In this document: positions 1-64,000 of the stretch, one piece after another
Numbering within the stretch: position 1 is the stretch's first letter
Layout: the number at the start of each line of letters is the position of its first letter
Virus record (IMG/VR): IMGVR_UViG_3300028048_000091
Location: 32,001-96,000 of that record
From: a virus
Lineage: Duplodnaviria; Caudoviricetes
DNA: 64,000 nt
Reading direction: 5' to 3' (one strand)
The notes under the pieces: generated by a model
Seen by the model: only the letters and a program-made list of their open reading frames with translations
Database searches by the model: none
What the model was told of the DNA's origin: nothing
Made by a program: the position numbers and the translations under genes

Positions 1-8988: not shown

Positions 8989-9366
8989 TTATCTTATATT
9001 ATTAAGATAGGTATTGTCAGAAGCGTTTTCAACTTCTTCAACCTTTTTCTGCAACTTTAATTGTTCATTAATAATAATGCCATTACCACGATTCCAATAC
9101 TCCGGTAACTCATCATCCGGAGCAGAAAATTCCAAACATTCACCACATTTGATGTTTGGGAACATATAAGATGGTATGTCTGCGGAAACTCTACCGCCCT
9201 CCCACGCATAGTGACACCAACTTGACTCTACAAAAATCGGCTTATCATAAAATAAATGTAATTTGCCAAATTCCGTTTCACTCTCAGGATGTCTTTCTAA
9301 AAAGTGTTCCAAATCGAAATCCTTGTCATCAGAATAGGCATTGTCTCTTGCAATCCAAATTTTCAT
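8989..9366 (-). CDS. Hypothetical phage protein (MKIWIARD family)
   Basis: 125-aa ORF. Confidence 0.6.
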   Translation of the reverse strand: MKIWIARDNAYSDDKDFDLEHFLERHPESETEFGKLHLFYDKPIFVESSWCHYAWEGGRVSADIPSYMFPNIKCGECLEFSAPDDELPEYWNRGNGIIINEQLKLQKKVEEVENASDNTYLNNIR

Positions 9367-9383
9367 TTTAATTAATATTTAAA

Positions 9384-10406
9384 TTATATATAATATTCCG
9401 GGTGTGGTCTATCTATATTCTGTCTATATGACAAATCTGCATATCTTCTATCTTTGAATATATCAGGATAATCATTCTTTGCCTTAACAATACATCTGCC
9501 ATACCTTAGTGATAAATCCTTTATAGCATCTTCCGCCATTTGAATAAACTTCTCAAAACTAAATTCCGTATTCTCCAACATTTCATTAGCTGCTGAGACA
9601 TATTCCTTGTCATTATTCTCCAATTTGGATAATGTGAAACGCATGGTGGCTATCATCTTCATAATCTTATTATCATTATCAAGATAATGTACCAACTTAT
9701 CAGGATTTTCTTCTCCGGCCTGTATCTTTGTGATTAATTGCTTAATTCCATCAAAGTATTCCTCAACAAAACTGTGCCTTTCGTAATCAAATGACAAATA
9801 TCCAAGCAATCCAACATTTTTCTTGGCAGTACCTTCAGCTGACTTGTTATACATATCAGCAGCAGCCATATATAACGTATTATCCTTGAAGTTTGAGAAT
9901 GATATACCACCATTCTTCTGTTGTTCGTAGATATGTCTTAATTCATGCCTTACAGAATACCTTAATCTCTCTATATCCACTTGTCCACTAACTCTTAACA
10001 GTGAAACAACAAGTGATTTCAGGTTAATTGGATGTTGTGATAGAGGTAATTTAGTCTTACCATATGCTGAACGTGCATTCTCGAAAAACTCGTTCGGATA
10101 TTTCTTTTTATATGCCTCTCTTGTATATGCATCACTGAAACTATAGCACTCAACTGAAACATTAACCGGTTTCTCGTTAAACATAAACTCAAATGTTAAA
10201 GTTGTATGCTTAATACCTTTATCTTCGGTTTTTTCCCAAACAGCAGACTTCAGTTCTTTTAATATTTCAGAACATAATGCATCAGTACCATAATCAACAA
10301 CATCGGAAATTCCTAATTCCTCTTGGATAACGTTGTTAATATACTGTTTTACCTCGTATAAGGCATTAATACCAAGTTCCTCAACAGCTTTATTGAAGGC
10401 ATTCAT
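9384..10406 (-). CDS. Putative zincin metallopeptidase
   Basis: HELRH motif and downstream ERHSF; paralogous to 60502-62366. Confidence 0.6.
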   Translation of the reverse strand: MNAFNKAVEELGINALYEVKQYINNVIQEELGISDVVDYGTDALCSEILKELKSAVWEKTEDKGIKHTTLTFEFMFNEKPVNVSVECYSFSDAYTREAYKKKYPNEFFENARSAYGKTKLPLSQHPINLKSLVVSLLRVSGQVDIERLRYSVRHELRHIYEQQKNGGISFSNFKDNTLYMAAADMYNKSAEGTAKKNVGLLGYLSFDYERHSFVEEYFDGIKQLITKIQAGEENPDKLVHYLDNDNKIMKMIATMRFTLSKLENNDKEYVSAANEMLENTEFSFEKFIQMAEDAIKDLSLRYGRCIVKAKNDYPDIFKDRRYADLSYRQNIDRPHPEYYI

Positions 10407-10417
10407 TTTTTTTTTAA

Positions 10418-10879
10418 TTAAATTTGATTTATAACCTCACATGTTGCACTTGGGTATTCCTCCATTGCTTTCTCAAAAGACCACCACCCAGGACGCTCAA
10501 ACCAATCATGATAGATTTCCAATTTAGAATTATTTAACCTTACTTTAGTAAAAGTGCCGTAACCGTCAGTAATAGTAATAATAGTAATCGGTTTATAATC
10601 TATTACGACTTCTTGATTGCCGTATTTTTTAGCTATTTTCTCAATTGCATTATTCAGTTTTTCTTCGGCAATATTCTTTTTAACATCTAAATAGATACGG
10701 TATAGTGCATTTTCGTTCATTAACTCTAAATGATACCTGTTCCACTCCCACTCTTCACCACGAGGGCCGGAAAAGTCACCATAGCCCTTGTCTTTTAACT
10801 CATATCTATAGTTACTCCAAGACGGAATAATGCCACAGATTAAATTAACTAAATCATTTGTTGAAAGTTCTAATAACAT
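10418..10879 (-). CDS. Hypothetical protein
   Basis: 153-aa ORF. Confidence 0.6.
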   Translation of the reverse strand: MLLELSTNDLVNLICGIIPSWSNYRYELKDKGYGDFSGPRGEEWEWNRYHLELMNENALYRIYLDVKKNIAEEKLNNAIEKIAKKYGNQEVVIDYKPITIITITDGYGTFTKVRLNNSKLEIYHDWFERPGWWSFEKAMEEYPSATCEVINQI

Positions 10880-11049
10880 AGTATTCTCTTTATTTTATAA
10901 ATTTTAATTTAAAATATTCACCGCAGTAATAATATCGGATTTATATGCTTTATTACATTTTGCTAATGTTTTCCCCTTATAAGCAAAATCGATTGTATAT
11001 TTAGTTAAAAAATGTTAATCACAATATGAGCGATTTCTATTATAGTAAA

Positions 11050-11310
11050 TCATTTCTTTAAATCTTTAAATCGTTTCAATACTTCTTGATAAAACTCTTT
11101 TTGTTCTTCTTTGTCATCAGGGAATTTCATGAGATAAACATCACGTAAAACTTCGTAGCACAAATCAAACACTTTTTCCATATCTTCCCAAGTCAGTTCC
11201 AAGTCTTTCTCTGCTTGGTGGTAGCCGTCTGCATAAGCATGTCCCATAGAATAGGGGTCTAATTTGTTTTTTGAAGCCCATTCCCATGCCTTTTCTTCTG
11301 CTTTACTCAT
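11050..11310 (-). CDS. Modular hypothetical protein (MSKAEE/AEKDLELT/EVLKRFK)
   Basis: Paralog of the neighbour; shares a 29-bp identical DNA block (11198-11226 and 11416-11444). Confidence 0.7.
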   Translation of the reverse strand: MSKAEEKAWEWASKNKLDPYSMGHAYADGYHQAEKDLELTWEDMEKVFDLCYEVLRDVYLMKFPDDKEEQKEFYQEVLKRFKDLKK

Positions 11311-11315
11311 ATTAA

Positions 11316-11546
11316 TTAATCTTTAAAGCGTTTCAATACTTCTTGATACGGATTACTATAATCAACACATTGATTTAGCAGTTTATCAATAGTTTTTATA
11401 TCCTCAATAGTTAGCTCCAAGTCTTTCTCTGCTTGGTGGTAGCCTTTAATAAATCCTTTACGCTCTCTAAGGTTTTCATCATACCCTTCACGTTCAGCAA
11501 TCTTTATAGGATATGCCTTTAACGCACGTTCTTCTGCCTTACTCAT
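11316..11546 (-). CDS. Modular hypothetical protein (MSKAEE family)
   Basis: Paralog of 11050-11310. Confidence 0.7.
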   Translation of the reverse strand: MSKAEERALKAYPIKIAEREGYDENLRERKGFIKGYHQAEKDLELTIEDIKTIDKLLNQCVDYSNPYQEVLKRFKD

Positions 11547-11986
11547 AACTCATCTTTCTTAATAACTAACAATTTATCACCTTCTTTACAGCCTTTAACA
11601 CAAAGTTTGTCATATAAACTTGATGGCAATGAAACATTGAAAGTTGTTTCAACAGCCTTTTCCATCATTTCATCTATTGTCTTTGTTCTACCTGCGAAAT
11701 AAGCATGGTCTTCAGCAAGTTCGATGGTGGATTGGTCTTGTTGTTTCTGCCACTTAGCAAAGTGTCTGGCAACATCAGTATAAGCCCATTTGTCACCATT
11801 TTCTTTAAAGTATCTTCCAATTTCTTCTTCCAAGTCATCGCTTACAGATTCTTCTTGAAATGAATTAATATATCTAAGAATGTCATCTCTTAGTCCTCCA
11901 ATAGTGGCAGTATTGTCAAGTATGTTAAATCTATTGAATTTACTTATAACGCCAGCCTTAAGTTTTCTTTTTTCTTTATCTGTCAT
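11543..11986 (-). CDS. Modular hypothetical protein (SVSDDLEE/WQKQ)
   Basis: Probable start MTDKEK at 11986. Confidence 0.65.
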   Translation of the reverse strand: MTDKEKRKLKAGVISKFNRFNILDNTATIGGLRDDILRYINSFQEESVSDDLEEEIGRYFKENGDKWAYTDVARHFAKWQKQQDQSTIELAEDHAYFAGRTKTIDEMMEKAVETTFNVSLPSSLYDKLCVKGCKEGDKLLVIKKDEL

Positions 11987-12008
11987 ACCTCTTCTCCTTT
12001 CTGTGCTT

Positions 12009-12671
12009 TTAATGTTTACCATCGTCTCTTACAGGAGTTGTCAATGCTTTCTCTACTGACCACCCAAGAACATTAAGCCTTTCCCAAAGAGCACCATAAT
12101 TTATATTCATAATTTCACTCCACTCTGGCATTGTATGCAACTCACCGTTATACTCATATTTACGAACATTTGACTTATTATTGGCTTGTGTCCTTATGCT
12201 TGCCCATCTACAGTTAGATGGTTCGTAATTTCCTCTATAATCTATTCTGTCTATTGTCAATTCATCAGAATAGCCATTTGCAAGTGCCCAATTATAAAAA
12301 GCCATAAAGTCATTTTTCCACTCATCGCACATTCTTATACCTTTTGCCCCATATTTGAAATAAGCACCACTTGAGACAGTATAACATCGGCATTTCATAG
12401 AGTTCCATATCTTATACAATTTTGAATCAGTTGCCTCTTTTGGATAAACACTTGTTCCATTATTATTTCTATGAGTAAAAAACATTTCGTTTCTTAGACA
12501 TCCGCAAGACTGTGTTCTTCCGTGAATAACCCTATCCATAGAATATTCTTTTATATTTCCACAATCACATTTACACAAAATACGTCTTTTACTACCAATA
12601 GGAGACACCTCTTTAATGATAGTAAGTTTCCCGTATTTTTGTCCTTCGGTTACTTCAATTTTATTCTTCAT
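12009..12671 (-). CDS. HNH-family homing endonuclease
   Basis: CKCDCG, SCGC, W.SMK.RC, TIDRID..GNYEPSNCRWA...QANN; probable start MKNKIEV. Confidence 0.85.
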   Translation of the reverse strand: MKNKIEVTEGQKYGKLTIIKEVSPIGSKRRILCKCDCGNIKEYSMDRVIHGRTQSCGCLRNEMFFTHRNNNGTSVYPKEATDSKLYKIWNSMKCRCYTVSSGAYFKYGAKGIRMCDEWKNDFMAFYNWALANGYSDELTIDRIDYRGNYEPSNCRWASIRTQANNKSNVRKYEYNGELHTMPEWSEIMNINYGALWERLNVLGWSVEKALTTPVRDDGKH

Positions 12672-13014
12672 TGTTATTGTAGTTTTTTGACTGTTGCATA
12701 CCAAGTTCAAAGAAATGCTTGGCACATAATGCTATATCTTGGCCATTAGGCTCTTCCTTTGTTCTATTAGCAAAGAAGCCCATTGTTTGAGAGCCAAAGA
12801 AATTACTGCTTATGTAATTGTCAATTTCCTTTTCTAAATCCACCTCTTTCATCTCAATGGTGTCAAGAAATACTTTAAGAGAAGCTATACAAAACGCCTT
12901 ACCAGCAAGCCAGTCCAGCTTGTTTTCTTCAGTTGGCTGAAGACTATCAGAAGGTCTTACTCTGCGAAGTCTATCAATCTCCGCCACTAAAGCGGATTTA
13001 TCAATCAGTTTCAT
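12661..13014 (-). CDS. Modular hypothetical protein (IDKSALVAEI/KEVDLEKEI/HFFELG)
   Basis: Modules shared with 13035, 43268 and 44035. Confidence 0.7.
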   Translation of the reverse strand: MKLIDKSALVAEIDRLRRVRPSDSLQPTEENKLDWLAGKAFCIASLKVFLDTIEMKEVDLEKEIDNYISSNFFGSQTMGFFANRTKEEPNGQDIALCAKHFFELGMQQSKNYNNNEE

Positions 13015-13034
13015 GATATTTTCCTTTCTGTGCT

Positions 13035-13418
13035 TTAAGTTAATTCTATCCATTTTACAATATCATCAACATTGTCATAATCATCATTAACTCCATATAT
13101 ATGTACGTTAATATGGCCCTCACAATCTTCATCAAGATTACCAGTAAACTTTTGGATTGTTCCATCTTTCATTATACATGCAAATGTTTGAAGGCTCCAA
13201 TCTTTAACTGCATCATATATATCTTCTTTTTCTTGTAAATGCCAAGTTTCCACCTCTTTTACTTCAAGAGTGTTGATGATAGAAAGAACATTTTTCATTA
13301 CCTCTATATCGTGTTCCCTTTGGAGTCTATAACGCCAATCCTCAATACTATCGAGGTTGATTTCGTTTATTTTTTTCTCTATCTCCGCTACTAAAGCGTC
13401 TTTCTCAATCAGTGCCAT
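13035..13418 (-). CDS. Modular hypothetical protein (ALVAEI/LEVKEV)
   Basis: Shared modules. Confidence 0.7.
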   Translation of the reverse strand: MALIEKDALVAEIEKKINEINLDSIEDWRYRLQREHDIEVMKNVLSIINTLEVKEVETWHLQEKEDIYDAVKDWSLQTFACIMKDGTIQKFTGNLDEDCEGHINVHIYGVNDDYDNVDDIVKWIELT

Positions 13419-13653
13419 AATCATCATAATTTAAGTCATCATTTGTTATATCCACATCATATTTAAAAACTAACTCGTAGTCTTGGTATCTCCAAACAAA
13501 TTCCTCCCAGGCCGCCTTTGCTTCATCTTTCCATGATTGAGGTGCAGCGAGTTCACATAACGCCATTTCTGCTTCATAATGCCTTTCGCAAGCGTTAAGT
13601 AACTTTTCTTGAACTTTTTGTTTTATTGCGTCTTTGTTAATATATTGCACCAT
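13405..13653 (-). CDS. Hypothetical protein
   Basis: 82-aa ORF with the QYI.K N-terminal module. Confidence 0.6.
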   Translation of the reverse strand: MVQYINKDAIKQKVQEKLLNACERHYEAEMALCELAAPQSWKDEAKAAWEEFVWRYQDYELVFKYDVDITNDDLNYDDYGTD

Positions 13654-13656
13654 AAT

Positions 13657-13962
13657 CTAGCCGTTAAATTTACCGTCCCATTTATCTAAATTATAATAAT
13701 CTGCATAGAAATCACTCCTATTCATTGTATTCAAAATCTGTTTATGAGCAAGTTGCAAGTCTTCCCATAACTGCTCGATAACCATAGAGAGGTCTATGTC
13801 GTCATTTTCTATGTTAGCGAGAATTTTTTCAACTTGTTTTTCCCTTTGATGAAGATACCTACTAATAAGATGATGACATTTTGTTATGCTATCTTCACTA
13901 TTTATCTGTTTAAGCAAATTCTCAGTCCAAAATTGCTCATACTTTCCATCAATTTTTGCCAT
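13657..13962 (-). CDS. Hypothetical protein
   Basis: 101-aa ORF. Confidence 0.6.
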   Translation of the reverse strand: MAKIDGKYEQFWTENLLKQINSEDSITKCHHLISRYLHQREKQVEKILANIENDDIDLSMVIEQLWEDLQLAHKQILNTMNRSDFYADYYNLDKWDGKFNG

Positions 13963-13968
13963 AACTAT

Positions 13969-14277
13969 TCATATTTTATGATAATCAGGTGAAAACTTAC
14001 CACGTTCATTATATTCTTTTTCAATTTCAGAAAGTGTGCGTTCGTAAGTTTCTTTTGCGAGTTCTTTACGTCGCTCATAGGTATCTTTTTTCATAGGAGC
14101 ATATTTGTCTTTATATTCTTTCCATTCAAGAATATCAAGATGCTCATCTCTGTCAGAGCATTGGTCTATTTTACTTGCAATAAAATTTCTTGCCTCAAAC
14201 TGAGCACAAAAAGGACTGTTCTTAGCAATATTATTGTAAACAGTTTTTGCTTCATTTAATAATTCTTCGTAATTCAT
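13969..14277 (-). CDS. Hypothetical protein
   Basis: 102-aa ORF. Confidence 0.6.
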   Translation of the reverse strand: MNYEELLNEAKTVYNNIAKNSPFCAQFEARNFIASKIDQCSDRDEHLDILEWKEYKDKYAPMKKDTYERRKELAKETYERTLSEIEKEYNERGKFSPDYHKI

Positions 14278-14280
14278 ATA

Positions 14281-14463
14281 TTATTTTCCTTTTAATGAAT
14301 TTAATAAATTTTCTGCTCTCTTCTTATTTCCAAATCCCTTAATATCGACCCATTTGTCAGTAAAGAAGCCTTCTTTTAGAACTTGTACAAAGTATCCGTC
14401 ATAAGGAATACAGCCGCCATTAGCATAACATGGGTATCTGTGGTCAATTCTATACCTTACCAT
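14281..14463 (-). CDS. Hypothetical protein
   Basis: 60-aa ORF. Confidence 0.6.
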   Translation of the reverse strand: MVRYRIDHRYPCYANGGCIPYDGYFVQVLKEGFFTDKWVDIKGFGNKKRAENLLNSLKGK

Positions 14464-14466
14464 ATC

Positions 14467-14830
14467 TTACTCTCTTTTCAGATAGTTTTTAAAATCCTTG
14501 ATAAACTTTGCAGTATCAGCACAATCCTCACTTGGGTATTTGAGATGATTGTCTCTTATCCACTCACAAGCCTCCTCAATAAAAGAATCAGTTCTAGTGT
14601 ACTCAATTTTAATCAGTCATCGGAAAATCCTTTGCCTTCATCATTCTATCCCTAAGTTTTGCATCGTATTCCTTTTGTTTCCTTTCAATGCGTTTATCTA
14701 TCTCTGCGATTTCTTCCCTGCTATGAACAGAGAAAAAATCAACTGCTTCGTTTGCTTTCATAATTCAATAGTTTTTTCAATTCCACAAAGTCTTAATGCT
14801 TGCTGTAGTTGATGAACATACTTAAAGTAC
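14467..14830 (-). pseudogene. Rearranged paralog of 44697-44990 (module fragments plus a 50-aa MKANEA ORF at 14609-14761)
   Basis: Fragments YVHQLQQALRLCGIEKTIEL* and IEYTRTDSFIEEACEWIRDNHLKYPSEDCADT match 44697-45000. Confidence 0.65.
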
Positions 14831-14863
14831 ATTTCATCCATACATCCATTTTTTCCATTTGTT

Positions 14864-16066
14864 TTATAAGATTATAGTGTATCTTTCTTTGAGGGATTTG
14901 AGCCAATTTGCACATTTTTTAGCATTGCCATCTTGAACCATGCAATTTTCGCAAAATACAATAAGTTGATTTATACAACACTCATCCTCTTCACTCCAAG
15001 CAGCAGTATTTTGTCTAACAGGCTCATAAAGTTCCCATTCGTCCTGTTCTGTAATATCACAGATAATTCTATCGTTATACCAATATTTTCCACCTGTAAT
15101 ATCGGTAATTACAAATGAACCAAAATCATTTATGTCGGAATTATGCCTTTTAGCAATGGTGTCGCCAATATTGAAAATAGGAATAATAATCTCCTTCAAC
15201 TCTTTCTTTTCAGCATCCCATTCATATCCTGCTTCTTTCATCTTTTGAAATAAAAGGTCACGCTGTTTTTTGATGGCAGGTTTTATGTCTTGCATCCAAG
15301 TCCATTCACCAAATTTCCCGTCTGACTCAATTTTAAAACCATCATCGACACTTATACCACAATAAGCATAACTATTTTTATTGGTATCTATCTTCTTGAA
15401 AATAAATGGTAAATTACCATCAGCAAGCACATCACCATCCTTTGCATCTTGAATGGTCCAGAGATGATACATATCGCACCAAGAACCACTGAAGTACACA
15501 CCATCATCAAGAGTATACCCGTCACCATCTTTATCTACAGATACTACTTGATTTACCTTGCCATAGCTTGTAACAACCCAATCACCTTCATGAAACTTTG
15601 GCTCAACCTTATCAGCAAACTTCTGCTCACCTTGCTTTTCAAGCCAAGCAATACGTTCATCTTTAATTTCAATAAAATGCTGTTCTGGATTTTTAATAAC
15701 AAAGTTGTCAAGAACTCCATCTTTATTACATTTATAAATTAAACCTTTCTTAAATGTTTCATTGTCAGCCCTTTCCCACCGTGATTTATAACAAAAATAA
15801 CTATTTCCTGCTTTCAATTCAAGTTTAATACATTCAATTTCTTGTCTTTTAAGCCACGATATAAATTCTCTCATTTTATCAGAATGTTCTTGAATACTGC
15901 ATTGAGGTATTTCTTCTTGGAAATAGAATATCATCTCTTTCCTTATCCTCTCATCCTCGCTCTCTTGGAGTTCGGGAATAAGAGTTTCAAGTGCCTCACG
16001 CAACCTTGTAAAACTACTATCAGGCCAATTCTTTTTAACGACCTCTATTGCTTCTTTTCTTTCCAT
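14864..16066 (-). CDS. Modular hypothetical protein (ESEDERIRK/WLEKQGEQK/LWTIQDAKDGDVL/WSEEDE/WLKSLK)
   Basis: Paralog of 20766 and 45913. Confidence 0.75.
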   Translation of the reverse strand: MERKEAIEVVKKNWPDSSFTRLREALETLIPELQESEDERIRKEMIFYFQEEIPQCSIQEHSDKMREFISWLKRQEIECIKLELKAGNSYFCYKSRWERADNETFKKGLIYKCNKDGVLDNFVIKNPEQHFIEIKDERIAWLEKQGEQKFADKVEPKFHEGDWVVTSYGKVNQVVSVDKDGDGYTLDDGVYFSGSWCDMYHLWTIQDAKDGDVLADGNLPFIFKKIDTNKNSYAYCGISVDDGFKIESDGKFGEWTWMQDIKPAIKKQRDLLFQKMKEAGYEWDAEKKELKEIIIPIFNIGDTIAKRHNSDINDFGSFVITDITGGKYWYNDRIICDITEQDEWELYEPVRQNTAAWSEEDECCINQLIVFCENCMVQDGNAKKCANWLKSLKERYTIIL

Positions 16067-16068
16067 AA

Positions 16069-16470
16069 TCACAACAAATTTAATTCGTTCAACTTTTCAA
16101 TCATAGCTACACAAGCATCAACCCAATTATCTCTACCAATACAATACAAAGTATTATCATCATTAACAGAAGGTGTAAAACTGTAACTAACACAATGATA
16201 ATAAGAACGAAAGAGATTGAGATGGAATGTCTTTTGGCAACTTTCGCCTTCTATATATTTGGTTATAGATTGTGGCAAAACACCAAGCAAAGCTGCAAGA
16301 CTCCAAGCACGAACATGTCCTTCTTCTTCATTAAAATCACCATCATCCATTGCTTCTATATAGTACCTTTTGCCCGAAGACCACAAATACATATCCGCAC
16401 TTTCAAGCGGTAAAATTTCTGCCAACTTCTTTGACTGAGACAAGTCTGTGTGTGATTTAATTGTTGCCAT
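16069..16470 (-). CDS. Hypothetical phage protein (T..QSKKL/ADM/AWSL.ALL family)
   Basis: Paralog of 39057-39437. Confidence 0.7.
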   Translation of the reverse strand: MATIKSHTDLSQSKKLAEILPLESADMYLWSSGKRYYIEAMDDGDFNEEEGHVRAWSLAALLGVLPQSITKYIEGESCQKTFHLNLFRSYYHCVSYSFTPSVNDDNTLYCIGRDNWVDACVAMIEKLNELNLL

Positions 16471-16472
16471 AG

Positions 16473-16751
16473 TTATTTATTTCTATATTTTTCTAATTTA
16501 GCATTTGCCCAGTTTTTAACATCTTCTTTAGATACTTGTTCTTTAGAATATGCAATAACGTCAGAGTCATCAGTTGATAATACCATCCATTTACCGTTTT
16601 TCCACTCGTTTAAAGTGGTATAGATACCTCCAAGACCGCATTTAATGGTTATATAATATCCATCCTCTTTAGGTGGGTATTTTGCCAATTTATAATCGCA
16701 ACCACCCTTGAAATTAAAGATATGTTCTGTGTCTAAATTAATTGTTGCCAT
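16473..16751 (-). CDS. Hypothetical protein
   Basis: Shares its MATI start and about 20 bp of start-region DNA with 16470. Confidence 0.65.
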   Translation of the reverse strand: MATINLDTEHIFNFKGGCDYKLAKYPPKEDGYYITIKCGLGGIYTTLNEWKNGKWMVLSTDDSDVIAYSKEQVSKEDVKNWANAKLEKYRNK

Positions 16752-16757
16752 AGTTAT

Positions 16758-17135
16758 TTAAATTAAGTTTTCAAGACAATACTTAATCGCTGCTTCAACA
16801 GTTTCTTCATAAGTTGGACAATCTTTCGATATAATATTTTCGTAATAATTATCTCCTTGCCACAATGATGCTACATAACTTGAATTTTTCTCATTAATAT
16901 AATCATACATATGAGGCTCAATTACTATAAAAATATTATGCACTTCTCTCAACCACTTCATCGTCATTTGCTGAGTCGGGGCAGATAAATAAACACCATG
17001 ATTATTAAAATCTCGTCTATTAGATATTAGTGCAATTTCGTTATCTGAGATAAAATAAGAATTACACCATTCATTAAATCTTTTCTCTTTCAAAAGTTTT
17101 GCTGTTTCAAAACTAACGTAATCTTCTGTAATCAT
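16758..17135 (-). CDS. Hypothetical phage protein (VSFETAKLLKEK/SAPT/KWLREVH family)
   Basis: Motif typical of Bacteroidota phage proteins. Confidence 0.7.
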   Translation of the reverse strand: MITEDYVSFETAKLLKEKRFNEWCNSYFISDNEIALISNRRDFNNHGVYLSAPTQQMTMKWLREVHNIFIVIEPHMYDYINEKNSSYVASLWQGDNYYENIISKDCPTYEETVEAAIKYCLENLI

Positions 17136-17611
17136 ATTGTATCTTCTTTAATAATTTGTTCCTTTTCTTCTTGTGTATAATCGAACTTGTCAATGTTTGC
17201 AACAAGATTCTCCCATAGTTTACCAGTCACATCAAGTGTTGCAGAATTCCAATAAGAACCAATTCCAAACCAATCACCTTGTTTTGTCCTAACAAATACT
17301 CCAAGTTCATCATTCTCTCCTTTATATGTAATGACAAATTTATCTGTTCGTCTAGAATATAACCAATAATGGTCTTTAGCTGTTTTACAATATTTTTTAA
17401 ATTCATTCGGATATTTCCTCTTGAATTCCATGTGGCTAAGAACTTCATCAATCTTGATAATATAGTGCCGAGAAAATGTTATCTTTCCATCGTCAAAACA
17501 ATGATATTTCTTACCAACTTCCGGAATTGGTTTCATATACTTCTTGCGACTATATAATACCGTTCTGTCAGGTAAAGGATAACCATTTGGCTTTTTGTGT
17601 TTATTTTGCAT
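17132..17611 (-). CDS. Hypothetical protein
   Basis: 159-aa ORF. Confidence 0.6.
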   Translation of the reverse strand: MQNKHKKPNGYPLPDRTVLYSRKKYMKPIPEVGKKYHCFDDGKITFSRHYIIKIDEVLSHMEFKRKYPNEFKKYCKTAKDHYWLYSRRTDKFVITYKGENDELGVFVRTKQGDWFGIGSYWNSATLDVTGKLWENLVANIDKFDYTQEEKEQIIKEDTI

Positions 17612-17855
17612 ATTTAATCTGATTTAAAATTTCTTTCTTTAACTTCTCTCTTGCAATAGAGTCTCTTCTGATGCAATTCTTACAATTACCTTTGTGCTCT
17701 ATTCCTGTAGAATAATCTGTAATGTAATACTCAATGTATTCACAACTATCAAGAATAACCACCTTATTGGAAATATCTTGATTGTTCCTAAACGTACAAC
17801 TTGATAGTAATGAAATAGTGAAAAACAATAAAAATAACTTCTTTAACATATACAT
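17601..17855 (-). CDS. Putative lipoprotein
   Basis: Signal peptide with lipobox LSSC; HKGNCKNC motif. Confidence 0.65.
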   Translation of the reverse strand: MYMLKKLFLLFFTISLLSSCTFRNNQDISNKVVILDSCEYIEYYITDYSTGIEHKGNCKNCIRRDSIAREKLKKEILNQIKYAK

Positions 17856-17893
17856 TTTTATTTTGCTAAATGTAACGATTTCTTTTTCCGATG

Positions 17894-17950
17894 CAAAGAT
17901 ACTATAAAAAGTTGAGAAAACAAAGAAATTTTAGTTAAAAATATTAAAAA
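17894..17950 (-). promoter_or_regulatory. Bacteroidota-type promoter, near-identical to 51376-51434
   Basis: TAtcTTTG at 17894-17901, TTTG at 17921-17924; about 60-bp repeat. Confidence 0.8.
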
Positions 17951-17967
17951 TATTGGGTGTTTTTTGT

Positions 17968-17996
17968 AGTGATATACTATTAAATAGTATATCACT
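17968..17996. repeat. Perfect 13-bp inverted repeat with TAA loop, upstream of a + strand gene
   Basis: AGTGATATACTAT-TAA-ATAGTATATCACT. Confidence 0.85.
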
Positions 17997-18012
17997 GATT
18001 TGAAACTAAAAA

Positions 18013-18615
18013 ATGAGAATAAGAGAATTATTAAGCACGTCAAGTGGTGGCATTGACCCAACGACTGGACGCGGAATGATAGGAAAATATGAGGTAGTTG
18101 ACCTTGGTTTACCAAGTGGGTTGTTGTGGGCAACGTGTAACGTTGGAGCGACGAGGGAAGCAATATATGGAGACTTTTATATGTATGGTAAAGGCGCACA
18201 AACGTATTATTATGAAGACAGTGAGTATGAAGGTATGGAAAACCCACTAGCATCAAGTGTTGATACTGCAACACAAGTAATGGGTAGCGGATGGAGGATG
18301 CCAACACAAACTGAACTAAATGAGTTGATTAATAATACTGCATTCAGTCTTTATACCATTGATGGCAGATATGGCGGAAAGTTTACAAGTAAGACAAATC
18401 CAAATGCATATGTGTTTTTCCCTTTCGCTGGCAACTACATCGATGGTAATTACCAAAGTTACAATAGGCACTGCAACGTTTGGAGTTCTACGCCTAAAGA
18501 TAATAGCAACTCCTACGCTTTCTACTGTGGTGATGGCTACCCATCATCTCCGTATAAGGGCGTTAGTGACAGCCCTCGTAACTACGGGTTCTCGGTGCGT
18601 GGCGTACATACGTAA
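18013..18615 (+). CDS. CLec/FGE-like domain protein (DLGLPSG.LWA.CNVGA family), probable DGR target
   Basis: VDLGLPSGLLWATCNVGA, WRMPT..EL.EL, FFPFAG, WSST, R.YGFSVRGV; 3' end is rich in NNC/NNT codons. Confidence 0.75.
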   Translation: MRIRELLSTSSGGIDPTTGRGMIGKYEVVDLGLPSGLLWATCNVGATREAIYGDFYMYGKGAQTYYYEDSEYEGMENPLASSVDTATQVMGSGWRMPTQTELNELINNTAFSLYTIDGRYGGKFTSKTNPNAYVFFPFAGNYIDGNYQSYNRHCNVWSSTPKDNSNSYAFYCGDGYPSSPYKGVSDSPRNYGFSVRGVHT

Positions 18616-18724
18616 GTTTGATAATTTACTAGATTCTTCAATTTTATAAACAATATGTATATCCGACAGCACAGTTATGCCAGAGCGTTCATGAAACTAT
18701 AATATATAAAGAAAATATTATCAA

Positions 18725-18755
18725 TAGTTTTTTCATTTTAAAGTTTAGTATATAT
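18725..18755. repeat. 31-bp motif shared with 32224-32254
   Basis: TAGTTTtTTCattttAAAgTTTAGTATATAT; 25/31 identical with no gaps. Confidence 0.75.
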
Positions 18756-18759
18756 AGTC

Positions 18760-18799
18760 AAAGAGGCAGATGTCAATGGTTTAGCATCTACCTCTTTTT
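18760..18799. terminator. Terminator between convergent genes
   Basis: AAAGAGGCAGATG...CATCTACCTCTTTTT hairpin. Confidence 0.7.
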
Positions 18800-18802
18800 A
18801 TT

Positions 18803-19606
18803 TTAATTAATTTCTTGCCAATTGGCATTATATATCTTTCCTGTTTGGTTATCCTTAATATATGTAATTGGCACAGGTTTTAGCGAATTAACAACGATTG
18901 CAGACCCTCCTTTCCAATATTGTGCAACAAATGGATAATGTTTAAATGCATTTACCAATGTGCCATATCTCTCAATATCATTCTCAAAATCGTATACTTG
19001 ATTAGGATTTACAAGACAATAATATGTATATTGGCTACCGTTTGATTGGTCATTACCGGGTTCTTTACTTCCCCAAAAGTAGATACCTATATCTGAATTA
19101 TTGGAATATGTATTAGGTTGTCCTTTTTTAACAACCCCATCTGTTATCTTATATGAACTGTCATGCTTCAATACGACTTTATCCCCCGACATTTCAAGTT
19201 GACTCAAAAACATTTGATGTTTCTGTTCTTGCTCTTCTGTCTTTTTCTTTCCAAGGAATACTTCTCCGTAATAGGTATCTCTATATTGGTCATATATCTG
19301 TAGGTATTGTTTCTGATATGCAGGTATATTCAGTTCATTACCTGTACCATCAGGTTTTGTATTATATCCACTTGCTCTGTATCTGAATGTACTGAAATCA
19401 TCTGTTTGTGGAAAATTAGGATTAACCATAAGATAGGCATCACCGCCAGTTCCAATATAAGAACCGTTTTTGATAATACCTATATTAATCCAATTTGTCA
19501 TATCTGTTTCAGATAGACTTTCGTTAAGAAACCTAACATCAGGGTTAAGTTTCTCCATCCATTCGTTAACGTTATCTAACCAATCCTTATTGTTATTTAC
19601 TCCCAT
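18803..19606 (-). CDS. Hypothetical protein with possible C-terminal ADP-ribosyltransferase-like domain
   Basis: N-terminal leader shared with 19597-20511; H.S...GIYF...VYD pattern gives weak support. Confidence 0.5.
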   Translation of the reverse strand: MGVNNNKDWLDNVNEWMEKLNPDVRFLNESLSETDMTNWINIGIIKNGSYIGTGGDAYLMVNPNFPQTDDFSTFRYRASGYNTKPDGTGNELNIPAYQKQYLQIYDQYRDTYYGEVFLGKKKTEEQEQKHQMFLSQLEMSGDKVVLKHDSSYKITDGVVKKGQPNTYSNNSDIGIYFWGSKEPGNDQSNGSQYTYYCLVNPNQVYDFENDIERYGTLVNAFKHYPFVAQYWKGGSAIVVNSLKPVPITYIKDNQTGKIYNANWQEIN

Positions 19607-20511
19607 ATCATAACTTCTCCTTTTCGTCTCATTCTTTCCGATAACTGACAAGGCATCGGATTAACATAGCATTCACCGAATGAAATATCATATGTATATC
19701 GTTTTCCAATACTATCGATGTCATTAAGATGTTCTTGATAATACTTTTCAAAGCCATCGTTTGTTACAGGAATATTGTTTTGATGGCAATATGTTTTATA
19801 TTTGCCAAGTAGTTTATTGCGAATTTCCTTATTTACTTCATCCTTTGATTTAAATGAGGTGAAATATTCTTGTTTGGGGTCATTCTTCCAATATTTATTA
19901 CTTTCTCGGCTATTAACCTTATTACCATTTTTATCAACCCATATTGGTGCTTCATTAGGTGCTTTAATAAGAACGCTGTCTTGGTCATACTTAGCACAAA
20001 GTGATAAACCAAACTGTTTTAATTCATCAAAATCTTTTGTTTGGCCATCTGTTGTATAATTAAATACGATAAATGACGGTTCATAATCGTCCTCGACACC
20101 GTTTGTACCTCTATAACCACCGTATGTAGGTAAGAATGAATATCCACTTTTCTGCAAGTCACTGATAAGTGCCTTTGTTTGTGCATCATTCCTTTCTTGT
20201 GGCATATCACTCCTATTAGCACTAATGTTAATCATACCATTTGTGCCATGTTTCTGAAGTACTCTATCAAGAGTGACTTCATCAATCCTAACAGGCTTAT
20301 TATGATTGCTTATAATACCATAGAAACGGTTCATTACATCTTCATTTACAGTCTTCGCTTTTTCATGAAGTTGTCTGAATGCTTCCTTTCGGTTTCTTTG
20401 TTCTTCTTCGATACTGAGTTTTACTTCATTAATGAAATGGACTTCTGGATTAAGTTTCTCCATCCATTCGTTAACGTTACCTAACCAATCCTTATTGTTA
20501 TTCTGTTGCAT
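19597..20511 (-). CDS. Putative SAM lyase (T3 SAMase-like domain) with N-terminal leader
   Basis: ISANRS...N...GGYRG...EPSFIV...LCAKYDQDSVLI is colinear with T3 SAMase VSAFRS...N...GCYRE...EKTVRV...ACNEWEQDCVLV (recalled from memory). Confidence 0.65.
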   Translation of the reverse strand: MQQNNNKDWLGNVNEWMEKLNPEVHFINEVKLSIEEEQRNRKEAFRQLHEKAKTVNEDVMNRFYGIISNHNKPVRIDEVTLDRVLQKHGTNGMINISANRSDMPQERNDAQTKALISDLQKSGYSFLPTYGGYRGTNGVEDDYEPSFIVFNYTTDGQTKDFDELKQFGLSLCAKYDQDSVLIKAPNEAPIWVDKNGNKVNSRESNKYWKNDPKQEYFTSFKSKDEVNKEIRNKLLGKYKTYCHQNNIPVTNDGFEKYYQEHLNDIDSIGKRYTYDISFGECYVNPMPCQLSERMRRKGEVMIWE

Positions 20512-20535
20512 GATTTAAGAATAATATATCTTAAG

Positions 20536-20687
20536 GCAACTATACAGGGTTTGACCCCATACGTTTCTTGCTTCGCAGGGTTCGTAGCCTCTTCCCTCCA
20601 CAAGCTCTACACCCACTTGCCAATGGGCTATCCATAAATGGATTTTACTTAAATTGCGGTATTAAGACCCATCAAGGGGTCACGCTA
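20536..20687 (-). ncRNA. Orphan TnpB omegaRNA-like structured RNA
   Basis: GC-rich intergenic island with AGCTTGTGGAG...CTGCGAAGCAAGAA, matching the tnpB 3' end of element 2 (AGCTTGTGGAG...CTGTGAAGCAAGAA), and a terminal hairpin; no tnpB. Confidence 0.6.
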
Positions 20688-20765
20688 CATATAAATATCA
20701 CTTGGGGTCAAAAAGTATATAATTACCTATCTTAATATAAATATTGGTGGCCAACAAGTATAATG

Positions 20766-21332
20766 TTATTGGCCATTGATTATCCAAGTGTATCTTTTTT
20801 TGAGTGATTTGAGCCAATCAATATCACACTGATATTCTCTCAAATTAGGATATTGTTCTTTACAATACTCTACAGACCATAAAATAGAAGATATTCTTTT
20901 CTCATCATCTTCACTCCAATCAGAAGGCTTATTTTCTAATTTGAATGTAGAAATAGCATCGGTAAGGCCTTGTCTGTATGCATCTACCATACAATTAACA
21001 GGTTTCCCAAAGCTCTCATTATCTTTTATTGGGTTGTTACGATACTTAGAAACCATTTCTTCTATTACATCGTCATCAGCTTTCTGTTCACCTTGTTTTT
21101 CAAGCCAAGGCAACCACCTTTCCCTAAAATCAGAAAATTGTTTTGGGGTCATTTGGTTGCTATTTATTTCCAAATAATTGATTATTTCTTTTCTTACATT
21201 CTCATTATTACTCTCTTGTAGTTCCGGGGCAACCTCATCAAGTACAGACTTGAATGTATAGCCGCCCTTTATTTCTTTGGCATTCTTCAATTTCTGAACA
21301 AGGCCTTTGTATTTCTGTTCGTAATTTACCAT
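20766..21332 (-). CDS. Modular hypothetical protein (PELQES/WLEKQGEQK/WSEDDE/WLKSLK)
   Basis: Paralog of 14864 and 45913. Confidence 0.7.
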   Translation of the reverse strand: MVNYEQKYKGLVQKLKNAKEIKGGYTFKSVLDEVAPELQESNNENVRKEIINYLEINSNQMTPKQFSDFRERWLPWLEKQGEQKADDDVIEEMVSKYRNNPIKDNESFGKPVNCMVDAYRQGLTDAISTFKLENKPSDWSEDDEKRISSILWSVEYCKEQYPNLREYQCDIDWLKSLKKRYTWIINGQ

Positions 21333-21341
21333 AGTTTTATT

Positions 21342-22532
21342 TTAACTAATGTTGAACTCATTTTTAAGACTGTCTACAAGGTCAAGTTTTTCCCAAGGAT
21401 AATTGATTTGATTTTCTACCAATTCCATTTCCTCACGTGTCTTACCATAATGGCCATTTAATGCCGCATTTTTATATCTTTCAACGCCATTACCAAATCT
21501 CTTTATGATATTATGTGGTTCCAATTTGACATTTTCCTTAACCCATCTAACAAGTGCTGATTCAAGTTCCTTATTTTTATCAAGTTCAATACTGATTGAG
21601 GTTGGTTCTGCAACGCCAATTGAATATGATACATCAACAGTTGCAACATTTGCGATACCGGCGGCAACAATATTTTTAGCAATATATCTACACATCATAT
21701 TTGCTGAATAGTCAACTTTTGATGCATCCTTACCATGAAGTCCGCCGGCTGAAATTCTAAATGATGAACCAAATTGGTCACAAGCAAGTTTTCTATTACA
21801 CATTCCACAATCAGAGACACTACCACCCGTATTCCATACACCGGCCGGATTGACATCAATTACAAAATTCTTGTCTGCAATGAATTTATTATATATATCA
21901 TCACTTAGACCGATTTTGTTATATTGTATAGCATTCGTAATATAACCTCGAAGTATTGAAATATCACATTGGTGCATTGAAGATACTAAAATTGAATTTA
22001 TCTTAACAGGGGTATTACCTTCATATTCAATAACGACTTGCGTTTTAGCATCCGGACCAATCTCTAATGTGCTTTTCATAATAAAGTCACAAATATGTTT
22101 GGTTATATAACACCCCAGTGGCATAAACGTTTCAGTTTCATTTGTTGCACCGGCGGTCATCCAGCCTTGGTCACCTGCTGTGGTTATTTCATCTGATACA
22201 TCAACTGCTTTATGAATCTCTGGGGATTGTTTACCAATCAAGTTAATTATTTTAATGTTTTCGGGATATAATCCGTGATTTTTAGGGTATACTATCTCCT
22301 TAAATACGTTTCTTACAATGCTGTCATAATCTACGACACTTTTAGAATAAATCTCGCCGCCAAGAACTACGATGTTATCTTTCATCATAGTTTCAATACC
22401 ACAACGAGAATTAGAATCTCCGCTAACAAAAGCATCAACCAATGCTCCTGCAATTACATCGCACACTTTGTCGGGATGACCCGGTGTTACGGCTTCTACT
22501 GCCAATACACGTTTGTTTTTGTTTTCTACCAT
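21342..22532 (-). CDS. metK: S-adenosylmethionine synthetase
   Basis: EAVTPGHPDK, AGDQG, PDAKTQV, D.G...RK, GGLHGKDASKVD.SA, YSIGVAEP. Confidence 0.95.
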   Translation of the reverse strand: MVENKNKRVLAVEAVTPGHPDKVCDVIAGALVDAFVSGDSNSRCGIETMMKDNIVVLGGEIYSKSVVDYDSIVRNVFKEIVYPKNHGLYPENIKIINLIGKQSPEIHKAVDVSDEITTAGDQGWMTAGATNETETFMPLGCYITKHICDFIMKSTLEIGPDAKTQVVIEYEGNTPVKINSILVSSMHQCDISILRGYITNAIQYNKIGLSDDIYNKFIADKNFVIDVNPAGVWNTGGSVSDCGMCNRKLACDQFGSSFRISAGGLHGKDASKVDYSANMMCRYIAKNIVAAGIANVATVDVSYSIGVAEPTSISIELDKNKELESALVRWVKENVKLEPHNIIKRFGNGVERYKNAALNGHYGKTREEMELVENQINYPWEKLDLVDSLKNEFNIS

Positions 22533-22571
22533 TTAATTTAAAGTTTTAAAAAATTATTGTTTAAAATTAAA

Positions 22572-22640
22572 TGTAGTGAACCTATTAATTAGATTTTAGC
22601 CGTTTTTAAAGAGGTGGCAAGCACTACAAATCCCCTCTAT
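22572..22640 (-). promoter_or_regulatory. SAM-II-class riboswitch in the metK 5' UTR
   Basis: AGAGG-GGAUUU-GUAGUG-CUUGC-CA-CCUCU-UUAAAAAC-GGCUAAAA...CACUAC: P1 helix, GAUUU, UUGC, GCUAAA and pseudoknot pairing GUAGUG/CACUAC. Confidence 0.75.
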
Positions 22641-22646
22641 CGTTTG

Positions 22647-22680
22647 CAAATATACTATATTTCTACAATATAATAAAGTA
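22647..22680 (-). promoter_or_regulatory. Promoter for riboswitch-metK
   Basis: TAtaTTTG at 22647-22654, immediately upstream of the riboswitch. Confidence 0.7.
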
Positions 22681-22698
22681 ACTTTATATTAAAAATTG

Positions 22699-23256
22699 TT
22701 AATATTCAATCGCCTTTATCTTAGTAATTTCGTCAATCTGATACAACGAACAATCTTTAAGACTGTCATAACGTTTAAGTTCATTATATGCCTCATCTTT
22801 AGTTCGATACCGACAAGTATTGCCATCTATATATGTGGCAAAACTAAAGCCCCCAAGACTATCACACTGATACTCAACATCACCATTTTCAAGTTCACGT
22901 CCAACTAAATAATTGGCCTGCGTAGTTGTTCTACATCCGAAATTATTAAACTCTTTTTCAACAGTATCATTATTTATTGATAGAACAACAGGATGCAATG
23001 CATCAATCTTAACCCAATTTAGGCAACTTGGTGATAAATTGAGCCTTAATGTGTTATTATCAAACGTGATTCCATCATTTGTCTTGTAATTCTTATTAGC
23101 CTCAGTTCTTAGGAACGTGCCATTTCCATCCCCAAATTCAATCCAAATGGGGACGTTATGCATTATGTGATTCTTATTAATGAAATCAACCAAATCACCA
23201 ACGCTGACATATTCCTTGTCAAGAGGTTTAAAGTTTGGTTTATCTATAAACATCAC
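22699..23256 (-). CDS. Hypothetical protein
   Basis: 185-aa ORF. Confidence 0.6.
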   Translation of the reverse strand: MMFIDKPNFKPLDKEYVSVGDLVDFINKNHIMHNVPIWIEFGDGNGTFLRTEANKNYKTNDGITFDNNTLRLNLSPSCLNWVKIDALHPVVLSINNDTVEKEFNNFGCRTTTQANYLVGRELENGDVEYQCDSLGGFSFATYIDGNTCRYRTKDEAYNELKRYDSLKDCSLYQIDEITKIKAIEY

Positions 23257-24293
23257 AAATTCTCAATTTTTTCTTTTAAGAAATCCTTTTCTACAATCTC
23301 CTTACCAAGTATCTGAATAACCTTATCCAATGTAAGGTCATCTTCAGGAGTCACCCAAGAATCTATGTAGTATAGCTTCTTACTGCCACATATCATTCCA
23401 AACAAGATTGGGTCTCTTCTACGTGCAGCCTCAATCTTCTTTTCCTTGTTGGTCATATGATATACTTCACCATCCGGAGAATAAGACAAAATACAATAAT
23501 TGTCAAATACTTCCAACTTGTCTATTTCTAATTTCTTCTTAATGATATCAAGTGGAATTGTTCTTGTGTAGTTCTTAATGTAATCCAAGCCTAATGCTTT
23601 TGGACTATTGAATGCAAGTTTAACTAACGTTTCCTCACTGATAGCCTTATACAACCCTTTACCATACAGTATTGACTCGTATTTATTAATGATAAGTTGT
23701 TCGAATAGCTTTTCCTTTAAGGCTACCTGACCGCTTGCTTCTGTATATGCAATGCAATCAACGTAATCCTTTATTCTATCACGATACTTCTCAGCCTCTT
23801 CCTTACTAAGAGCCTTGACATCAGAAAAGAATTTGATTACATCAAAATTGATTTCCTTTTCCTTCTTATTATTAGACTTCTTGGATTTGAATATATTACG
23901 GAGTTTAGAAAATAATGATTTCTTTTTATTATACGGAATATTATCATCAATATTGTTTGGACCAACAGAATTTGAGGCAAATACCGAAGGCGTACCAACC
24001 CAAGTGTCATTAAGGTTCTGACGCATGCTTTCAGATACCTTGACATTGAACTCAGTAATAGACAAATCCTTATCAGAAAGGAAATAATCCTTTAACTCAT
24101 TATAAGATAGTACAGGGGTTGTAGAATTGTCACCTTCTACAAAACTATTGTTTAAATTTCCAACCGTTTCTAACTTACTGTTATTATCTAATTTTTTTGC
24201 TGCCTTATATTTAGGCAAACTTGTATCAACCTCGACTCTTCCTAAGATTGATACACGTTTTTTATCAGATGTTAATAAAGGTAATCTTGCCAT
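23253..24293 (-). CDS. Hypothetical phage protein (DPILFG...LYYI.SW)
   Basis: 346-aa ORF. Confidence 0.7.
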   Translation of the reverse strand: MARLPLLTSDKKRVSILGRVEVDTSLPKYKAAKKLDNNSKLETVGNLNNSFVEGDNSTTPVLSYNELKDYFLSDKDLSITEFNVKVSESMRQNLNDTWVGTPSVFASNSVGPNNIDDNIPYNKKKSLFSKLRNIFKSKKSNNKKEKEINFDVIKFFSDVKALSKEEAEKYRDRIKDYVDCIAYTEASGQVALKEKLFEQLIINKYESILYGKGLYKAISEETLVKLAFNSPKALGLDYIKNYTRTIPLDIIKKKLEIDKLEVFDNYCILSYSPDGEVYHMTNKEKKIEAARRRDPILFGMICGSKKLYYIDSWVTPEDDLTLDKVIQILGKEIVEKDFLKEKIENL

Positions 24294-24385
24294 ATATTAA
24301 TGATTTTAAAACTTATTAAATTCTTTCTTTTCCTCGAAGCATTGGCAAACCTTATACTTCTTATCATAGATATAGCCACCGTGAA

Positions 24386-24850
24386 TTATCTTGATATTAC
24401 ATAGGCCATAGAAACCATTCCACTCATATTTCTAAATAATGTAACACTCATAAATGGGAATTCACCGGCTGAAAACCACTTCCTAATTTCTTCCGCCGAT
24501 TTTGGCATCATTTCTTCAGGCCCGTTATAATATTTCTTGAAATATTCGAATACATAATTGGTAATATATTTAGTATCTGATATGTTTACAACTTGACGCT
24601 TAACATCCATTGTGATTGACATTAATATGTCTTCATGATACCTTCTCTCGAAAATGCCATACATAAATAACGCATTTGGCATTGCATACATATGCTCATT
24701 ATGAATCGCCATTAGCTTTCTTGAAAAGTCATTCAGCATTATTGTCTTAATCTTCTCAAGGTCAGGATTATCAAAATCAATGTCAATACCACAAGTTATG
24801 CCATAGCCCTTTACTCGTTTAACACGACCATCATCATAATATTCTATCAT
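24386..24850 (-). CDS. Hypothetical protein
   Basis: Follows the promoter at 24886. Confidence 0.65.
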   Translation of the reverse strand: MIEYYDDGRVKRVKGYGITCGIDIDFDNPDLEKIKTIMLNDFSRKLMAIHNEHMYAMPNALFMYGIFERRYHEDILMSITMDVKRQVVNISDTKYITNYVFEYFKKYYNGPEEMMPKSAEEIRKWFSAGEFPFMSVTLFRNMSGMVSMAYVISR

Positions 24851-24885
24851 ATTAATTAATTTTTACTAATGTTTATATTCGTTTG

Positions 24886-24939
24886 CAAATGTACTATATA
24901 TTTTTGAAAAAACAAAATAATTTTTGTTAAATAATGTTA
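24886..24939 (-). promoter_or_regulatory. Bacteroidota-type promoter
   Basis: TAcaTTTG 24886-24893, TTTG 24913-24916, TAAC-N5-TTAAC upstream. Confidence 0.75.
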
Positions 24940-25220
24940 TTTTTCCAAAATATCTTATTTCCACACAGGTTAAGACTGACTGCTTCACCAAGGTTCCAAA
25001 CCTCATGTTGTACCTCCTCTAACAAGTCTGCTAATATATCATCATGTACATGACGGCAATTGCATAGGGTTTCTATCAGTTCCAAACAATCAGTATCAAA
25101 CTTAACATCATCCTCACTGATACTATTGTGTATTTCTTCTACAATATCTCTTGCAAGGAAATAACTGTTTTGACTGATAAAGTCATTGATGTCAGCATAC
25201 ATGTATTTTTCGAACAACAT
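24927..25220 (-). CDS. Hypothetical acidic protein
   Basis: 97-aa ORF. Confidence 0.55.
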   Translation of the reverse strand: MLFEKYMYADINDFISQNSYFLARDIVEEIHNSISEDDVKFDTDCLELIETLCNCRHVHDDILADLLEEVQHEVWNLGEAVSLNLCGNKIFWKNNII

Positions 25221-25227
25221 ACATTAT

Positions 25228-25446
25228 TTAGTTTTTAGTTTTCTTAGTTGTTTTCTTCTTCTTCTTCTTAGGTTCTACAGGGATGTCATCTTCCTTTTCC
25301 TCAGGAGATAACTCACTTTCCTCCTTATATTCATTAAGGAGTTTATTGTTGGTTTGCCATTTATCCATCATGTCAGAAGACCATGGAAACCATTTAGTCC
25401 ATACTTTACCTTCCCTTGAAAAATACTGATAACGTTTATATAACAT
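25228..25446 (-). CDS. Hypothetical protein with basic tail
   Basis: Probable start MLYKRY. Confidence 0.55.
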   Translation of the reverse strand: MLYKRYQYFSREGKVWTKWFPWSSDMMDKWQTNNKLLNEYKEESELSPEEKEDDIPVEPKKKKKKTTKKTKN

Positions 25447-25583
25447 TTTATTCTTCCTCCTTTTCAACTACGATATATGCTTTATAGTTATAGTTGATAT
25501 CATAATCTTTTTTTAGACCGGAAGACAAACTTGTTTCAATAGCATTTTTTAACATCTTTTGCTTTTGCCATTGAGCACCGGCC

Positions 25584-26958
25584 GTGAACTACCCCCACCT
25601 AAAGGAGGGGGCTTCCCCATTCAACGAAGCGGCTTGCATTAAGGTTTCCCTTAATGTAGAGGTCACTTCTCCAGGGGCGTAAATTCCCGCAGTTCCTGCG
25701 GTATTATATTCATTTTCTAATACAACACTATAAAAATAGTCTCTAAGGTTTAAGGCAGCATTGTAATCACGGTCAATTACGCAACCACAAGTGGGGCATA
25801 CCCATTCCCGGTCAGATAATTGCAGTAAATCGTTCTTACTACCACATTCATGACAGGTCTTACTACTCGGAAACCATTTATCCACGTACATAACACAACT
25901 ATCACGCTCTATGCACTTGTATTCAAGAAAACTACGAAACTCACCAAAACCTAAATCCATAACGGATTTACCAAGGTGCAAAGTACGAGACATATCTTGC
26001 AGGTTTATATCCTCAAGAACAATTACATCATACTTATCCACGTAGTAACGAGATAGTTTATGGCAGTAGTCTAAACGGCAATTAGCAACATGACGGCTTA
26101 ACTTGGATAAACGCTTCCTCGACTTGTAACGATTGGAAGAACCCTTAACCTTACGTGATACCATACGTTGCAGCCTTTTAAGACGTTTCTCGTTCCTCCG
26201 GTAATTCCTAATGTACTTGGCTTTCGTATCATCGGGATTACTATCGGAATCAACGGAGAAATCCGTCAAAGACATGTCAATGCCTACGATTTTCAATTCA
26301 TTGTATTTTTTATGTTTATGCGTATAGCCAACATTTTCATCAGGGATTTCTACGGCAATGGATGCGTAGTATTGCCCATCCCTTGTCTGTTCAATCGTGC
26401 AAGAAGTGATGTTACCCACTAACTCACGATGTAAGACTATATCCACAAACCCCAACTTAGGAAGTTTAAGTTTCCCATTTTCCAACCGGATAGTACCATT
26501 TTGGTTATTCGTTGTATAGGAAAGTTTGCATTTGCTTTTTTTATGCTTTTTGGGGAAGCGTACTTTTTTTCCTTTGCGTTTTCCTTTTTTGCTATCGAAA
26601 TAGTTTTTAAATGCAGTTTTCAGATGTTGCTTTGCGTTGGCGAGTGCAAGTGAGTCTACTTCGTTAAGGAATGTGTATGTATTTTTAAAGTGCGTTACTT
26701 CTTTTAGTTTTGGTTTTAGTCCGTTGTCAAGTTGTGTTTTATAGTCGTTAAGTAGTGAATTGTATATGAGACGTGCACATCCCACCGTCTTATTTATTAA
26801 GATGGCTTGCTGTGTTGTTGGCAGTAGTTTATACTTGTACGCTCGTCTCATTAGTATTGATTATTTATTATAAGTATAGTATACTTATTGTTATAAGTAA
26901 ATAGTAGTTTTGCAATTCATCCCCCACCTGAAGGAAGGGGACTTCTTGCCAAAAAATA
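25584..26958 (-). mobile_element. IS200/IS605-family (IS1341-like, tnpB-only) element 3
   Basis: Related subterminal hairpins at both ends (CCCCCACCT.AAGGA.GGGG), right end ...GGGTAGTTCAC, preceded by TTTAA; interrupts a small ORF starting at 27016. Confidence 0.85.
25589..26851 (-). CDS. tnpB: TnpB RNA-guided endonuclease
   Basis: GIDMS / LEDI / RDYNAALN, Zn finger CHEC..CPTC. Confidence 0.95.
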   Translation of the reverse strand: MRRAYKYKLLPTTQQAILINKTVGCARLIYNSLLNDYKTQLDNGLKPKLKEVTHFKNTYTFLNEVDSLALANAKQHLKTAFKNYFDSKKGKRKGKKVRFPKKHKKSKCKLSYTTNNQNGTIRLENGKLKLPKLGFVDIVLHRELVGNITSCTIEQTRDGQYYASIAVEIPDENVGYTHKHKKYNELKIVGIDMSLTDFSVDSDSNPDDTKAKYIRNYRRNEKRLKRLQRMVSRKVKGSSNRYKSRKRLSKLSRHVANCRLDYCHKLSRYYVDKYDVIVLEDINLQDMSRTLHLGKSVMDLGFGEFRSFLEYKCIERDSCVMYVDKWFPSSKTCHECGSKNDLLQLSDREWVCPTCGCVIDRDYNAALNLRDYFYSVVLENEYNTAGTAGIYAPGEVTSTLRETLMQAASLNGEAPSFRWG

Positions 26959-27020
26959 TTAAATCATCACTTACAGTCTCTTCTATGTACTTTTTAAATT
27001 TCTCTTTGTCTGTCATATGA

Positions 27021-27476
27021 TTATAGTGCTATTATATCCTCTAAATATGCCCACTTTGCTATATCAGTAATGGGAATACGGCCTCTTTTATTCTTATATA
27101 CTTCTGCAACAACTCCTCCGTCAAGTGACTTTTGTTCAACCTTATATCCGGTTGGGTGAGGGTATTGTTCCGTTATAAATACCTTTTCTTCTTTATTATA
27201 AAATGCCAGTTCAAAGTCTAAGTAACCAACATTACCTATTGCACCATAATATATAAGACAGTGACCTCTATGATTATCATCGTCATTAGTGCATGGTTCT
27301 TCACTTGCATCATGCCATACTGAGGTAGTGGGTTCTTCTTTCAGCAACTTTCTGATATACTTCACCTTATCTATAACCGGATAAGTAAGTTCCTTATTAT
27401 AGTCTTGAGTCTGAAGGTTCCAAAAAGAATAGTCAATTGCTTCTAAAAGCATGTTAAGTTTTTCTCTATCAGTCAT
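27021..27476 (-). CDS. Hypothetical phage protein (VWHDASEEP/KWAY.ED)
   Basis: 151-aa ORF. Confidence 0.65.
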   Translation of the reverse strand: MTDREKLNMLLEAIDYSFWNLQTQDYNKELTYPVIDKVKYIRKLLKEEPTTSVWHDASEEPCTNDDDNHRGHCLIYYGAIGNVGYLDFELAFYNKEEKVFITEQYPHPTGYKVEQKSLDGGVVAEVYKNKRGRIPITDIAKWAYLEDIIAL

Positions 27477-28252
27477 TTATTTTTTTTGTAAACAAATAGT
27501 TTTTCTGTCTTAATATTCTGCTTATCACCCTTTTTGGTTGTTCCCATACCATCCTTTTTCTTCTTCTCCCAAATGCATGTGAAATCATCAGGCGCTGTAT
27601 ATTCTGATACAAATACTTGATGCCCTTCATTGGTCATCTTTCTTACCCATTCCCAAAACTTATCATGTGGGAAATCATCCATATATGCCTTTGTCTCAAA
27701 ATATGGGGGGTCTGCATATATAACACTATGCTCCGGGAAAGTAAATTCATCAAATGAACCACATAAAAACTCTGTTGTATCCATATGTTCGAAATTGGCC
27801 AATTGTTTCATCAAGCCATTATATGCCTCATGGCAATGATTTTCCGGTTCTCCATTCTTATTACGTTTATTGTAATTTGGTTTTGCAAAACCATTAAACC
27901 ATGATGAGCCATAACTAAGTGCATTACCAACATATCCTATAATATAGTCAGGCCAACGTCCATCGCCATTAAGATATGACTGCTTAATTGAATTGTATTG
28001 CTCTTCTGTAATTTCATACGGAATGTTGTCAGATGGATAACCAAAAATTACATTCTGTTTCAATTTATACCATAAATCAATTACATACTTGTTACTATCA
28101 ATTGCCCATTTCTTTGCATGTGGTACTTCTGATACAATAGAACACCCACCACAGCACATATCAACAAACAATGTGTTTTCATCCTTTATTGCACCCATAA
28201 GAATAGGTACAATATCATTTGCAAACTTCTTTTTACTTCCGCAATATCTCAT
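27473..28252 (-). CDS. DNA adenine methyltransferase (Dam/D12 class)
   Basis: MRYCGSK, D.CCGG.S, YADPPY, VFVSEY. Confidence 0.9.
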   Translation of the reverse strand: MRYCGSKKKFANDIVPILMGAIKDENTLFVDMCCGGCSIVSEVPHAKKWAIDSNKYVIDLWYKLKQNVIFGYPSDNIPYEITEEQYNSIKQSYLNGDGRWPDYIIGYVGNALSYGSSWFNGFAKPNYNKRNKNGEPENHCHEAYNGLMKQLANFEHMDTTEFLCGSFDEFTFPEHSVIYADPPYFETKAYMDDFPHDKFWEWVRKMTNEGHQVFVSEYTAPDDFTCIWEKKKKDGMGTTKKGDKQNIKTEKLFVYKKNK

Positions 28253-28254
28253 AA

Positions 28255-28614
28255 TTATTTCTTGTTTTTCTTTTTAACAACATTGTAAGGGTGTGACGTT
28301 ATACCTTCAAGAACAGGCACCCAATAAGATTGTATGTTTGGCTCACCAACTTTTAATAATTTAGCATTATCTGGACCATATCCGTAAGGTCGAGGACCGT
28401 ATTTTGCGTTATGCATACGTATATATTCCTCTTCATTGTTAATCGGGACGTTTATTTCCATTTCTTTCCACATCCAAATATAACAGCCAGAAACTGTTCC
28501 ATCTTCTTCTTTAAACAGCATGTCCTTACGTAAAGTGTTCCACGCAGACTTATCTGTCTTAAACTCCTTTATTCGACTGCTTCTGAGGGCATTTGACAAC
28601 TTATACCTTGGCAT
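28255..28614 (-). CDS. Hypothetical protein
   Basis: 119-aa ORF. Confidence 0.6.
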   Translation of the reverse strand: MPRYKLSNALRSSRIKEFKTDKSAWNTLRKDMLFKEEDGTVSGCYIWMWKEMEINVPINNEEEYIRMHNAKYGPRPYGYGPDNAKLLKVGEPNIQSYWVPVLEGITSHPYNVVKKKNKK

Positions 28615-28619
28615 ACTTA

Positions 28620-29096
28620 TTACTCTTCCAAATCCAAAACATGACCACTTACATAGAAATAAGGCATACCGTCATATGATGCGTCATCATACTCCTTGGA
28701 AACTTCCAATGCTACTTTTTCCTTATCTGTTACATTACAGATTTCCAAGTACTTGTTAAACAATTCCTTATTCTCATAGAATACAAGCTGCTCATCATAG
28801 TAGATATCCCAATTGAAAATATTTTTGGTATTTTCCGGTTTAATTGCATCCTTATAAGCCTCAAACATTTCCTTATTGGTATCTTCCAAATAACGGTCAA
28901 ACAACTCTTCCATCTTTCCTTGAACGTCAAAGTCAATTGCCCTGTACTGCTCTTCAAGGTTGTGATAGTAATCATTCTTTGTCTCGGCAAATGCTTCTGC
29001 TTTATCCTTATTGGTAAATGCAGCATAAGGGCTTTCAAAACTATCTTCATACTGTCCGGTGGACTTCATTACAATGTAAATCTTACTTTTTTCCAT
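28620..29096 (-). CDS. Hypothetical protein
   Basis: 158-aa ORF with IYIV...GQYED motif. Confidence 0.6.
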   Translation of the reverse strand: MEKSKIYIVMKSTGQYEDSFESPYAAFTNKDKAEAFAETKNDYYHNLEEQYRAIDFDVQGKMEELFDRYLEDTNKEMFEAYKDAIKPENTKNIFNWDIYYDEQLVFYENKELFNKYLEICNVTDKEKVALEVSKEYDDASYDGMPYFYVSGHVLDLEE

Positions 29097-29325
29097 TGCT
29101 ATTCAAAATTACTATGATTGTGTCATTCTGAGTTTTATTCAAAATCTCCCTTTGTTCCCAAAACGGCTCATTAAAACCATCAAAACCAGTACATTCCTCA
29201 ATTACAATGTAATCTTTGGTATAAGTGACTCTTTTATCACCTTGTGACAACTTTACTGTTGCTATCTCATCACCACAAGATAACAGTAAAAGTGAACTGA
29301 AAATAAATAAAATTAACTTCTTCAT
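29083..29325 (-). CDS. Putative lipoprotein
   Basis: MKKLILFIFSSLLLLSC lipobox. Confidence 0.7.
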   Translation of the reverse strand: MKKLILFIFSSLLLLSCGDEIATVKLSQGDKRVTYTKDYIVIEECTGFDGFNEPFWEQREILNKTQNDTIIVILNSNGKK

Positions 29326-29900
29326 GCGGCCTCCTTATTTTCTTCCCTATTATTATTAATAATGTATGCTATAGCATCTTTCAAGGAATTAACCCTCTTA
29401 TACTTCTTTGAAACATTCCTATTATACGGGGTATCAACAACAATCTTCTTGGATTTATCACGTTTATCCATAATAAATTCAGGATTATCATCTATAAGGT
29501 AATCACCCTTAATCATCCACTTATCTTTGGTGAAGCATATATCATCGTATCTTATACCATGCACATCAAGAAACCTAAGTGTGTGCATTATGTTTTCCAA
29601 ATTGAACTGCCATGTAACGATGACAACTTTGTGGCCATTACTACGTAAAGTATCAATTGCTTCCTTAATTCCTTCAAATGGCTGACTTACATAAAGAAAT
29701 ATATCATCAGCATGCTCTCTGAAAAAATAATCAGTTGGTTTCATGCCGGTTTTCTCCGCAATTGCATGGAAATTGGTATTTATATCATAATCAACTATGT
29801 CATCAGAACATAGATTACCCCCAAATTTCTTATTATAAATCTGGCACATTGCTGTGATAATATCCCGTATCACGCCATCAACATCAATCTTAACTACCAT
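29322..29900 (-). CDS. HAD-family 5'(3')-deoxyribonucleotidase
   Basis: DVDGVI, IVT, K...DYLIDD, PYN. Confidence 0.85.
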   Translation of the reverse strand: MVVKIDVDGVIRDIITAMCQIYNKKFGGNLCSDDIVDYDINTNFHAIAEKTGMKPTDYFFREHADDIFLYVSQPFEGIKEAIDTLRSNGHKVVIVTWQFNLENIMHTLRFLDVHGIRYDDICFTKDKWMIKGDYLIDDNPEFIMDKRDKSKKIVVDTPYNRNVSKKYKRVNSLKDAIAYIINNNREENKEAA

Positions 29901-30108
29901 AGTTTAAACCATTTAATTCTAAATACTGTTTATACATAGAAAGTACAAATTCTTCGTCATTAAACCCTTCTACTAGTCTATTATGTAAACCAAGTAAAAA
30001 TTCCGCTGTTTTTGGGTCTGCTACTGCATACCTCTTCGCAAACTCTAAACGTTCTGCCTTAATAGCAGCATCCTTATATTCAGATAATGTATAAATCATA
30101 TTTTTCAA
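29890..30108 (-). CDS. Hypothetical protein
   Basis: 72-aa ORF overlapping its neighbours. Confidence 0.6.
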   Translation of the reverse strand: MKNMIYTLSEYKDAAIKAERLEFAKRYAVADPKTAEFLLGLHNRLVEGFNDEEFVLSMYKQYLELNGLNYGS

Positions 30109-30380
30109 GGTTTTGAATATAGTTTAGACGGATTGATTTTTGGCATCTCAGTACCATAATCAAGTATTTTGAAAACAATGTTCTTATCGCCCATTTCATC
30201 TTTAGCGGATTTAAGATACTCTTTACATTCTGCCTTATCATCAAAAATCAACACAGCATCTTCACCAACAAGTGTATAAGCATTAGATGATAACTTCTTA
30301 CTAAGTTCAGTCTCATCTGCTTCCTTTACTCGTACCTTCTTACGAATACCAATACAATAATAGTTCTTTTCTTTCTCCAT
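30105..30380 (-). CDS. Hypothetical protein
   Basis: Probable start MEKEKN after the promoter at 30406. Confidence 0.6.
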   Translation of the reverse strand: MEKEKNYYCIGIRKKVRVKEADETELSKKLSSNAYTLVGEDAVLIFDDKAECKEYLKSAKDEMGDKNIVFKILDYGTEMPKINPSKLYSKP

Positions 30381-30405
30381 TACTTTTTTGTTTAGATTTC
30401 TGCTG

Positions 30406-30460
30406 CAAAAGTACAAATAATTTTTATGCTGACAAAATTATTTTAGTTAAATAATGTTAA
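30406..30460 (-). promoter_or_regulatory. Bacteroidota-type promoter
   Basis: TActTTTG 30406-30413, TTTG 30433-30436, TTAAC-N5-TTAAC. Confidence 0.7.
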
Positions 30461-31233
30461 ACGGGTAATTTTTCATATATTTCAGGTAATGAAACCCTTG
30501 TAAATGTTCCCCTAATGTCATTGGGGTCATAATTGAATAATTCATTTATCCTAAACCTATATCCATTACCGTTCTTAACCCATGTTATCTCACCTGTGGC
30601 CTTATCCTTTACATAAATGGCATAATATGTCTTGAAACCTAAATTCTTATAGGCATCCTCATATTTCTTACAGAGATTTATCCTGTCTGACTGTACATCA
30701 CTCCTATTGGATTTAAAGAATGAAATTGGCTTAATCTGAATGGCAGATATTCTACCGTCACCCCTTGTTACCTTGATGTCAACACCATATTCTGCATCAA
30801 TCTTTCCATCAAACTTGGAACATTTATATCCCAAATTGGTTAAAAACTTAATGAAATCCCTCTCATTCTGCTGACCATCCCACGTTTCTACAATGATATG
30901 ACATAAGGCATCATAGAAATATACCGACACATCATAGTTTACTTTAATCTTTTCCTCTACAATCTTCTTGTAACGTTCAGCCAATGAAAACAGTTCATCA
31001 TAACTTAATCCTTTCTTTGAAATAGGTAACTCCGAGTGTAATCTACCGTATTCTATATACTTGTTATAGAAATCCTCACAACTTTCTGGTTTCAATACCC
31101 TATATAAATTAGTACAGTTACCAATCCTATTACTTGGTGCGAAATAATTACGCCAAATGGTACTTATTATACTGTTCTTTCCTAATAATGCCTTAGAATT
31201 AAGGCACTCTTCCTTATTAAATAATAATTGCAT
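30457..31233 (-). CDS. PD-(D/E)xK nuclease, MjaI restriction-endonuclease-like
   Basis: ETWDG...E, D..YGVD, IQIKP.SF. Confidence 0.65.
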   Translation of the reverse strand: MQLLFNKEECLNSKALLGKNSIISTIWRNYFAPSNRIGNCTNLYRVLKPESCEDFYNKYIEYGRLHSELPISKKGLSYDELFSLAERYKKIVEEKIKVNYDVSVYFYDALCHIIVETWDGQQNERDFIKFLTNLGYKCSKFDGKIDAEYGVDIKVTRGDGRISAIQIKPISFFKSNRSDVQSDRINLCKKYEDAYKNLGFKTYYAIYVKDKATGEITWVKNGNGYRFRINELFNYDPNDIRGTFTRVSLPEIYEKLPV

Positions 31234-31271
31234 TTATGATAAATTTACTTTTATATTTTTATGTCACGTTG

Positions 31272-31305
31272 CAAAGATACTATTTTTAAACGGAATAGTG
31301 AAAAT
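31272..31305 (-). promoter_or_regulatory. Bacteroidota-type promoter
   Basis: TAtcTTTG 31272-31279. Confidence 0.65.
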
Positions 31306-31345
31306 TTTTTTGAAGTTTTTAATAAAAATATAGTGTTTTTAGAGA

Positions 31346-31370
31346 TAAACTAATATTAAATATTAGTTTA
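31346..31370. repeat. Perfect 11-bp inverted repeat with TAA loop, upstream of a + strand gene
   Basis: TAAACTAATAT-TAA-ATATTAGTTTA. Confidence 0.85.
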
Positions 31371-31382
31371 ACTGGGAAAATT

Positions 31383-32210
31383 ATGTTAAGAAATAGAATA
31401 TTAATATCAGGTACAAAACAATTACAATTGACTCTGGGAAGTTACTCATATAGTGCAACACCGGCATCAGGCAGTACAACAGTTTATGCATACTATGGAG
31501 GTGTACCAATCACCGATTTAACATCATCAATGGTTTCAAAATCAGGAAATATGTCAAGTGTCTCGGTTAATTCATCAGGAAAAATAACAATGAGTTATGC
31601 TAAAAATACAAGCACAACATCCACGAAAACAGGTACAATGACGCTTACATACCAAGGGCAAACTGTAACATTTACTATAACGCAAGCCAAAGATTACGTA
31701 GCAAGTACAACGTCAAGTACATCTACCGAGGAAGTAAATAGTATTTTTAATACGGGCAGTGTTTCTAGTTGGGCAGTTACAATGACCCAAACATCAAACG
31801 GATATGAAAATAATGCTTTATCCGGTGCTAAATTATATGATGTAAAAGAAACAACTACATATTATAATGTATATGCAAGTGGTAATAAAGTTAAAACAAG
31901 TTCCTCTTCAAAAACAAAAGAGACTGTTACTGCTAATATTCCGGCAGGTTTTTTTACTACTGCCTCAGCACCATCAGGTAGCTACGTTACATTAGTAAGC
32001 ACTAGTAAAACAATCAAAACAAACACTAATAAGGATTTTAGTATATCTGCTAGTGGCAGTAGTACCACTTTTTATTTGGAAATAGTTAAGACTGATGAGA
32101 CATGTACAAAAACGGTAAAACTTGGTGTGTACAATAGTTCATCTTTGCCTACCAGTTTTACTGCCAAAATCCATGCAGATAGTACTATTGGCCATTGTAA
32201 CTTTGGTTAA
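31383..32210 (+). CDS. Ser/Thr-rich beta protein with BACON/Ig-like domain, possible virion decoration/adhesin
   Basis: N.ST..KTGT.TLT.....TITQA is BACON-like; solitary + strand gene. Confidence 0.6.
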   Translation: MLRNRILISGTKQLQLTLGSYSYSATPASGSTTVYAYYGGVPITDLTSSMVSKSGNMSSVSVNSSGKITMSYAKNTSTTSTKTGTMTLTYQGQTVTFTITQAKDYVASTTSSTSTEEVNSIFNTGSVSSWAVTMTQTSNGYENNALSGAKLYDVKETTTYYNVYASGNKVKTSSSSKTKETVTANIPAGFFTTASAPSGSYVTLVSTSKTIKTNTNKDFSISASGSSTTFYLEIVKTDETCTKTVKLGVYNSSSLPTSFTAKIHADSTIGHCNFG

Positions 32211-32223
32211 ATATGGCATATTT

Positions 32224-32254
32224 TAGTTTCTTCTCTCAAAAATTTAGTATATAT
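32224..32254. repeat. 31-bp motif shared with 18725-18755
   Basis: TAGTTTcTTCtctcaAAAaTTTAGTATATAT. Confidence 0.75.
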
Positions 32255-32266
32255 TTTAAAACGATT

Positions 32267-32299
32267 AAATGGTCAAGCGTAGTGAACTTGACCATTTTT
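32267..32299. terminator. Terminator between convergent genes
   Basis: AAATGGTCAAG...CTTGACCATTT. Confidence 0.75.
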
Positions 32300-32304
32300 A
32301 TTAT

Positions 32305-33060
32305 TTATTTTATTTCCCAAACTTTACCTTCAAACACATAATCTTTGCATTCTTGGAGTTTAGTTAAAAGGTTTGTTTTAACATCTCTCTTTGGGTCTTT
32401 TCTCAAAACCCAGAAGTCACTTGTATATTTACGTGCATGTTGTTGCTTCTTTATTTTTGATGCTGATATAAGTCGTGCTTTTGCTTCTAATGAGAACACA
32501 TCATGTATATACAAACCGGCATCAGCAGCACAAACAGCAGAAAACACTGAAAGTAAATGTTGTAAGCCACCTGATACTGAATTCTGCATTTTCCATACCA
32601 ATATTCCATTTGGTTTTAATACACGCTTACATTCATTTATCCACCAATATATATTCTCATATCCCTCTTGCATTGGATACCAACTTGAAAATCTATTTGA
32701 AATAAGATTTGAGCCTTCTTTCTTTTCTACTACTGACTTACAAGTTTTAGGCGAACAAACAAATGGCAAATCACATACAATTGATGATACACTATTATCT
32801 TCAAGTGGTAATTTATTAAATGGCGTAATCTTAATGATTTCATCCCTCATTGGAAATACATCCATCAATATTTTAGGTACAGGTATTTCATACTTATTAC
32901 CTTGACGTTTGCCATAGAATTTTAGTTCAGATGCAGTGATATCACATTCAAATGGCTCTCCATCATTATATAAATCCATTATCCATTTAAGAATTTCTGA
33001 TTGGTCTGTACTGATATTCTTAATAACATTGGAGTTATTCAATTTTTGTTCTTTATCCAT
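32305..33060 (-). CDS. Putative DNA amino-methyltransferase (variant DLPF motif)
   Basis: LPLEDNSVSSIVCDLPF, ECKRVLKPNGILVWK.Q, QQHARK. Confidence 0.7.
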   Translation of the reverse strand: MDKEQKLNNSNVIKNISTDQSEILKWIMDLYNDGEPFECDITASELKFYGKRQGNKYEIPVPKILMDVFPMRDEIIKITPFNKLPLEDNSVSSIVCDLPFVCSPKTCKSVVEKKEGSNLISNRFSSWYPMQEGYENIYWWINECKRVLKPNGILVWKMQNSVSGGLQHLLSVFSAVCAADAGLYIHDVFSLEAKARLISASKIKKQQHARKYTSDFWVLRKDPKRDVKTNLLTKLQECKDYVFEGKVWEIK

Positions 33061-33069
33061 ATTTCTTTT

Positions 33070-33552
33070 TTAAAAAATTGTCGTTTTTGCTTTACAATGA
33101 CTACATGCTTCAGTGAACTGTTCTTCTGTTAATATATGAAAACCAAATATTTCGCAAAACTTCTTTTGTTCCTCGGTTGGGAAACCATAGTAACGTTTTG
33201 CTAATATACCGGATAGATAATTAGTATTAAACATAGAAGAGAATACGATATAATACATCAATGTTTTATCTATCTCAATGTCTTCCTTTTTCCTTTTCTC
33301 TGCCAATTCTTTGAAATTCCTTAAAACCTCTTCTTGTTGTGACTTTGGCTTATTATAATATCCGTTGAAATACAATAATGCCTTATATGCACTTATATCT
33401 GCATTCTTTGTGGCTTTGAAATATTCCAAATTATGATTTATATCCTCATTGGAATATGTGTATGTTATATTGTTCTTCTTATATTCCTCTGATGCATTAC
33501 AGTCCAATTGTGACTTGGCATCCTCAATGTATTCTTCAAATGTCATTTCCAT
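33070..33552 (-). CDS. Hypothetical protein
   Basis: 160-aa ORF. Confidence 0.6.
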   Translation of the reverse strand: MEMTFEEYIEDAKSQLDCNASEEYKKNNITYTYSNEDINHNLEYFKATKNADISAYKALLYFNGYYNKPKSQQEEVLRNFKELAEKRKKEDIEIDKTLMYYIVFSSMFNTNYLSGILAKRYYGFPTEEQKKFCEIFGFHILTEEQFTEACSHCKAKTTIF

Positions 33553-33967
33553 AAAATTGATAATCTTTTTGTTCTGATGGTTTTGGCTCTATAACTATAA
33601 TATCTGTACCACAATTTGGGCAGAAAAGTGTATCACACATACTGTCATCCTTGAGTATTCCGTTTTCATCCACATCGGTTTCATCAACATCGCCCAATAT
33701 TTCAGACCTCATAAAGTTATTGGTTATAATTACATAATGTCCACATTCAGTGCAATGTCCCTCATAGCCGTGATTTTCGTCTGATATAGTACATTCTTTA
33801 TCATTATTATAATAGTGATAATCTTCTCTATCCTCAATACTTGGTATATTAACTTCGTATTGTATTCCACAATAAGGGCATTGATAGAGTTTTATGCAAT
33901 CATCTTCCTCATATCTTTCATCTGTGACAAGTTCAAGTTCGTGGTCACATCTAATACATTTTACCAT
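33536..33967 (-). CDS. Double zinc-ribbon protein
   Basis: Four CxxC motifs. Confidence 0.65.
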   Translation of the reverse strand: MVKCIRCDHELELVTDERYEEDDCIKLYQCPYCGIQYEVNIPSIEDREDYHYYNNDKECTISDENHGYEGHCTECGHYVIITNNFMRSEILGDVDETDVDENGILKDDSMCDTLFCPNCGTDIIVIEPKPSEQKDYQFYGNDI

Positions 33968-33978
33968 AGTTCTATATA

Positions 33979-35031
33979 TTAATTTAAAAAGAAGTTATAC
34001 TCCGGTTTATTATATACTTGGAAGCCCTTTAAGAAGTCTCTAATGCCAAGTATTTTCTTACCTTTTATTTGTATTGTATTAACTGAAACAACCTCATCCC
34101 CTGAAGCATATGATGGAAGTATATACAGATATTTTTTCCAATCAGTTATGATATCAGAACCGTTATAGTGTTCTTCAATCCATTTATTATCCTTATGAAC
34201 AAGGTCTGCATCATATACCTTAAAGGTTATTTCTTTCACATCATCAAAATGCCCCTCATATTCCTCATTTTCATCCTTGACCCATTTACGTATGGTAAGA
34301 TTGAATGTTGTTCCAAAATGCGGTGAGAGAGAACGTATCATATCATACAATTCCTTTGATGTATACATGTCATCACCATACATATGAAATGTTGTATTTT
34401 CCAATGTCAATTTGGGCGCATGAAAAATCTTGCTATCTAACTTCTTGGGAATTATTGGCTGTTCAACATTTGCATAGAATTTATCATTTAAGATACTTTC
34501 TATAATACCTTCAGCCATTATTGGTGTTTGTGATGCCAAACGTTTGAATAGCGTTTCATAATTATCATTTGGATTAATATTTATTCCATATTGACAAATT
34601 ATACCGCCGGTATCTATTTTATCGGCTAACTTGATAGCAGACAGCCCGGTTCTATTGAAACCATATCTTATTGCCCAACTAATAGGTGCTGCACCTCTAA
34701 GCAACGGTAATAGTGATGCATGTATATTAAATGCATATTTAACCTTTTCTGTAACACACTTAGGTAAGTACTTATATGAAATAACACAATATACATTACC
34801 ACTTATATCATCAAGCCAATTAAGAAACTCCTTATCTTCAAGGCTATTTGGAATATATACGGGGATGTTACGCTGTTTGGCAATGTCATATACACGTTCA
34901 GTACCAAATACAGGTTTGTCATTGGACGTTACAAATCCGACGACATTGTAATAGTTTGCTAAAAACTTAAATGTTTCAATTGGAAAATCCCCACTTCCGA
35001 AACATACTATTCTTAATTCGTTTAACTCCAT
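33979..35031 (-). CDS. fmt: Methionyl-tRNA formyltransferase-like
   Basis: FGS.DF, VT..DKP, FNIHASLLP.LRGAAPI.WAI, IDTG, APKL. Confidence 0.85.
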   Translation of the reverse strand: MELNELRIVCFGSGDFPIETFKFLANYYNVVGFVTSNDKPVFGTERVYDIAKQRNIPVYIPNSLEDKEFLNWLDDISGNVYCVISYKYLPKCVTEKVKYAFNIHASLLPLLRGAAPISWAIRYGFNRTGLSAIKLADKIDTGGIICQYGININPNDNYETLFKRLASQTPIMAEGIIESILNDKFYANVEQPIIPKKLDSKIFHAPKLTLENTTFHMYGDDMYTSKELYDMIRSLSPHFGTTFNLTIRKWVKDENEEYEGHFDDVKEITFKVYDADLVHKDNKWIEEHYNGSDIITDWKKYLYILPSYASGDEVVSVNTIQIKGKKILGIRDFLKGFQVYNKPEYNFFLN

Positions 35032-35069
35032 ATTTGTATTGTTTTCACTGTTATTGAAAATGGTACAAC

Positions 35070-36077
35070 TTACAGTTTTTTAAGTCCAAACTCCTCCATA
35101 AATCTACAATCTATTCCTTCGTAGATGAAATGGTAATCCTCTTCTTCCGTAGGAATGTTATTGAACAACTTATATGTCAGTGCATAATAAGGGGCAGGTA
35201 CGCAAACCAATTCAATTTCATCAGTAACGAGGTTTGTCTTGGCATAGAATGTATTTCTTGGACTGCCGCTTTCCTTGCAATATAACTGATAGCCTTCAAG
35301 TCTGAAGTATTCTGTCCTTACTTCAAGACCAAGTTTAGTCTTTACTGTATTTTCAATTTCCTTTAAACGTCCGGCCATCATACCTTTACCAATCATATCA
35401 GCAATATCGGATTCAATTACAATTTCATCATTGGCCATTGAAACAATATTCAAATCAGCACCGAAATTCTGCCAATATGTTTTCCATACCTCATTGATAA
35501 GATATTTCTCAACGGTAATTTGTCTTGCAGGATTTCGCTTACCAAATATTACTTGTCTTGAATACTTACTTTCCTTAACATATTGCAAATCAGTATACTT
35601 ACCGATGAAGTCCTCATAGGTATCAGCACCAAGTACAATATCCTTATTGACATATTTCAATGCTTGGAAGTTAGCCTTTCTTAAATCAATTGAAAGGAAT
35701 ACCTTGCCAAGATTCTCCCCATTATATACATTATTGGTTGTTACCTTTGGTCTATCAGTTACATCGAACTTATCCAATTTCATCATATTGAAGTCTTGGA
35801 ATGCAAAGTTCTCACCCATTGAAACAATAATATTGTCCCTTATCTGATAATAATCTTCAAGGAATTTATTAGCATCACCATCATAACGGCTGTCAATCAT
35901 ATCCCAAAGTGTCTTCCACTTGGTTAGTGACTTGAACTTATCCTCATACAGTTCAATGAAATAGAAGAAATACTTCTCCTTATTCATTGTGATTGGTAAC
36001 TTATAGTCACTGATAAATCGGTTAACCAACTCACGGTTATACCTTAAGTACTTTTCCTCAATCATTCTTGTATCCAT
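35070..36077 (-). CDS. Hypothetical protein with DNA-polymerase-palm-like motifs
   Basis: SIDLRKANF, K..RQVIFG, NDEIVIE. Confidence 0.5.
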   Translation of the reverse strand: MDTRMIEEKYLRYNRELVNRFISDYKLPITMNKEKYFFYFIELYEDKFKSLTKWKTLWDMIDSRYDGDANKFLEDYYQIRDNIIVSMGENFAFQDFNMMKLDKFDVTDRPKVTTNNVYNGENLGKVFLSIDLRKANFQALKYVNKDIVLGADTYEDFIGKYTDLQYVKESKYSRQVIFGKRNPARQITVEKYLINEVWKTYWQNFGADLNIVSMANDEIVIESDIADMIGKGMMAGRLKEIENTVKTKLGLEVRTEYFRLEGYQLYCKESGSPRNTFYAKTNLVTDEIELVCVPAPYYALTYKLFNNIPTEEEDYHFIYEGIDCRFMEEFGLKKL

Positions 36078-36243
36078 CTTTTCCCCACATGATTAATCTA
36101 ATAAAAATCGGCAGCATAAAACCGATAAGAAACGGCTCCCACTTAGAAGTCGGTGTGTAGCCCTCGATATCGTATATGTAATATAACAATGGTATTATAA
36201 TACCGAAATCGAAGGCTATACGTTTTACATTTTTTATTTCCAT
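36058..36243 (-). CDS. Small membrane protein
   Basis: Two hydrophobic segments; follows the promoter at 36272. Confidence 0.55.
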   Translation of the reverse strand: MEIKNVKRIAFDFGIIIPLLYYIYDIEGYTPTSKWEPFLIGFMLPIFIRLIMWGKDGYKND

Positions 36244-36271
36244 AAAATTTACATATATAAAATTTCTGTTG

Positions 36272-36326
36272 CAAATATACTAATTTTCTGCAACAGAACC
36301 AAATGTTTTTTATTAAAAAATGTTAA
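36272..36326 (-). promoter_or_regulatory. Bacteroidota-type promoter inside an inverted repeat
   Basis: TAtaTTTG 36272-36279, TTTGG 36299-36303; inverted repeat TTCTGTTGCA/TGCAACAGAA. Confidence 0.75.
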
Positions 36327-36587
36327 CTACATCCAAAAATCTATGAAGTCATTGATTTCCTTCTTCAAATCTTCCTTATCAAGATAACGCTTGGGAGACA
36401 GATATTTACCAATGGACTTTAATCCGTTAATAGCATCATCATTATCCATAAAGGCATAATTCAAGCCTTTATCAAAGGAATTAAGCCAATATAACACATT
36501 GTGATATCCAATCTCCCCCAAAATATCATCCTCAGAAGTCTCTGCAATGAGATTTTCCAATCTTTCTCTTTGGTCTGAAAACATCAT
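36327..36587 (-). CDS. Hypothetical protein
   Basis: 86-aa ORF. Confidence 0.6.
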   Translation of the reverse strand: MMFSDQRERLENLIAETSEDDILGEIGYHNVLYWLNSFDKGLNYAFMDNDDAINGLKSIGKYLSPKRYLDKEDLKKEINDFIDFWM

Positions 36588-36609
36588 AATCTATAGTTTT
36601 TAAAATTTT

Positions 36610-36819
36610 TTAATTCTGCAATCTTACACAAACATCCGGTGGCAATATCTCAAATTTCTCTTCGGCAAAACCACCATACTTTCCGAATTTAATACGAGGG
36701 CTATCAGTGTCATTTAATACAACAACACCGGTATCTGGTTCAGTAAACAAAACAATGTAGGCCTTGTCATCAACATAGTTTCGACCAAGATAAGGATAAG
36801 TAATTTTATTCTCTTCCAT
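36610..36819 (-). CDS. Hypothetical protein
   Basis: 69-aa ORF. Confidence 0.6.
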   Translation of the reverse strand: MEENKITYPYLGRNYVDDKAYIVLFTEPDTGVVVLNDTDSPRIKFGKYGGFAEEKFEILPPDVCVRLQN

Positions 36820-36835
36820 AATTTTCTAATTATTT

Positions 36836-37141
36836 TTATTTTTTATATAAATTAATGTTATCACTGAAATCTGTTGTACCAAATGTATTTGTGGTATAGG
36901 TAGTATAGTTCATGCCATTTCGTATACGTGGACGATTTGGATTATGCATCCACATATCAGGTAATGTGCAATTACAGAAACCACTTGCATATGGATTAAT
37001 CTGTGGGTTATTTAAACAGGTAGCACAGGGATAACCACTCATAGGGTCAGTGAAAATATTATTATCAAACAAACCCTCATACGGGTTTACACCAATACCC
37101 GGTTGCCCATCATCTTCAATTATGATTATTCGTTTAGCCAT
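36836..37141 (-). CDS. Hypothetical protein (C..C.NNP....SG.C.C.LP motif)
   Basis: Probable start MAKRII. Confidence 0.6.
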   Translation of the reverse strand: MAKRIIIIEDDGQPGIGVNPYEGLFDNNIFTDPMSGYPCATCLNNPQINPYASGFCNCTLPDMWMHNPNRPRIRNGMNYTTYTTNTFGTTDFSDNINLYKK

Positions 37142-37145
37142 ATTA

Positions 37146-37610
37146 TTAATTTGAAATATATTCTTTATATGTCTTTGACACAATACCACCATTAGCGGTT
37201 GGATACTTTGCCTTGACAATTGTCATAATATCCTTCATGTCCTTCATTGTCAACATATAACTATCACCTTTTGAAGTTTTAAAGGTATCAGCAGCCTCCT
37301 TGGTATATGCAATAATTTCTTCCTCTGATGCTTCCTTTGGCAAGTATGAATTGATTACTTCCAATTCTTTCTTTTCATTCTCAGCCAAGTCAGCACGGCC
37401 ACCTTTCTCGTATTGTTCGATTGAATCCTTACGCTGTGCAGCCATCTTCATCAATACCTTAAACTGCTCATCCTCGGACAGTTCCTTTGATGCACGGTTA
37501 GGCTCTGTCTGCTTCTTTAAAAACTCTGCCTTAATTAACTTTAAGACATTAAGCAACTCTCTGTTCTTCTGATGCATTGCATCCTTAATCAATTCGTCAA
37601 TCTGTATCAT
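37146..37610 (-). CDS. GatB/YqeY domain protein
   Basis: K.AM, QRKDSIEQY..GGR.DLA..E..E..VI..YLP, MKDM. Confidence 0.9.
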   Translation of the reverse strand: MIQIDELIKDAMHQKNRELLNVLKLIKAEFLKKQTEPNRASKELSEDEQFKVLMKMAAQRKDSIEQYEKGGRADLAENEKKELEVINSYLPKEASEEEIIAYTKEAADTFKTSKGDSYMLTMKDMKDIMTIVKAKYPTANGGIVSKTYKEYISN

Positions 37611-37614
37611 TTCT

Positions 37615-39060
37615 TTACTTCATTTTATATCCTTTAATATGTTTTAATAATGTCTCTTTATCAATTTTAGGGTTATTGAATGCTAATTTCAAGGCATAAT
37701 CAAGACATTCTTTAACTTCTCTACCAGGTTTCAACCCCTTGATAGCCATTACATCATTTCCGTCAATAGGTAATCTATATCCGGACATGTCAGTGTTTTC
37801 CTCAATCATTTCAGCAGTCCTATCATCAATTAAACGACATTGGTTATTAAAACAATACTCCGGAGCATGTGCCTTGTTATCTGCATCAATCAATGACAAA
37901 AGCATTGCATAATACTTATTGCCACACTCATATTGGAGTTTACGAAGTGACTTATCTTTCATGTGTGAACAGTCATCACCCCAATTCTTAGTTCTCATGT
38001 GATTCTTAACCAAGAACTGTACATCCTTAATGAATTCATTTGAATATTTCAAACGTCTTAGAATGGTTTCACATAAGTCAACAGATGCCAACTCATGCTG
38101 ATAGAAATGGACATTACCATTTTCATCAACAGTTTTTGTCTTAATCTTACCGATATCATGCAGTAATGCGGCCATCCGTAGAGCCAACTTGCCATTAATG
38201 GTAAAAGCACCATAATATAAACAATCATTCGTTACATTATCCAATACTTTGAGAGTATGCTCGAAAACAGTACCAAAATGATATTTGTTCTGTTTCATTC
38301 CAAATGTTTCTTCCAACTCTGGGATAACATATTTCATTGCCCCAATATCTTTAAGCAACTTCATTGCACATACAGGGTCTTTACATAAAAGCATCTTATT
38401 CAATTCATCCGCAATACGTTCCTTGGTAATGATAGACAATCTATCGACATTGAAATACATACCTTTAAGGGTCGTTTCCTCTATATACCAATCAGTTGAC
38501 TCACCATGAAATCTTGAGAAAAAACGCACACACCTCAAAATTCTCAAAGGGTCATCACAATAGACAATATCAGGTGTTGAAGTAACCCTAATACGATGTT
38601 CATTTATGTCTTTTAAGCCATTCCCGGTTATGTCAATTAACTCTTCTTTACTTATATTCCATAACAATGAGTTAATTGTTAAATCCCTACGCATTACATC
38701 TTCTTCGAGTGTACCGTATGCAGTTTCCGGATTCCTACTACTTTCATCATGATACTGTTCTTTCCTTGTCTGAACACATTCTATCTCAACATCGGGAAAA
38801 GATGCAAGTTTGAACATGGCAGTACCATATGTGGGATATGTAACAACAGAACCAAAAGTGAAATGGTTTTTCTCCATCCACTCAGCAAACTTTAACCCTC
38901 CGTTTTCTTTGGTAATCACGAGGTCAATGTCCTTCACATCGTTACCCATAACCATATCACGGACAGCACCTCCTACTGAATATACGTTATTCTCCCATTC
39001 ACTACCGGCAATGATAGTCTTTAAATGATTTAATATTTCCTTATATTTCTCTATTCTCAT
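37615..39060 (-). CDS. cca: CCA tRNA nucleotidyltransferase with HD domain
   Basis: VGGAVRD, KDIDL, RRDLTIN, DDPLRILR..RF, ERI..E, EHT, LLHDIGK. Confidence 0.9.
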   Translation of the reverse strand: MRIEKYKEILNHLKTIIAGSEWENNVYSVGGAVRDMVMGNDVKDIDLVITKENGGLKFAEWMEKNHFTFGSVVTYPTYGTAMFKLASFPDVEIECVQTRKEQYHDESSRNPETAYGTLEEDVMRRDLTINSLLWNISKEELIDITGNGLKDINEHRIRVTSTPDIVYCDDPLRILRCVRFFSRFHGESTDWYIEETTLKGMYFNVDRLSIITKERIADELNKMLLCKDPVCAMKLLKDIGAMKYVIPELEETFGMKQNKYHFGTVFEHTLKVLDNVTNDCLYYGAFTINGKLALRMAALLHDIGKIKTKTVDENGNVHFYQHELASVDLCETILRRLKYSNEFIKDVQFLVKNHMRTKNWGDDCSHMKDKSLRKLQYECGNKYYAMLLSLIDADNKAHAPEYCFNNQCRLIDDRTAEMIEENTDMSGYRLPIDGNDVMAIKGLKPGREVKECLDYALKLAFNNPKIDKETLLKHIKGYKMK

Positions 39061-39437
39061 ATAATCTTATCTTCTAATAATTCACAAATTACTTCAAAAG
39101 CCGCATCTAATGTAGTATTAGCTTCGACTGAATATATGGATGGCCACATCGTCGTTAATCTTGGATAATGAACTAATTTGTGTGTAACTAACAATCTATA
39201 TGGCGTATTATCCTCTTTAATAGTAATTTCATATGGCATTAAATCCAATAAAGCAGAAAGACTCCACGCAGGAATCATATCTTTTAAAGAGTATGGATAT
39301 GGCACATCTTTTGGAACACAATACCATCGCTCATCATGCCATCTATACAGCATATCAGCCGTAGTAACATCAACCCCTAACTCTATTAGTTTCTTGGACT
39401 GTTCAATATCTGTACAATTTTTACTGGTATTCTTCAT
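39057..39437 (-). CDS. Hypothetical phage protein (T.IEQSKKL/PAWSLSALL)
   Basis: Paralog of 16069-16470. Confidence 0.7.
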   Translation of the reverse strand: MKNTSKNCTDIEQSKKLIELGVDVTTADMLYRWHDERWYCVPKDVPYPYSLKDMIPAWSLSALLDLMPYEITIKEDNTPYRLLVTHKLVHYPRLTTMWPSIYSVEANTTLDAAFEVICELLEDKII

Positions 39438-39951
39438 CTTGCCTAATTCCGTATTTATGAAAATATCTTAATGGCCTCCACTTGTGACCTTTTACGTAAA
39501 ATCCCCATTTATGCCTTGGTCTTCCCTCAAACATCAATGTCCATGCGCCGCCTTTTGGTATACTTAGATAGTGTCTGTCTTCTGCCTTAGAAAACCAGAT
39601 TGACTTATTCATATGAAAGAAGTTATGCCATGAATTGAATATTCCTTCAACATAACATCTTTTTTCATTTGGTCTTACCCCATAAGAATTTTCTCCCCAA
39701 TCTGGATTTTCATTCTCATTTTCTGGTTTAACGTTCCAATATCTACCCTTTAAGACAATACTTAATAAATCAGCACTATGGTCATGAAAGAACCTGTTAT
39801 CATCTGATTTAATCCAATGATGTATTCTTATAGAATATCCAAAAAACAAAAATGTCCACCTTATCAAGTATGGATTATCCTCATAGCCTAACTTTTCAGC
39901 CCATCGAATTTGAAATCTCTTGAATTTGGCGACATTACTACTACCGTACAT
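39421..39951 (-). CDS. Cupin-like hypothetical protein
   Basis: FHDH, H...WTL...WGF; probable ATG at 39951. Confidence 0.6.
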   Translation of the reverse strand: MYGSSNVAKFKRFQIRWAEKLGYEDNPYLIRWTFLFFGYSIRIHHWIKSDDNRFFHDHSADLLSIVLKGRYWNVKPENENENPDWGENSYGVRPNEKRCYVEGIFNSWHNFFHMNKSIWFSKAEDRHYLSIPKGGAWTLMFEGRPRHKWGFYVKGHKWRPLRYFHKYGIRQDEEYQ

Positions 39952-39965
39952 ATGCTTGCATTTTT

Positions 39966-40169
39966 TAGTCAAGAGGGAAGGAATCGAACCCCCACTACCT
40001 ACCTCACATTCGGAACTACTTCAATAATACCTTGTCTAGAATATATTAATGTTTTGTTCTACCCTGAGAGTTCAGTGCTTTCACAGCCTCAATCATGTTT
40101 CATCGGAAATTAACCATCGTCATGGATTTCCAAATCGATTGCGTTCTACCACTTTGAACTATCCTCTCG
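39966..40169 (-). ncRNA. tRNA-like RNA (204 nt) with expanded anticodon/variable regions
   Basis: Acceptor CGAGAGG/CCTCTTG-A, D-arm GTTC-AAAGTGGTA-GAAC, T-arm GGGGG-TTCGATT-CCTTC, about 130 extra nt in the middle, own promoter at 40180. Confidence 0.75.
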
Positions 40170-40179
40170 TTTTCGTTTG

Positions 40180-40234
40180 CAAATGTACTACAAATATTTT
40201 AAATTACCAAATATTTTTAGTAAAAAATTGTTAA
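40180..40234 (-). promoter_or_regulatory. Promoter of the tRNA-like RNA
   Basis: TAcaTTTG 40180-40187, TTTGG 40207-40211. Confidence 0.75.
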
Positions 40235-40259
40235 TAATTCTTTTAAAACTTGTATTTAA

Positions 40260-40304
40260 CATTTTTTGCAAGAAGTCCCCTTCCTTCAGGTGGGGGTAGT
40301 TCAC
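40260..40304 (+). mobile_element. 45-bp minimal derivative of IS200/IS605 element 3 (left end fused to right end)
   Basis: TTTAA|CATTTTTTGCAAGAAGTCCCCTTCCTTCAGGTGGGGG (as left end 26921-26958) joined to TAGTTCAC (as right end 25584). Confidence 0.8.
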
Positions 40305-40322
40305 GTGAAGCCTCACAGTATG

Positions 40323-41585
40323 TTAAAACTTACACAAAGTTGAACTTCGTGATTTATTAACTTCTTGCTTCACAGAGCCACTACTTTTTAGCGAATCATT
40401 TCTGATTGGGTCATCCATAGTTGGGTTCTCCACAAGCTTAGATTCGGGTGAACTGCACCCTATTATTCTTAATCCCTCATCCAATATATTTAATGCTGCA
40501 TTGTAGTCTCTACTAATTACTTCTCCGCAATGAGGGCATATCCATTCTCTGTCATTCAATGTCAATTCCTTATTGACATAACCGCAATTATGACACGTCT
40601 TTGAACTTGGGTAAAATCTGTCAACAAATACTATCCTTCTGTTGCACCAAGAAGCCTTGTACTCAAGCATACGTCTGAACTCTCCAAAGTTCATTTCCAA
40701 AATGCTTTCTGCAAGGTTATGATTCTTAGACATACCTTTCACATTTAAGTCCTCCATACATATGACTTGGTTTTCGTCAATGAGTGAATTACTTACGCTG
40801 TGAAGATAGTATTCTTTTCTATCGTTTATTTTCTTATACACCTTAGCAAGTTTAATCCTTGCTTTATTTCTGTTATTACTTCCTTTCTGTTTTCTTGAAA
40901 GTTGCTTCTGAAGTTTCTTTATCTTCTTTGTTTCTGATTTTTTGAAATGAAGATTATCGAACACTTCTCCTTCAGATGTAATAACGAAATCCTTAACGCC
41001 AAGGTCTATTCCTACTACTGAATTTGTTTCTTTGACTTGATGCATCAAGTCTCCGTCAACAAGAATTGAAAGGTAATACTCTCCACAAGGCAAACGTTTT
41101 AATGTTACTTGTCTTATACAATTCTTATGTTTTTCAAGATACTCAGCATATTTCTTGTTACATCTGAACTTAACATTTCTTATATTAGCAAGAGAAATCT
41201 TGTAGTCTGTATAGACGTTACGCTTGGAGATTGCTCCAAGTTCAAATCTACAAGATTGTTTATTATCGTGCTTTGACTTAAACTTAGGAAATCCACTATG
41301 CTGTTCGAAGAAATTCTTATATGCTGTCAGCATATCTTTCACTGCTTGTTTCAAGACTTTAGTGTTTTGCTCTCTAAGCCATATGAAATTGTCGTCTTTC
41401 AGTAATTCGTGATGAACAAACTGGCCTAACGTAGATAAGTTTTCAGTTATTCCATTATTCTTATATGATTCAATCTTTCTGTTAAGACATTGATTATACA
41501 CAACACGATAGCAGCCAAGCAATTTATTGTACTGAGTTGCTTGTTCTTTGTTCGGATATAATCGTATCTTAACTGCTCTTAACAT
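40323..41585 (-). CDS. tnpB: TnpB RNA-guided endonuclease
   Basis: Close paralog of 5955-7214 with intact RuvC D/E/D. Confidence 0.95.
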   Translation of the reverse strand: MLRAVKIRLYPNKEQATQYNKLLGCYRVVYNQCLNRKIESYKNNGITENLSTLGQFVHHELLKDDNFIWLREQNTKVLKQAVKDMLTAYKNFFEQHSGFPKFKSKHDNKQSCRFELGAISKRNVYTDYKISLANIRNVKFRCNKKYAEYLEKHKNCIRQVTLKRLPCGEYYLSILVDGDLMHQVKETNSVVGIDLGVKDFVITSEGEVFDNLHFKKSETKKIKKLQKQLSRKQKGSNNRNKARIKLAKVYKKINDRKEYYLHSVSNSLIDENQVICMEDLNVKGMSKNHNLAESILEMNFGEFRRMLEYKASWCNRRIVFVDRFYPSSKTCHNCGYVNKELTLNDREWICPHCGEVISRDYNAALNILDEGLRIIGCSSPESKLVENPTMDDPIRNDSLKSSGSVKQEVNKSRSSTLCKF

Positions 41586-42022
41586 TACTTATTGTATATT
41601 ATCTTCATTATTTTTCCGCTATTACAATTTTTTTGGCCAACGACTTTCCAATGGCAGAATTCTGGAGACGTATCATGGTAATATCCATCATTTTCATCAA
41701 AATATTCCCAATATGTTCCTTGAACATCTGTTAAAGTTCTATATTTTTCGTTTTTAATACCTTCCAAAACTATGTCACCTTTCTGAACATTTTTCCAATC
41801 AATAGTGTCTGATACTATTTTTCTTCCATCATAGTAGCCGACTTCTACAATAATAGCTGAATCGCCACCTATTATCCTATTGATGTCAGACTCACGATAG
41901 CGTCTGTGACCGCCAGACGTTAAAATTGGTTTAAGTTTATTTTCCTTGTCCCAAATTCTTAATGTCTTAGGCGTAACATCAAGTATTTCTGCTGTCTTTG
42001 ATATGTTGTATAGTTTATCCAT
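41585..42022 (-). CDS. IS607 TnpA HTH fused to an unrelated domain
   Basis: First about 52 aa nearly identical to TnpA 7612-8229; no YARVSS motif. Confidence 0.8.
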   Translation of the reverse strand: MDKLYNISKTAEILDVTPKTLRIWDKENKLKPILTSGGHRRYRESDINRIIGGDSAIIVEVGYYDGRKIVSDTIDWKNVQKGDIVLEGIKNEKYRTLTDVQGTYWEYFDENDGYYHDTSPEFCHWKVVGQKNCNSGKIMKIIYNK

Positions 42023-42025
42023 TAA

Positions 42026-42187
42026 TTAAGTTAATACTTCTTTTATTGCATTCTCGCTTTTGTCAACCAACTCTTGAAATTCTTCAAGTGTGATTGTTTC
42101 ATCAACATCGAACATCAATGGAAATGTTTCACCATTATCAGTCTCGAATGTCTTGTTTTCAAAATCAATATTTACTACTTTCATCAT
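42026..42187 (-). CDS. Conserved 53-aa ORF at the IS607 left end
   Basis: MMKVVNIDFENKTFETDNGETFPLMFDVDETITLEEFQELVDKSENAIKEVLT. Confidence 0.75.
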   Translation of the reverse strand: MMKVVNIDFENKTFETDNGETFPLMFDVDETITLEEFQELVDKSENAIKEVLT

Positions 42188-42319
42188 ATATAAATATCTA
42201 TTAATTTCAAAAAGTTATTATTTTTGTAATAAAATGTTAAAAAATGTTTAATTATTTATTTAACTGTTAAGTACACCACTAAAGTGGCGTGCTTCCTAAT
42301 GCCTTTTCTTCTGCCTTAT

Positions 42320-42502
42320 TCATCTTTCATAGCTTGTTAGTAAATATACAACTTTATCAAACTCGTCAACACTCAATTTATTCAACTCTTTTAATATTGT
42401 AGCATCAAATACGTTTTCTAATTTTATTCCTGCTACTAATTCAATAGCACAAATTACATCTTGCCTATTGAAACTTTTTCCAACAAATACAAACTTATCC
42501 AT
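42320..42502 (-). CDS. Hypothetical protein
   Basis: 60-aa ORF. Confidence 0.55.
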   Translation of the reverse strand: MDKFVFVGKSFNRQDVICAIELVAGIKLENVFDATILKELNKLSVDEFDKVVYLLTSYER

Positions 42503-42758
42503 CTTTCATAGCTTGTTTAATGTCATTAACAAATTCTTCAACACTTTCACCAACTCCTCTACATCGGTAATCTATATAGATGGGTAGTTTTTCGTTTAAC
42601 CACTCATAAATTTCTTCCCTTGCAATATCCACAGCCCTTCTTGCTTGTTTTGGATGAATCCAGGGAAAATAAGCTTGCTTTCCGTTTGGGTAATAACCCT
42701 CAAAAATATTACTACAATCCCTTGTGTTGTCCTGTATATATTTCTCTGCCTTACTCAT
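42495..42758 (-). CDS. Modular hypothetical protein (MSKAE)
   Basis: Probable start 42758. Confidence 0.6.
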   Translation of the reverse strand: MSKAEKYIQDNTRDCSNIFEGYYPNGKQAYFPWIHPKQARRAVDIAREEIYEWLNEKLPIYIDYRCRGVGESVEEFVNDIKQAMKDG

Positions 42759-42881
42759 AGTTCTATTTCTTATTCGTATTAAAACAACATTTATCACAAG
42801 GACAAGGGTATTTGGCTATACCTATTATGTAAGTCCGATAGTCAACACATTCGTATATATCTTTATATTCAATACACATCG

Positions 42882-43271
42882 TCAGTCCTCCATATTTGGT
42901 AATGAACAATCTAACCACCACTTAACATCTGTAATATTCCAACCACCTTTATCATAGGTTTTAGGAGTATAGTGTTCTACCTTTCCTGTTGATAGACTCT
43001 TTCCATCCCATCCATTAGGATTAGGTCTGTGTGCAAACGCTACCTTACCATTGTTAATAATGGCTATCACTTCTCTGTCATACTCTGGCAGGTCATCCCC
43101 TTGTGCATCTTTCCAAGGTGTAGCACAATATACTGCCCTTTTGGTCTCTTGCCAGAAAAACCTTAGTTGAACCCAAAGATTATTGTATAGTTTCTTACCC
43201 TTCATGCGGTCAAGAATCTCCATTATGGCATCGTCTCTTTTGTATAAAACTTCTTTTAGTGTCATAATCAT
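42882..43271 (-). CDS. Hypothetical protein (DUF551-like W...DLP...EV C-terminus)
   Basis: 129-aa ORF. Confidence 0.6.
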   Translation of the reverse strand: MIMTLKEVLYKRDDAIMEILDRMKGKKLYNNLWVQLRFFWQETKRAVYCATPWKDAQGDDLPEYDREVIAIINNGKVAFAHRPNPNGWDGKSLSTGKVEHYTPKTYDKGGWNITDVKWWLDCSLPNMED

Positions 43272-43903
43272 TCTCCTTTCTGTGCTTTAAAACGATTCAA
43301 GACCTCTTTACAGTAATCCTCATCATTAAGCACAAGCATTTCATTACTTGTTTGTCTACGGTATTCTGCCATAATTTTCCTAAGTACAGAAATATCTTCC
43401 CAAGTTAATTCAGAGTGCTGTGCTTTAAGCCCAAGTTCAAAGAAATGCTCACCAATTAATTTTATGTCTTTTACGCCACATTCTACTTTTCTGTAATTCT
43501 TATCCCAAAAATTATCTATTTCTTTCTCCAAGTCCACCTCTTTTACTTCAAGATTTTCTTTATACCGCATGTCTCTTGCAAGTTCAACACCCATTTCGCC
43601 ACCACTAATGACTGCTTGTTCAATTTCCTTTCTCCATAGTTTCTGTTGTTCTTTCGTAAGTTGATTGAATAACTCACTCTCTATGTTGAAAGAATACGTT
43701 TCTGCGTGTGCTTGAATACCTGCTTTAATAGAATCATATTGAACACACTGCTCATAAGGGTCTTTTACGTCAAGTGTACCGATAATGTCTTTTACATCAT
43801 TGTAAGCCCATACTCGCTGATGCCCTATGTTATTTATTGGTGCATCAATTATTCGTTTATTTATCTCCGCTACTAAAGCGGATTTTGATATATACTGTTT
43901 CAT
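43268..43903 (-). CDS. Modular hypothetical protein (KSALVAEI/KEVDLEKEI/HFFELG/LTWEDI/RFKAQKGE)
   Basis: Combines modules found separately in 11050, 12661 and 13035. Confidence 0.75.
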   Translation of the reverse strand: MKQYISKSALVAEINKRIIDAPINNIGHQRVWAYNDVKDIIGTLDVKDPYEQCVQYDSIKAGIQAHAETYSFNIESELFNQLTKEQQKLWRKEIEQAVISGGEMGVELARDMRYKENLEVKEVDLEKEIDNFWDKNYRKVECGVKDIKLIGEHFFELGLKAQHSELTWEDISVLRKIMAEYRRQTSNEMLVLNDEDYCKEVLNRFKAQKGE

Positions 43904-44034
43904 AACTTATAATGCTTTATAAAACCTTATTAACAATTTTACTATAACCTTATCTTCAAAATTTCCATCCACAAGTGTATCAGAAGGAAATGATTCTATC
44001 ATCTTCTTTGTAATTTCTTTCCACTCCTTTCTTG

Positions 44035-44367
44035 TCATATTGTTCCTTTCTGCGCTTTAAGTTGTTCATCTTTTACTGTAAGCATTAAGTTGCGACAACC
44101 TTCTATTTCATCGTGACTAAGATTAGTATTCATTGCAAGCCAATCGCAACATTCTGCTATAATTGTATGTATCATCGAATCCACCTCTTTCACTTTAAGG
44201 GTGTTAAGGAAAGAAAGGATTTTTCCACAAGTTGCAATATGTTCAGACCATGCAATATAACTTTCTTGGTCATTATTTTCTTGTGATTGTTGACATTTGA
44301 ATTTTCCATTTGATATTAACTTTTCTATCTCCGCCACTACAGCGGATTTGTCTATGTAGTGTGTCAT
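44035..44367 (-). CDS. Modular hypothetical protein
   Basis: IDKSAVVAEI, LKVKEVD, LKAQKG. Confidence 0.7.
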   Translation of the reverse strand: MTHYIDKSAVVAEIEKLISNGKFKCQQSQENNDQESYIAWSEHIATCGKILSFLNTLKVKEVDSMIHTIIAECCDWLAMNTNLSHDEIEGCRNLMLTVKDEQLKAQKGTI

Positions 44368-44370
44368 AAC

Positions 44371-44700
44371 TTATTCCCCTTCCATATATTTTCTAAATTC
44401 GTCAATCATTTTGTCTGAACAAGTAGGAATATACTCACCTTTTTTTTCTATATTATAGAGATACTTGTCTTTGTTTTCTTCTAACCACTTTATTGCTTTT
44501 CGGGTTGCCTCATTGTAACCTTCATCCAAGTATTCTCCAATAGAGTCAATGATAACTTCCTTGACGGCTTCTATCTTATAATTAGGCTTACTCATTTTGT
44601 TGTTAGTAAAGTAACACAAGCATGTGCAATAGTCACTTTCAAGTCTGTCGTAGTCCTTAACCTTAAAGATTATTTCTTTGATTTTTTCTATTATTCTCAT
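44371..44700 (-). CDS. Hypothetical protein
   Basis: 109-aa ORF. Confidence 0.6.
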   Translation of the reverse strand: MRIIEKIKEIIFKVKDYDRLESDYCTCLCYFTNNKMSKPNYKIEAVKEVIIDSIGEYLDEGYNEATRKAIKWLEENKDKYLYNIEKKGEYIPTCSDKMIDEFRKYMEGE

Positions 44701-44936
44701 TTTATATAATTTTTAAAGTCCATCACAAACTTTGTAGTATCAGCACAATCTTCGCTTGGGTATTTGAGATAGTTATCTCTTATCCACTTACAAGCCTTCT
44801 CAATAAAGGCATCAGTGCGGGTGTACTCAACAGACTTTAAATAACTAACAGGCTTTTCTAATATAAAAGCACGTCCTTCTTCTGTTATCACATCGCAAGC
44901 AATATAAATCTTTTCTGGTGCTTCGTTTGCTTTCAT
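44697..44936 (-). CDS. Modular hypothetical protein (MKANEAPEKIY/EYTRTDAFIEKAC)
   Basis: Intact counterpart of 14467-14761. Confidence 0.7.
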   Translation of the reverse strand: MKANEAPEKIYIACDVITEEGRAFILEKPVSYLKSVEYTRTDAFIEKACKWIRDNYLKYPSEDCADTTKFVMDFKNYIK

Positions 44937-45337
44937 AATTCAATTTCTTTTGATATGCCACAAAGTCTTAATGCATGTTGGAGTTCGTGAACGTATTGGA
45001 TTTTTGATATTTCTACAAAACGAACTTTAATACTGCCACATGCCCCAACATTTATTAACCACCCACTATTAGGAATATAAGTGCATTGAACTACTGGCTC
45101 ATTACAGCAGAATGTCTTCCTTCCAGACGGTTCAGTACAAAACCATTTAATTCCATTCTTTTCAAGAATCTCTTGAGTGAGAGGTATAGGCTTAACCAAC
45201 TCAATGTTTGAATGTTCGTTATGAGTGGTTTCTATAATCCCATCACAAGTAATAGAGGTTACTTGAACATAGATGTTACCATCAAGCACCCAATCCCCAA
45301 TCATAAGGTCATTGCAACTTAATTCTTTTGCTTTCAT
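44933..45337 (-). CDS. Hypothetical phage protein (LMIGDWV/PIPLT.EILEKNG/YVHELQHALRLCG)
   Basis: Probable start MKAKEL. Confidence 0.7.
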   Translation of the reverse strand: MKAKELSCNDLMIGDWVLDGNIYVQVTSITCDGIIETTHNEHSNIELVKPIPLTQEILEKNGIKWFCTEPSGRKTFCCNEPVVQCTYIPNSGWLINVGACGSIKVRFVEISKIQYVHELQHALRLCGISKEIEL

Positions 45338-45625
45338 AAGTTTATAAGAATTAGTTTTTCTTCTGGAATTAATGCGCATATTTCCTCAAAAGTAGGAGGT
45401 TCTTTTTCTCCATAAAGTTCTTTTCTTAATTCCTCACAAAAAGCAAACTCATGCGTAAATACTGGTCTGCCAAGAGTTTTTTTCGATAGCTTCGTGAAAC
45501 ACATCAAACGGCATACAAAGTCTATCCTGCTCCATTTGAAATTCTGCAATCTGACGATATGTCATATTTTCATAGCACTTGTTTTCGGCAAATGCTATTG
45601 CCTGTTCTTTCGTTAGCTGTTTCAT
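45334..45625 (-). pseudogene. Hypothetical protein with +1 frameshift in an A7 run
   Basis: MKQLTKEQAIAF...CMPFDVFHEAIEK continues as TLGRPVFTHEF only if one A at 45477-45483 is removed. Confidence 0.7.
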
Positions 45626-45909
45626 AACTCTTCCTCCCTAAGTTTATTTAAGTCTTGATATAGAGAATATAAAACTTCTTGATGTGGCAAACTGTTAATA
45701 GTTCCCTTCAATCTTTCCATCTGCTCATCACTCGGCTTCCACCTGTTATGTAAATGTTCATCAACATACTCAGCGTAGTTTTTAGCAACACCATGTATTG
45801 CCCTGCTACCATGAGAAACATTACCACTTGTAAGTCTGTTACTTCTTTCCATAATGTCTTCAAACCATGCCTTGCATAGCTCCAAGACTTCTCTGTCTGT
45901 GCTATCCAT
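45622..45909 (-). CDS. Modular hypothetical protein (WKPSDEQM)
   Basis: C-terminal module shared with 45913. Confidence 0.65.
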   Translation of the reverse strand: MDSTDREVLELCKAWFEDIMERSNRLTSGNVSHGSRAIHGVAKNYAEYVDEHLHNRWKPSDEQMERLKGTINSLPHQEVLYSLYQDLNKLREEEL

Positions 45910-45912
45910 AAC

Positions 45913-46941
45913 TTATAAATCTATTATTTGGTCAAGTAATCCACTTATTTCTTCTTTATGCTTGTTATAAGGTACATTATTCAAAACCCATCGTAATGCG
46001 ATTATCTGCTCAACACTCGGCTTCCAAGTATACCTGCCTTTGAGAGATTTGAGCCAATCAATAGTAGAATCCACTAAACCTTCATTTCCGTTAAGACTTG
46101 TATTTCTAATAAGAGCACAAGCAGATTTTAGTTTTGTTTCATCCTCTTCACTCCACTCTTGCTTTGTTTTTTCCCTTAATTCTAATCTACCAATATTCCA
46201 TTCATATCCGGCATCTTCCATTCTTTTGAAGAAGTATCTACGCTGTTCCTTAGTTGCAAGCAAATAACCTGTTGGATTAAGTCCACCGGACTCATACCAA
46301 AACTCATGCCAACCCCCATTGTATTTCTCCATTGAACAATAAACAAACATGCAGCCATATTGAGTCTTCGGGTCATAGCTATTACTTTTGAATATAACGA
46401 ACCTGTTGCCATCAGTAAGTACATCACCCGGTTTTGCATCCTTGATAGTCCATAAAGACAGATATTCTTCAGTAGCAGAAGCAATATTATTACCACTTTT
46501 ACCATTAAGACATTCAAGTTCATAGTCACCCGCAAGGTCAATAGACTTTACAATGTAGTAAAGGCCATCATAAAGTGAATGTTTTACAATGTCACCAACA
46601 CTGAATTTACATTTACTTTGTCTTTTACCTTCTTCATATCCTCTCTGATAAGCAGCATCTATCTCTTTTCTAAAAGCATCTACATTGTCTGCAAACTCTC
46701 TTTCTTCCTTATCGAGAACGTCAATAGATTTCTGTTTTTCAAGCCAATCAGCCCATTCTGTTAAATTATTATCTTTAAGGTGGTCTATAATAGCACCTCT
46801 TATCATATCATCATAATCCTCACGCAATACCGGAAAGATGGTTTCACACACAGTCCAATCTGCCGGTGCTGCAACACCATCACCGTTATTAATTTTATGG
46901 GCAATTTCTAATGCCTCCTTATATGCTTTTTCGTAATCCAT
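45913..46941 (-). CDS. Modular hypothetical protein (MDYEKAYKEAL/WLEKQ/LWTIKDAKPGDVL/WSEEDE/WLKSLK/WKPS.EQ)
   Basis: Paralog of 14864 and 20766. Confidence 0.75.
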   Translation of the reverse strand: MDYEKAYKEALEIAHKINNGDGVAAPADWTVCETIFPVLREDYDDMIRGAIIDHLKDNNLTEWADWLEKQKSIDVLDKEEREFADNVDAFRKEIDAAYQRGYEEGKRQSKCKFSVGDIVKHSLYDGLYYIVKSIDLAGDYELECLNGKSGNNIASATEEYLSLWTIKDAKPGDVLTDGNRFVIFKSNSYDPKTQYGCMFVYCSMEKYNGGWHEFWYESGGLNPTGYLLATKEQRRYFFKRMEDAGYEWNIGRLELREKTKQEWSEEDETKLKSACALIRNTSLNGNEGLVDSTIDWLKSLKGRYTWKPSVEQIIALRWVLNNVPYNKHKEEISGLLDQIIDL

Positions 46942-46966
46942 AATATTTTTATTAATTTTTTATGCT

Positions 46967-47746
46967 TTATAGTTGACTCGTCTCGGATGCAATGCGCTTG
47001 TTGGCAATATCAACATATTCCTGCGATATTTCGAAGCCAATGTACTTACGATTTAGTTGTAATGCCGCAATAGCCGTTGTGCCAGAACCCATAAAACAAT
47101 CGAGCACGATGTCACCCTCATTGCTCCAAGACCTTATGTGGTCAATAGCAAGTTGCTCAGGAAATATGGCAGGGTGTTTAAACGCTATTTTGTTAGACGC
47201 ACAGTTACTTCCTACAGGATAATACCAAATATTGCCTCTTGCCGTAAATTCGTTTTTTGGAACATACATTTCGTAATGTGCTTGTCCATTTCTGTTTGAC
47301 TTACATGTCCTTGGTTGCATATTCTTGACTTTTACGTCACGTATCGGGTTAAATGTTTTGCATTTGCCTTTGCTAAATACAAACATATATTCAAAATGCT
47401 GTCTATATCTCATGGATGTTTTGTTCCATGTTGGTATTTCTTTGTGGTATATCATTGTGTCATGTAGATTAAAACCGCACTCCATAAAGTATAATGCCTG
47501 ACGGAAAGACGTTCCAGTCTCAGAGCCTTTGATTGTTGCGTCACCGACTACCCATACAACCACGCCACCTTGCTTTGTTACTCGGTATAGTTCTTTGACT
47601 ACGTTCTCAAAGTCAAAAGAATAGCCATTGTATTTACGCAGATTGTCATAAGGTGGTGACGTGCATACCATGTCTATGGTATTGTCGCCCAACATCTTCA
47701 TTCCTTCTACATTGTCTTGACAATAAATTTTGTTTAACTCTAACAT
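46967..47746 (-). CDS. Beta-class N4-C/N6-A DNA methyltransferase
   Basis: TSPPY, HPAIFP, VLDCFMGSGTT. Confidence 0.9.
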   Translation of the reverse strand: MLELNKIYCQDNVEGMKMLGDNTIDMVCTSPPYDNLRKYNGYSFDFENVVKELYRVTKQGGVVVWVVGDATIKGSETGTSFRQALYFMECGFNLHDTMIYHKEIPTWNKTSMRYRQHFEYMFVFSKGKCKTFNPIRDVKVKNMQPRTCKSNRNGQAHYEMYVPKNEFTARGNIWYYPVGSNCASNKIAFKHPAIFPEQLAIDHIRSWSNEGDIVLDCFMGSGTTAIAALQLNRKYIGFEISQEYVDIANKRIASETSQL

Positions 47747-47772
47747 TTGGACATTATTTGATGATAAACAGT

Positions 47773-48201
47773 TTATTTCAAATTTATTATGAATACTTCT
47801 TTATCCTCAGGCGCCCCCCATTCCGGATTACCTTTACCAACCTTAATTGAAACTATTTCCTTTAACATACGTCTTGAAGTATCTCCTTTCTTGGGATAGC
47901 CTAATGTAAATTCAACATGTGTATATCCACGTGTACCATAATTTTCAATTAATAAATGATGCAACGTTACATATGGATGGTCCTTATTAAATTCAATTGT
48001 CTTAATAAGCACACCTCTCTCATTAGGATTAGTGGTACTATCTCCCCAATAACCATCAATACCAAGGGGACAATCATACAGAATACGATTACACCAATAC
48101 GGAGTAAGTTCCCTGTACTCTTCGGTCTTGATACCACTCTCAATCATTCTGTACCACTTTTCCTTTAACGGTAATACTAATACCTTGCGATATTCTTCCA
48201 T
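47773..48201 (-). CDS. ASCH/PUA-like domain protein
   Basis: L.LK.KWY.MI.SG.KTEEYR...YW..R. Confidence 0.75.
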   Translation of the reverse strand: MEEYRKVLVLPLKEKWYRMIESGIKTEEYRELTPYWCNRILYDCPLGIDGYWGDSTTNPNERGVLIKTIEFNKDHPYVTLHHLLIENYGTRGYTHVEFTLGYPKKGDTSRRMLKEIVSIKVGKGNPEWGAPEDKEVFIINLK

Positions 48202-48202
48202 A

Positions 48203-49543
48203 TTAAATTCCTAATTGTTTTCTTCTTATACTAAGGAGTAGGTCATTAACAAAATCAACGTTTATCTCATCCGGAATAGTAGACTCGGCCATTGCTTTCT
48301 CCATTTCGTCTTTTCTTGCATTGAGTTTTTCCATAAGTTCATCATATTCATACTTATGGTTTCTGATGTCAAGCAAGAACTCTGCATCAATTCCGCTTCT
48401 GTCAACTTTGTAACCCTCTCCACGTGCAATCTCAATACCACAATTCATAAGTCTGAAACATTCACATATGTTCTTAGCATCATATGACTTATGAAGATTA
48501 CTCTCATACCTCACTGGATTACGATGTTTAACCCAATCTTGATATTCAAGCCACCTACGGCAATGTTGGCTGTAAGAATCCTTCATATAAGAAATATGGC
48601 ATATCGGCATTTCATCCTTTTCGACTGAAGACAACCTCAGTTCATTAGATGTGTGGTCTCGATTAACCATACCTTTATATCCAATAGGCTTCTGTTCCTT
48701 ATACCATTTTTCAAGGTTATCGGCTGTGAAGTCATAACTATCATAAGGCGCACTATCCACACGTAAATGATAAAAATCTACAATAAGTTTTACCATATTC
48801 TTGAATTGTGCTTTTTTAAGAACCTCTTTCAAATCCTCACGTCCATCTTCCTTAATTTGTCTTACAATCTTAATTGTATCATAGTCAGTAATGTCATTCC
48901 ATGCATCAATCAAATCCTCACAAGTTACACCTTCATGAAGAAAATGATTTCCCCAATCATAGAAACAGCCAAACATAGTAGGCATGTTAGCAATATTGAC
49001 AAGGCCGCAATACTCTTGTTTTAAGCCCCTATATTCAAGCCAATTGAGTATCTTACTACTTCCTTGTTTATGGAATGTGTACACAAAGTCAAGTAATTCC
49101 CTACGCTCAGGAACATCCCAATTAATAAGTTTCTTCAAACCAGTAGCCTTTTTGATTTGAGAGCGTCCGTATGAGTAAAAACTGTCGAAACACTTCTTTG
49201 TAAGAAACTCATTCTTATATGATTTAAGTTCAGTCATAATAGGATGCTCAAACTGAACATACTTGTCATCTACAAACAATGCTTCAAGTACGGTAGGATT
49301 AGACTTCAGTAGCAGATTCATGAACTTCTGCATTTCATACCATACAATGTCATTTGTCTCATTGGCAATCTGGTCTTGATAATCCAAACCAAGACCAATT
49401 AACTGTTCAGCCGGTGCTAAGAACACGCCTCCATAGTCTTCATCGGACAAAGGGGTGCTAATACCGTGACAGTGGCTTCCACGTAAGTAATTGTAAATCA
49501 ATAAGTTACGCTCTTTTATTTCACTAAAACTATAAGTCTTCAT
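48203..49543 (-). CDS. Pol-beta superfamily nucleotidyltransferase
   Basis: RGSH.HG.STP.SD.D.GG, LLKSNP..LEAL, YDAKN, LLDIR. Confidence 0.8.
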   Translation of the reverse strand: MKTYSFSEIKERNLLIYNYLRGSHCHGISTPLSDEDYGGVFLAPAEQLIGLGLDYQDQIANETNDIVWYEMQKFMNLLLKSNPTVLEALFVDDKYVQFEHPIMTELKSYKNEFLTKKCFDSFYSYGRSQIKKATGLKKLINWDVPERRELLDFVYTFHKQGSSKILNWLEYRGLKQEYCGLVNIANMPTMFGCFYDWGNHFLHEGVTCEDLIDAWNDITDYDTIKIVRQIKEDGREDLKEVLKKAQFKNMVKLIVDFYHLRVDSAPYDSYDFTADNLEKWYKEQKPIGYKGMVNRDHTSNELRLSSVEKDEMPICHISYMKDSYSQHCRRWLEYQDWVKHRNPVRYESNLHKSYDAKNICECFRLMNCGIEIARGEGYKVDRSGIDAEFLLDIRNHKYEYDELMEKLNARKDEMEKAMAESTIPDEINVDFVNDLLLSIRRKQLGI

Positions 49544-49544
49544 T

Positions 49545-50114
49545 TCAAATAACTTTTAACAACTCTTTATCAGTGTATACTTTTGTCCCTCCTCTACCTA
49601 TTGCTTCAACAATATACTTATTTGAGAAACCGTGGCTTTCTTTGATTATTCCCTTATATCCTTCCTTATCAACAATTACAACATCCCCTTTACAAAACTT
49701 TTCATTTTCTACCATTTTAAGATTATCCCCTGAATAATGTTTTACATAGGAAAAATATTCAACATTTGTATCTTCAGTTGCTTTGACGTTTGTATTATAA
49801 AATGTGACATAATATCCATCATCATTAATGCCTCTGATTATTCCTTTCTTAAATGGCTTTGATTTAACTTGCACCTTATCACCAATACTAAATCTTTTGT
49901 TGCCTTCATATACAGTCTTAGGTATCTCATCTTTTGTTGCAAGTCTAAAGTGTCTTGCATCAAACCTATCAATTTCTGTGCCGTCAAAACAGTTGTCTCT
50001 TCCTGCAAAGTACACTTTACCTTTTACAAAATGCCTTGTAGGGTCATCGTACCATGAACTTATATGGAATAAGTCTTCAATGCACATATACCATTTTCCT
50101 TTCTTTATTTCCAT
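49545..50114 (-). CDS. Hypothetical protein with SH3/KOW-like repeats
   Basis: F.IGDKV / F.KGDVV repeats. Confidence 0.6.
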   Translation of the reverse strand: MEIKKGKWYMCIEDLFHISSWYDDPTRHFVKGKVYFAGRDNCFDGTEIDRFDARHFRLATKDEIPKTVYEGNKRFSIGDKVQVKSKPFKKGIIRGINDDGYYVTFYNTNVKATEDTNVEYFSYVKHYSGDNLKMVENEKFCKGDVVIVDKEGYKGIIKESHGFSNKYIVEAIGRGGTKVYTDKELLKVI

Positions 50115-50131
50115 AACAATTATAAAATTAA

Positions 50132-50332
50132 TTACTTTTTATTGAATTTATTCTTTAATTTACTTAAATCATCCGCAGTTATCTCACGGTCTTTCTCAAC
50201 CTTGGGCTTAACCTCAGATGTGTTACCTACATACTTTTGTGAATAATGTTCAAGCCTCTCTTGTCTGCACAGAGGACATTCTACTGCTGTGTAAAACAGA
50301 TGATGTGTCGGGCACAAAGTCTTTTGTATCAT
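50132..50332 (-). CDS. Small Zn-binding hypothetical protein
   Basis: CPTH...CPLC. Confidence 0.55.
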   Translation of the reverse strand: MIQKTLCPTHHLFYTAVECPLCRQERLEHYSQKYVGNTSEVKPKVEKDREITADDLSKLKNKFNKK

Positions 50333-50688
50333 AGTTTCTTTTTAAATGATTAAACTTGTTCTTAACCTTGTTAGTGATTCTTGAATGATTACATTTCTTA
50401 TCTATTGCGGCAGCGGTTAAACCGATACCGGCCAAACTCCAACAAACAAAACACATATATTATATATCATAATGTATACTATTATTCTTAATGTTGCTGT
50501 AATTGAATGTACGTACCAATTTTATCGTTTAATCTTGTAATGTTGTCATTAAGTGTATCAAGTTTACGACCTATCTGTGACATTTCCTTTGTCTGTGCTG
50601 AAATAGCCTTCTCAAGATTACCCAACACCTTAATTAATTCTTTTGCTTCTTGCTTTTCCATATGTAATCCTATTCTTTTACTATTATT

Positions 50689-51207
50689 TTATTTTTCCCA
50701 AGAAAATATTGAAATCAAAAAATATAACCAAACACAAAAAAATACTATTATTAGTACAAAACCAAGAGCCATTATAAGTTCATTCCAAAATCCCCATGAG
50801 TTATCACCGACAGCATCTTTCCTTATATCCTTGAATTTCACTTTGTCACCGACTTCATATGAACTATATGTGGCAAACGTAACCTTAACGTCAAATTTAT
50901 GCCACTTGGGGTTATCCGGTGTAATTGCAAGCATGAAAATCTGTTCATCATAGTGTTTATGATGCTTATACGTAGTCCCCTTTGCAAATACAGTACCTTC
51001 TACATCTACAGTTCTATTTCCTACTTGTGAGAAAACACCAAATAGACAAAATCCAAACAATAATGTTATCACGACAAACCATTTTATGTACCACTTCCTT
51101 GGTTTGTCATCATTATCATCACTTGCAATGCCACCACCTCGCATTGAACCGTTCATTAAAACTGCTGTTGCTGCCATCATAGGCACTCCATATGCTCCAA
51201 ATCCCAT
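50689..51207 (-). CDS. Membrane protein
   Basis: Two hydrophobic helices flanking a small beta domain. Confidence 0.65.
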   Translation of the reverse strand: MGFGAYGVPMMAATAVLMNGSMRGGGIASDDNDDKPRKWYIKWFVVITLLFGFCLFGVFSQVGNRTVDVEGTVFAKGTTYKHHKHYDEQIFMLAITPDNPKWHKFDVKVTFATYSSYEVGDKVKFKDIRKDAVGDNSWGFWNELIMALGFVLIIVFFCVWLYFLISIFSWEK

Positions 51208-51375
51208 AGTTTGTTAATTAGTTACAACGCTTTTTTAAAATACTCATAAACTCCTTGGCCATGTTTTCAGCAAGACCTTCTGCAAGAAAGCCACTAAATG
51301 TTTCCTTAACCAACTTTTCAACTTCATTGAAAATCTTTTCCTTTTCCATACTATATATTTTTTATTTTGACAATG

Positions 51376-51434
51376 CAAAGATACTATAAAAAGTTGATAA
51401 AACAAAGAAATTTTAGTTAAAAAATATTAAAAAT
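51376..51434 (-). promoter_or_regulatory. Bacteroidota-type promoter, repeat of 17894-17950
   Basis: TAtcTTTG 51376-51383, TTTG 51403-51406. Confidence 0.8.
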
Positions 51435-51478
51435 AAAAAAATGGCCACGGATATTTCACCTTGACCATTTATAGAAGA

Positions 51479-52495
51479 TTATTTATTAAAGAATTTTTCA
51501 ATCCTATTGTAATATTCCTGATACTTTGGTGTATTAATGATATTTCTATCACGTTTTCCTTCAAACTTCACGTCGACCACATCACCGAATGTATGTGTCT
51601 TAGCATCAAGTAGATAAACTCTCTGTGACAGATATACTGCCTCGTTGATATCATGTGTAATCATGATAAATGTACGGTCAACCTTATCATCATAGAACAA
51701 TTTAAGCAAAATGTCTTGCATTGATGCCTTTGATGCAGTATCAAGACCGGAACTGTATTCATCAAGTATCATAATCTGAGAATCACCTGCAAGATTACGT
51801 GCCAATGAAACACGCTGCAACTGCCCACCTGACAATGATGGATATTGCGCCCATTTATACTCATGTCCTTCAAGCCCGACGAGTTTAAGGATTTCCATTG
51901 CCTTTGCTTCACGTTCCTCTTTGCCAACACCTTTCATTTTCAACGGCAAAGCGACATTTTCAAGAACTGTCATCCAAGGGAATGAAGAATACTGTTGGAA
52001 TACCATAGGAACATGTGTCTTTTCATCATAAGGCTTACCATACATCTTAACAACACCATCATTTGGTCTTTTAAGTCCCGAAATCAGACGTGAAAGTTGT
52101 GTTTTACCACTTCCGCTACCACCCATGATTGCAATAAACTGTCCCTCACCCTTAAAATCAGGTATTGAGAAATTCAATTTATTAAATAATGTGAAATCAC
52201 CGAATTTTAGTGTTACATTCTCAAGGTCGATAACATTAGGAGTGCTCTCAATTTCATATTCACCGTCATACTTCTTAGTAGGAACAATTTGGCTGTTTGT
52301 AACACTTTCCTTACATTGCTCTCTAACCATTTCCACCTCTTGTGTCGTAATAGTTGGTGCAACATGGTCTTTCAGTACGGAAGCAATTTCAGAAGGTGAG
52401 CATGCAACTGTTTCACCAAGACCTTTATCCGTAGTTTTGTTTACTGTCTTTCCAGCAACATTTTCCTTCAATATATTTGAAAATAAATTACCCAT
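51479..52495 (-). CDS. ABC transporter ATP-binding protein (NitT/TauT type)
   Basis: GGSGSGKT, VFQ, LSGGQLQR, ILDE, ITHD. Confidence 0.92.
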   Translation of the reverse strand: MGNLFSNILKENVAGKTVNKTTDKGLGETVACSPSEIASVLKDHVAPTITTQEVEMVREQCKESVTNSQIVPTKKYDGEYEIESTPNVIDLENVTLKFGDFTLFNKLNFSIPDFKGEGQFIAIMGGSGSGKTQLSRLISGLKRPNDGVVKMYGKPYDEKTHVPMVFQQYSSFPWMTVLENVALPLKMKGVGKEEREAKAMEILKLVGLEGHEYKWAQYPSLSGGQLQRVSLARNLAGDSQIMILDEYSSGLDTASKASMQDILLKLFYDDKVDRTFIMITHDINEAVYLSQRVYLLDAKTHTFGDVVDVKFEGKRDRNIINTPKYQEYYNRIEKFFNK

Positions 52496-52500
52496 TTCAA

Positions 52501-53322
52501 TTAGTTTTTATATGGAAACAACTTCTTAATTAATTTAGCAAAAACAAAATCCTGCACAAAGCCAATTGCAATAATCAATACGATAAGAGCATATGCCTCT
52601 GGTATATGCGACTGCCTAATCATGGTATTAATTGATGCACCAAGACCTGTAATTTCCCCATCCTTATAAATCAACTCTGCTACGGTTACATATGTCCAAC
52701 TGACAGCAAGCAAATCACGGCATGTATCAGCAACACCACTCGTTACATACGGCCAATATACATATCTGAACTTTTCCCAATTGGATGCACCCATTGTCTG
52801 AATTGTCTGAAGATATACATTATCCTTATCATTCTTAGGATTCTGCAAATCATTAATCTTATTAACAATTGCAGGAATGATATATACCATCAATGCAGCG
52901 GTCAAAAACCATACCTTCATGTTAAATGTAAGGCCGAAAATTGAAACGAATATCGAACTTATTGCCACAAACGGAAGAAACCTAATACTCGTTATGTATT
53001 TACTGATTAGCAAATTAAGTAATGGGCATAAAGTGATAATAAAACCTATTGGCAATGACAAACCGATGGCATATACATAACAAAGCAAATTCATTTTAAG
53101 GCTGAACCATGCATTACCAAACATATGATACTCACTTATCAGTGTCCCATAACTTCCAACTACCTTAAATGGGTCAGGAAGAATGTTAGTCGGTATAATT
53201 TCATTTACCGATATGAAATGCCAACCTAAAATGATAATGATGAAACCAACGACACTTATTATGATATTCTGTACAGTACCAAAGTCGCTTTCTCCACCAA
53301 ATTTGAATAACTTTTTAAACAT
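52501..53322 (-). CDS. ABC transporter permease (NitT/TauT type)
   Basis: Multiple TM helices, LP.P..V, EAA-like loop TMGAS, W..V.VAE. Confidence 0.9.
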   Translation of the reverse strand: MFKKLFKFGGESDFGTVQNIIISVVGFIIIILGWHFISVNEIIPTNILPDPFKVVGSYGTLISEYHMFGNAWFSLKMNLLCYVYAIGLSLPIGFIITLCPLLNLLISKYITSIRFLPFVAISSIFVSIFGLTFNMKVWFLTAALMVYIIPAIVNKINDLQNPKNDKDNVYLQTIQTMGASNWEKFRYVYWPYVTSGVADTCRDLLAVSWTYVTVAELIYKDGEITGLGASINTMIRQSHIPEAYALIVLIIAIGFVQDFVFAKLIKKLFPYKN

Positions 53323-53344
53323 TGAAAGAATTTTTTAGATTAGA

Positions 53345-53379
53345 AATGGAGTGACCAACTTTTTAGTCAACCACTCCAT
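53345..53379 (-). terminator. Hairpin between binding-protein and permease genes
   Basis: ATGGAGTG...CACTCCAT. Confidence 0.55.
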
Positions 53380-53412
53380 CGAACTTATATTATATTTCGA
53401 AAGTAAATGTAA

Positions 53413-54984
53413 TCACTCGTTAATCAACTCGAAATCAGTTGTACGATAATTCTGATTTGCCCCTGTAACACCATCAGCAAGAGCCTTCTTTGAACCATTA
53501 CCGACGATAATGAAGCGGTTCTTGTCAAATCCATACTCTTTGATGAGATAATTGGCTACTGACTGAGCACGTGCCTTAGAAAGTGGTACATTGACTGCAT
53601 CAGAACCTGTTGCATCGGTATTACCCTCAATACGGATACGTGAACCATTGAACTGCTTTGCGATACCCACGAACTCACGGTCAATTACCGCCTTCGCGTC
53701 ATTATCGAGAACATCACTACCACTTGGATAATCGATAGTCACCTTTTTGGTCGACATTGCGGCGGCTGTCTCAATCTCCTTTGTAGGTGCTGTGAACGTC
53801 TTAGCCTTTTCTGCTGACTGCTCGCCCTTTACACCAGATGGGTCTGCCACAAGTTCCTCGATAATTGAACTGTCTGATACCTTATTCCATGAAAGTGGCG
53901 ACTTACAGAGTTTAAGACCTGCATATGTACGTGCCATCTTAGAATAGAGTTCCGAACCCTGTACGCCAGTATAAGATGCATTCAAACCGAAGAAATTAGC
54001 CTCATCGCCAAGTGTTACATAATGAATGTTCTTTGAACCGTCAATTGCAAACTGCTCGTCAGTACCATAACCCTTAGCGAATGCCTTTGCTGCCTGCTCA
54101 ACAGCCTTTGGTTCGCTATTCATCTTCACATTAGCCATAAGAAGTGCTGAAATCAACTTCTTAACATTCTCACGGTTTGCATCAAGATAAGACTGCTTTG
54201 CAATAAGTCCGTCGCAAATAATGCTACTTGCCTGCTTGGTCGATACAAGAACCTTTGCACCATTAACAGTTGCTACAATGTCTTGGTCATCAGGTGAGAA
54301 CACTACTGCGGCATCACACTGTCCTGCCTTGAAAATTGCTGCTGCATCAAGGCCACTTGCCACAATCTTAATATTCACCTTATTTGGGTCAATATTCGAA
54401 CCTGTATTCACCTTATCATAACCTATACCGTTGGTCTCAAGGGTATTCAGAAGAAGTGTATGACTTGCAGTACCCTCAGAACAAGCAACAACCTTACCAA
54501 TAAGATTACCAACCGTCTGAACGTTCTTATTCACTACAATAGCATCAGCACCACGTGACCAATTGGAAATATTGAAGAAACGTGAATCTGCCATTTCCGA
54601 ACCCTCTGACATTTCAACAGGTAGAGCATCTGCCGTACAATAGATGATGTCAATATCACCATTACGGAATGCTGAACGTCCTGCTTGGAAATCATCCTGA
54701 ATTACAATCTTCAACTTAATACCATAATCCTTATAGATGATGCTTTCCTCATTCGGGTCAAGACCGTTGTTGAGGTACATAAATGGAAGGAAACCTGCAT
54801 AGGTGTTAGTTCCAACGGTGATTACATTCTTGTCACCACCACCGAATACACTGGTGAATACACCCTTAGTGTCCTTACTTCCATCAGATGACTGTCCCAT
54901 CCACCAAAGGCCAAACACAATAGCGGCGACTGCGAGAATAATTCCTGCGTAGCGAACCCAACTTTTTACAATAACTTTTGCCAT
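53413..54984 (-). CDS. ABC substrate-binding protein (NMT1/SsuA-like) fused to an OmpA-like C-terminal domain
   Basis: N-terminal TM, SRGADAIV, IEGNTD..GS..VN..LS..RA.SV..YL. Confidence 0.88.
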   Translation of the reverse strand: MAKVIVKSWVRYAGIILAVAAIVFGLWWMGQSSDGSKDTKGVFTSVFGGGDKNVITVGTNTYAGFLPFMYLNNGLDPNEESIIYKDYGIKLKIVIQDDFQAGRSAFRNGDIDIIYCTADALPVEMSEGSEMADSRFFNISNWSRGADAIVVNKNVQTVGNLIGKVVACSEGTASHTLLLNTLETNGIGYDKVNTGSNIDPNKVNIKIVASGLDAAAIFKAGQCDAAVVFSPDDQDIVATVNGAKVLVSTKQASSIICDGLIAKQSYLDANRENVKKLISALLMANVKMNSEPKAVEQAAKAFAKGYGTDEQFAIDGSKNIHYVTLGDEANFFGLNASYTGVQGSELYSKMARTYAGLKLCKSPLSWNKVSDSSIIEELVADPSGVKGEQSAEKAKTFTAPTKEIETAAAMSTKKVTIDYPSGSDVLDNDAKAVIDREFVGIAKQFNGSRIRIEGNTDATGSDAVNVPLSKARAQSVANYLIKEYGFDKNRFIIVGNGSKKALADGVTGANQNYRTTDFELINE

Positions 54985-55059
54985 AATTCTTTTTTATTAA
55001 TTTACGTTTTTTTTTGTTAAACTTTTGTTTTTAATTCTCTCTTTCCAAATTTGGTAGTG

Positions 55060-55114
55060 CAAAGGTAATACAAATTTTCCGCACTACCAAATAATTTTCG
55101 TTAAAAAGTGTTAA
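55060..55114 (-). promoter_or_regulatory. Bacteroidota-type promoter inside an 11-bp inverted repeat
   Basis: TAccTTTG 55060-55067, TTTGG 55087-55091; inverted repeat TTTGGTAGTGC/GCACTACCAAA. Confidence 0.75.
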
Positions 55115-55590
55115 TCATCTGAATGTTTTTTAAGATACTCACTTACCAGTGTCCATTTCTTAACATCATAACCATCACGGACATACCATTTGCCATCTTC
55201 ATCGAAGAGATATTGCCATTCTTCACTAACACGTGGGCACTCATCGGTAAAGTTTGGAAGCAAATCTTCATATTGTTCATCACGGTCTTCCATTGCAACA
55301 TAGCCTGTTACATCAGAATCTACACTACTTGCATCGCCACCAAGGATGAGATTTAACACCTTATCGTAAGTGTCCCAATACTTCACAAGTGAAGTGCCAA
55401 GTCCCTCTGGGTAACTATCCCAATGTTGGTAGATTTCAGCATACTTCTTGCTTAACTCTACTTCGAAACACTTGGTTTCATACTTCTTAATTCTCTCTTC
55501 ATCCTTAGTAAGATAAGTAGGATTAACCTTTACCTTTTTGCCAAGGTCTTCATCCTTAATCTTAATTACAATTGTTCCTCTTGTAGCCAT
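55111..55590 (-). CDS. Hypothetical phage protein (Y.HWD.YP..LG family)
   Basis: MATRG.I, IYQHWDSYPEGLG, EWQYLF. Confidence 0.7.
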   Translation of the reverse strand: MATRGTIVIKIKDEDLGKKVKVNPTYLTKDEERIKKYETKCFEVELSKKYAEIYQHWDSYPEGLGTSLVKYWDTYDKVLNLILGGDASSVDSDVTGYVAMEDRDEQYEDLLPNFTDECPRVSEEWQYLFDEDGKWYVRDGYDVKKWTLVSEYLKKHSDD

Positions 55591-55608
55591 AATATTATCC
55601 TATTTTAA

Positions 55609-56679
55609 TCAATTAAAATAACTTCTCTTGGCAGGGGCTTTTTCAGATGTATTAACCTCAATTGGTACTTGTTCCTCATACCTTGCACTATTAAGTGAAT
55701 TAAGGTCAAACATAGCCTTTTGATTCTCGATAGCCTTTGTCTTATATGTTTCCGTATTATTTGTACTGAACAAACCGTCGATACCCTCATTTTCATACTT
55801 CTGAAGCAACTGTGCGGCCTTTTCCGATGTTACACCGTCCTCAACACTAATCTGTGAGAGCAAACCACCGGTCTCGTCAATGACATTAGACATTTCACCA
55901 AGTCGCATAGAAATATCGTAAGCCATGTAGTCCATTGCATGAGTGAAGTCCTCCAAATCATCAGGATTGCCCTTAATGATAGACATAATTGAAGAGAATG
56001 CCTTATGCTGTGCTTTGATTGACTCATATTCCTCCTTACGGTCATTAACCTCATTTTCAGTGTCAACAACAACCAAATCAGCACGCTCTTTCAACTTTTT
56101 AAGGATTTCCATCCATTTCTTTGAGTCTTCCAGACGCTTTGACTGCCTCTCAACAGCACCTTGCAGACGTACTACCTGACGTTCTGTAACTTTTGCACGG
56201 TCAAGCATATTGCGCTGCTCATACTGCTTAAGCATACCAAGTTGTTTCTCCAATTCAGCCTTTTTATCATCAACTCTACGTTGATTCTGCGTAATAAGAC
56301 CCTTGATATTACCCATCTGTTTCTCGATTACCGAGATTTTCTCCTTCATTTCCTTAACCTTAGCCTCTACAATGGCAATTGGGTCAATTTCGATGATAAG
56401 ACCTGTAATCTTACGCATAATAAGGAAATACACCATTGATACCGTTTTCCTAAACCTCTTATCCGAAATAAGGAATGCAATGCCGGCCAATACAGCCACA
56501 AGCATACCAAGTGTAATGATATTGGTTGTCAGTGTAATAAGAAACGGCAGAATCTTATACAACAGGATAGCGCCACCGGCCACAGCACCGCCAGCTACTA
56601 TCAAGCCAAGTGTACCACCCGGCTTCTCCCAAGGTGAAATTTTAGTCTGTGAATCGTTTGTCACAATTAAATCATTCAT
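55609..56679 (-). CDS. Membrane-anchored coiled-coil protein (PspA-like)
   Basis: Two N-terminal TM segments, DP, long coiled coil. Confidence 0.65.
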   Translation of the reverse strand: MNDLIVTNDSQTKISPWEKPGGTLGLIVAGGAVAGGAILLYKILPFLITLTTNIITLGMLVAVLAGIAFLISDKRFRKTVSMVYFLIMRKITGLIIEIDPIAIVEAKVKEMKEKISVIEKQMGNIKGLITQNQRRVDDKKAELEKQLGMLKQYEQRNMLDRAKVTERQVVRLQGAVERQSKRLEDSKKWMEILKKLKERADLVVVDTENEVNDRKEEYESIKAQHKAFSSIMSIIKGNPDDLEDFTHAMDYMAYDISMRLGEMSNVIDETGGLLSQISVEDGVTSEKAAQLLQKYENEGIDGLFSTNNTETYKTKAIENQKAMFDLNSLNSARYEEQVPIEVNTSEKAPAKRSYFN

Positions 56680-56706
56680 GTCTTTCTATTCTTTTTTATT
56701 AGTTAA

Positions 56707-57405
56707 TTAATCTTGAAGAATTGAATCAAGTTGCGCCTTATCATCCAAAAGTTTCTTAACAAATACATCAAATGTGTAGTTGAAATTAGCCTTCTTGATG
56801 TTATGCTCATTCTTAGCGTTCGCAATCTTCGTCTTCTGTTCAGCAACAAATTGAATCTTGTCTTGGAGCTTCTTTTGCAGTGTTACGATTTCCTCCTGTG
56901 CAGCTGTAACCTCATTTTCAGGATTCTCAACATTCTCAACCCACTTTGTGCGTAGTTCCTCCAAACCGTTCTGTCGCTCATTCTCAAGTATCTTAACATA
57001 ACTATCAATACTGTCAAGTACAACCTTTTTAGTTAACTGTGGGGCAGTAGCCTTGATACTAATGTATGCTGTCATGAAACGAGCCTTCTCATCAGGGATA
57101 ACAGCCTTAATCGCATCATTCTGTGCAGCCTTGGTAAGTTCAACATAGTCAGGTCCGGGAATATTGCTTTCCTCTACAACCTCACAAAGTTGTTCAAACA
57201 GTTTATTGTCAAGTTGTCCTTGAATCGTACCGTCTGAATTTACTACAGGTTGTCCAACTGGCGATGCAGATTGAACCGGCGTTGCCATAACAGGTGAAAC
57301 GATTGAAGCCGGAGGTGTACTCTGACCTTCATTTACTTGTGACTCTTCATCTTGTACTTCAACAAATGCACTTGCAATTGTCTTGAAAAAATTTCCTTTT
57401 GTCAT
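56707..57405 (-). CDS. Hypothetical coiled-coil protein associated with the ABC/OmpA cluster
   Basis: N.PGPDY.E motif and C-terminal coiled coil. Confidence 0.65.
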   Translation of the reverse strand: MTKGNFFKTIASAFVEVQDEESQVNEGQSTPPASIVSPVMATPVQSASPVGQPVVNSDGTIQGQLDNKLFEQLCEVVEESNIPGPDYVELTKAAQNDAIKAVIPDEKARFMTAYISIKATAPQLTKKVVLDSIDSYVKILENERQNGLEELRTKWVENVENPENEVTAAQEEIVTLQKKLQDKIQFVAEQKTKIANAKNEHNIKKANFNYTFDVFVKKLLDDKAQLDSILQD

Positions 57406-57435
57406 AGTTTTTATATTTTTCTCTTAATTTTTGTG

Positions 57436-57480
57436 CAAAGATACTATAAAATTTTGAAAGCACCAAATATTTTCTGTTAA
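57436..57480 (-). promoter_or_regulatory. Bacteroidota-type promoter
   Basis: TAtcTTTG 57436-57443, TTTGG 57463-57467. Confidence 0.75.
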
Positions 57481-57722
57481 TGTTTATTAAATTTCTTCGC
57501 TTTCTTATATAATTTATATGCCCCATATAAAGCCCATATACAGAACAGATATAAAGGTAATTCAAAAAATAAAAACCATTTCAGATTAAATCCAATAGTA
57601 CCATAATGCCCAACAATTGCAAATAGAATTCCAAAAAATGCAAGAGTTAGAACAAGAGGTTTGGTAAAATCCTCAAAATGTTGATGTAAAAACCCGCCAA
57701 TTAAATTAATTAATTTTTTCAT
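57477..57722 (-). CDS. Small two-TM membrane protein
   Basis: Hydrophobic, basic C-tail; promoter at 57750-57781. Confidence 0.6.
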   Translation of the reverse strand: MKKLINLIGGFLHQHFEDFTKPLVLTLAFFGILFAIVGHYGTIGFNLKWFLFFELPLYLFCIWALYGAYKLYKKAKKFNKH

Positions 57723-57839
57723 AATTGATGTATATTATTAAAAACGATACAAAGGTACAAAATTATTCTGAAATAGCCAAATAATTCACCTTAAAGATTG
57801 TTAAAACGAATATTTATTTGTATATAAACAGCATAAAAG

Positions 57840-58475
57840 ATGATTATTTTAATAGACAACGGGCACGGTCAAGACTGTCCAGGCAAGCAATCGCCAAAAC
57901 TTGATAGTTCTATAATTGTTTCAAGTGAATTTACTGAAAACGGACGTTTTAAGGAGTGGAAATATACTAGGGTTATTGCAGATATGCTTGTTACGAAACT
58001 CAAAGCAATGGGTTATGACGCAAGATTACTTGTTACCGAAAAAAAAGACATATCTCTTGGTGAAAGGGTTAAGAGGGTTAACGCAATTTGCAATAAAAGT
58101 GGCGTTTCCAACGTAATAATGATTTCAGTCCATGCAAATGCTGTTGGTGACAGTACCAAATGGATGACCGGACAAGGATGGGAAGCATATACAACAAGAG
58201 GTAAAACAAAATCCGATGTTCTTGCTGAATATCTTTACAAAAGGGCAGAGAAAAACTTCAAAGGAAGAAAAATACGTAAGGATACATCAGACGGAGATAG
58301 TGATAAAGAAGCAGGTTTCTATATTATCAAAAACGCAAAATGTCCTGCCGTATTAACTGAGAATTTCTTCTATGATAACAAGGATGACCTTAAATACATG
58401 GTTTCAGAAGAAGGTATTCATGCGGTAGTAAGAACACATATTGAGGGAATAATTGATTACATTAACAATAAATAA
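57840..58475 (+). CDS. N-acetylmuramoyl-L-alanine amidase (Amidase_3), probable endolysin
   Basis: IDNGHG, E, SVHANA, PAVLTEN.F.DN. Confidence 0.92.
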   Translation: MIILIDNGHGQDCPGKQSPKLDSSIIVSSEFTENGRFKEWKYTRVIADMLVTKLKAMGYDARLLVTEKKDISLGERVKRVNAICNKSGVSNVIMISVHANAVGDSTKWMTGQGWEAYTTRGKTKSDVLAEYLYKRAEKNFKGRKIRKDTSDGDSDKEAGFYIIKNAKCPAVLTENFFYDNKDDLKYMVSEEGIHAVVRTHIEGIIDYINNK

Positions 58476-58483
58476 AGGAAAAA

Positions 58484-58672
58484 ATGGAATTATTGAAGAT
58501 AGTATCGGAAGATGGATGGTGGGCGTTAAAAGACAATTCACAAAGATATCATTACGTGGCATATTTGCTAGAAGAAAAAGATGTTTATTGCTACCATCTT
58601 GTTGATGATGATTGGAACGAAATATATATTCCGACAACAAAGGATATAATTCGCAAAAAAATTGATATTTAA
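58484..58672 (+). CDS. Hypothetical protein
   Basis: 62-aa ORF after the amidase. Confidence 0.5.
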   Translation: MELLKIVSEDGWWALKDNSQRYHYVAYLLEEKDVYCYHLVDDDWNEIYIPTTKDIIRKKIDI

Positions 58673-58702
58673 AAAGGTGGACTCTTAATTGAATCCACCT
58701 TT
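58671..58702. terminator. Terminator between convergent genes
   Basis: AAAGGTGGA...TCCACCTTT. Confidence 0.75.
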
Positions 58703-58713
58703 ATCTGTTTGAG

Positions 58714-59598
58714 TTATGCAGCGCCAACTTTTAATGGCTCTAAAACGGTTGATGTTCTTAATACTCTTAGGCCTTCTGAATAATAGTTTTTTGCAGTTCT
58801 TAAATCCATATCTTCAAGATTATTAGTATTAATTGCATTCTTGATGTATTTCATTGCACTTTTAAGTTTATCTAATGCTTCTTGGGGATATTCATTGACT
58901 AATTCATCATCCTTCATAGTTACAAAAAAGCCAATAATACTTGCTTGTCTTTTTATTTCAGAACGCATCATATTAAACTTTTGCCACAAACGTTCTTGTT
59001 CAGTTTGAGACTCTGTAATTGTAGTACCAATGCTATCAACAAAACGCTTTACATCATTATTTAATGTATTTTTTAAAAATTCAAATATATCTGAATTTTT
59101 AAACCCAAAAATGGTTTTAGTTTCTATTTTATCACCAATCTTACGTTTATAATGGTAATCATCAACAGCATCTATGTGCATTGTCTCAATATATAATGTT
59201 GCAAATCTTGACGGTACATTGAAGCCACCTAATCTTTTACACATATCCTCAATTTTTCCACTTGCTTCAATCCAAACCCATTGGTTCCAATTAACAATGT
59301 TATAATGAATTATCATTTCTAAAAGTTTAACAGCAGCATCGTGGCGGCCATCTTTTACACAAGTTGCGCCAACGCATTTGTTTCCACCAATATAGCCATT
59401 GTATACAGTAACAGTAACAAGTTCGCCATCACAGTATCCAAGAGTAAAAAATGGTGATTTCTTAATCATGTCAGTACGTGAAGCAAAACCTTTAAAGCCA
59501 CCAAGTTTTTCATAGCCACTTTGTAAAATTGACCATATTACATCTTTATTATTACGTATATGGGCTTTGTCTTCTTCATTTGACATGTCATATTTCAT
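58714..59598 (-). CDS. Hypothetical phage protein
   Basis: 294-aa ORF; promoter TAtaTTTG at 59631-59638. Confidence 0.65.
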   Translation of the reverse strand: MKYDMSNEEDKAHIRNNKDVIWSILQSGYEKLGGFKGFASRTDMIKKSPFFTLGYCDGELVTVTVYNGYIGGNKCVGATCVKDGRHDAAVKLLEMIIHYNIVNWNQWVWIEASGKIEDMCKRLGGFNVPSRFATLYIETMHIDAVDDYHYKRKIGDKIETKTIFGFKNSDIFEFLKNTLNNDVKRFVDSIGTTITESQTEQERLWQKFNMMRSEIKRQASIIGFFVTMKDDELVNEYPQEALDKLKSAMKYIKNAINTNNLEDMDLRTAKNYYSEGLRVLRTSTVLEPLKVGAA

Positions 59599-59681
59599 AA
59601 TATTATATATTATATTAATTATTTACGTTACAAATATACTACAAAAAACTGAGACTACAAAATAATCTCAGTTAATTTTTG

Positions 59682-60479
59682 TTAATCATTAAGACTTCTT
59701 ACCTCATATATTGTTAATAGTGGATTTCCCTTGATATTCTTAATGTATTTATCATAGAAATTAGCAACCCAATCCTTATCTGAAATCTGATAAGTCACTT
59801 CATCATATCCGTTTTCTGTAATCACACCATAGCACCAGAATGAACATGAATGCCTGATATATTCATCCTTATCCTTAAAATTAAGGAAATATCCAAGTTT
59901 TCCAATCATATTTGTCTTAATTCTTTCCTCTTTTTCATCCTTTGGGTCATCATCATCCACAACAAGTTCCCATGCACGTTTGTATATCTCTGTTTCCTTT
60001 TCATACATGTGCATCCTCTCCCAACAGATATCCTTATATCTTGCTGAATATGACTTTGTGGCATCATTAAGCCAAAACGGATTACTGAAAGGACCTTCTT
60101 CATTATGGTTCTTGAGTCTTTCCTCATAACACTTCTCATAACGATAATGACCTTCAGGGTTTTCATCCGTTAAGGCATCACCTGTTTCCTCATCATAATA
60201 ACAACCCTTGGTGTAATATTGATAGTATTCAAAATCAGTCATCTCCTTGATATTGAGGTATAATTTCTTATAGTTTTCCCTCTGTGTTTCACTAATTTCA
60301 AGTTCCTTACTATCCAATATTGCCTCTATAAGTTTAAGAAAAGACTTATGCAATTTTTCTGCATCATCTAACTTGCACTTAACATACCGTTCAACCTTGG
60401 TATCAGCTGAATATTTCTTGATTAATTCCTCATGGTTATCACCAATAACCAATACTGTTCTAAAAACACTTCTTGCCAT
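59682..60479 (-). CDS. Hypothetical phage protein
   Basis: 265-aa ORF. Confidence 0.65.
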   Translation of the reverse strand: MARSVFRTVLVIGDNHEELIKKYSADTKVERYVKCKLDDAEKLHKSFLKLIEAILDSKELEISETQRENYKKLYLNIKEMTDFEYYQYYTKGCYYDEETGDALTDENPEGHYRYEKCYEERLKNHNEEGPFSNPFWLNDATKSYSARYKDICWERMHMYEKETEIYKRAWELVVDDDDPKDEKEERIKTNMIGKLGYFLNFKDKDEYIRHSCSFWCYGVITENGYDEVTYQISDKDWVANFYDKYIKNIKGNPLLTIYEVRSLND

Positions 60480-60501
60480 ATATAATATTTAACTTTTTTT
60501 C

Positions 60502-61398
60502 TTATTTTACAGGATGTTTAAACTCCACGTTATCAAAGATAACCTTTGGAATCGTCTTCTCAAATTTCTTCTTTATATTTGATGCACGATGTCTTAACCA
60601 CCTTGCTACATCTGAAAAACTCTTGTATTTCCTTAATGCAGACTTATTAAATTCAGATAATATCAGTTGTTTATCCTTTTCGTCATTGGTATTAATTAAT
60701 TTTTGAATATTCGTTAATACCTGTATATAGTCCTTGTATACCTGTGTATTTCTTATGTATTTGTATGCATCACTAACGCTTCCAATCTTTATTCCATCAA
60801 CTTGTAGCATACCGGCAATCTGTGCGATATATGCACCACGCTCAAAATTATTTGAATAATAAATAATGTCCGCAATTATTTTTCTAAGTTCTGTATCATT
60901 GCCTTCTTGTGAGCCATAATAGTTTTCACGTTCAAGTTGGTAAAAAAGTCTATCACCCCTTTTGTACATTTCAGCATCCTGATAAGCATGGGTTAATTCA
61001 TGCATTATTAAAGGAATGATATCATCATTATTGATACAGTTAGGGTTGACTCTAATTACTAATTTTAAAATATTGAAATGTTTATTAAAAATTGTTTCGT
61101 CAGGGTCATAAGCCATTATATCAATACTACTATCCGAAATAAGTTTAACTTTATTAACGAATTTATTATCTTTAAATGTTACAAAAATTTCCTCTTTCTT
61201 GCTAAGTGATGGTATTTCTTCTGCTATTTGTTTAGCCAAGTCATAGCAGCCATCAAATACACCATATTGTTCTAACAATATTTTGTTATAACTTTCTGAA
61301 TTAAGATGCTCTAATAGTGTTCCATGTAAAGGTTTTCTATAGTAGAACTCAATGAATAGATGAGTTTGAAAATCTCTTTCAAATATATTATTTTCCAT
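60502..61398 (-). CDS. Putative zincin metallopeptidase
   Basis: HELTHAYQD and FERGAYIAQ. Confidence 0.65.
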   Translation of the reverse strand: MENNIFERDFQTHLFIEFYYRKPLHGTLLEHLNSESYNKILLEQYGVFDGCYDLAKQIAEEIPSLSKKEEIFVTFKDNKFVNKVKLISDSSIDIMAYDPDETIFNKHFNILKLVIRVNPNCINNDDIIPLIMHELTHAYQDAEMYKRGDRLFYQLERENYYGSQEGNDTELRKIIADIIYYSNNFERGAYIAQIAGMLQVDGIKIGSVSDAYKYIRNTQVYKDYIQVLTNIQKLINTNDEKDKQLILSEFNKSALRKYKSFSDVARWLRHRASNIKKKFEKTIPKVIFDNVEFKHPVK

Positions 61399-61403
61399 AT
61401 TAA

Positions 61404-62366
61404 TTAATATCTTCTTATTGATTTTGTAACTGGTTGCATTAATGTTCTTATCATTCTTAAATGCTCATTCGCTATTTTTGGTAAAATTGTATTAAACTTA
61501 TTATTATATCTGTTTAACTTTCCTTTTAACCATTGGACAAATTGTGTATAATCTTTGAATTGATAATTAGACAATTCCTTTACTTCATCAAGAACAAATT
61601 CTTGTAACTCTTCGTCTTTTAGATTGATTAATTCATTTGTCCATTCGAAGACTGTTTCACAGTTCTTATATACTATTGTATTCTTTAAAAAGTTAAATAC
61701 GTCATTTATTGTTGAAAATCGTTGCTTGCAATTATCAAGATACCCTGCTATTTGTGCTATATATGCAGACCGTTCGAAATCATTGAAATGATATAATACC
61801 CAAGACAGATTATATTTAAGTTCTCTTTTCCTTTTATCCTTAATTGCAAAATCCTCAGAATAATCTGTCTTATTCTTATCGTAGCCTATTTTCTTAAATT
61901 CGTTTTCAAGCGAGAGACCTTTTAACCTTAATTGATAATCTTGATATGCATGCATTAATTCATGCATCAAAAGTGATAAACCATCTGATGTATTAGTAAA
62001 ATTTGGATTAAATAATATATAAATTGTTTTGAATTTATCATTAACAAACACGCTATCTTCAGGAATATATGCTGCTTCACCATTTTGATAGTTTAATGCT
62101 ACTTTAATCTGTTCAAGCCACGGACAATGTTTTATACTAAAATTGGCCGTTTTCTTTCCATTGTTTGATTTAATAAAGTCCAATAACTGATATGCAAGGT
62201 TTTTGCAACCTTTAAAGACACCATAGTTTTCTAATAATACTTCTTCGTTTAACTGTCTGTCACTTTGCTCAAGTATAAACAGTTTACCATTATTGTTATA
62301 ATAAAACTCAATAAATAGATGCGCTCTGAAGCTTTCTTCTAATATGTCTTGTATTTCTTTAGCCAT
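61404..62366 (-). CDS. Putative zincin metallopeptidase (tandem paralog)
   Basis: HELMHAYQD and FERSAYIAQ; shared HLFIEFYY leader. Confidence 0.65.
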   Translation of the reverse strand: MAKEIQDILEESFRAHLFIEFYYNNNGKLFILEQSDRQLNEEVLLENYGVFKGCKNLAYQLLDFIKSNNGKKTANFSIKHCPWLEQIKVALNYQNGEAAYIPEDSVFVNDKFKTIYILFNPNFTNTSDGLSLLMHELMHAYQDYQLRLKGLSLENEFKKIGYDKNKTDYSEDFAIKDKRKRELKYNLSWVLYHFNDFERSAYIAQIAGYLDNCKQRFSTINDVFNFLKNTIVYKNCETVFEWTNELINLKDEELQEFVLDEVKELSNYQFKDYTQFVQWLKGKLNRYNNKFNTILPKIANEHLRMIRTLMQPVTKSIRRY

Positions 62367-62426
62367 AAAAATCTGCTATACTAATTAAGTATTAATATAA
62401 CAGATTTAACCATAAAAATCAAGGGT

Positions 62427-62876
62427 TTAACGTTCTAATTTGCGACGTTTATCCCAGCTAATAAGCCATACAGAAGCATTATTGATTTCCTCAATACGGT
62501 CATGTAATGGAATGAATTTGAAACCATTATCCCTAAACGGCTTAAAAATCTCATCCACATATGGAACCATATCTTCGTCAAAGTCAACCATTGCATAATA
62601 TGAATGGAACTTATCCTCATTGGCATTTGCATACAGATTAGGTGATATGCATCGTTTAATTTCAAGAGCAATATGATTCTGTGCCACAGTGATATACTCA
62701 TCAAGTGAAGTAATGTCACCATACTTTGTTCTGAAATAAGCCTCTTGTGCAGTTAAAGGCTTTTCATTCCGATGCCAAGGGAAGATTGATTTCATACAAC
62801 GGTTAAAAAAACGATGTTTCTTTGCATCCTCTTCGGCTTTTGTCATAATGTTCTCTACGTCTCCTTCGTAACTCAT
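62427..62876 (-). CDS. Hypothetical protein
   Basis: 149-aa ORF. Confidence 0.6.
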   Translation of the reverse strand: MSYEGDVENIMTKAEEDAKKHRFFNRCMKSIFPWHRNEKPLTAQEAYFRTKYGDITSLDEYITVAQNHIALEIKRCISPNLYANANEDKFHSYYAMVDFDEDMVPYVDEIFKPFRDNGFKFIPLHDRIEEINNASVWLISWDKRRKLER

Positions 62877-62914
62877 ATTTATTTTTCTTTTATTTTAAAG
62901 GCATCTATATAGTA

Positions 62915-63364
62915 TTAGTTATATGCTACATAATAGGTTTTACCACAATACTCAACCTCTTCAAACTCATACCACACAGCGTTCTTACCTGTATTCTTAG
63001 CCACGTAGTTTGACAAGGCGTTCTTATCAGTGTCAATGAAGAACGTATTAGCGGTAATAGTGGAAAGCGATGGTCTAAATGCACTCTTGTTATCTGCAAT
63101 AAACTTATCAACCATTTCCTCAGTACCATACTTCTTCAGTATATCAAGAGCATATTCATAGTTGCCTCGACCAATTGAATATGTAATACTCCTTGTGCAT
63201 CCACGAGTGTTCTTTACAAATCTTACACGGCTCTTAGTTACTTGTGTAAAGTCTACATCAAGTTCCAACTCTCTCACATCACTAATGGCAAATGTCCTTG
63301 CCAACACTTTCAATCCTAATTCTTTATCCATACTTTCAAATAATTTTTTAATTCTTTCAAACAT
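62915..63364 (-). CDS. Hypothetical protein
   Basis: 149-aa ORF. Confidence 0.6.
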   Translation of the reverse strand: MFERIKKLFESMDKELGLKVLARTFAISDVRELELDVDFTQVTKSRVRFVKNTRGCTRSITYSIGRGNYEYALDILKKYGTEEMVDKFIADNKSAFRPSLSTITANTFFIDTDKNALSNYVAKNTGKNAVWYEFEEVEYCGKTYYVAYN

Positions 63365-63366
63365 TT

Positions 63367-63636
63367 TTAATAATATGAAGGTCTTTGTAAAATTAAGTCA
63401 ACCAATGCTTCCTTTGATAGGTGAAGAAGTTTTGCCCTCTTCTTCTCATAATCACTAAGTCTTTCTTCATAGGTCTGTGCAACAAACGATGTTGATATAG
63501 TATCAGTTCTATTTGCTGCTGAGGCTGCTGTCAAAGACATACATTCTGCTGTGTCATGATTGAAACGAGGACATTTCTGACACATATTTAATCCCTTATA
63601 GGGGCAATCATCTGGTTCGTACATAATAAAAGTCAA
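63367..63636 (-). CDS. Hypothetical Cys-rich protein
   Basis: 89-aa ORF; start uncertain. Confidence 0.5.
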   Translation of the reverse strand: MTFIMYEPDDCPYKGLNMCQKCPRFNHDTAECMSLTAASAANRTDTISTSFVAQTYEERLSDYEKKRAKLLHLSKEALVDLILQRPSYY

Positions 63637-63658
63637 TTAGTATAATTTATTATCGTAC

Positions 63659-63991
63659 TCATTCGAGTACATGGTCACGATATTTCAACTTCCACATGCG
63701 TTCATCCAAAGCATCCTCGCATGAAGTCTTCGCGTTAAGCATCATTTCATCCTCAGTGGTCTCTTCAAACAGAAGGTCATAGTTCTCAAAAAGATAATTT
63801 TCCATAATGTCGAAAGATTCCTCATGTAAACCATTATTCGCATTATACTCAGGTTTAATGTACGAACATAGTGTGAAAAGATAGCAATTGCTTCTAAGTA
63901 ACTTATATGGGAAGATATACATCACCGGAATAGGATTACCCTTTTCATCCATTTTACTTACTTTCCAGAATTTGAAAAGAAGTTTATTCAC
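63659..63991 (-). CDS. Hypothetical protein (may start at or beyond the window edge)
   Basis: 110-aa ORF. Confidence 0.55.
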   Translation of the reverse strand: MNKLLFKFWKVSKMDEKGNPIPVMYIFPYKLLRSNCYLFTLCSYIKPEYNANNGLHEESFDIMENYLFENYDLLFEETTEDEMMLNAKTSCEDALDERMWKLKYRDHVLE

Positions 63992-64000
63992 CTCTTCATA

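Follow-up and report, generated by a model that had tools for sequence, protein, structure and literature searches.

Does a giant phage that carries a SAM lyase homolog, a SAM synthetase gene and a SAM riboswitch side by side use them to drain and refill the methyl-donor supply of its host? This question is raised by a locus in a 64,000-nt window (the whole stretch of DNA that was analysed) from a giant phage of Bacteroidota, of rumen or gut origin, whose record is a 107-kb fragment that covers about 27% of a genome estimated at roughly 400 kb. A preliminary description had listed a promoter, a SAM-II-like riboswitch, an intact metK and a T3-SAMase-like gene, and had proposed that the phage first destroys host SAM and then senses low SAM to switch on its own synthetase. 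When the window was re-examined all four parts were found where they had been placed, all on the minus strand. The list of parts stood, as did the lyase fold, the UTR class and the co-occurrence of the genes; the drain-then-refill circuit found partial support. The reading that we favor, with a probability of about 0.45, is that a SAM switch, a phage-owned SAM synthetase and a T3-type SAM lyase constitute a conserved SAM-control module of sensor, source and sink.

The unit starts with a probable host-type promoter on the minus strand. Its -7 box TATATTTG (22647..22654), located 8 nt before helix P1 of the aptamer, fits TAnnTTTG, the motif of Bacteroidetes sigma-A. A perfect TAnnTTTG is present 6-20 nt before P1 in seven out of eight diverged phage metK leaders, and this bears out the promoter that had been claimed. 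Since the motif is not enriched across the window (86 found versus about 92 expected), support for the promoter comes solely from this conserved position. The box is followed by a divergent aptamer of the SAM-II long-loop class (22586..22643, minus strand), which matches RF01726 from end to end with 35.1 bits (E 6e-5 in a 601-nt search). The Rfam cut-off for this family is 44 bits, and an Rfam search gave no match at the gathering score. The aptamer core, consisting of GAUUUG (22627-22632), GCUUGC (22617-22622) and GCUAAAA (22594-22600), is invariant among 38 aligned leaders; bacterial Bacteroidetes metK leaders with the identical core score 55-66 bits against RF01726, and every phage copy scores below the cut-off (26-42 bits). 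Covariation of the RNA is established for P1, formed by AGAGG (22634-22638) and CCUCU (22610-22614): helices built with their own partners have a mean of 4.93 bp versus 3.61 ± 0.16 for swapped partners, and compensatory changes maintain P1 in at least five phage variants. Related phages have the same element 5′ of metK, even where metK is only 36% identical.

Judged by these sequence features, the UTR element is related to the SAM-II long-loop class of Bacteroidetes and shows covariation; Rfam's table for this class includes Bacteroidetes (PMC2864571). The phage element shares with the RF01726 riboswitch (Weinberg et al. 2010, PMC2864571) the core, the P1 helix and the A-rich linker, as well as its place in the metK 5′UTR with a Bacteroidetes-type promoter box just upstream. 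It differs in being phage-encoded, in scoring 35 bits against a cut-off of 44, in having a P1 of the GAGG/CCUC type instead of GUGG/CCAC, and in its shorter spacers.

Predicted folds and the joint changes of loop and partner delimit a putative expression platform (22526..22596, minus strand). In it, AAUCU (22591-22595) and AGGUU (22579-22583) would form the hairpin P3, and CACUACA (22572-22578) would serve as a switching segment with two alternative partners: the loop UGUAGUG of the aptamer (22622-22628) and the start-codon region (22526-22539), whose AUG occupies 22530-22532. Loop and partner co-vary among phage leaders (UGUAGUG/CACUACA, UGUGAUG/CAUCAUA and UGUGGUG/(A)CCAC), and in the minimum-energy fold of 5/8 phage leaders the AUG is paired with the switching segment. 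In shuffled leaders the AUG was often paired with something too, and a permutation test of loop-to-downstream pairing on all 71 leaders was not significant (5.77 versus 5.58 ± 0.11). Going by these models, the switch probably acts by concealing the start codon of metK. We infer that SAM is bound by the leader: at high SAM the aptamer would fold and the freed CACUACA would pair with the start-codon region and block translation, and at low SAM the aptamer loop would hold CACUACA and leave the AUG open. Start-codon hiding by such a three-way competition, as proposed here, does not figure in the passages on RF01726 in the 2010 account (PMC2864571).

The gene behind this leader (21342..22532, minus strand) encodes a divergent, phage-type S-adenosylmethionine synthetase (MetK) of 396 aa. 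It matches all three Pfam MetK domains as well as phrog_1569 (288 bits), scores just below the cut-off of TIGR01034 (296 versus 309), and aligns over its full length with E. coli MetK. The motifs GHPDK, AGDQG, PDAK, DCG..RK and GKD.SKVD are kept and the Gly-rich loop is altered; being full length and having its catalytic motifs, metK is indeed intact, as had been proposed. Two metK lineages, mutually 36% identical, fill the same slot in relatives. One of them is 52-73% identical to MetK encoded behind bacterial-type (RF01726-scoring) leaders on metagenome contigs; by these sequence comparisons, some phages have exchanged metK for a host-like version without changing its position. Full-length MetK is also encoded, as an auxiliary metabolic gene, by Streptococcus Javan prophages and Faecalibacterium phage FP_Brigit; those phages were compared by metK alone, and in the phage studied here metK follows a SAM riboswitch and has a SAM lyase gene linked to it.

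In the lyase homolog (19597..20511, minus strand; 304 aa), residues 1-29 (nt 20425-20511) are a leader, joined by a helical linker to a PF23780 core at residues 96-196 (nt 19924-20226); a helical insertion and a conserved C-terminal strand complete the protein. It scores 35.1 bits against PF23780 (cut-off 28). A VIA-align comparison of its AF2 model (pLDDT 82) gave Z-scores of 9.7 and 9.3 to T3 SAMase over 130 residues, 6.4 to Svi3-3 and 4.5 to SAM-AMP lyase, and T3 SAMase was the sole match of the family profile in the PDB. The +11 spacing of G131-x-Y133...E144 equals that of G56-x-Y58...E69 in Svi3-3, and Q177-D-S corresponds to Q-D-C in T3; G131, E144 and Q177, whose roles were assigned after PMC7877911, are invariant among 11 module lyase domains. 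Having a SAM-lyase fold with catalytic Gly, Glu and Gln plus Tyr, and being closest to T3 SAMase, the protein confirms the lyase claim and is, by sequence and model, a predicted member of the T3-like SAM lyase family. With T3 SAM lyase (gp0.3; PF23780; PDB 7OCK, 8BB1) it shares the fold, the SAxR, G-x-Y...E and Q-D-(S/C)-V-L motifs, a phage origin, a presumed counter-defence role through SAM depletion, and a link to MetK that is physical in T3 and genomic here. It differs from the 152-aa T3 protein in its length, in an insertion of roughly 75 residues, and in its cleavable-looking leader and helical linker. In addition, T3 SAM lyase is the product of the first early gene, whereas the lyase studied here is probably a packaged protein of a phage that brings its own MetK and SAM sensor, and relatives of that phage fuse the lyase to an ADP-ribosyltransferase (ART)-like domain.

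This ART-like domain belongs to a third conserved module gene (18803..19606, minus strand; 267 aa), whose first 10 nt overlap the end of the lyase gene and which is fused to lyase domains in relatives G005, G007 and G008. The C-terminal half of its product has an ART-superfamily fold: almost every protein among the 50 best VIA matches of its AF2 model (pLDDT 85) belongs to that superfamily, the best Z being only 5.7. Its leader is 81% identical to that of the lyase over 26 residues. Two unrelated proteins thus have a common leader, ending in F(I/L)NE; other family members have different leaders, ending in LNE or LSE. A T4-type prohead protease (Peptidase_S77) is encoded by G008 and G005 and was not found in the 27% of the genome covered by our fragment. 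In T4 the internal proteins and Alt have a capsid-targeting sequence that is cut by the gp21 prohead protease, and the phage injects the anti-restriction protein IPI* and the ADP-ribosyltransferase Alt. Given the (I/L)NE end of the shared leader and the T4-type prohead protease of relatives, the sequences suggest that lyase and ART-like protein are packaged in the head and injected. As in T4, unrelated proteins begin with a short leader whose last residues are (L/I)-x-E, relatives have a Peptidase_S77 protease, and the cargo would comprise a counter-defence enzyme and an ART-fold enzyme. The leader differs in length (about 29 versus about 10 residues), the cargo is a SAM lyase, and its packaging and cleavage are predictions. 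Neither the ART-like partner nor the likely virion packaging of the lyase appeared in the preliminary description.

The statement that metK lies beside the lyase gene is correct for the same-strand neighbourhood but not for direct adjacency, as a 188-aa ORF and a structured spacer of 254 nt intervene (both minus strand). The ORF (20766..21332), which starts 9 nt after metK, has no match in Pfam, PHROG, NCBIfam or PADLOC; it is missing between metK and lyase in relatives and hence lies outside the conserved module. The spacer (20512..20765) is non-coding, richer in G+C and stably folded (minimum free energy -74.4 kcal/mol, z -3.2; 0/200 shuffles as stable), and has no match in Rfam or, by blastn, within the window. 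The same interval in G001 and G002 is occupied by two large ORFs resembling window ORF 14864-16066, itself without a Pfam match, and the spacer is probably a mobile-element remnant. Judging from a small hairpin and a U-rich tract that precede it, the metK transcript may end there.

The order switch, metK, PF23780 gene is found on one strand in G000-G008 and G010-G013. The lyase gene is 0-2 genes away from metK in most relatives; the distance is 6 kb in G001/G002 and 41 kb in G009. Where the lyase gene is duplicated and fused, it still lies directly downstream of metK. Of all genes in a 16-kb neighbourhood of our window, metK, lyase and the ART-like gene are the only ones that reappear close to the switch in the seven other phage lineages examined. 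A single further case is a homolog of a D12-class (Dam-like) N6-adenine DNA methyltransferase of our window (27473..28252, minus strand; PF02086, 41.9 bits, cut-off 22), which in G009 lies directly upstream of the riboswitch-metK unit. Co-occurrence was thus confirmed, with metK, lyase and one further gene common to otherwise unrelated jumbo-phage neighbourhoods; the identity of the parts and their conserved linkage are established. Of three methyltransferase-like genes that had been listed, the Dam-like gene and an N6/N4 DNA methyltransferase gene (46967..47746, minus strand; PF01555, 173.6 bits) were upheld and are likely, from their domains, to encode SAM consumers; the third (32305-33060) is a weak candidate with 21.5 bits, under the cut-off of 26.7.

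How would such a module work? As the sink, the lyase would be made with a leader ending in I-N-E, at which a T4-type prohead protease probably cuts it; lyase and ART-like effector would be packed together in the head and enter the cell along with the DNA. The SAM level would thus drop as soon as infection begins, which would blunt SAM-dependent defences (Type I/III R-M, BREX). The sensor, a SAM-II long-loop-class riboswitch driven by the host-type promoter, would respond, and phage MetK, the source, would supply SAM to the phage DNA methyltransferases. This drain-then-refill logic is plausible and agrees with the conserved gene order, and the shared leader with its apparent protease site supports a lyase that acts first, on entry. 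If the lyase stayed active it would also destroy the product of phage MetK, so that the circuit needs a limited lyase dose, a limited lifetime or separation in time; we infer that the lyase cleaves SAM and that phage MetK escapes it. Against the circuit are an aptamer below the Rfam cut-off, an AUG-sequestering fold in only five of the eight phage leaders, the non-significant loop pairing across the 71 leaders, the prohead protease that was not found in the 27% fragment, and the 41 kb that separate lyase and metK in G009.

The linkage could instead reflect a physical partnership, the genes travelling together as a protein complex and not as opposing steps separated in time; phage MetK may stabilise the lyase or restrain it in the cell that makes it, or may itself be regulated by the lyase. 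We regard this as unlikely, albeit with a precedent: T3 SAMase and E. coli MetK associate as a 4:4 complex, and MetK stabilises the SAMase in vivo (bioRxiv 10.1101/2023.02.27.530186). The phage lyase has T3 SAMase, not the trimeric Svi3-3, as its nearest structural match, and the pair remains close across deep divergence and metK replacement. However, T3 SAMase touches MetK via its own N-terminal tail (bioRxiv 10.1101/2023.02.27.530186), whereas the N-terminus of the phage lyase is an unrelated leader, and two metK lineages sharing only 36% identity at one position make a specific interface awkward. Somewhat less probable still is that nothing couples the genes functionally, metK being a captured auxiliary gene with a host leader, the lyase an ordinary counter-defence protein and their proximity a gene order inherited inside a single phage group. 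Phage metK is common (INPHARED has 124 phage records with it), one of the metK lineages is clearly host-like, and the genes are 41 kb apart in G009; furthermore, all contigs come from one broad Bacteroidota jumbo-phage group, so that the lineages are not independent. Such an origin fits poorly with flanking genes that vary while metK, lyase and ART-like gene are conserved, with a metK that was exchanged in place for one of another lineage, and with a duplicated, fused lyase that remains directly downstream.

That the lyase domain cleaves a SAM derivative, for instance the type III CRISPR signal SAM-AMP, and is an anti-CRISPR like AcrIIIB4 with metK as an independent supply gene, we consider doubtful. 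There is a phage lyase of PII fold, extended at its N-terminus, that cleaves SAM-AMP and not SAM, and Bacteroides fragilis is the species in which SAM-AMP signalling was first reported (PMC12255297); the catalytic Glu and the conserved Gln are common to both enzyme types, as are the PII-like lyase fold and the extension. AcrIIIB4, however, was discovered through BLAST similarity to a C. botulinum enzyme, whereas the phage lyase has no detectable sequence similarity to SAM-AMP lyase; its profile matches T3 SAMase alone in the PDB, and its Z-score of 4.5 compares with 9.7 for T3. Moreover, its B-loop Q-D-S-V-L is T3-like (Q-D-C-V-L), with Leu replacing the adenine-binding Thr112 of SAM-AMP lyase, and the linkage to metK would be left unexplained. 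Finally, the low Rfam scores of all phage copies might mean that a host riboswitch, once captured, has decayed in this UTR to a relic and lost SAM sensing. This is very improbable, because a relic would be expected to lose the invariant core, the compensated P1 and the downstream partner that changes along with the loop.

We therefore return to the SAM-control module. In some relatives metK and lyase are separated by spacers of only 50-80 nt, a distance at which they may be co-transcribed; both enzymes would then be induced by low SAM. Because switch, MetK and lyase stay together across many relatives, their conserved arrangement indicates that the methyl-donor supply of the host is probably under the phage's own control.

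The region of interest lies on the minus strand, which carries nearly all genes of the window (G+C about 34%). It starts with a probable promoter box, TATATTTG (22647-22654), which is followed by an aptamer-like element matching RF01726 (22586-22643), a metK gene with MetK domains (21342-22532), an ORF of 188 aa (20766-21332), a structured non-coding spacer of 254 nt (20512-20765), a SAM-lyase-like ORF of 304 aa matching PF23780 (19597-20511) and an ORF of 267 aa resembling ADP-ribosyltransferases (ART; 18803-19606), the start of which overlaps the stop of the lyase-like ORF by 10 nt. The parts named in the preliminary description (promoter, riboswitch, metK and a T3-SAMase-like gene) are all present on one strand. 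The window covers bases 32001-96000 of a 106.7-kb IMG/VR virus record, which CheckV estimates to be about 27% complete, which implies a phage genome of roughly 400 kb. Homologs of the lyase-like protein are found on contigs of 330-400 kb and in bins named Porphyromonadaceae, Paludibacteraceae and Bacteroidales. Elsewhere on the minus strand of the window are genes for a TnpB-type protein with OrfB_IS605 and Cas12f1-like TNB domains (25589-26851) and for three accessory proteins: a formyltransferase-like protein (33979-35031), a CCA-adding/poly(A) polymerase-HD protein (37615-39060) and an RlaP-family nucleotidyltransferase (48203-49543).

Searching the whole window against Rfam at the gathering threshold gave no match. 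A permissive local search revealed a full-length match to RF01726, the SAM-II long-loop family (35.1 bits, E 6e-5), a motif that Weinberg et al. (2010) assigned to "Bacteroidetes, marine" (PMC2864571). Because this score is below the gathering score of 44 bits, which is a curated score rather than a structural feature, we regard the element as a divergent SAM-II long-loop variant and not as a member by the Rfam criterion. The element also precedes metK in a near-identical relative (35.9 bits), and it was found ahead of a more distant metK of 36% identity (26.3 bits). Using a pattern built on the common core GATTTG, GCTTGC and GCTAAAA, we detected it upstream of metK in about ten jumbo-phage contigs and, in a metagenome scan, before metK-like ORFs on several dozen more contigs, some of them larger than 200 kb; 73 of the 115 distinct pattern matches are followed by a MetK-matching ORF of 100 aa or more. 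Phage copies scored 26-42 bits against RF01726 and six bacterial-type leaders 55-66 bits, the latter indicating that the leader set defined by the pattern is that of RF01726. The conserved nucleotides GAUUUG, GCUUGC and GCUAAA(A), in this order and with the A-rich linker, are present in the window element. Among the 38 leaders aligned, phage and bacterial, the core does not vary, but this is so by construction, as the retrieval pattern fixes those 19 bases; support for the core that is independent of the pattern comes from the full-length RF01726 match.

The aptamer helix P1 shows compensatory variation among the leaders (GUGG/CCAC, GAGG/CCUC, GAGAG/CUCUC, GGAG/CUCC and GGGG/CCCC), with a mean of 4.93 bp formed with its own partner versus 3.61 ± 0.16 when 3' strands were exchanged between leaders. 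Pairing was counted by a custom script with these swapped-partner controls because MAFFT does not register P1 across the variants; from the MAFFT alignment of complete leaders, RNAalifold derived no informative consensus since the leader spacers vary. The metK AUG is located 61 nt after the end of the aptamer core GCUAAAA, placing the element in the 5' UTR. A perfect copy of TAnnTTTG, which we take to be the Bacteroidetes -7 promoter box, is present ahead of P1 in seven of eight phage leaders; across the window as a whole the box is not enriched. From these sequence features we conclude that the leader, though divergent, is a maintained relative of the host metK riboswitch and would be transcribed by the host RNA polymerase. 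The SAM-II-like riboswitch proposed in the preliminary description is thus upheld as to core, P1 covariation and position in the metK 5' UTR, but its RF01726 score remains under the cut-off. Classical SAM-II/SAM-V-like aptamers were seen on the small viral contigs L022, L024, L025, L027, L036, L048, L049, L051, L061, L063, L018 and L062, which we assume to be of marine origin. In these, GCUAAAA continues without a gap into AAAGGAG, a Shine-Dalgarno sequence, and then the start codon AUG of an ORF of 86-104 aa.

The metK leader of the window lacks a Shine-Dalgarno sequence. Immediately after GCUAAAA it has a predicted hairpin whose stem covaries among leaders (AAUCU/AGGUU, AAUCU/AGAUU, AAUCC/GGAUU, UUCC/GGAA and AAAUCU/AGAUUU), and in phage leaders a segment downstream of this hairpin is complementary to the long loop of the aptamer (UGUAGUG-CACUACA in four lineages; UGUGAUG-CAUCAUA; UGUGGUG-(A)CCAC). 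In the minimum-energy fold of the window leader and of four other phage leaders the same segment pairs with the start-codon region instead. This latter fold was not seen in three phage leaders, and in shuffled leaders the AUG was often paired with something too. When the helix of loop and segment (PX) was scored over all 71 metK leaders with G-U pairs allowed, complementarity to the own loop was not significantly above that to the loops of other leaders, and we therefore infer PX for the phage subset only. Pairing of the loop depends on the invariant U, G and G beside it and should thus compete with the SAM-bound core. According to this model, the downstream segment would cover the metK AUG when SAM is bound (off), and without SAM the aptamer loop would hold the segment, leaving the AUG free (on). 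If the model holds, this three-state platform would act on the translation of metK alone. In bacterial RF01726 leaders (e.g. L094, L076, L088, L128 and L162) the 4-nt variable loop and its flanks are often complemented 40-70 nt downstream (GAGUAG-CUACUC, GGAUUG-CAAUCC, GAACCG-GGUUCA), with an excess over swapped controls that is not significant.

The Pfam domains PF00438, PF02772 and PF02773 each score above their own cut-off in the MetK protein of the window, which also matches phrog_1569 of the PHROG collection with 288 bits. Its score against the NCBIfam model TIGR01034 (296.1 bits) is under the equivalog cut-off of 309.4, and on these grounds, together with the phrog_1569 match, we name it a divergent phage-type MetK. 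The protein aligns with E. coli MetK across residues 7-384. This alignment shows that the motifs GHPDK, GAGDQG/AGDQG, PDAK, DCG..RK (D-x-G..RK) and GKD-x-SKVD, which we take to be the catalytic ones from E. coli MetK biochemistry, are kept, and that the Gly-rich loop is changed to AGGLH where E. coli has GGGAF. In agreement with the preliminary description, three MetK domains over the full length and the catalytic motifs speak for an intact metK, and the divergent enzyme that it encodes is probably active. Phage-borne metK genes as such are known already, being carried by 124 phage-collection records. The riboswitch-controlled metK of the 277-kb contig G006 (L071:2588-4762, minus strand) encodes 724 aa, with MetK matches over residues 3-266 and 581-719. 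The approximately 315 residues inserted between them are without a Pfam match and look like an intein or homing element.

The lyase-like protein matches PF23780 with 35.1 bits (36.3 bits in a six-frame search) versus a cut-off of 28, and belongs to a family of at least 107 clusters. A single-sequence phmmer search with this protein against the PDB returned nothing relevant. A profile of 44 family members had T3 SAMase as its only PDB match, with the SAxR and Q-D-(S/C)-V-L motifs aligned. Six of the eight best Foldseek rows obtained with an AF2 model of the protein (pLDDT 82) are SAM lyases, in the order T3 SAMase, Svi3-3 and then SAM-AMP lyase, and alignment to T3 SAMase by VIA gave Z values of 9.7 and 9.3 (rmsd about 4 Å, 129-132 residues), with the next unrelated rows well below. 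In Svi3-3, Gly56, Glu69 and Gln104 are strictly conserved and Tyr58 packs on the substrate (Guo et al., PMC7877911). The window protein contains G131-x-Y133, then E144 at the same +11 Y-to-E spacing, and then Q177-D-S. These residues were mapped by motif and spacing; in the HMMER alignment with T3, the loop is out of register. G131, E144 and Q177 are invariant in all 11 module-associated lyase domains of different phages, and the position of Y133 is occupied by Tyr in nine and by Phe in two of them. By predicted fold and by signature, the 304-aa protein is a putative T3-type SAM lyase. This bears out the T3-SAMase-like gene of the preliminary description, and the comparison with SAM lyase structures that it had proposed gives T3 SAMase as the best match. 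INPHARED nucleotide and protein searches with the region and the lyase found no relatives, metK alone being matched. A marginal PADLOC match of the lyase to PDC-M38B (E 9e-4, 16.8 bits) was disregarded, and PADLOC reported nothing for all other proteins of the module.

The 267-aa product of the overlapping gene has no Pfam or PHROG match. Nearly all of the top 50 VIA matches of its AF2 model (pLDDT 85) are ARTs or NAD-utilising toxins aligned over residues 141-257, and they include ParT, diphtheria toxin, MbcT, RES toxins, Tpt1, Arr, DarT and PARPs. As the best Z is only 5.7, we consider the ART fold to be a lead and not proof; in Foldseek, no E-value was better than 0.05. An invariant H148, an almost invariant S150 and a GIYFW motif would fit an NAD-site signature. 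In three of the related jumbo-phage contigs compared with the window (G005, G007 and G008) the ART-like domain stands N-terminal of lyase domains in fusion proteins of 705-984 aa, and one of these additionally contains DUF3293. The two window proteins have a nearly identical N-terminus over their first 29 residues: lyase residues 3-28 (26 residues) and the leader of the ART-like protein share 81% identity, and the leaders end in FINE and FLNE, respectively (F-(I/L)-N-E). At least three leader types are found among members of the lyase family, many ending in LNE or LSE. In T4, internal proteins destined for the head, among them the injected anti-restriction protein IPI* and the ADP-ribosyltransferase Alt, are processed by the prohead protease, which cleaves behind (L/I)-x-E. 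Unrelated proteins with a common N-terminal leader that ends at an (L/I)-x-E site are thus a trait that the module has in common with the T4 internal proteins. A Peptidase_S77 prohead protease is encoded by the relatives G008 (complete; 70.5 bits) and G005 (66.2 bits), and none was found in the present fragment, 27% of the genome. By analogy with T4, the simplest reading would be that the lyase and the ART-like protein are packed in the head and delivered with the phage DNA.

In the interval between metK and the lyase gene, the 188-aa ORF (20766-21332) has no known relatives. The adjacent spacer (20512-20765) folds at -74.4 kcal/mol (z -3.2), far better than shuffled sequences, and carries two copies of ATATTTATAT on its 5' side; it has no Rfam match and no similarity elsewhere in the window, and it may be a remnant of a mobile-element RNA. 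In G001 and G002 the same interval is occupied by two large ORFs that resemble the ORF at window position 14864-16066, which has no Pfam match. The interval seems to be a hot spot for insertions. Behind the metK unit of the window there is a small hairpin with a U-rich tract, and clearer ones follow metK in G005, G007 and G010, suggesting that metK is its own transcription unit. The sequence ATATTTAT recurs 25-35 nt ahead of lyase genes in relatives. We rejected it as a defined promoter, since in the window it is neither enriched nor promoter-placed; it follows the hairpin after metK in several relatives and so may be the U-tract of a terminator.

Co-occurrence and synteny in related jumbo phages, a check put forward in the preliminary description, link metK, the lyase gene and the ART-like gene across relatives. 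Riboswitch-metK is followed on its own strand by a PF23780 gene in the window, in G001-G008 and in G010-G013, the lyase of G004 being detected by Pfam though missed by our custom profile; the sole exception is G009. The lyase is duplicated in G010 and G013, and in G005, G007, G008 and G011 it is part of fusion proteins of 518-984 aa. When the loci of the relatives were compared with all ORFs of the 16-kb neighbourhood in the window, only metK, the lyase gene and the gene at 18803-19606 recurred, with the exception of a Dam methyltransferase homolog by the metK of G009. In G001, G002, G011 and L115 a metK of a different, host-like lineage occupies the same slot behind a phage-type leader. This lineage is 52-73% identical to MetK encoded after bacterial-type leaders, and 33-36% to the window type. 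The trio persisted although genes were replaced, fused and duplicated and all other neighbours were lost, which argues for selection on the combination, with the caveat that these phages all come from one broad group. In G009 (L069:3906-4817 and L069:461-1312, both plus strand) the lyase is 41 kb away, the Dam-type methyltransferase homolog is upstream of metK, and downstream of metK are an ART-like gene and an ORF with a weak radical-SAM-like match (22 bits, below cut-off).

SAM is the cofactor of Type I and Type III restriction, of BREX and of DNA methylation, and control of the SAM pool therefore helps decide the success of a phage infection; T3 demonstrates that a phage can destroy SAM. 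The best-supported reading of the comparisons and models is a sensor-source-sink module: an injected T3-type lyase would lower host SAM, the SAM-repressed switch would then open translation of the phage MetK, and this enzyme would supply SAM to the phage methyltransferases. Two DNA methyltransferases were confirmed in the window, where the preliminary description had counted three such genes. The circuit that it proposed is supported in part, namely in its components and in the linkage of its genes. The main weakness of this account is that active lyase and MetK together would make a futile cycle, which a limited dose of injected lyase or separation in time could resolve.

The strongest rival is a physical partnership of MetK and lyase as in T3, whose SAMase binds host MetK and gains stability from it; by this analogy the two genes may be kept together for contact between their products. 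From sequence and structure we consider it less likely that the lyase acts on SAM-AMP like SAM-AMP lyase (C. botulinum enzyme, AcrIIIB4; PMC12255297). Neither the single sequence nor the family profile matched 9GAB or 9GAD in the PDB search, the structural Z to SAM-AMP lyase was 4.5, and motif alignment places Leu at the Thr112 position. The sensor-source-sink reading can be extended to a fuller scenario, tentative at roughly three chances in ten, in which a capsid-injected lyase and an NAD-using ART-fold enzyme collapse host SAM and a captured riboswitch turns on a lyase-proof MetK, leaving the rebuilt SAM to the phage. In that case both enzymes, which certain relatives encode as a fusion, would enter the capsid via the cleavable leader and be injected with the DNA, so that host SAM collapses before phage genes are read. 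The captured host riboswitch would take this self-inflicted fall in SAM as the cue to translate phage MetK, which the lyase could not inhibit, and the rebuilt SAM would methylate the phage genome of about 400 kb and not serve host defences.

Each part of the module is of an already known kind. In full-text literature searches, no publication turned up that describes a SAM riboswitch in a phage, a metK-lyase pair in a phage or a packaged SAM lyase, and riboswitches have been termed "a rare feature in phages" (PMC9004378). The module offers a candidate compact SAM-responsive translational switch that lacks a Shine-Dalgarno sequence, over 100 predicted long-form SAM lyases of one family and a candidate head-targeting leader for Bacteroidota phages. 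Our results suggest that some giant gut and rumen phages of Bacteroidota both destroy and remake SAM, using an RNA sensor taken from the control of host metK. If true, this would clearly exemplify a riboswitch in the service of a virus's infection programme, and it would also represent an injected metabolic enzyme acting as a counter-defence.

Follow-up and report, generated by a model that had tools for sequence, protein, structure and literature searches.

In the solved structure of a classical SAM-II riboswitch, the metX aptamer (RF00521; PDB 2QWY), the RNA forms an H-type pseudoknot in which L1 residues U10 to U12 lie in the major groove of P2b and contact SAM, while the SAM adenine is stacked between the U and G of UUGC and pairs with the unpaired U44 (PMC3303485). 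The SAM-II long-loops motif (RF01726), known from Bacteroidetes and marine metagenomes and found mostly upstream of metK, tolerates long, structured insertions (Weinberg et al. 2010, PMC2864571). Among SAM-II riboswitches of S. meliloti, SAM binding lowers translation of metA, which is controlled at a distance and for which a standby-site idea has been proposed, and transcription termination is predicted for metZ (PMC9373788). The riboswitches reported from phages are of other classes: c-di-GMP-I in C. difficile prophages, and glutamine in cyanophages, pelagiphages and the OM43 phage Melnitz (PMC5473149, PMC9004378). That metabolite riboswitches are rarely reported in phages, as the initial annotation of the present locus remarked, agrees with McCown et al. 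2017 (PMC5473149), and in the searchable literature the phage riboswitches we found were c-di-GMP-I and glutamine only, none of them of a SAM class.

Here we describe an element that, on comparative sequence evidence, is supported as a new member of the SAM-II long-loops family, located in a jumbo phage and distinguished by an inserted hairpin and by a covarying helix at the start codon. The window, by which we mean the whole 64,000-nt stretch of DNA analyzed, corresponds to positions 32001-96000 in an IMG/VR virus record of 106.7 kb. Like the phage riboswitches reported previously, the element has the form of a metabolite-sensing aptamer that is phage-encoded and stands before a phage gene. 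Unlike them, it would be of another class and ligand, would control an auxiliary metabolic gene whose product makes the metabolite that is sensed, and is inherited across a clade of jumbo-phage metK genes.

A SAM-II-type pseudoknot upstream of metK

The minus strand carries, at 22638-22573, a 66-nt H-type pseudoknot of the SAM-II type that ends 40 nt upstream of the phage metK and is contained entirely in the 166-nt intergenic gap before that gene (Table 1). The element is thus the same-strand 5' leader of a gene of SAM metabolism. The parts quoted in the initial annotation are all there: the P1 helix AGAGG/CCUCU, which also covaries among relatives; the GAUUU, UUGC and GCUAAA blocks, in the place and order given; and the pseudoknot helix GUAGUG/CACUAC, with six Watson-Crick pairs backed by covariation and shuffling. 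P1, GAUUUG, UUGC, an A-rich L3 and GCUAAA follow one another with the order and spacing of RF01726, metK lies downstream as in that family, and the TAnnTTTG promoter directly upstream is likewise annotated in the alignment file of Weinberg et al. The ligand-contacting bases (UUU of L1, U-G of UUGC, and the U and AA of GCUAAA) are all present in the window and invariant in the phage leaders. The leader shares with the classical aptamer an H-type pseudoknot, which would place L1 in the P2b major groove, and the bases that contact the ligand there, namely three uridines of L1, the U-G step, the unpaired U and the A-U pairs.

Table 1. Features of the metK leader and its gene, in window coordinates
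Feature	Position	Strand	Remarks
TATATTTG, Bacteroidota-type -7 promoter box (TAnnTTTG)	22654-22647	minus	8 nt upstream of P1; from sequence; putative promoter
P1 5' strand AGAGG	22638-22634	minus	pairs with 22614-22610; aligned to RF01726 P1
L1, G-GAUUU	22633-22628	minus	UUU equivalent to U10-U12; GAUUU invariant in all phage leaders
P2a 5' strand GUAGUG	22627-22622	minus	six Watson-Crick pairs with 22578-22573
P2b 5' strand UUGC	22620-22617	minus	equivalent to U20-U21-G22-C23; conserved; preceded by C
P1 3' strand CCUCU	22614-22610	minus	preceded by CA; pairs with AGAGG
L3, A-rich strand UUAAAAACG	22609-22601	minus	aligned to A-rich L3 of RF01726; A-rich in all relatives
GCUAAAA block	22600-22594	minus	from sequence
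P2b 3' strand GC-U-AA	22600-22596	minus	U22598 equivalent to unpaired U44
Inserted hairpin AAUCUA / loop AUUAA / UAGGUU	22595-22579	minus	between P2b and P2a 3' strands; from folds
P2a 3' strand CACUAC	22578-22573	minus	pairs with GUAGUG
Helix S 5' strand CUAC-AUUUAAUUU	22576-22564	minus	first 4 nt common to P2a 3' strand; MFE fold
Helix S 3' strand AAAUUAA-AUG-G-UAG	22539-22526	minus	includes metK start codon, 22532-22530
metK, S-adenosylmethionine synthetase, 396 aa	21342-22532	minus	regulated gene; Pfam PF00438, PF02772, PF02773

Covariance models give a significant match that falls below the gathering score. When a 301-nt region was searched with Infernal against all 4227 Rfam families, RF01726 matched end to end over 22643-22586 at 35.1 bits (E 3e-5), RF00521 (SAM_alpha) reached 17.2 bits (E 0.11), and no further family matched; SAM-V (RF01826) was without a match up to E 10 on the same 301 nt. 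Across the whole 106.7-kb record the RF01726 match has an E value of 2.6e-6, with a runner-up of 17 bits. A scan of the window at gathering scores returned no Rfam family, the threshold for RF01726 being 44 bits. We attribute the shortfall to an L1 that is 2 nt shorter than in RF01726, to a tail displaced by the insert, and to a model that cannot score the pseudoknot. The initial annotation had named these three models as a check and the lack of any covariance-model hit as a reason to drop the assignment. It holds up with respect to RF01726, although that match by itself would fail curation, and SAM-V finds no counterpart here. What argues for true SAM-II-class membership is the covariation set out below together with the invariant ligand-contacting bases, and these comparisons support a long-loops type (RF01726) aptamer in the metK leader, which we infer to bind SAM.

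The MFE z-scores of aptamer and leader (0.14 and 0.02) indicate that the aptamer alone folds no better than shuffles, as expected of a pseudoknot in A/U-rich RNA. A TAnnTTTG box, which the initial annotation took for the promoter, occurs 5-17 nt upstream of P1 in 10/10 related leaders, and its weight derives only from this conserved place before the aptamer, since TAnnTTTG by itself is not enriched in the window (86 seen versus 90 expected), and its role as a promoter is presumptive. The best sigma-70-like match in the leader, TTGCCA-16-TAAAAT, is composed of conserved SAM-II blocks, and we take it for an artefact. A scan of the leader for intrinsic terminators found no terminator-like stem, and no Shine-Dalgarno-like sequence was seen in the window's leader.

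Phage setting and descent of the metK gene

The metK ORF, of 396 aa with its AUG at 22532, contains three S-AdoMet synthetase Pfam domains (E 6e-35, 5e-26 and 6e-18). CheckV rates the record as 27% complete, which implies a genome of ~390 kb. In the window nearly all long ORFs lie on the minus strand, and there is an array of small genes with PHROG matches; the loci of relatives encode NrdD, dUTPase, phage lysozyme and tRNA genes. A relative of 387.5 kb that is rated complete has a metK of the same clade and a large terminase but lacks the riboswitch leader. The element is phage-encoded and is not host flanking DNA. A conserved SAM-lyase-family gene stands near metK.

Relatives of this MetK form a metagenomic series graded from 99% to 62% identity, followed by a step to ~52%. 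No cellular relative of the phage MetK was present among the genome contigs searched, and a phage collection gave just short 72% matches within metK of unrelated phages. In a maximum-likelihood tree, 23 phage-type MetK sequences make up one clade with 100/100 support, well removed from those Bacteroidota MetK sequences whose genes follow host SAM-II long-loop aptamers. Riboswitch-bearing genes occur in both main subclades of phage MetK with riboswitch-less genes nested among them, which points to an old association within the phage lineage and to later losses. As for the host side, where the initial annotation placed SAM-II variants upstream of metK in Bacteroidota, metK follows 81/109 host aptamers. 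The phage metK is only 30-39% identical to the Bacteroidota metK genes behind host SAM-II long-loop aptamers and therefore does not descend from a host gene captured recently along with its leader.

Related leaders and covariation of the aptamer

Nine further distinct leaders have the same element, with metK genes 68-99% identical to that of the window (Table 2). L216 was left out of this count, as it repeats the window's own aptamer, and the L130 contig begins at the gene, without upstream sequence, and contributes no leader. Relatives L131, L135/L136 and L137/L139/L140 are without such a leader.

Table 2. Related leaders carrying the element
Leader	metK identity to window	RF01726 score	Insert	Remarks
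L009	99%	35.9 bits		
L218	98%			
L415	86%		with	
L416	74%		with	
L133	72%	47.3 bits	without	above gathering score
L208 / G002		46.4 bits		above gathering score; leader almost identical to L133
L293	70%		without	
L294	69%		with	
L217	69%		without	
L134	68%	31.9 bits	without	

An IMG/VR pattern, GGATTTG..TTGCCACCTC, was swamped by unrelated prophage sequence, a near-identical relative being its only useful result. A strict motif scan of IMG/VR gave 53 matches, a handful of them genuine: a close relative of the window's phage, L208, L169 (RF01726, 53.9 bits, located at a contig end) and L193 (RF00521, 41.6 bits). The same motif has at least 120 matches in bacteria taken as one genome per species, mostly Bacteroidota. 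The stretch itself was found in bovine, goat and sheep gut sequencing runs. In one metatranscriptome run it is a single 11.8-kb contig, which may be DNA and, being a contig, cannot show transcript starts or ends; in a second run of the same sample, low-depth pieces leave 22486-22642 uncovered.

A MAFFT alignment of all leaders together (A2) split P2a and misplaced P1, and was replaced by separate alignments of five leaders with the insert (A3) and five without (A4). Across the 14 pairs of P1, P2a and P2b in A4, 95.7% of cells are paired, as compared with 30-64% in controls with slid partner columns; 7/14 pairs are compensatory (4/5 in P2a and one in P2b, with two P1 positions that change on both sides), and 0/500 shuffles reach the observed percent paired or covariation score. 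In A3, P2a and P2b are 100% paired versus 26-54% slid, with two compensatory pairs, and 39/500 shuffles reach the observed value; both helices are 100% paired in A4 as well. The variants are diverse. P1 appears as AGAGG/CCUCU, AGGG/CCCU, AAGG/CCUU and GUGG/CCAC, and P2a as GUAGUG/CACUAC, GUGGUG/UACCAC, GUAGC/GCUAC, GGGAC/GUCCC, GGGGC/GUCCC, GUAGA/UCUAC, GUAGAC/GUCUAC and UGCGGC/GCCGCA. In P2b, L134 and L217 have UUGU with ACUAAA, a matched C-G to U-A change. Through such compensatory change, the nine further leaders keep P1, P2a and P2b.

How far P2a can be told from chance in a single leader depends on the pairs admitted. When G-U is allowed, 37% of shuffled tails yield a 6-bp P2a, so that this form of the test is not discriminating in A/U-rich tails. 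With Watson-Crick pairs only, a six-pair complement starting from loop base 1 or 2 arises in 113/20000 shuffled tails for the window (p ~0.006), and a Fisher combination over eight leaders gives 1e-9, a value that is indicative and not exact as the leaders are related.

Taken as a whole, the initial proposal of a SAM-II-class riboswitch in a phage metK leader is supported by the covariance model, by covariation, by homologous leaders and by the phage setting. Chance resemblance or a decayed, non-functional relic might be suspected from the score below the gathering threshold and from an A/U-rich context in which short complements are as common as the shuffles with G-U show, but conservation with compensatory change across metK genes diverged to 68% identity, and an E value of 3e-5, make this reading scarcely credible.

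A hairpin inserted in the pseudoknot

The 17-nt stretch that the initial annotation rendered as an ellipsis is a conserved inserted hairpin. In the window it forms both when the insert is folded alone and when the whole leader is folded. Inserts of 15-21 nt stand at the same site in L415, L416 and L294 and fold into hairpins of differing sequence, with stems AAUUCC/GGAAUU, AAUCUAA/UUAGGUU and GUCU/AGAU, respectively; the evidence comes from per-sequence folds, as the hairpin columns could not be aligned for pair counting. With the hairpin separating the P2b and P2a portions of the P2 3' strand, these two helices and the hairpin itself would make up a three-way junction. In the MetK tree the insert-bearing leaders are those of the window, L415 and L416, with L294 tentatively placed close by, and the insert-less leaders are L133, L134, L217 and L293.

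The position of the insert sets the phage element apart from RF01726, as do its phage-borne state, its score and its short L1. In the published alignment of Weinberg et al., insert columns lie in the P1 loop and in L3, whereas the phage insert is 3' of GCUAAA. Nonetheless, in a few host leaders (L313, L321, L393, L299 and L372) a hairpin likewise follows GCUAAA and precedes a far-off P2a strand, so that the site is unusual but not unique to phages.

The sub-threshold score and the unusual insert could also suggest a variant aptamer with a changed ligand, such as SAH, a SAM derivative (e.g., SAM-AMP) or another metabolite. There is precedent in SAM-I variants that sense spermidine (PMC10853860), and relatives of the nearby lyase-family gene include SAM-AMP lyases (PMC12255297). 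However, every SAM-contacting position of the solved structure is unaltered, insert-less relatives exceed the RF01726 threshold, and the regulated gene is the SAM synthetase itself; we regard a change of ligand as very improbable.

A helix over the start codon

The phage leader differs from classical SAM-II in its low score against RF00521 and in the region toward the gene. No Shine-Dalgarno sequence lies within the P2 3' strand or behind it, and the AUG, 40 nt farther on, is reached by a helix of its own. This helix, S, was missed by the initial annotation: the 3' end of the pseudoknot continues into a helix that covers the start codon. In the MFE fold of the leader, CUAC-AUUUAAUUU pairs with AAAUUAAAUG-UAG, with the start codon inside. 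S is an A/U-rich helix of 9-13 bp and a gap-free continuation of the pseudoknot's last strand.

The window duplex, at -8.9 kcal/mol, is reached by 22/2000 shuffles, and in 9/11 leaders the energy of S is matched by at most 2% of shuffles, the helix being weak in L415 and L294. An alignment of nine leaders from the P2a 3' strand through codon 3 (A5) has a 9-bp S core that is 95.1% paired, against 22-50% when slid, and 0/500 shuffles reach the observed value. Three pairs are compensatory, e.g., CAUUUAAUU/AAUUAAAUG, CAUUAAUUU/AAAUUAAUG and CAUAUAAUU/AAUUAUAUG. In 9/11 leaders, P2a and the AUG are 35-43 nt apart. Host metK leaders behind SAM-II long loops often have CCCAU complementary to an AUGGG start (crude test, 10/78 at 0.05).

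Bacteroidota do not rely on Shine-Dalgarno pairing. Start-codon occlusion fits such hosts as an output, since without that pairing it is access to the AUG and the preceding A-rich region that can be gated. From the aligned sequences, helix S is probably the expression platform and occlusion of the start codon the output of the switch. The arrangement resembles that of the S. meliloti metA SAM-II riboswitch, whose aptamer governs a start codon tens of nucleotides downstream; metA has in addition a Shine-Dalgarno sequence inside the aptamer and a terminator (PMC9373788), neither of which is seen in the window leader.

Probable direction and mechanism of switching

For this ~390-kb Bacteroidota (rumen) phage, we consider it likely that the metK leader acts as a genuine riboswitch of the SAM-II class with S as its platform and with SAM most likely turning the gene off. 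As regards direction taken by itself, OFF has somewhat better than even chances and ON rather poor ones, and what is left falls to effects on the transcript, which would be compatible with translational control.

In the proposed OFF mechanism, transcription probably begins a few bases past the TATATTTG box, and the first 66 nt would fold into the H-type pseudoknot, GUAGUG-C-UUGC pairing with the tail GC(U)AA...CACUAC as P2b plus P2a. The L1 uridines would lie in the P2b groove, with U22598 free to pair with the SAM adenine as in the solved SAM-II structure. Binding of SAM would lock L1 and the A-rich tail in the pseudoknot, so that a single-stranded ribosome landing site is lost, and would free the strand AUUUAAUUU, for which L1 is the alternative partner. 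Stacked on P2a, S would then close the start codon, and less MetK would be made when SAM is plentiful. When transcripts truncated ahead of the start region are folded, the L1 region is the partner of the S 5' strand in 6-7/9 leaders, by pairing that is short and A/U-rich; locking L1 into a SAM triplex would then release this strand for the start codon. OFF is favored by the precedent of S. meliloti metA, by homeostatic feedback on metK and by the continuity of P2a into S, which allows coaxial stacking. To our knowledge, other tested SAM-II switches likewise turn genes off.

The same SAM-II aptamer might instead work as an ON switch, which we think unlikely. S takes in 1-4 nt of the P2a 3' strand in nine leaders, with a C-G pair to the G of AUG in 9/9; the invariant C that ends the P2a 3' strand can pair with the G of either GAUUUG or AUG. 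Where strands are shared in this way, ligand binding would normally be expected to weaken S rather than strengthen it, and this counts against OFF. Without SAM, the free P2a 3' strand would extend S (CUAC-AUUUAAUUU with AAAUUAAAUG-UAG) and bury the start codon; SAM would draw CACUAC into P2a, S would shrink to weak A-U pairs, and metK would be translated. The energies are in keeping with this: a duplex that includes the shared bases is worth -8.9 kcal/mol for the window's leader and -10.5 kcal/mol for L133, and the downstream part alone ~-2 kcal/mol. In constraint folding, the "bound" state, with the aptamer bases withheld, opens the start codon in window-type leaders, raising the unpaired fraction of the AUG from 0.00-0.18 to 0.38-0.46, but the other leaders are inconsistent, the trend reversing or vanishing in L294, L134, L217 and L293. 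In L134 and L217, moreover, the overlap is a single base, whose loss would be offset by flush stacking on P2a. With a SAM-lyase-family gene downstream, an ON switch would hold MetK back during SAM depletion. A depleted SAM pool could not recover under such positive feedback on its synthesis. No ON switch is known to us among SAM-II and SAM-V riboswitches, which also counts against this reading, and the S. meliloti work describes down-regulation (PMC9373788). If the element were an ON switch nevertheless, it would be the first SAM-activated representative of SAM-II.

Action at the level of the transcript, through premature termination at the U-rich AUUUAAUUUU after the pseudoknot, through Rho or through RNA stability, with S constitutive, is in our view improbable. 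Most leaders have a U-rich run after P2a, the final letters of the Rfam consensus are ..CAGuauuu, and host leaders L313, L321 and L393 have a terminator-like hairpin after the aptamer. In S. meliloti, besides the termination predicted for metZ, the terminator of the metA leader is validated, and high SAM raises the level of short riboswitch RNAs, which are stabilized (PMC9373788). The phage leader is, however, without a terminator-like stem, the distance from aptamer to AUG is kept within the narrow range given above, and it is difficult to see why S should covary with the start codon if the target were not translation start.

Implications for phage SAM metabolism

By comparative evidence, this is a riboswitch inherited in a lineage of ~390-kb rumen and gut phages. 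Because it controls the gene that produces the metabolite it would sense, binding of SAM would mean that the phage itself gauges the supply of methyl donor in the cell it infects. For riboswitch control of translation in Bacteroidota without a Shine-Dalgarno sequence, the phage leaders offer a possible model that is compact and shows covariation.

More tentatively, the phage clade may be a long-time keeper of a SAM riboswitch in which gating free of Shine-Dalgarno pairing comes about by a strand swap between L1 and the start region, and which is part of a phage-run SAM economy, timing the refill of SAM after it has been drained by the phage or by host defence. MetK, the conserved neighboring SAM-lyase-family protein and several DNA methyltransferases are the proposed members of this economy. 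With the SAM-lyase-family gene as a neighbor, the locus may be a good starting point for work on the management of SAM by phages that face SAM-dependent defences.

Gene neighborhood of metK

Beyond the riboswitch, the phage metK has a second recurrent companion. The window encodes a 304-aa S-AdoMet lyase family protein that matches PF23780 at 35.1 bits, against a cut-off of 28, and a gene of this family lies zero to three genes downstream of metK in most of the relatives fetched (P0002, P0004, L133, L134, and L294). As this spacing recurs, MetK and the SAM-lyase-like protein are a conserved pair. Relatives of family PF23780 include SAM-AMP lyases for which an anti-CRISPR role has been proposed (PMC12255297).

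In two relatives, L133 and L134, a SAM consumer, the PF01555 DNA methyltransferase, adjoins the SAM supply, the riboswitch-metK unit. PolyA_pol/HD adjoins metK in L293, and tRNA genes do so in the riboswitch-less L135. Within the window, three ORFs of 419 to 420 aa match PHROG transposase family phrog_506 at E values of 1e-109 to 1e-122, one transposase-type gene being present in multiple copies in the phage genome.

Features of the window and of other loci
Feature	Location	Strand	Remarks
S-AdoMet lyase family gene (PF23780)	window 19597-20511	-	
Transposase-type ORF (phrog_506)	window 5955-7214	-	
Transposase-type ORF (phrog_506)	window 25589-26851	-	
Transposase-type ORF (phrog_506)	window 40323-41585	-	
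tRNA nucleotidyltransferase, CCA-adding type (phrog_2244)	window 37615-39060	-	
Second nucleotidyltransferase (phrog_388)	window 48203-49543	-	
N6/N4 DNA methyltransferase (PF01555)	L133:575-1378		just upstream of riboswitch-metK unit
N6/N4 DNA methyltransferase (PF01555)	L134:1-756		just upstream of riboswitch-metK unit
Three tRNA genes	L135:38-611		just upstream of metK, 67%-identical relative
SAM-II-class aptamer (RF01726)	L169:1-52	-	53.9 bits, above gathering score; cut by contig end
SAM-II-class aptamer (RF00521)	L193:827-903	+	41.6 bits, above gathering score

SAM-II leaders in phages and hosts

The region's best sigma-70-like promoter match, TTGCCA-16-TAAAAT (10/12; window 22620-22593, minus strand), falls within the aptamer. 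Because it is composed of the conserved UUGCCA and GCUAAAAU blocks, a promoter reading is disfavored; the SAM-II consensus probably generates the match incidentally.

Two further SAM-II-class aptamers, L169 and L193, are on IMG/VR contigs and belong either to phage genes or to host flanks; only small ORFs follow the L193 aptamer.

Among host leaders, L313, L321, and L393 (Bacteroidia/Paludibacteraceae) carry the 3' strand of P2a, a pseudoknot helix, as CAGUC ~20 nt past the conserved GCUAAA block and preceded by a small hairpin. A terminator-like stem, CCACAAGC...GCUUGUGG, holds this CAGUC in its loop and has a U run after it, an arrangement suggestive of a transcriptional version of the same SAM-II long-loop switch. 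In the Bacteroidota, a CCCAU element is frequent in the metK leaders that follow SAM-II long-loop aptamers (L304, L308, L329, L338, L374, L388, and L414, among others). The complementarity of this element to the AUGGG start hints that start-codon occlusion is the general output of SAM-II long-loop riboswitches in this phylum.

What the first reader, a model, noticed from the sequence alone, without database searches (positions are those of the whole stretch)
39966..40169. 204-nt tRNA-like RNA with intact elbow but expanded middle
Clear acceptor (C1:G72, A73), D-arm and T-arm, and a dedicated promoter about 10 nt upstream, but about 130 nt extra between the D and T arms. CAATC can pair with a distant GATTG, enclosing nested stems (TTGGAAAT/ATTTCCGA; CCAT-GACG-ATGG) instead of a 7-nt anticodon loop. 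A roughly 95-nt variable region follows with small hairpins. C1:G72, A73 and a TTTGGAA segment hint at a tRNA-Pro(UGG) origin. It does not look like tmRNA (it has a D-stem, no G3:U70) and the insert is short for a group I intron. It lies upstream of cca, yqeY and fmt. It may be a tRNA mimic or decoy.
Basis: partly seen in the sequence, partly recalled or inferred. Interest (0 to 1): 0.75.

Follow-up and report, generated by a model that had tools for sequence, protein, structure and literature searches.

The report
Expanded tRNA-like RNA beside phage cupin
A huge cattle-rumen phage encodes a 201-base RNA that keeps the upper half of a tRNA but carries conserved extra arms where a working anticodon loop should be. 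It belongs to a widespread family, found in no paper I could search, that travels with one small metal-enzyme-like (cupin) gene.

Summary
On the minus strand, 40169..39969, lies a 201-nt RNA gene with a 7-bp acceptor stem (C1:G72, A73, C74), a D arm and a T arm. About 130 extra nucleotides sit between them. A Bacteroidota-type promoter ends 9 nt upstream.

It is not a decayed tRNA.

It is the gene 17 nt downstream (39951..39424), a basic 176-aa cupin-fold protein (phrog_4786, labelled 'cysteine dioxygenase'). A model built from the RNA finds it on the cupin's strand in 75 of 100 sources searched (97 of them cupin loci). Cultured Caulobacter, Brevundimonas and Paraglaciecola phages carry the pair.

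The Pro(UGG) reading fails: TTTGGAA is one strand of a helix and is not conserved. The conserved remnant is N-A-C-A-U, a valine-type anticodon side.

No canonical tRNA can be restored by removing the inserts. My best reading, with confidence about 0.5, is an unspliced, non-decoding tRNA mimic that works with the cupin. Its function is unproven.

This scan has noted the same family before, on other DNA.

The parts
40179..40211 (-). Bacteroidota-type promoter (TTTG, 20-nt spacer, TACATTTGC) that ends 9 nt before the first base of the RNA
   Evidence: The pattern occurs 9 times in the window against 0.83 expected, always on the minus strand. The same promoter stands before protein genes elsewhere in the genome. 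An exact TAnnTTTG box lies 10-29 nt upstream in 18 of 50 homologues, against 3 hits in control stretches taken 200 nt further upstream.
39969..40169 (-). The whole 201-nt expanded tRNA-like RNA, from C1 to discriminator A73
   Evidence: Sequence read. The covariance model built from homologues scores 189 bits, E 1.6e-42, over exactly these coordinates. A strain variant in DNA run X4 shows 1 change in these 201 nt against 5 in the 55 nt just downstream.
40163..40169 (-). Acceptor stem, 5' strand (CGAGAGG). It pairs with 39970-39976.
   Evidence: All 7 pairs covary and 98% of cells pair. C1:G72 is present in 76 of 78 sequences.
40143..40159 (-). D arm (GUUC / GAAC, loop with G18 G19)
   Evidence: 99% of cells pair and 3 of 4 pairs show changes on both sides.
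40090..40141 (-). Expanded anticodon arm. The 5-bp anticodon stem (CAAUC/GAUUG) leads into an internal loop (5' GA; 3' UGAAACAU, which holds A34-A35-C36-A37-U38). Then come helix P2 (8 bp) and helix P3 (4 bp) with the GACG loop, which is nearly invariant across the family.
   Evidence: Each homologue's insert folds alone into the same shape although the P2 sequences are unrelated. All 5 anticodon-stem pairs, 7 of 7 P2 pairs and 4 of 4 P3 pairs have changes on both sides. The one strain difference (40105 G>A, RNA C65U) keeps pair G39:U65.
40077..40087 (-). P4, a small hairpin (GCU-GUGAA-AGC) that starts the expanded variable region
   Evidence: The stem covaries (GCU/AGC, GCC/GGC, GUU/AAC) and the loop is GAGAA or GUGAA. 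One natural variant (L076) lacks it.
39994..40076 (-). A long irregular arm in the variable region. It ends in hairpin P5 (40048-40025), whose loop holds the palindrome UCUAGA. It also contains the conserved GAAGUAGUU.
   Evidence: P5 has 5 of 5 pairs with changes on both sides. The basal helices pair in 70% of cells against 21-54% when slid, which is moderate support. Single-sequence folds give a common shape.
39970..39993 (-). T arm (GGGGG-UUCGAUU-CCUUC) and the 3' strand of the acceptor stem (CCUCUUG). A73 lies at 39969 and C74 at 39968.
   Evidence: C74 is present in 51 of 55 expanded candidates, and the gut clade encodes no CCA.
39424..39951 (-). Partner gene: a 176-aa basic cupin-fold protein. 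Its start codon lies 17 nt after A73.
   Evidence: At least 537 homologues at E <= 0.001; the 120 listed are 68-86% identical. No Pfam or NCBIfam family matches. It matches phrog_4786 'cysteine dioxygenase' at E 4e-23. The AlphaFold model has pLDDT 90, and the fold matches cupins at Z up to 11.5. H44, H56, D57, H58 and H127 are invariant. The pI is 9.5.
37615..39060 (-). Context only: the phage's CCA-adding enzyme gene, 0.9 kb downstream. It could complete the 3' end, which is not encoded.
   Evidence: Pfam PolyA_pol, PolyA_pol_RNAbd, HD and tRNA_NucTran2_2. PHROG 'tRNA nucleotidyltransferase' at E 9e-65.

Best explanation
This is a stable, unspliced, non-decoding tRNA mimic. It keeps the parts of a tRNA that maturation and charging enzymes touch:
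- the acceptor stem with C1:G72, A73 and C74;
- the D/T elbow;
- the anticodon stem;
- the 3' half of the anticodon loop (A34-A35-C36-A37-U38).

The 5' half of the anticodon loop is replaced by a helix capped with GACG. The variable loop has grown into a hairpin plus a long arm with a palindromic UCUAGA loop. The RNA therefore cannot read a codon.

Inferred steps: it is transcribed from its own promoter together with the cupin gene; RNase P and RNase Z cut it out; the phage's CCA-adding enzyme finishes it; and it then acts with the cupin as its substrate, carrier or scaffold. One sub-hypothesis, at about 0.2, is that host ValRS charges it.

Shown here: the gene, its promoter, its conserved structure and its linkage to the cupin gene. 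Inferred: processing, stability, any charging, and any contact with the cupin.
For: 1. Selection acts on the whole RNA, inserts included. 88.4% of cells pair against 44-52% when slid, and 27 of 41 pairs change on both sides. With 78 model-aligned sequences the figures are 92.3% against 41-51%, and 38 of 40 pairs. A strain variant has 1 change in 201 nt against 5 in the next 55 nt.

2. Linkage to the cupin gene. A strict scan for C1:G72/A73 RNAs finds one upstream in 49 of 95 loci, against 0 of 95 on the reverse strand. The model hits 75 of 100 sources (97 cupin loci, two neighbouring genes and the window), always on the cupin's strand. The two related phage fragments G001 and G002 have neither the cupin nor a homologue of the RNA: blastn finds nothing and the model gives only one borderline match in each. 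The pairing persists in distant cultured phages: Paraglaciecola GD virus 1, CcrColossus and Bajun.

3. It is not simply a 5' leader. In some clades the RNA lies downstream of the cupin gene, or is separated from it by another gene.

4. It does not decode. No 7-nt anticodon loop exists. Even the smallest relatives that ARAGORN-style reading places beside the cupin gene mostly have 8-12-nt loops. The tRNA model scores below its cut-off.

5. Elements a tRNA-handling enzyme would touch are kept. C1:G72 is present in 76 of 78 sequences. C1:G72 with A73 is present in 47 of 55 expanded candidates and C74 in 51 of 55. A-C-A-(U) precedes the 3' strand of the anticodon stem in at least 45 of 65.

6. The cupin is basic (pI 9.3-9.9) and rich in Trp. 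A CCA-adding enzyme gene lies nearby.

7. RNA libraries from two other studies hold the unspliced sequence, as short contigs confined to this gene. This is weak evidence.
Against: No raw reads were available, so the RNA's ends, its abundance and the absence of splicing are not shown. One RNA-library contig runs 42 nt upstream of C1, past the predicted start, so it may come from DNA or read-through.

Nothing shows that the cupin touches the RNA. The cupin's substrate is unknown, and its 'cysteine dioxygenase' label is untested. No Pfam or PDB sequence match supports that label.

Distant cupin homologues in Rhizobium, Mycobacterium and Burkholderia phages have no RNA beside them.

Whole-body similarity gives no consistent isotype. 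In alphaproteobacterial phages the remnant is Phe-like (UGAAGA), not Val-like. Any charging would therefore differ between clades.
Confidence: 0.5

Rival explanations
1. It is a tRNA gene with two introns, one in the anticodon loop and one in the variable loop. Both are removed to give a decoding tRNA (Val- or Phe-like), as proposed for the 'enigmatic introns' of Lak megaphages.
For: ARAGORN in intron mode calls it tRNA-Phe(GAA) with a 113-nt intron. Huge gut phages do carry intron-like tRNA genes. In CcrColossus and Bajun the 3' side reads U-GAA-GA, so a single excision could restore a Phe loop. Self-splicing introns would also show covariation.
Against: ARAGORN's model needs an anticodon stem with mismatches, and it uses the conserved GAAGUAGUU of the long arm as the anticodon. 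Removing the helices supported by covariation leaves a 10-nt loop (GA + UGAAACAU) without U33. There are two separate inserts. No Rfam intron or ribozyme family matches, even at E 10. I saw no bulge-helix-bulge motif at the junctions. The Lak introns differ: their exons give a canonical loop with the intron after position 37, and they start G1:C72. RNA-library contigs carry the unspliced form (weak).
Confidence: 0.1
2. It is a cis-acting leader. The tRNA-shaped element in the 5' part of the cupin transcript is there to be cut by RNase P and RNase Z, or to sense something, and so sets the mRNA's 5' end, stability or translation. This would resemble the t-elements of plant mitochondria.
For: The start codon is 17 nt after A73 here. 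In 36 of the 49 loci where the strict scan finds the RNA, the RNA ends within 60 nt of the start codon. No terminator-like hairpin lies between the two. The promoter stands before the RNA, not before the cupin gene.
Against: In the human-gut clade, and in L040 and L052, the RNA lies downstream of the cupin gene. In CcrColossus and Bajun a methyltransferase gene intervenes. In L023, L028 and L121 the gap is 190-210 nt; in L023 it holds a small ORF. A plain processing signal would not need about 130 nt of conserved, covarying extra structure or conserved anticodon-side bases.
Confidence: 0.12
3. It is a decoy or sponge for a host tRNA-directed defence (an anticodon nuclease, a tRNA-modifying toxin or similar) or for a host tRNA-binding enzyme. 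In this reading it acts independently of the cupin.
For: Its tRNA-like upper half and kept anticodon-side bases would let it compete for tRNA-binding proteins. In this genome it sits in a tRNA-maintenance neighbourhood with CCA-adding enzyme, YqeY and an Fmt-like gene. In Paraglaciecola GD virus 1 it lies next to RNA ligase and phosphatase genes.
Against: This does not explain the tight and ancient linkage to one cupin gene. It does not explain lineage-specific arms with conserved loops such as GACG and UCUAGA. No defence or counter-defence gene was identified next to it. Nothing tested here bears on the idea directly.
Confidence: 0.12
4. It is a decaying tRNA pseudogene with junk insertions.
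For: Standard tRNA finders reject it. The 106.7-kb record has no ordinary tRNA gene.
Against: Compensatory changes occur in 38 of 40 pairs across 78 sequences. Sequence is conserved between strains. The promoter is conserved. The genomic position is conserved in dozens of phages.
Confidence: 0.02

Closest known systems
'Enigmatic' tRNA introns of Lak megaphages (Devoto et al. 2019, PMC6784885)
   Same: Oversized tRNA-like genes in huge phages of gut Bacteroidota. The inserts are highly conserved between cohorts, have no Rfam hit and no known mechanism.
   Different: In Lak Table S6 the exons form a canonical tRNA (G1:C72, 7-nt loop) with one insert after position 37 that contains a mini T-arm. 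Here there are two inserts, no canonical loop can be restored, C1:G72 is fixed, and the RNA is tied to a cupin gene. The paper does not mention a cupin. tblastn with the cupin found no homologue in any record named Lak in the phage collection.
Valine-accepting tRNA-like structures of plant viruses (TYMV TLS); from my own knowledge, not tested here
   Same: A viral RNA that mimics the tRNA shape, presents Val-type anticodon bases and an A discriminator, receives CCA, and does not decode.
   Different: TLS elements are 3' ends of RNA genomes with a pseudoknotted acceptor. This is a separate gene in a DNA phage with a normal 7-bp acceptor stem. Charging is only a hypothesis here.
YrlA / bacterial Y RNAs with a tRNA-like module (Rfam YrlA)
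   Same: A non-coding RNA with a tRNA-like D/T elbow that works with one dedicated protein.
   Different: No Rfam match, even at E 10. The topology is opposite: here the RNA's ends form the acceptor stem. I looked at only part of the record for genes, and saw no Ro/Rsr gene beside the RNA. The partner here is a cupin.
Group I introns in bacterial tRNA anticodon loops (tRNA-Leu UAA, tRNA-fMet)
   Same: An insert in the anticodon loop of a bacterial-type tRNA gene.
   Different: The inserts are 42 and about 95 nt, too short for a group I core. There is no Rfam intron match. Excision would not restore a tRNA.
T4 stable RNAs 'species 1 and 2' (rnaC, rnaD); from my own knowledge
   Same: Phage-encoded stable RNAs larger than tRNAs, with tRNA-like ends and of unknown function.
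   Different: They are not known to pair with a cupin gene.
Earlier notes of this scan on other DNA (e1-5781789, e1-5611299, e1-5803131, e1-5687757)
   Same: Expanded Val- or Phe-like tRNA look-alikes beside a small cupin gene in large phages. I re-derived the cupin fold, the linkage and the N-A-C-A motif independently here.
   Different: Those are unchecked AI notes on other genomes. This window adds the rumen clade with a 201-nt RNA, a model-based census, and evidence that the RNA can lie on either side of the cupin gene.

Membership tests
Canonical bacterial tRNA (Rfam RF00005) | Cloverleaf of about 73-93 nt that scores above the family cut-off | tested here: not met
   13.2 bits against a cut-off of 29. 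ARAGORN in default mode finds nothing. The length is 201 nt.
Canonical bacterial tRNA (Rfam RF00005) | 7-nt anticodon loop with U33 and a purine at position 37 | tested here: not met
   A helix (P2/P3) replaces the 5' half of the loop. The remaining loop bases are GA and UGAAACAU.
Canonical bacterial tRNA (Rfam RF00005) | Acceptor stem, D arm with G18 G19, T arm with UUCRA | tested here: met
tRNA with a group I intron | A group I catalytic core within the insert | tested here: not met
   No Rfam intron match at gathering scores or at E 10. The inserts are 42 and about 95 nt.
tRNA with a protein-spliced (bulge-helix-bulge) intron | A bulge-helix-bulge motif at the exon-intron junctions, and exons that form a canonical tRNA | tested here: not met
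   Read directly from the covariation-supported structure. There is no 3-4-3 motif, and the exons do not give a 7-nt loop.
Lak-type 'enigmatic intron' tRNAs | One insert after position 37 between exons that form a standard tRNA | tested here: not met
   Comparison with Table S6 of PMC6784885.
tmRNA | A tRNA-Ala-like end (G3:U70), a tag reading frame and pseudoknots | tested here: not met
   ARAGORN tmRNA mode finds nothing. Rfam aligns only 11 nt of the T loop. Pair 3:70 is A:U here.
YrlA / Y RNA | A match to the Rfam model and a neighbouring Ro (Rsr) gene | tested here: inconclusive
   No Rfam hit. The neighbours examined are not Ro, but the record is only 27% complete.
Expanded tRNA-like RNA + phage cupin module (the scan's own, unpublished grouping) | Lies within about 1 kb of a phrog_4786 cupin gene, on the same strand | tested here: met
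   17 nt upstream in this window. The model hits 75 of 100 sources searched, all on the cupin's strand.
Expanded tRNA-like RNA + phage cupin module (the scan's own, unpublished grouping) | C1:G72, A73, C74 | tested here: met
   C1:G72 is present in 76 of 78 sequences. C1:G72 with A73 is present in 47 of 55, and C74 in 51 of 55.
Expanded tRNA-like RNA + phage cupin module (the scan's own, unpublished grouping) | The anticodon-side remnant N34-A35-C36-A37 directly before the 3' strand of the anticodon stem | tested here: met
   AACAU at 40099-40095. The motif is present in at least 45 of 65 members.
Valine-accepting tRNA-like structure (functional class) | Aminoacylation by ValRS | not testable with these tools
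   Only the sequence determinants known from E. coli tRNA-Val (A35, C36, A73; my own knowledge) are present.
Cysteine dioxygenase (the partner protein's label) | Sequence membership in Pfam CDO_I, or a close solved relative | tested here: not met
   No Pfam hit in any of 37 members and no PDB sequence hit. There is only generic cupin fold similarity, a PHROG label and a feature-search lead at 0.82.

The most novel reading that the evidence does not exclude
The RNA is a dedicated carrier. It is charged by a host synthetase: valine in this clade, phenylalanine in the Caulobacter-phage clade. It is kept off the ribosome by its extra arms. The thiol-dioxygenase-like cupin, joined in some phages by a methyltransferase, then modifies the attached amino acid or a base of the RNA. 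That would be a phage-encoded, tRNA-dependent chemical pathway with its own private tRNA.
Probability: 0.15. Interest if true: 0.9.

Novelty: new variant of a known kind. Interest (0 to 1): 0.68.

Why it matters
tRNA-shaped RNAs that do not decode are known only in a few cases: viral TLS elements, Y RNA modules and the T4 stable RNAs. The 'enigmatic' oversized tRNAs of huge gut phages have had no explanation since 2019.

This work shows that one such RNA belongs to a large family under strong structural selection. The family keeps the acceptor end, the elbow and the anticodon-side bases, loses decoding, and is tied to a single conserved metal-enzyme-like gene. It occurs in phages from the rumen, the human gut, seawater and Caulobacter.

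That turns an annotation oddity into a testable two-gene module, and cultured phages (CcrColossus, CcrPW, Bajun, Paraglaciecola GD virus 1) carry it. If the RNA is charged, or is the cupin's substrate, this would be a new kind of phage RNA-enzyme system.

Standard annotation pipelines miss these genes entirely.

Tried and rejected
- **Exact-pattern scans of IMG/VR.** The D-arm, T-arm and anticodon-side strings gave nothing, or only unrelated coding sequence in six small contigs.
- **blastn of the locus against GenBank phages.** It returned one chance hit.
- **Synteny through the CCA-adding enzyme.** This led to two related phages (G001, G002) that have neither the RNA nor the cupin.
- **Splicing.** No contig in two RNA runs or one DNA run joins across the inserts. 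Contigs cannot show absence, so this is not used as evidence.
- **Expression.** The RNA-run contigs are confined to the gene, but one runs past the predicted start. I count this only as a weak hint.
- **Isotype from body similarity.** Comparison with 33 phage tRNAs gave no consistent best match: Gly, Asn, Asp, Ile and Pro all appeared.
- **A link to the IS607/TnpB element upstream.** Rejected. Similarity between the two IS copies ends at 40315, and the close relative L022 has the RNA without the IS.
- **Sequence-level family for the cupin.** Pfam, NCBIfam and the PDB profile search gave nothing.
- **RNAalifold on the raw MAFFT alignment.** It recovered only part of the structure. The helices were then set by hand from single-sequence folds and tested with controls.

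Full report
**Where the window comes from.** The window is part of a 106.7-kb IMG/VR virus record that CheckV rates 27% complete, so the phage is huge. Public runs that hold the stretch are mostly bovine and goat gut metagenomes. Its promoters follow the Bacteroidota pattern TTTG ... TAnnTTTG.

**The observation.** On the minus strand, 40169..39969 reads as a tRNA-like RNA.
- The acceptor stem is CGAGAGG/CCUCUUG (C1:G72), followed by A73 and C74. No CCA is encoded.
- The D arm is GUUC/GAAC with GG in its loop, after a 3-nt linker.
- The T arm is GGGGG-UUCGAUU-CCUUC.
- About 130 extra nucleotides lie between the D and T arms.

The RNA is 201 nt to the discriminator. Standard tools reject the gene. 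ARAGORN in default mode finds nothing. Rfam finds nothing at gathering scores, and at E 10 it aligns only an 11-nt T-loop fragment. The tRNA model gives 13.2 bits against a cut-off of 29. ARAGORN in intron mode forces a 'tRNA-Phe(GAA) with a 113-nt intron' that has a mismatched anticodon stem. The promoter motif occurs 9 times in the window against 0.83 expected, always on the minus strand. One copy ends 9 nt before C1.

**Surroundings.** Upstream on the same strand lies an IS607-like element: a MerR-HTH TnpA remnant at 42022..41585 and TnpB at 41585..40323. A second copy lies at 5947-8487. Similarity between the copies stops at 40315. The close relative L022 has the RNA and its promoter without the IS. 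The IS is therefore incidental.

Downstream come a 176-aa ORF (39951..39424), a 126-aa ORF, a CCA-adding enzyme, YqeY and an Fmt-like gene.

**The partner gene.** A note from an earlier window of this scan prompted me to look at the 176-aa protein.
- It has at least 537 homologues at E <= 0.001. The 120 listed are 68-86% identical, and some lie on contigs of up to 717 kb.
- It has no Pfam or NCBIfam family.
- It matches phrog_4786, labelled 'cysteine dioxygenase', at E 4e-23.
- The AlphaFold model has pLDDT 90.
- Foldseek and VIA-align return only cupins: Z up to 11.5 and TM 0.4-0.5, including thiol dioxygenases, HppE and canavalin.
- H44, H56, D57, H58 and H127 are invariant across 37 sequences. 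H56-x-H58 together with H127 fits the two cupin metal motifs as I recall them.
- It is basic (pI 9.3-9.9) and has 10 Trp.

The dioxygenase label has no sequence-level support.

**Homologues of the RNA.** I fetched DNA around the cupin homologues: 3 contigs found by exact protein look-up, 46 IMG/VR loci and 80 metagenome loci. Expanded tRNA-like RNAs stand next to the gene. I extracted 54 distinct RNAs. They fall into:
- a clade of 190-211 nt that resembles this one;
- a clade of 134-143 nt;
- a clade of about 186 nt;
- scattered others, down to 74-79 nt, with loops of 9-12 nt.

Four measures describe the linkage.
- A strict scan (7 of 7 acceptor pairs, C1:G72, A73, T-loop and D motifs) finds an RNA within 650 nt upstream in 49 of 95 distinct loci, and in 0 of 95 on the reverse strand. 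In 36 of the 49 it ends within 60 nt of the start codon.
- blastn with known members raises the count to 83 of 129. Reading by eye adds more.
- A covariance model built from 30 sequences finds 79 matches in 75 of 100 sources (97 cupin loci, two neighbouring genes and the window), all on the cupin's strand.
- In the human-gut clade (L034 and L036; L034's record is a complete 380-kb genome with terminal repeats), and in L040 and L052, the RNA lies downstream of the cupin gene.

**Cultured phages.** Several cultured phages carry the pair.
- Paraglaciecola Antarctic GD virus 1 has a 127-nt RNA with an encoded CCA. It lies after RNA ligase and phosphatase genes.
- Caulobacter phage CcrColossus and Brevundimonas phage Bajun each have two tandem RNAs of 250-275 nt with C1:G72, A73 and CCA. 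A methyltransferase gene follows, then the cupin gene.
- Distant cupins in Rhizobium, Mycobacterium and Burkholderia phages have no RNA beside them.
- Fragments G001 and G002 of related phages have neither the cupin nor a homologue of the RNA. blastn finds nothing, and the model gives only one borderline match in each.

**Structure.** Each homologue's anticodon-side insert, folded alone, gives the same shape: an 8-bp helix P2, a 3-5-nt bulge, and a 4-bp helix P3 capped by GACG. The P2 sequences are unrelated between homologues.

Swapping the 3' halves between sequences weakens the fold, from -12.0 to -8.2 kcal/mol on average.

| Alignment | Cells paired | Slid controls | Pairs changed on both sides | Shuffles reaching the observed values |
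|---|---|---|---|---|
| MAFFT, 30 sequences, 41 pairs | 88.4% | 44-52% | 27 of 41 | 0 of 500 |
| Model-fitted, 78 sequences, 40 pairs; leans towards the model | 92.3% | 41-51% | 38 of 40 | 0 of 500 |
| Base of the long arm, 15 pairs | 70% | 21-54% | 7 of 15 | not uniform (moderate support) |

The architecture, from 5' to 3', is:
- acceptor stem, D arm and 5-bp anticodon stem;
- an internal loop (5' GA; 3' UGAAACAU);
- P2 and P3;
- in the variable region, a small hairpin P4 with a GNRA-like loop;
- a long arm that ends in hairpin P5, whose loop holds the palindrome UCUAGA;
- the T arm.

Between strains the RNA is conserved. A 452-nt DNA contig from another sample has 10 differences. Only one lies in the RNA (C65U, which keeps G39:U65), while five lie in the 55 nt just downstream.

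**Identity.** What is conserved family-wide:
- C1:G72 in 76 of 78 sequences;
- C1:G72 with A73 in 47 of 55 unbiased expanded candidates, and C74 in 51 of 55;
- A-C-A-(U) directly before the 3' strand of the anticodon stem in at least 45 of 65, with A, U, C or G before it.

In tRNA numbering this is N34-A35-C36-A37-U38, that is, valine anticodons. The Caulobacter and Brevundimonas clade has U-GAA-GA instead, which is Phe-like. Whole-body similarity to 33 phage tRNAs gives no consistent isotype. C1:G72 with A73 also matches a related phage's tRNA-Pro. The origin is therefore open. The pattern is that the acceptor end, the elbow, the anticodon stem and the 3' half of the anticodon loop are kept, while the 5' half is blocked by a helix.

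**Splicing.** Removing the supported helices does not leave a 7-nt loop. There are two separate inserts, and no intron or ribozyme family matches. The Lak 'enigmatic introns' differ in kind: their exons are canonical, with a single insert after position 37 and G1:C72. RNA libraries from two other studies hold short contigs confined to this gene, and these carry the unspliced sequence. Contigs cannot show ends or absence, and one runs past the predicted start.

**Interpretation.** My best reading, at about 0.5, is an unspliced, non-decoding tRNA mimic. It would be matured by the tRNA machinery, with a phage CCA-adding enzyme encoded 0.9 kb away, and it would work with the cupin. The variable gene order argues against a pure 5'-leader role. 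The fixed partnership argues against a free-standing decoy. The covariation rules out a pseudogene. Charging by ValRS is an attractive but untested sub-hypothesis.

I found no paper that describes this RNA-cupin pair. This scan has noted the same family on other DNA, and I re-tested those leads here instead of relying on them.

Noticed in passing
window 40315-42276 (minus strand); second copy at window 5947-8487; third tnpB at window 25739-26851: An IS607-like element with a truncated MerR-HTH TnpA (145 aa) and an intact TnpB (420 aa) sits just upstream of the RNA's promoter. A second copy is 79-85% identical in DNA and has a longer tnpA region. A third TnpB, 33% identical, lies elsewhere in the window.
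   Followed up: partly
window 40254-40296; also 26921-26964 and 25583-25615: A 43-nt G+C-rich hairpin (ccccttccttcaggtggggg core) lies just past the right end of the IS. It recurs at 91-95% identity on both sides of the third tnpB, in the opposite orientation. It may be a transposon end, an omega-RNA piece or a terminator.
   Followed up: no
G000:C1:28173-28298, minus strand (outside the window, 3.7 kb before its start): A second oversized tRNA-like gene of 126 nt, with G1:C72, A73, C74, normal D and T arms, about 50 extra nt and no canonical anticodon loop. It stands behind the same promoter type and 26 nt before a 153-aa ORF of unknown function. The model for the 201-nt RNA does not hit it.
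   Followed up: partly
window 5785-57467, nine sites: Nine copies of the promoter TTTG-N17-21-TAnnTTTGC, all on the minus strand, against 0.83 expected. This fits a Bacteroidota host and one-directional transcription of this part of the genome.
   Followed up: yes
L012 (G001:C1:56477-56594); L011, L012 and L013 tRNA arrays: Related huge phages carry arrays of 19-34 tRNAs. They include a 118-nt tRNA with an internal T-arm-like hairpin, which resembles the Lak-type inserts. ARAGORN in intron mode also calls genes with 510-746-nt inserts, one of them as 'tRNA-Stop(tta)'. None of these was verified.
   Followed up: no
G003 (record of L034), 379,916 bp with direct terminal repeats: A complete human-gut huge phage has five matches to the RNA model. 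One lies about 0.8 kb downstream of its cupin gene. Four cluster at 1.2-9.7 kb, next to the genome end.
   Followed up: no
window 33979-39060, minus strand: A run of translation-related genes lies downstream of the RNA-cupin pair: a CCA-adding enzyme (481 aa), a YqeY-like protein (154 aa) and a 350-aa protein with formyltransferase N- and C-terminal domains (Fmt-like).
   Followed up: partly
L154 (CcrColossus 241.4-242.0 kb) and L157 (Bajun 53.6-54.2 kb): In these cultured alphaproteobacterial phages, about 0.7 kb of unannotated DNA before a methyltransferase-cupin gene pair holds two tandem tRNA-like RNAs of 250-275 nt. Both have an encoded CCA and a Phe-like U-GAA-GA loop remnant.
   Followed up: partly
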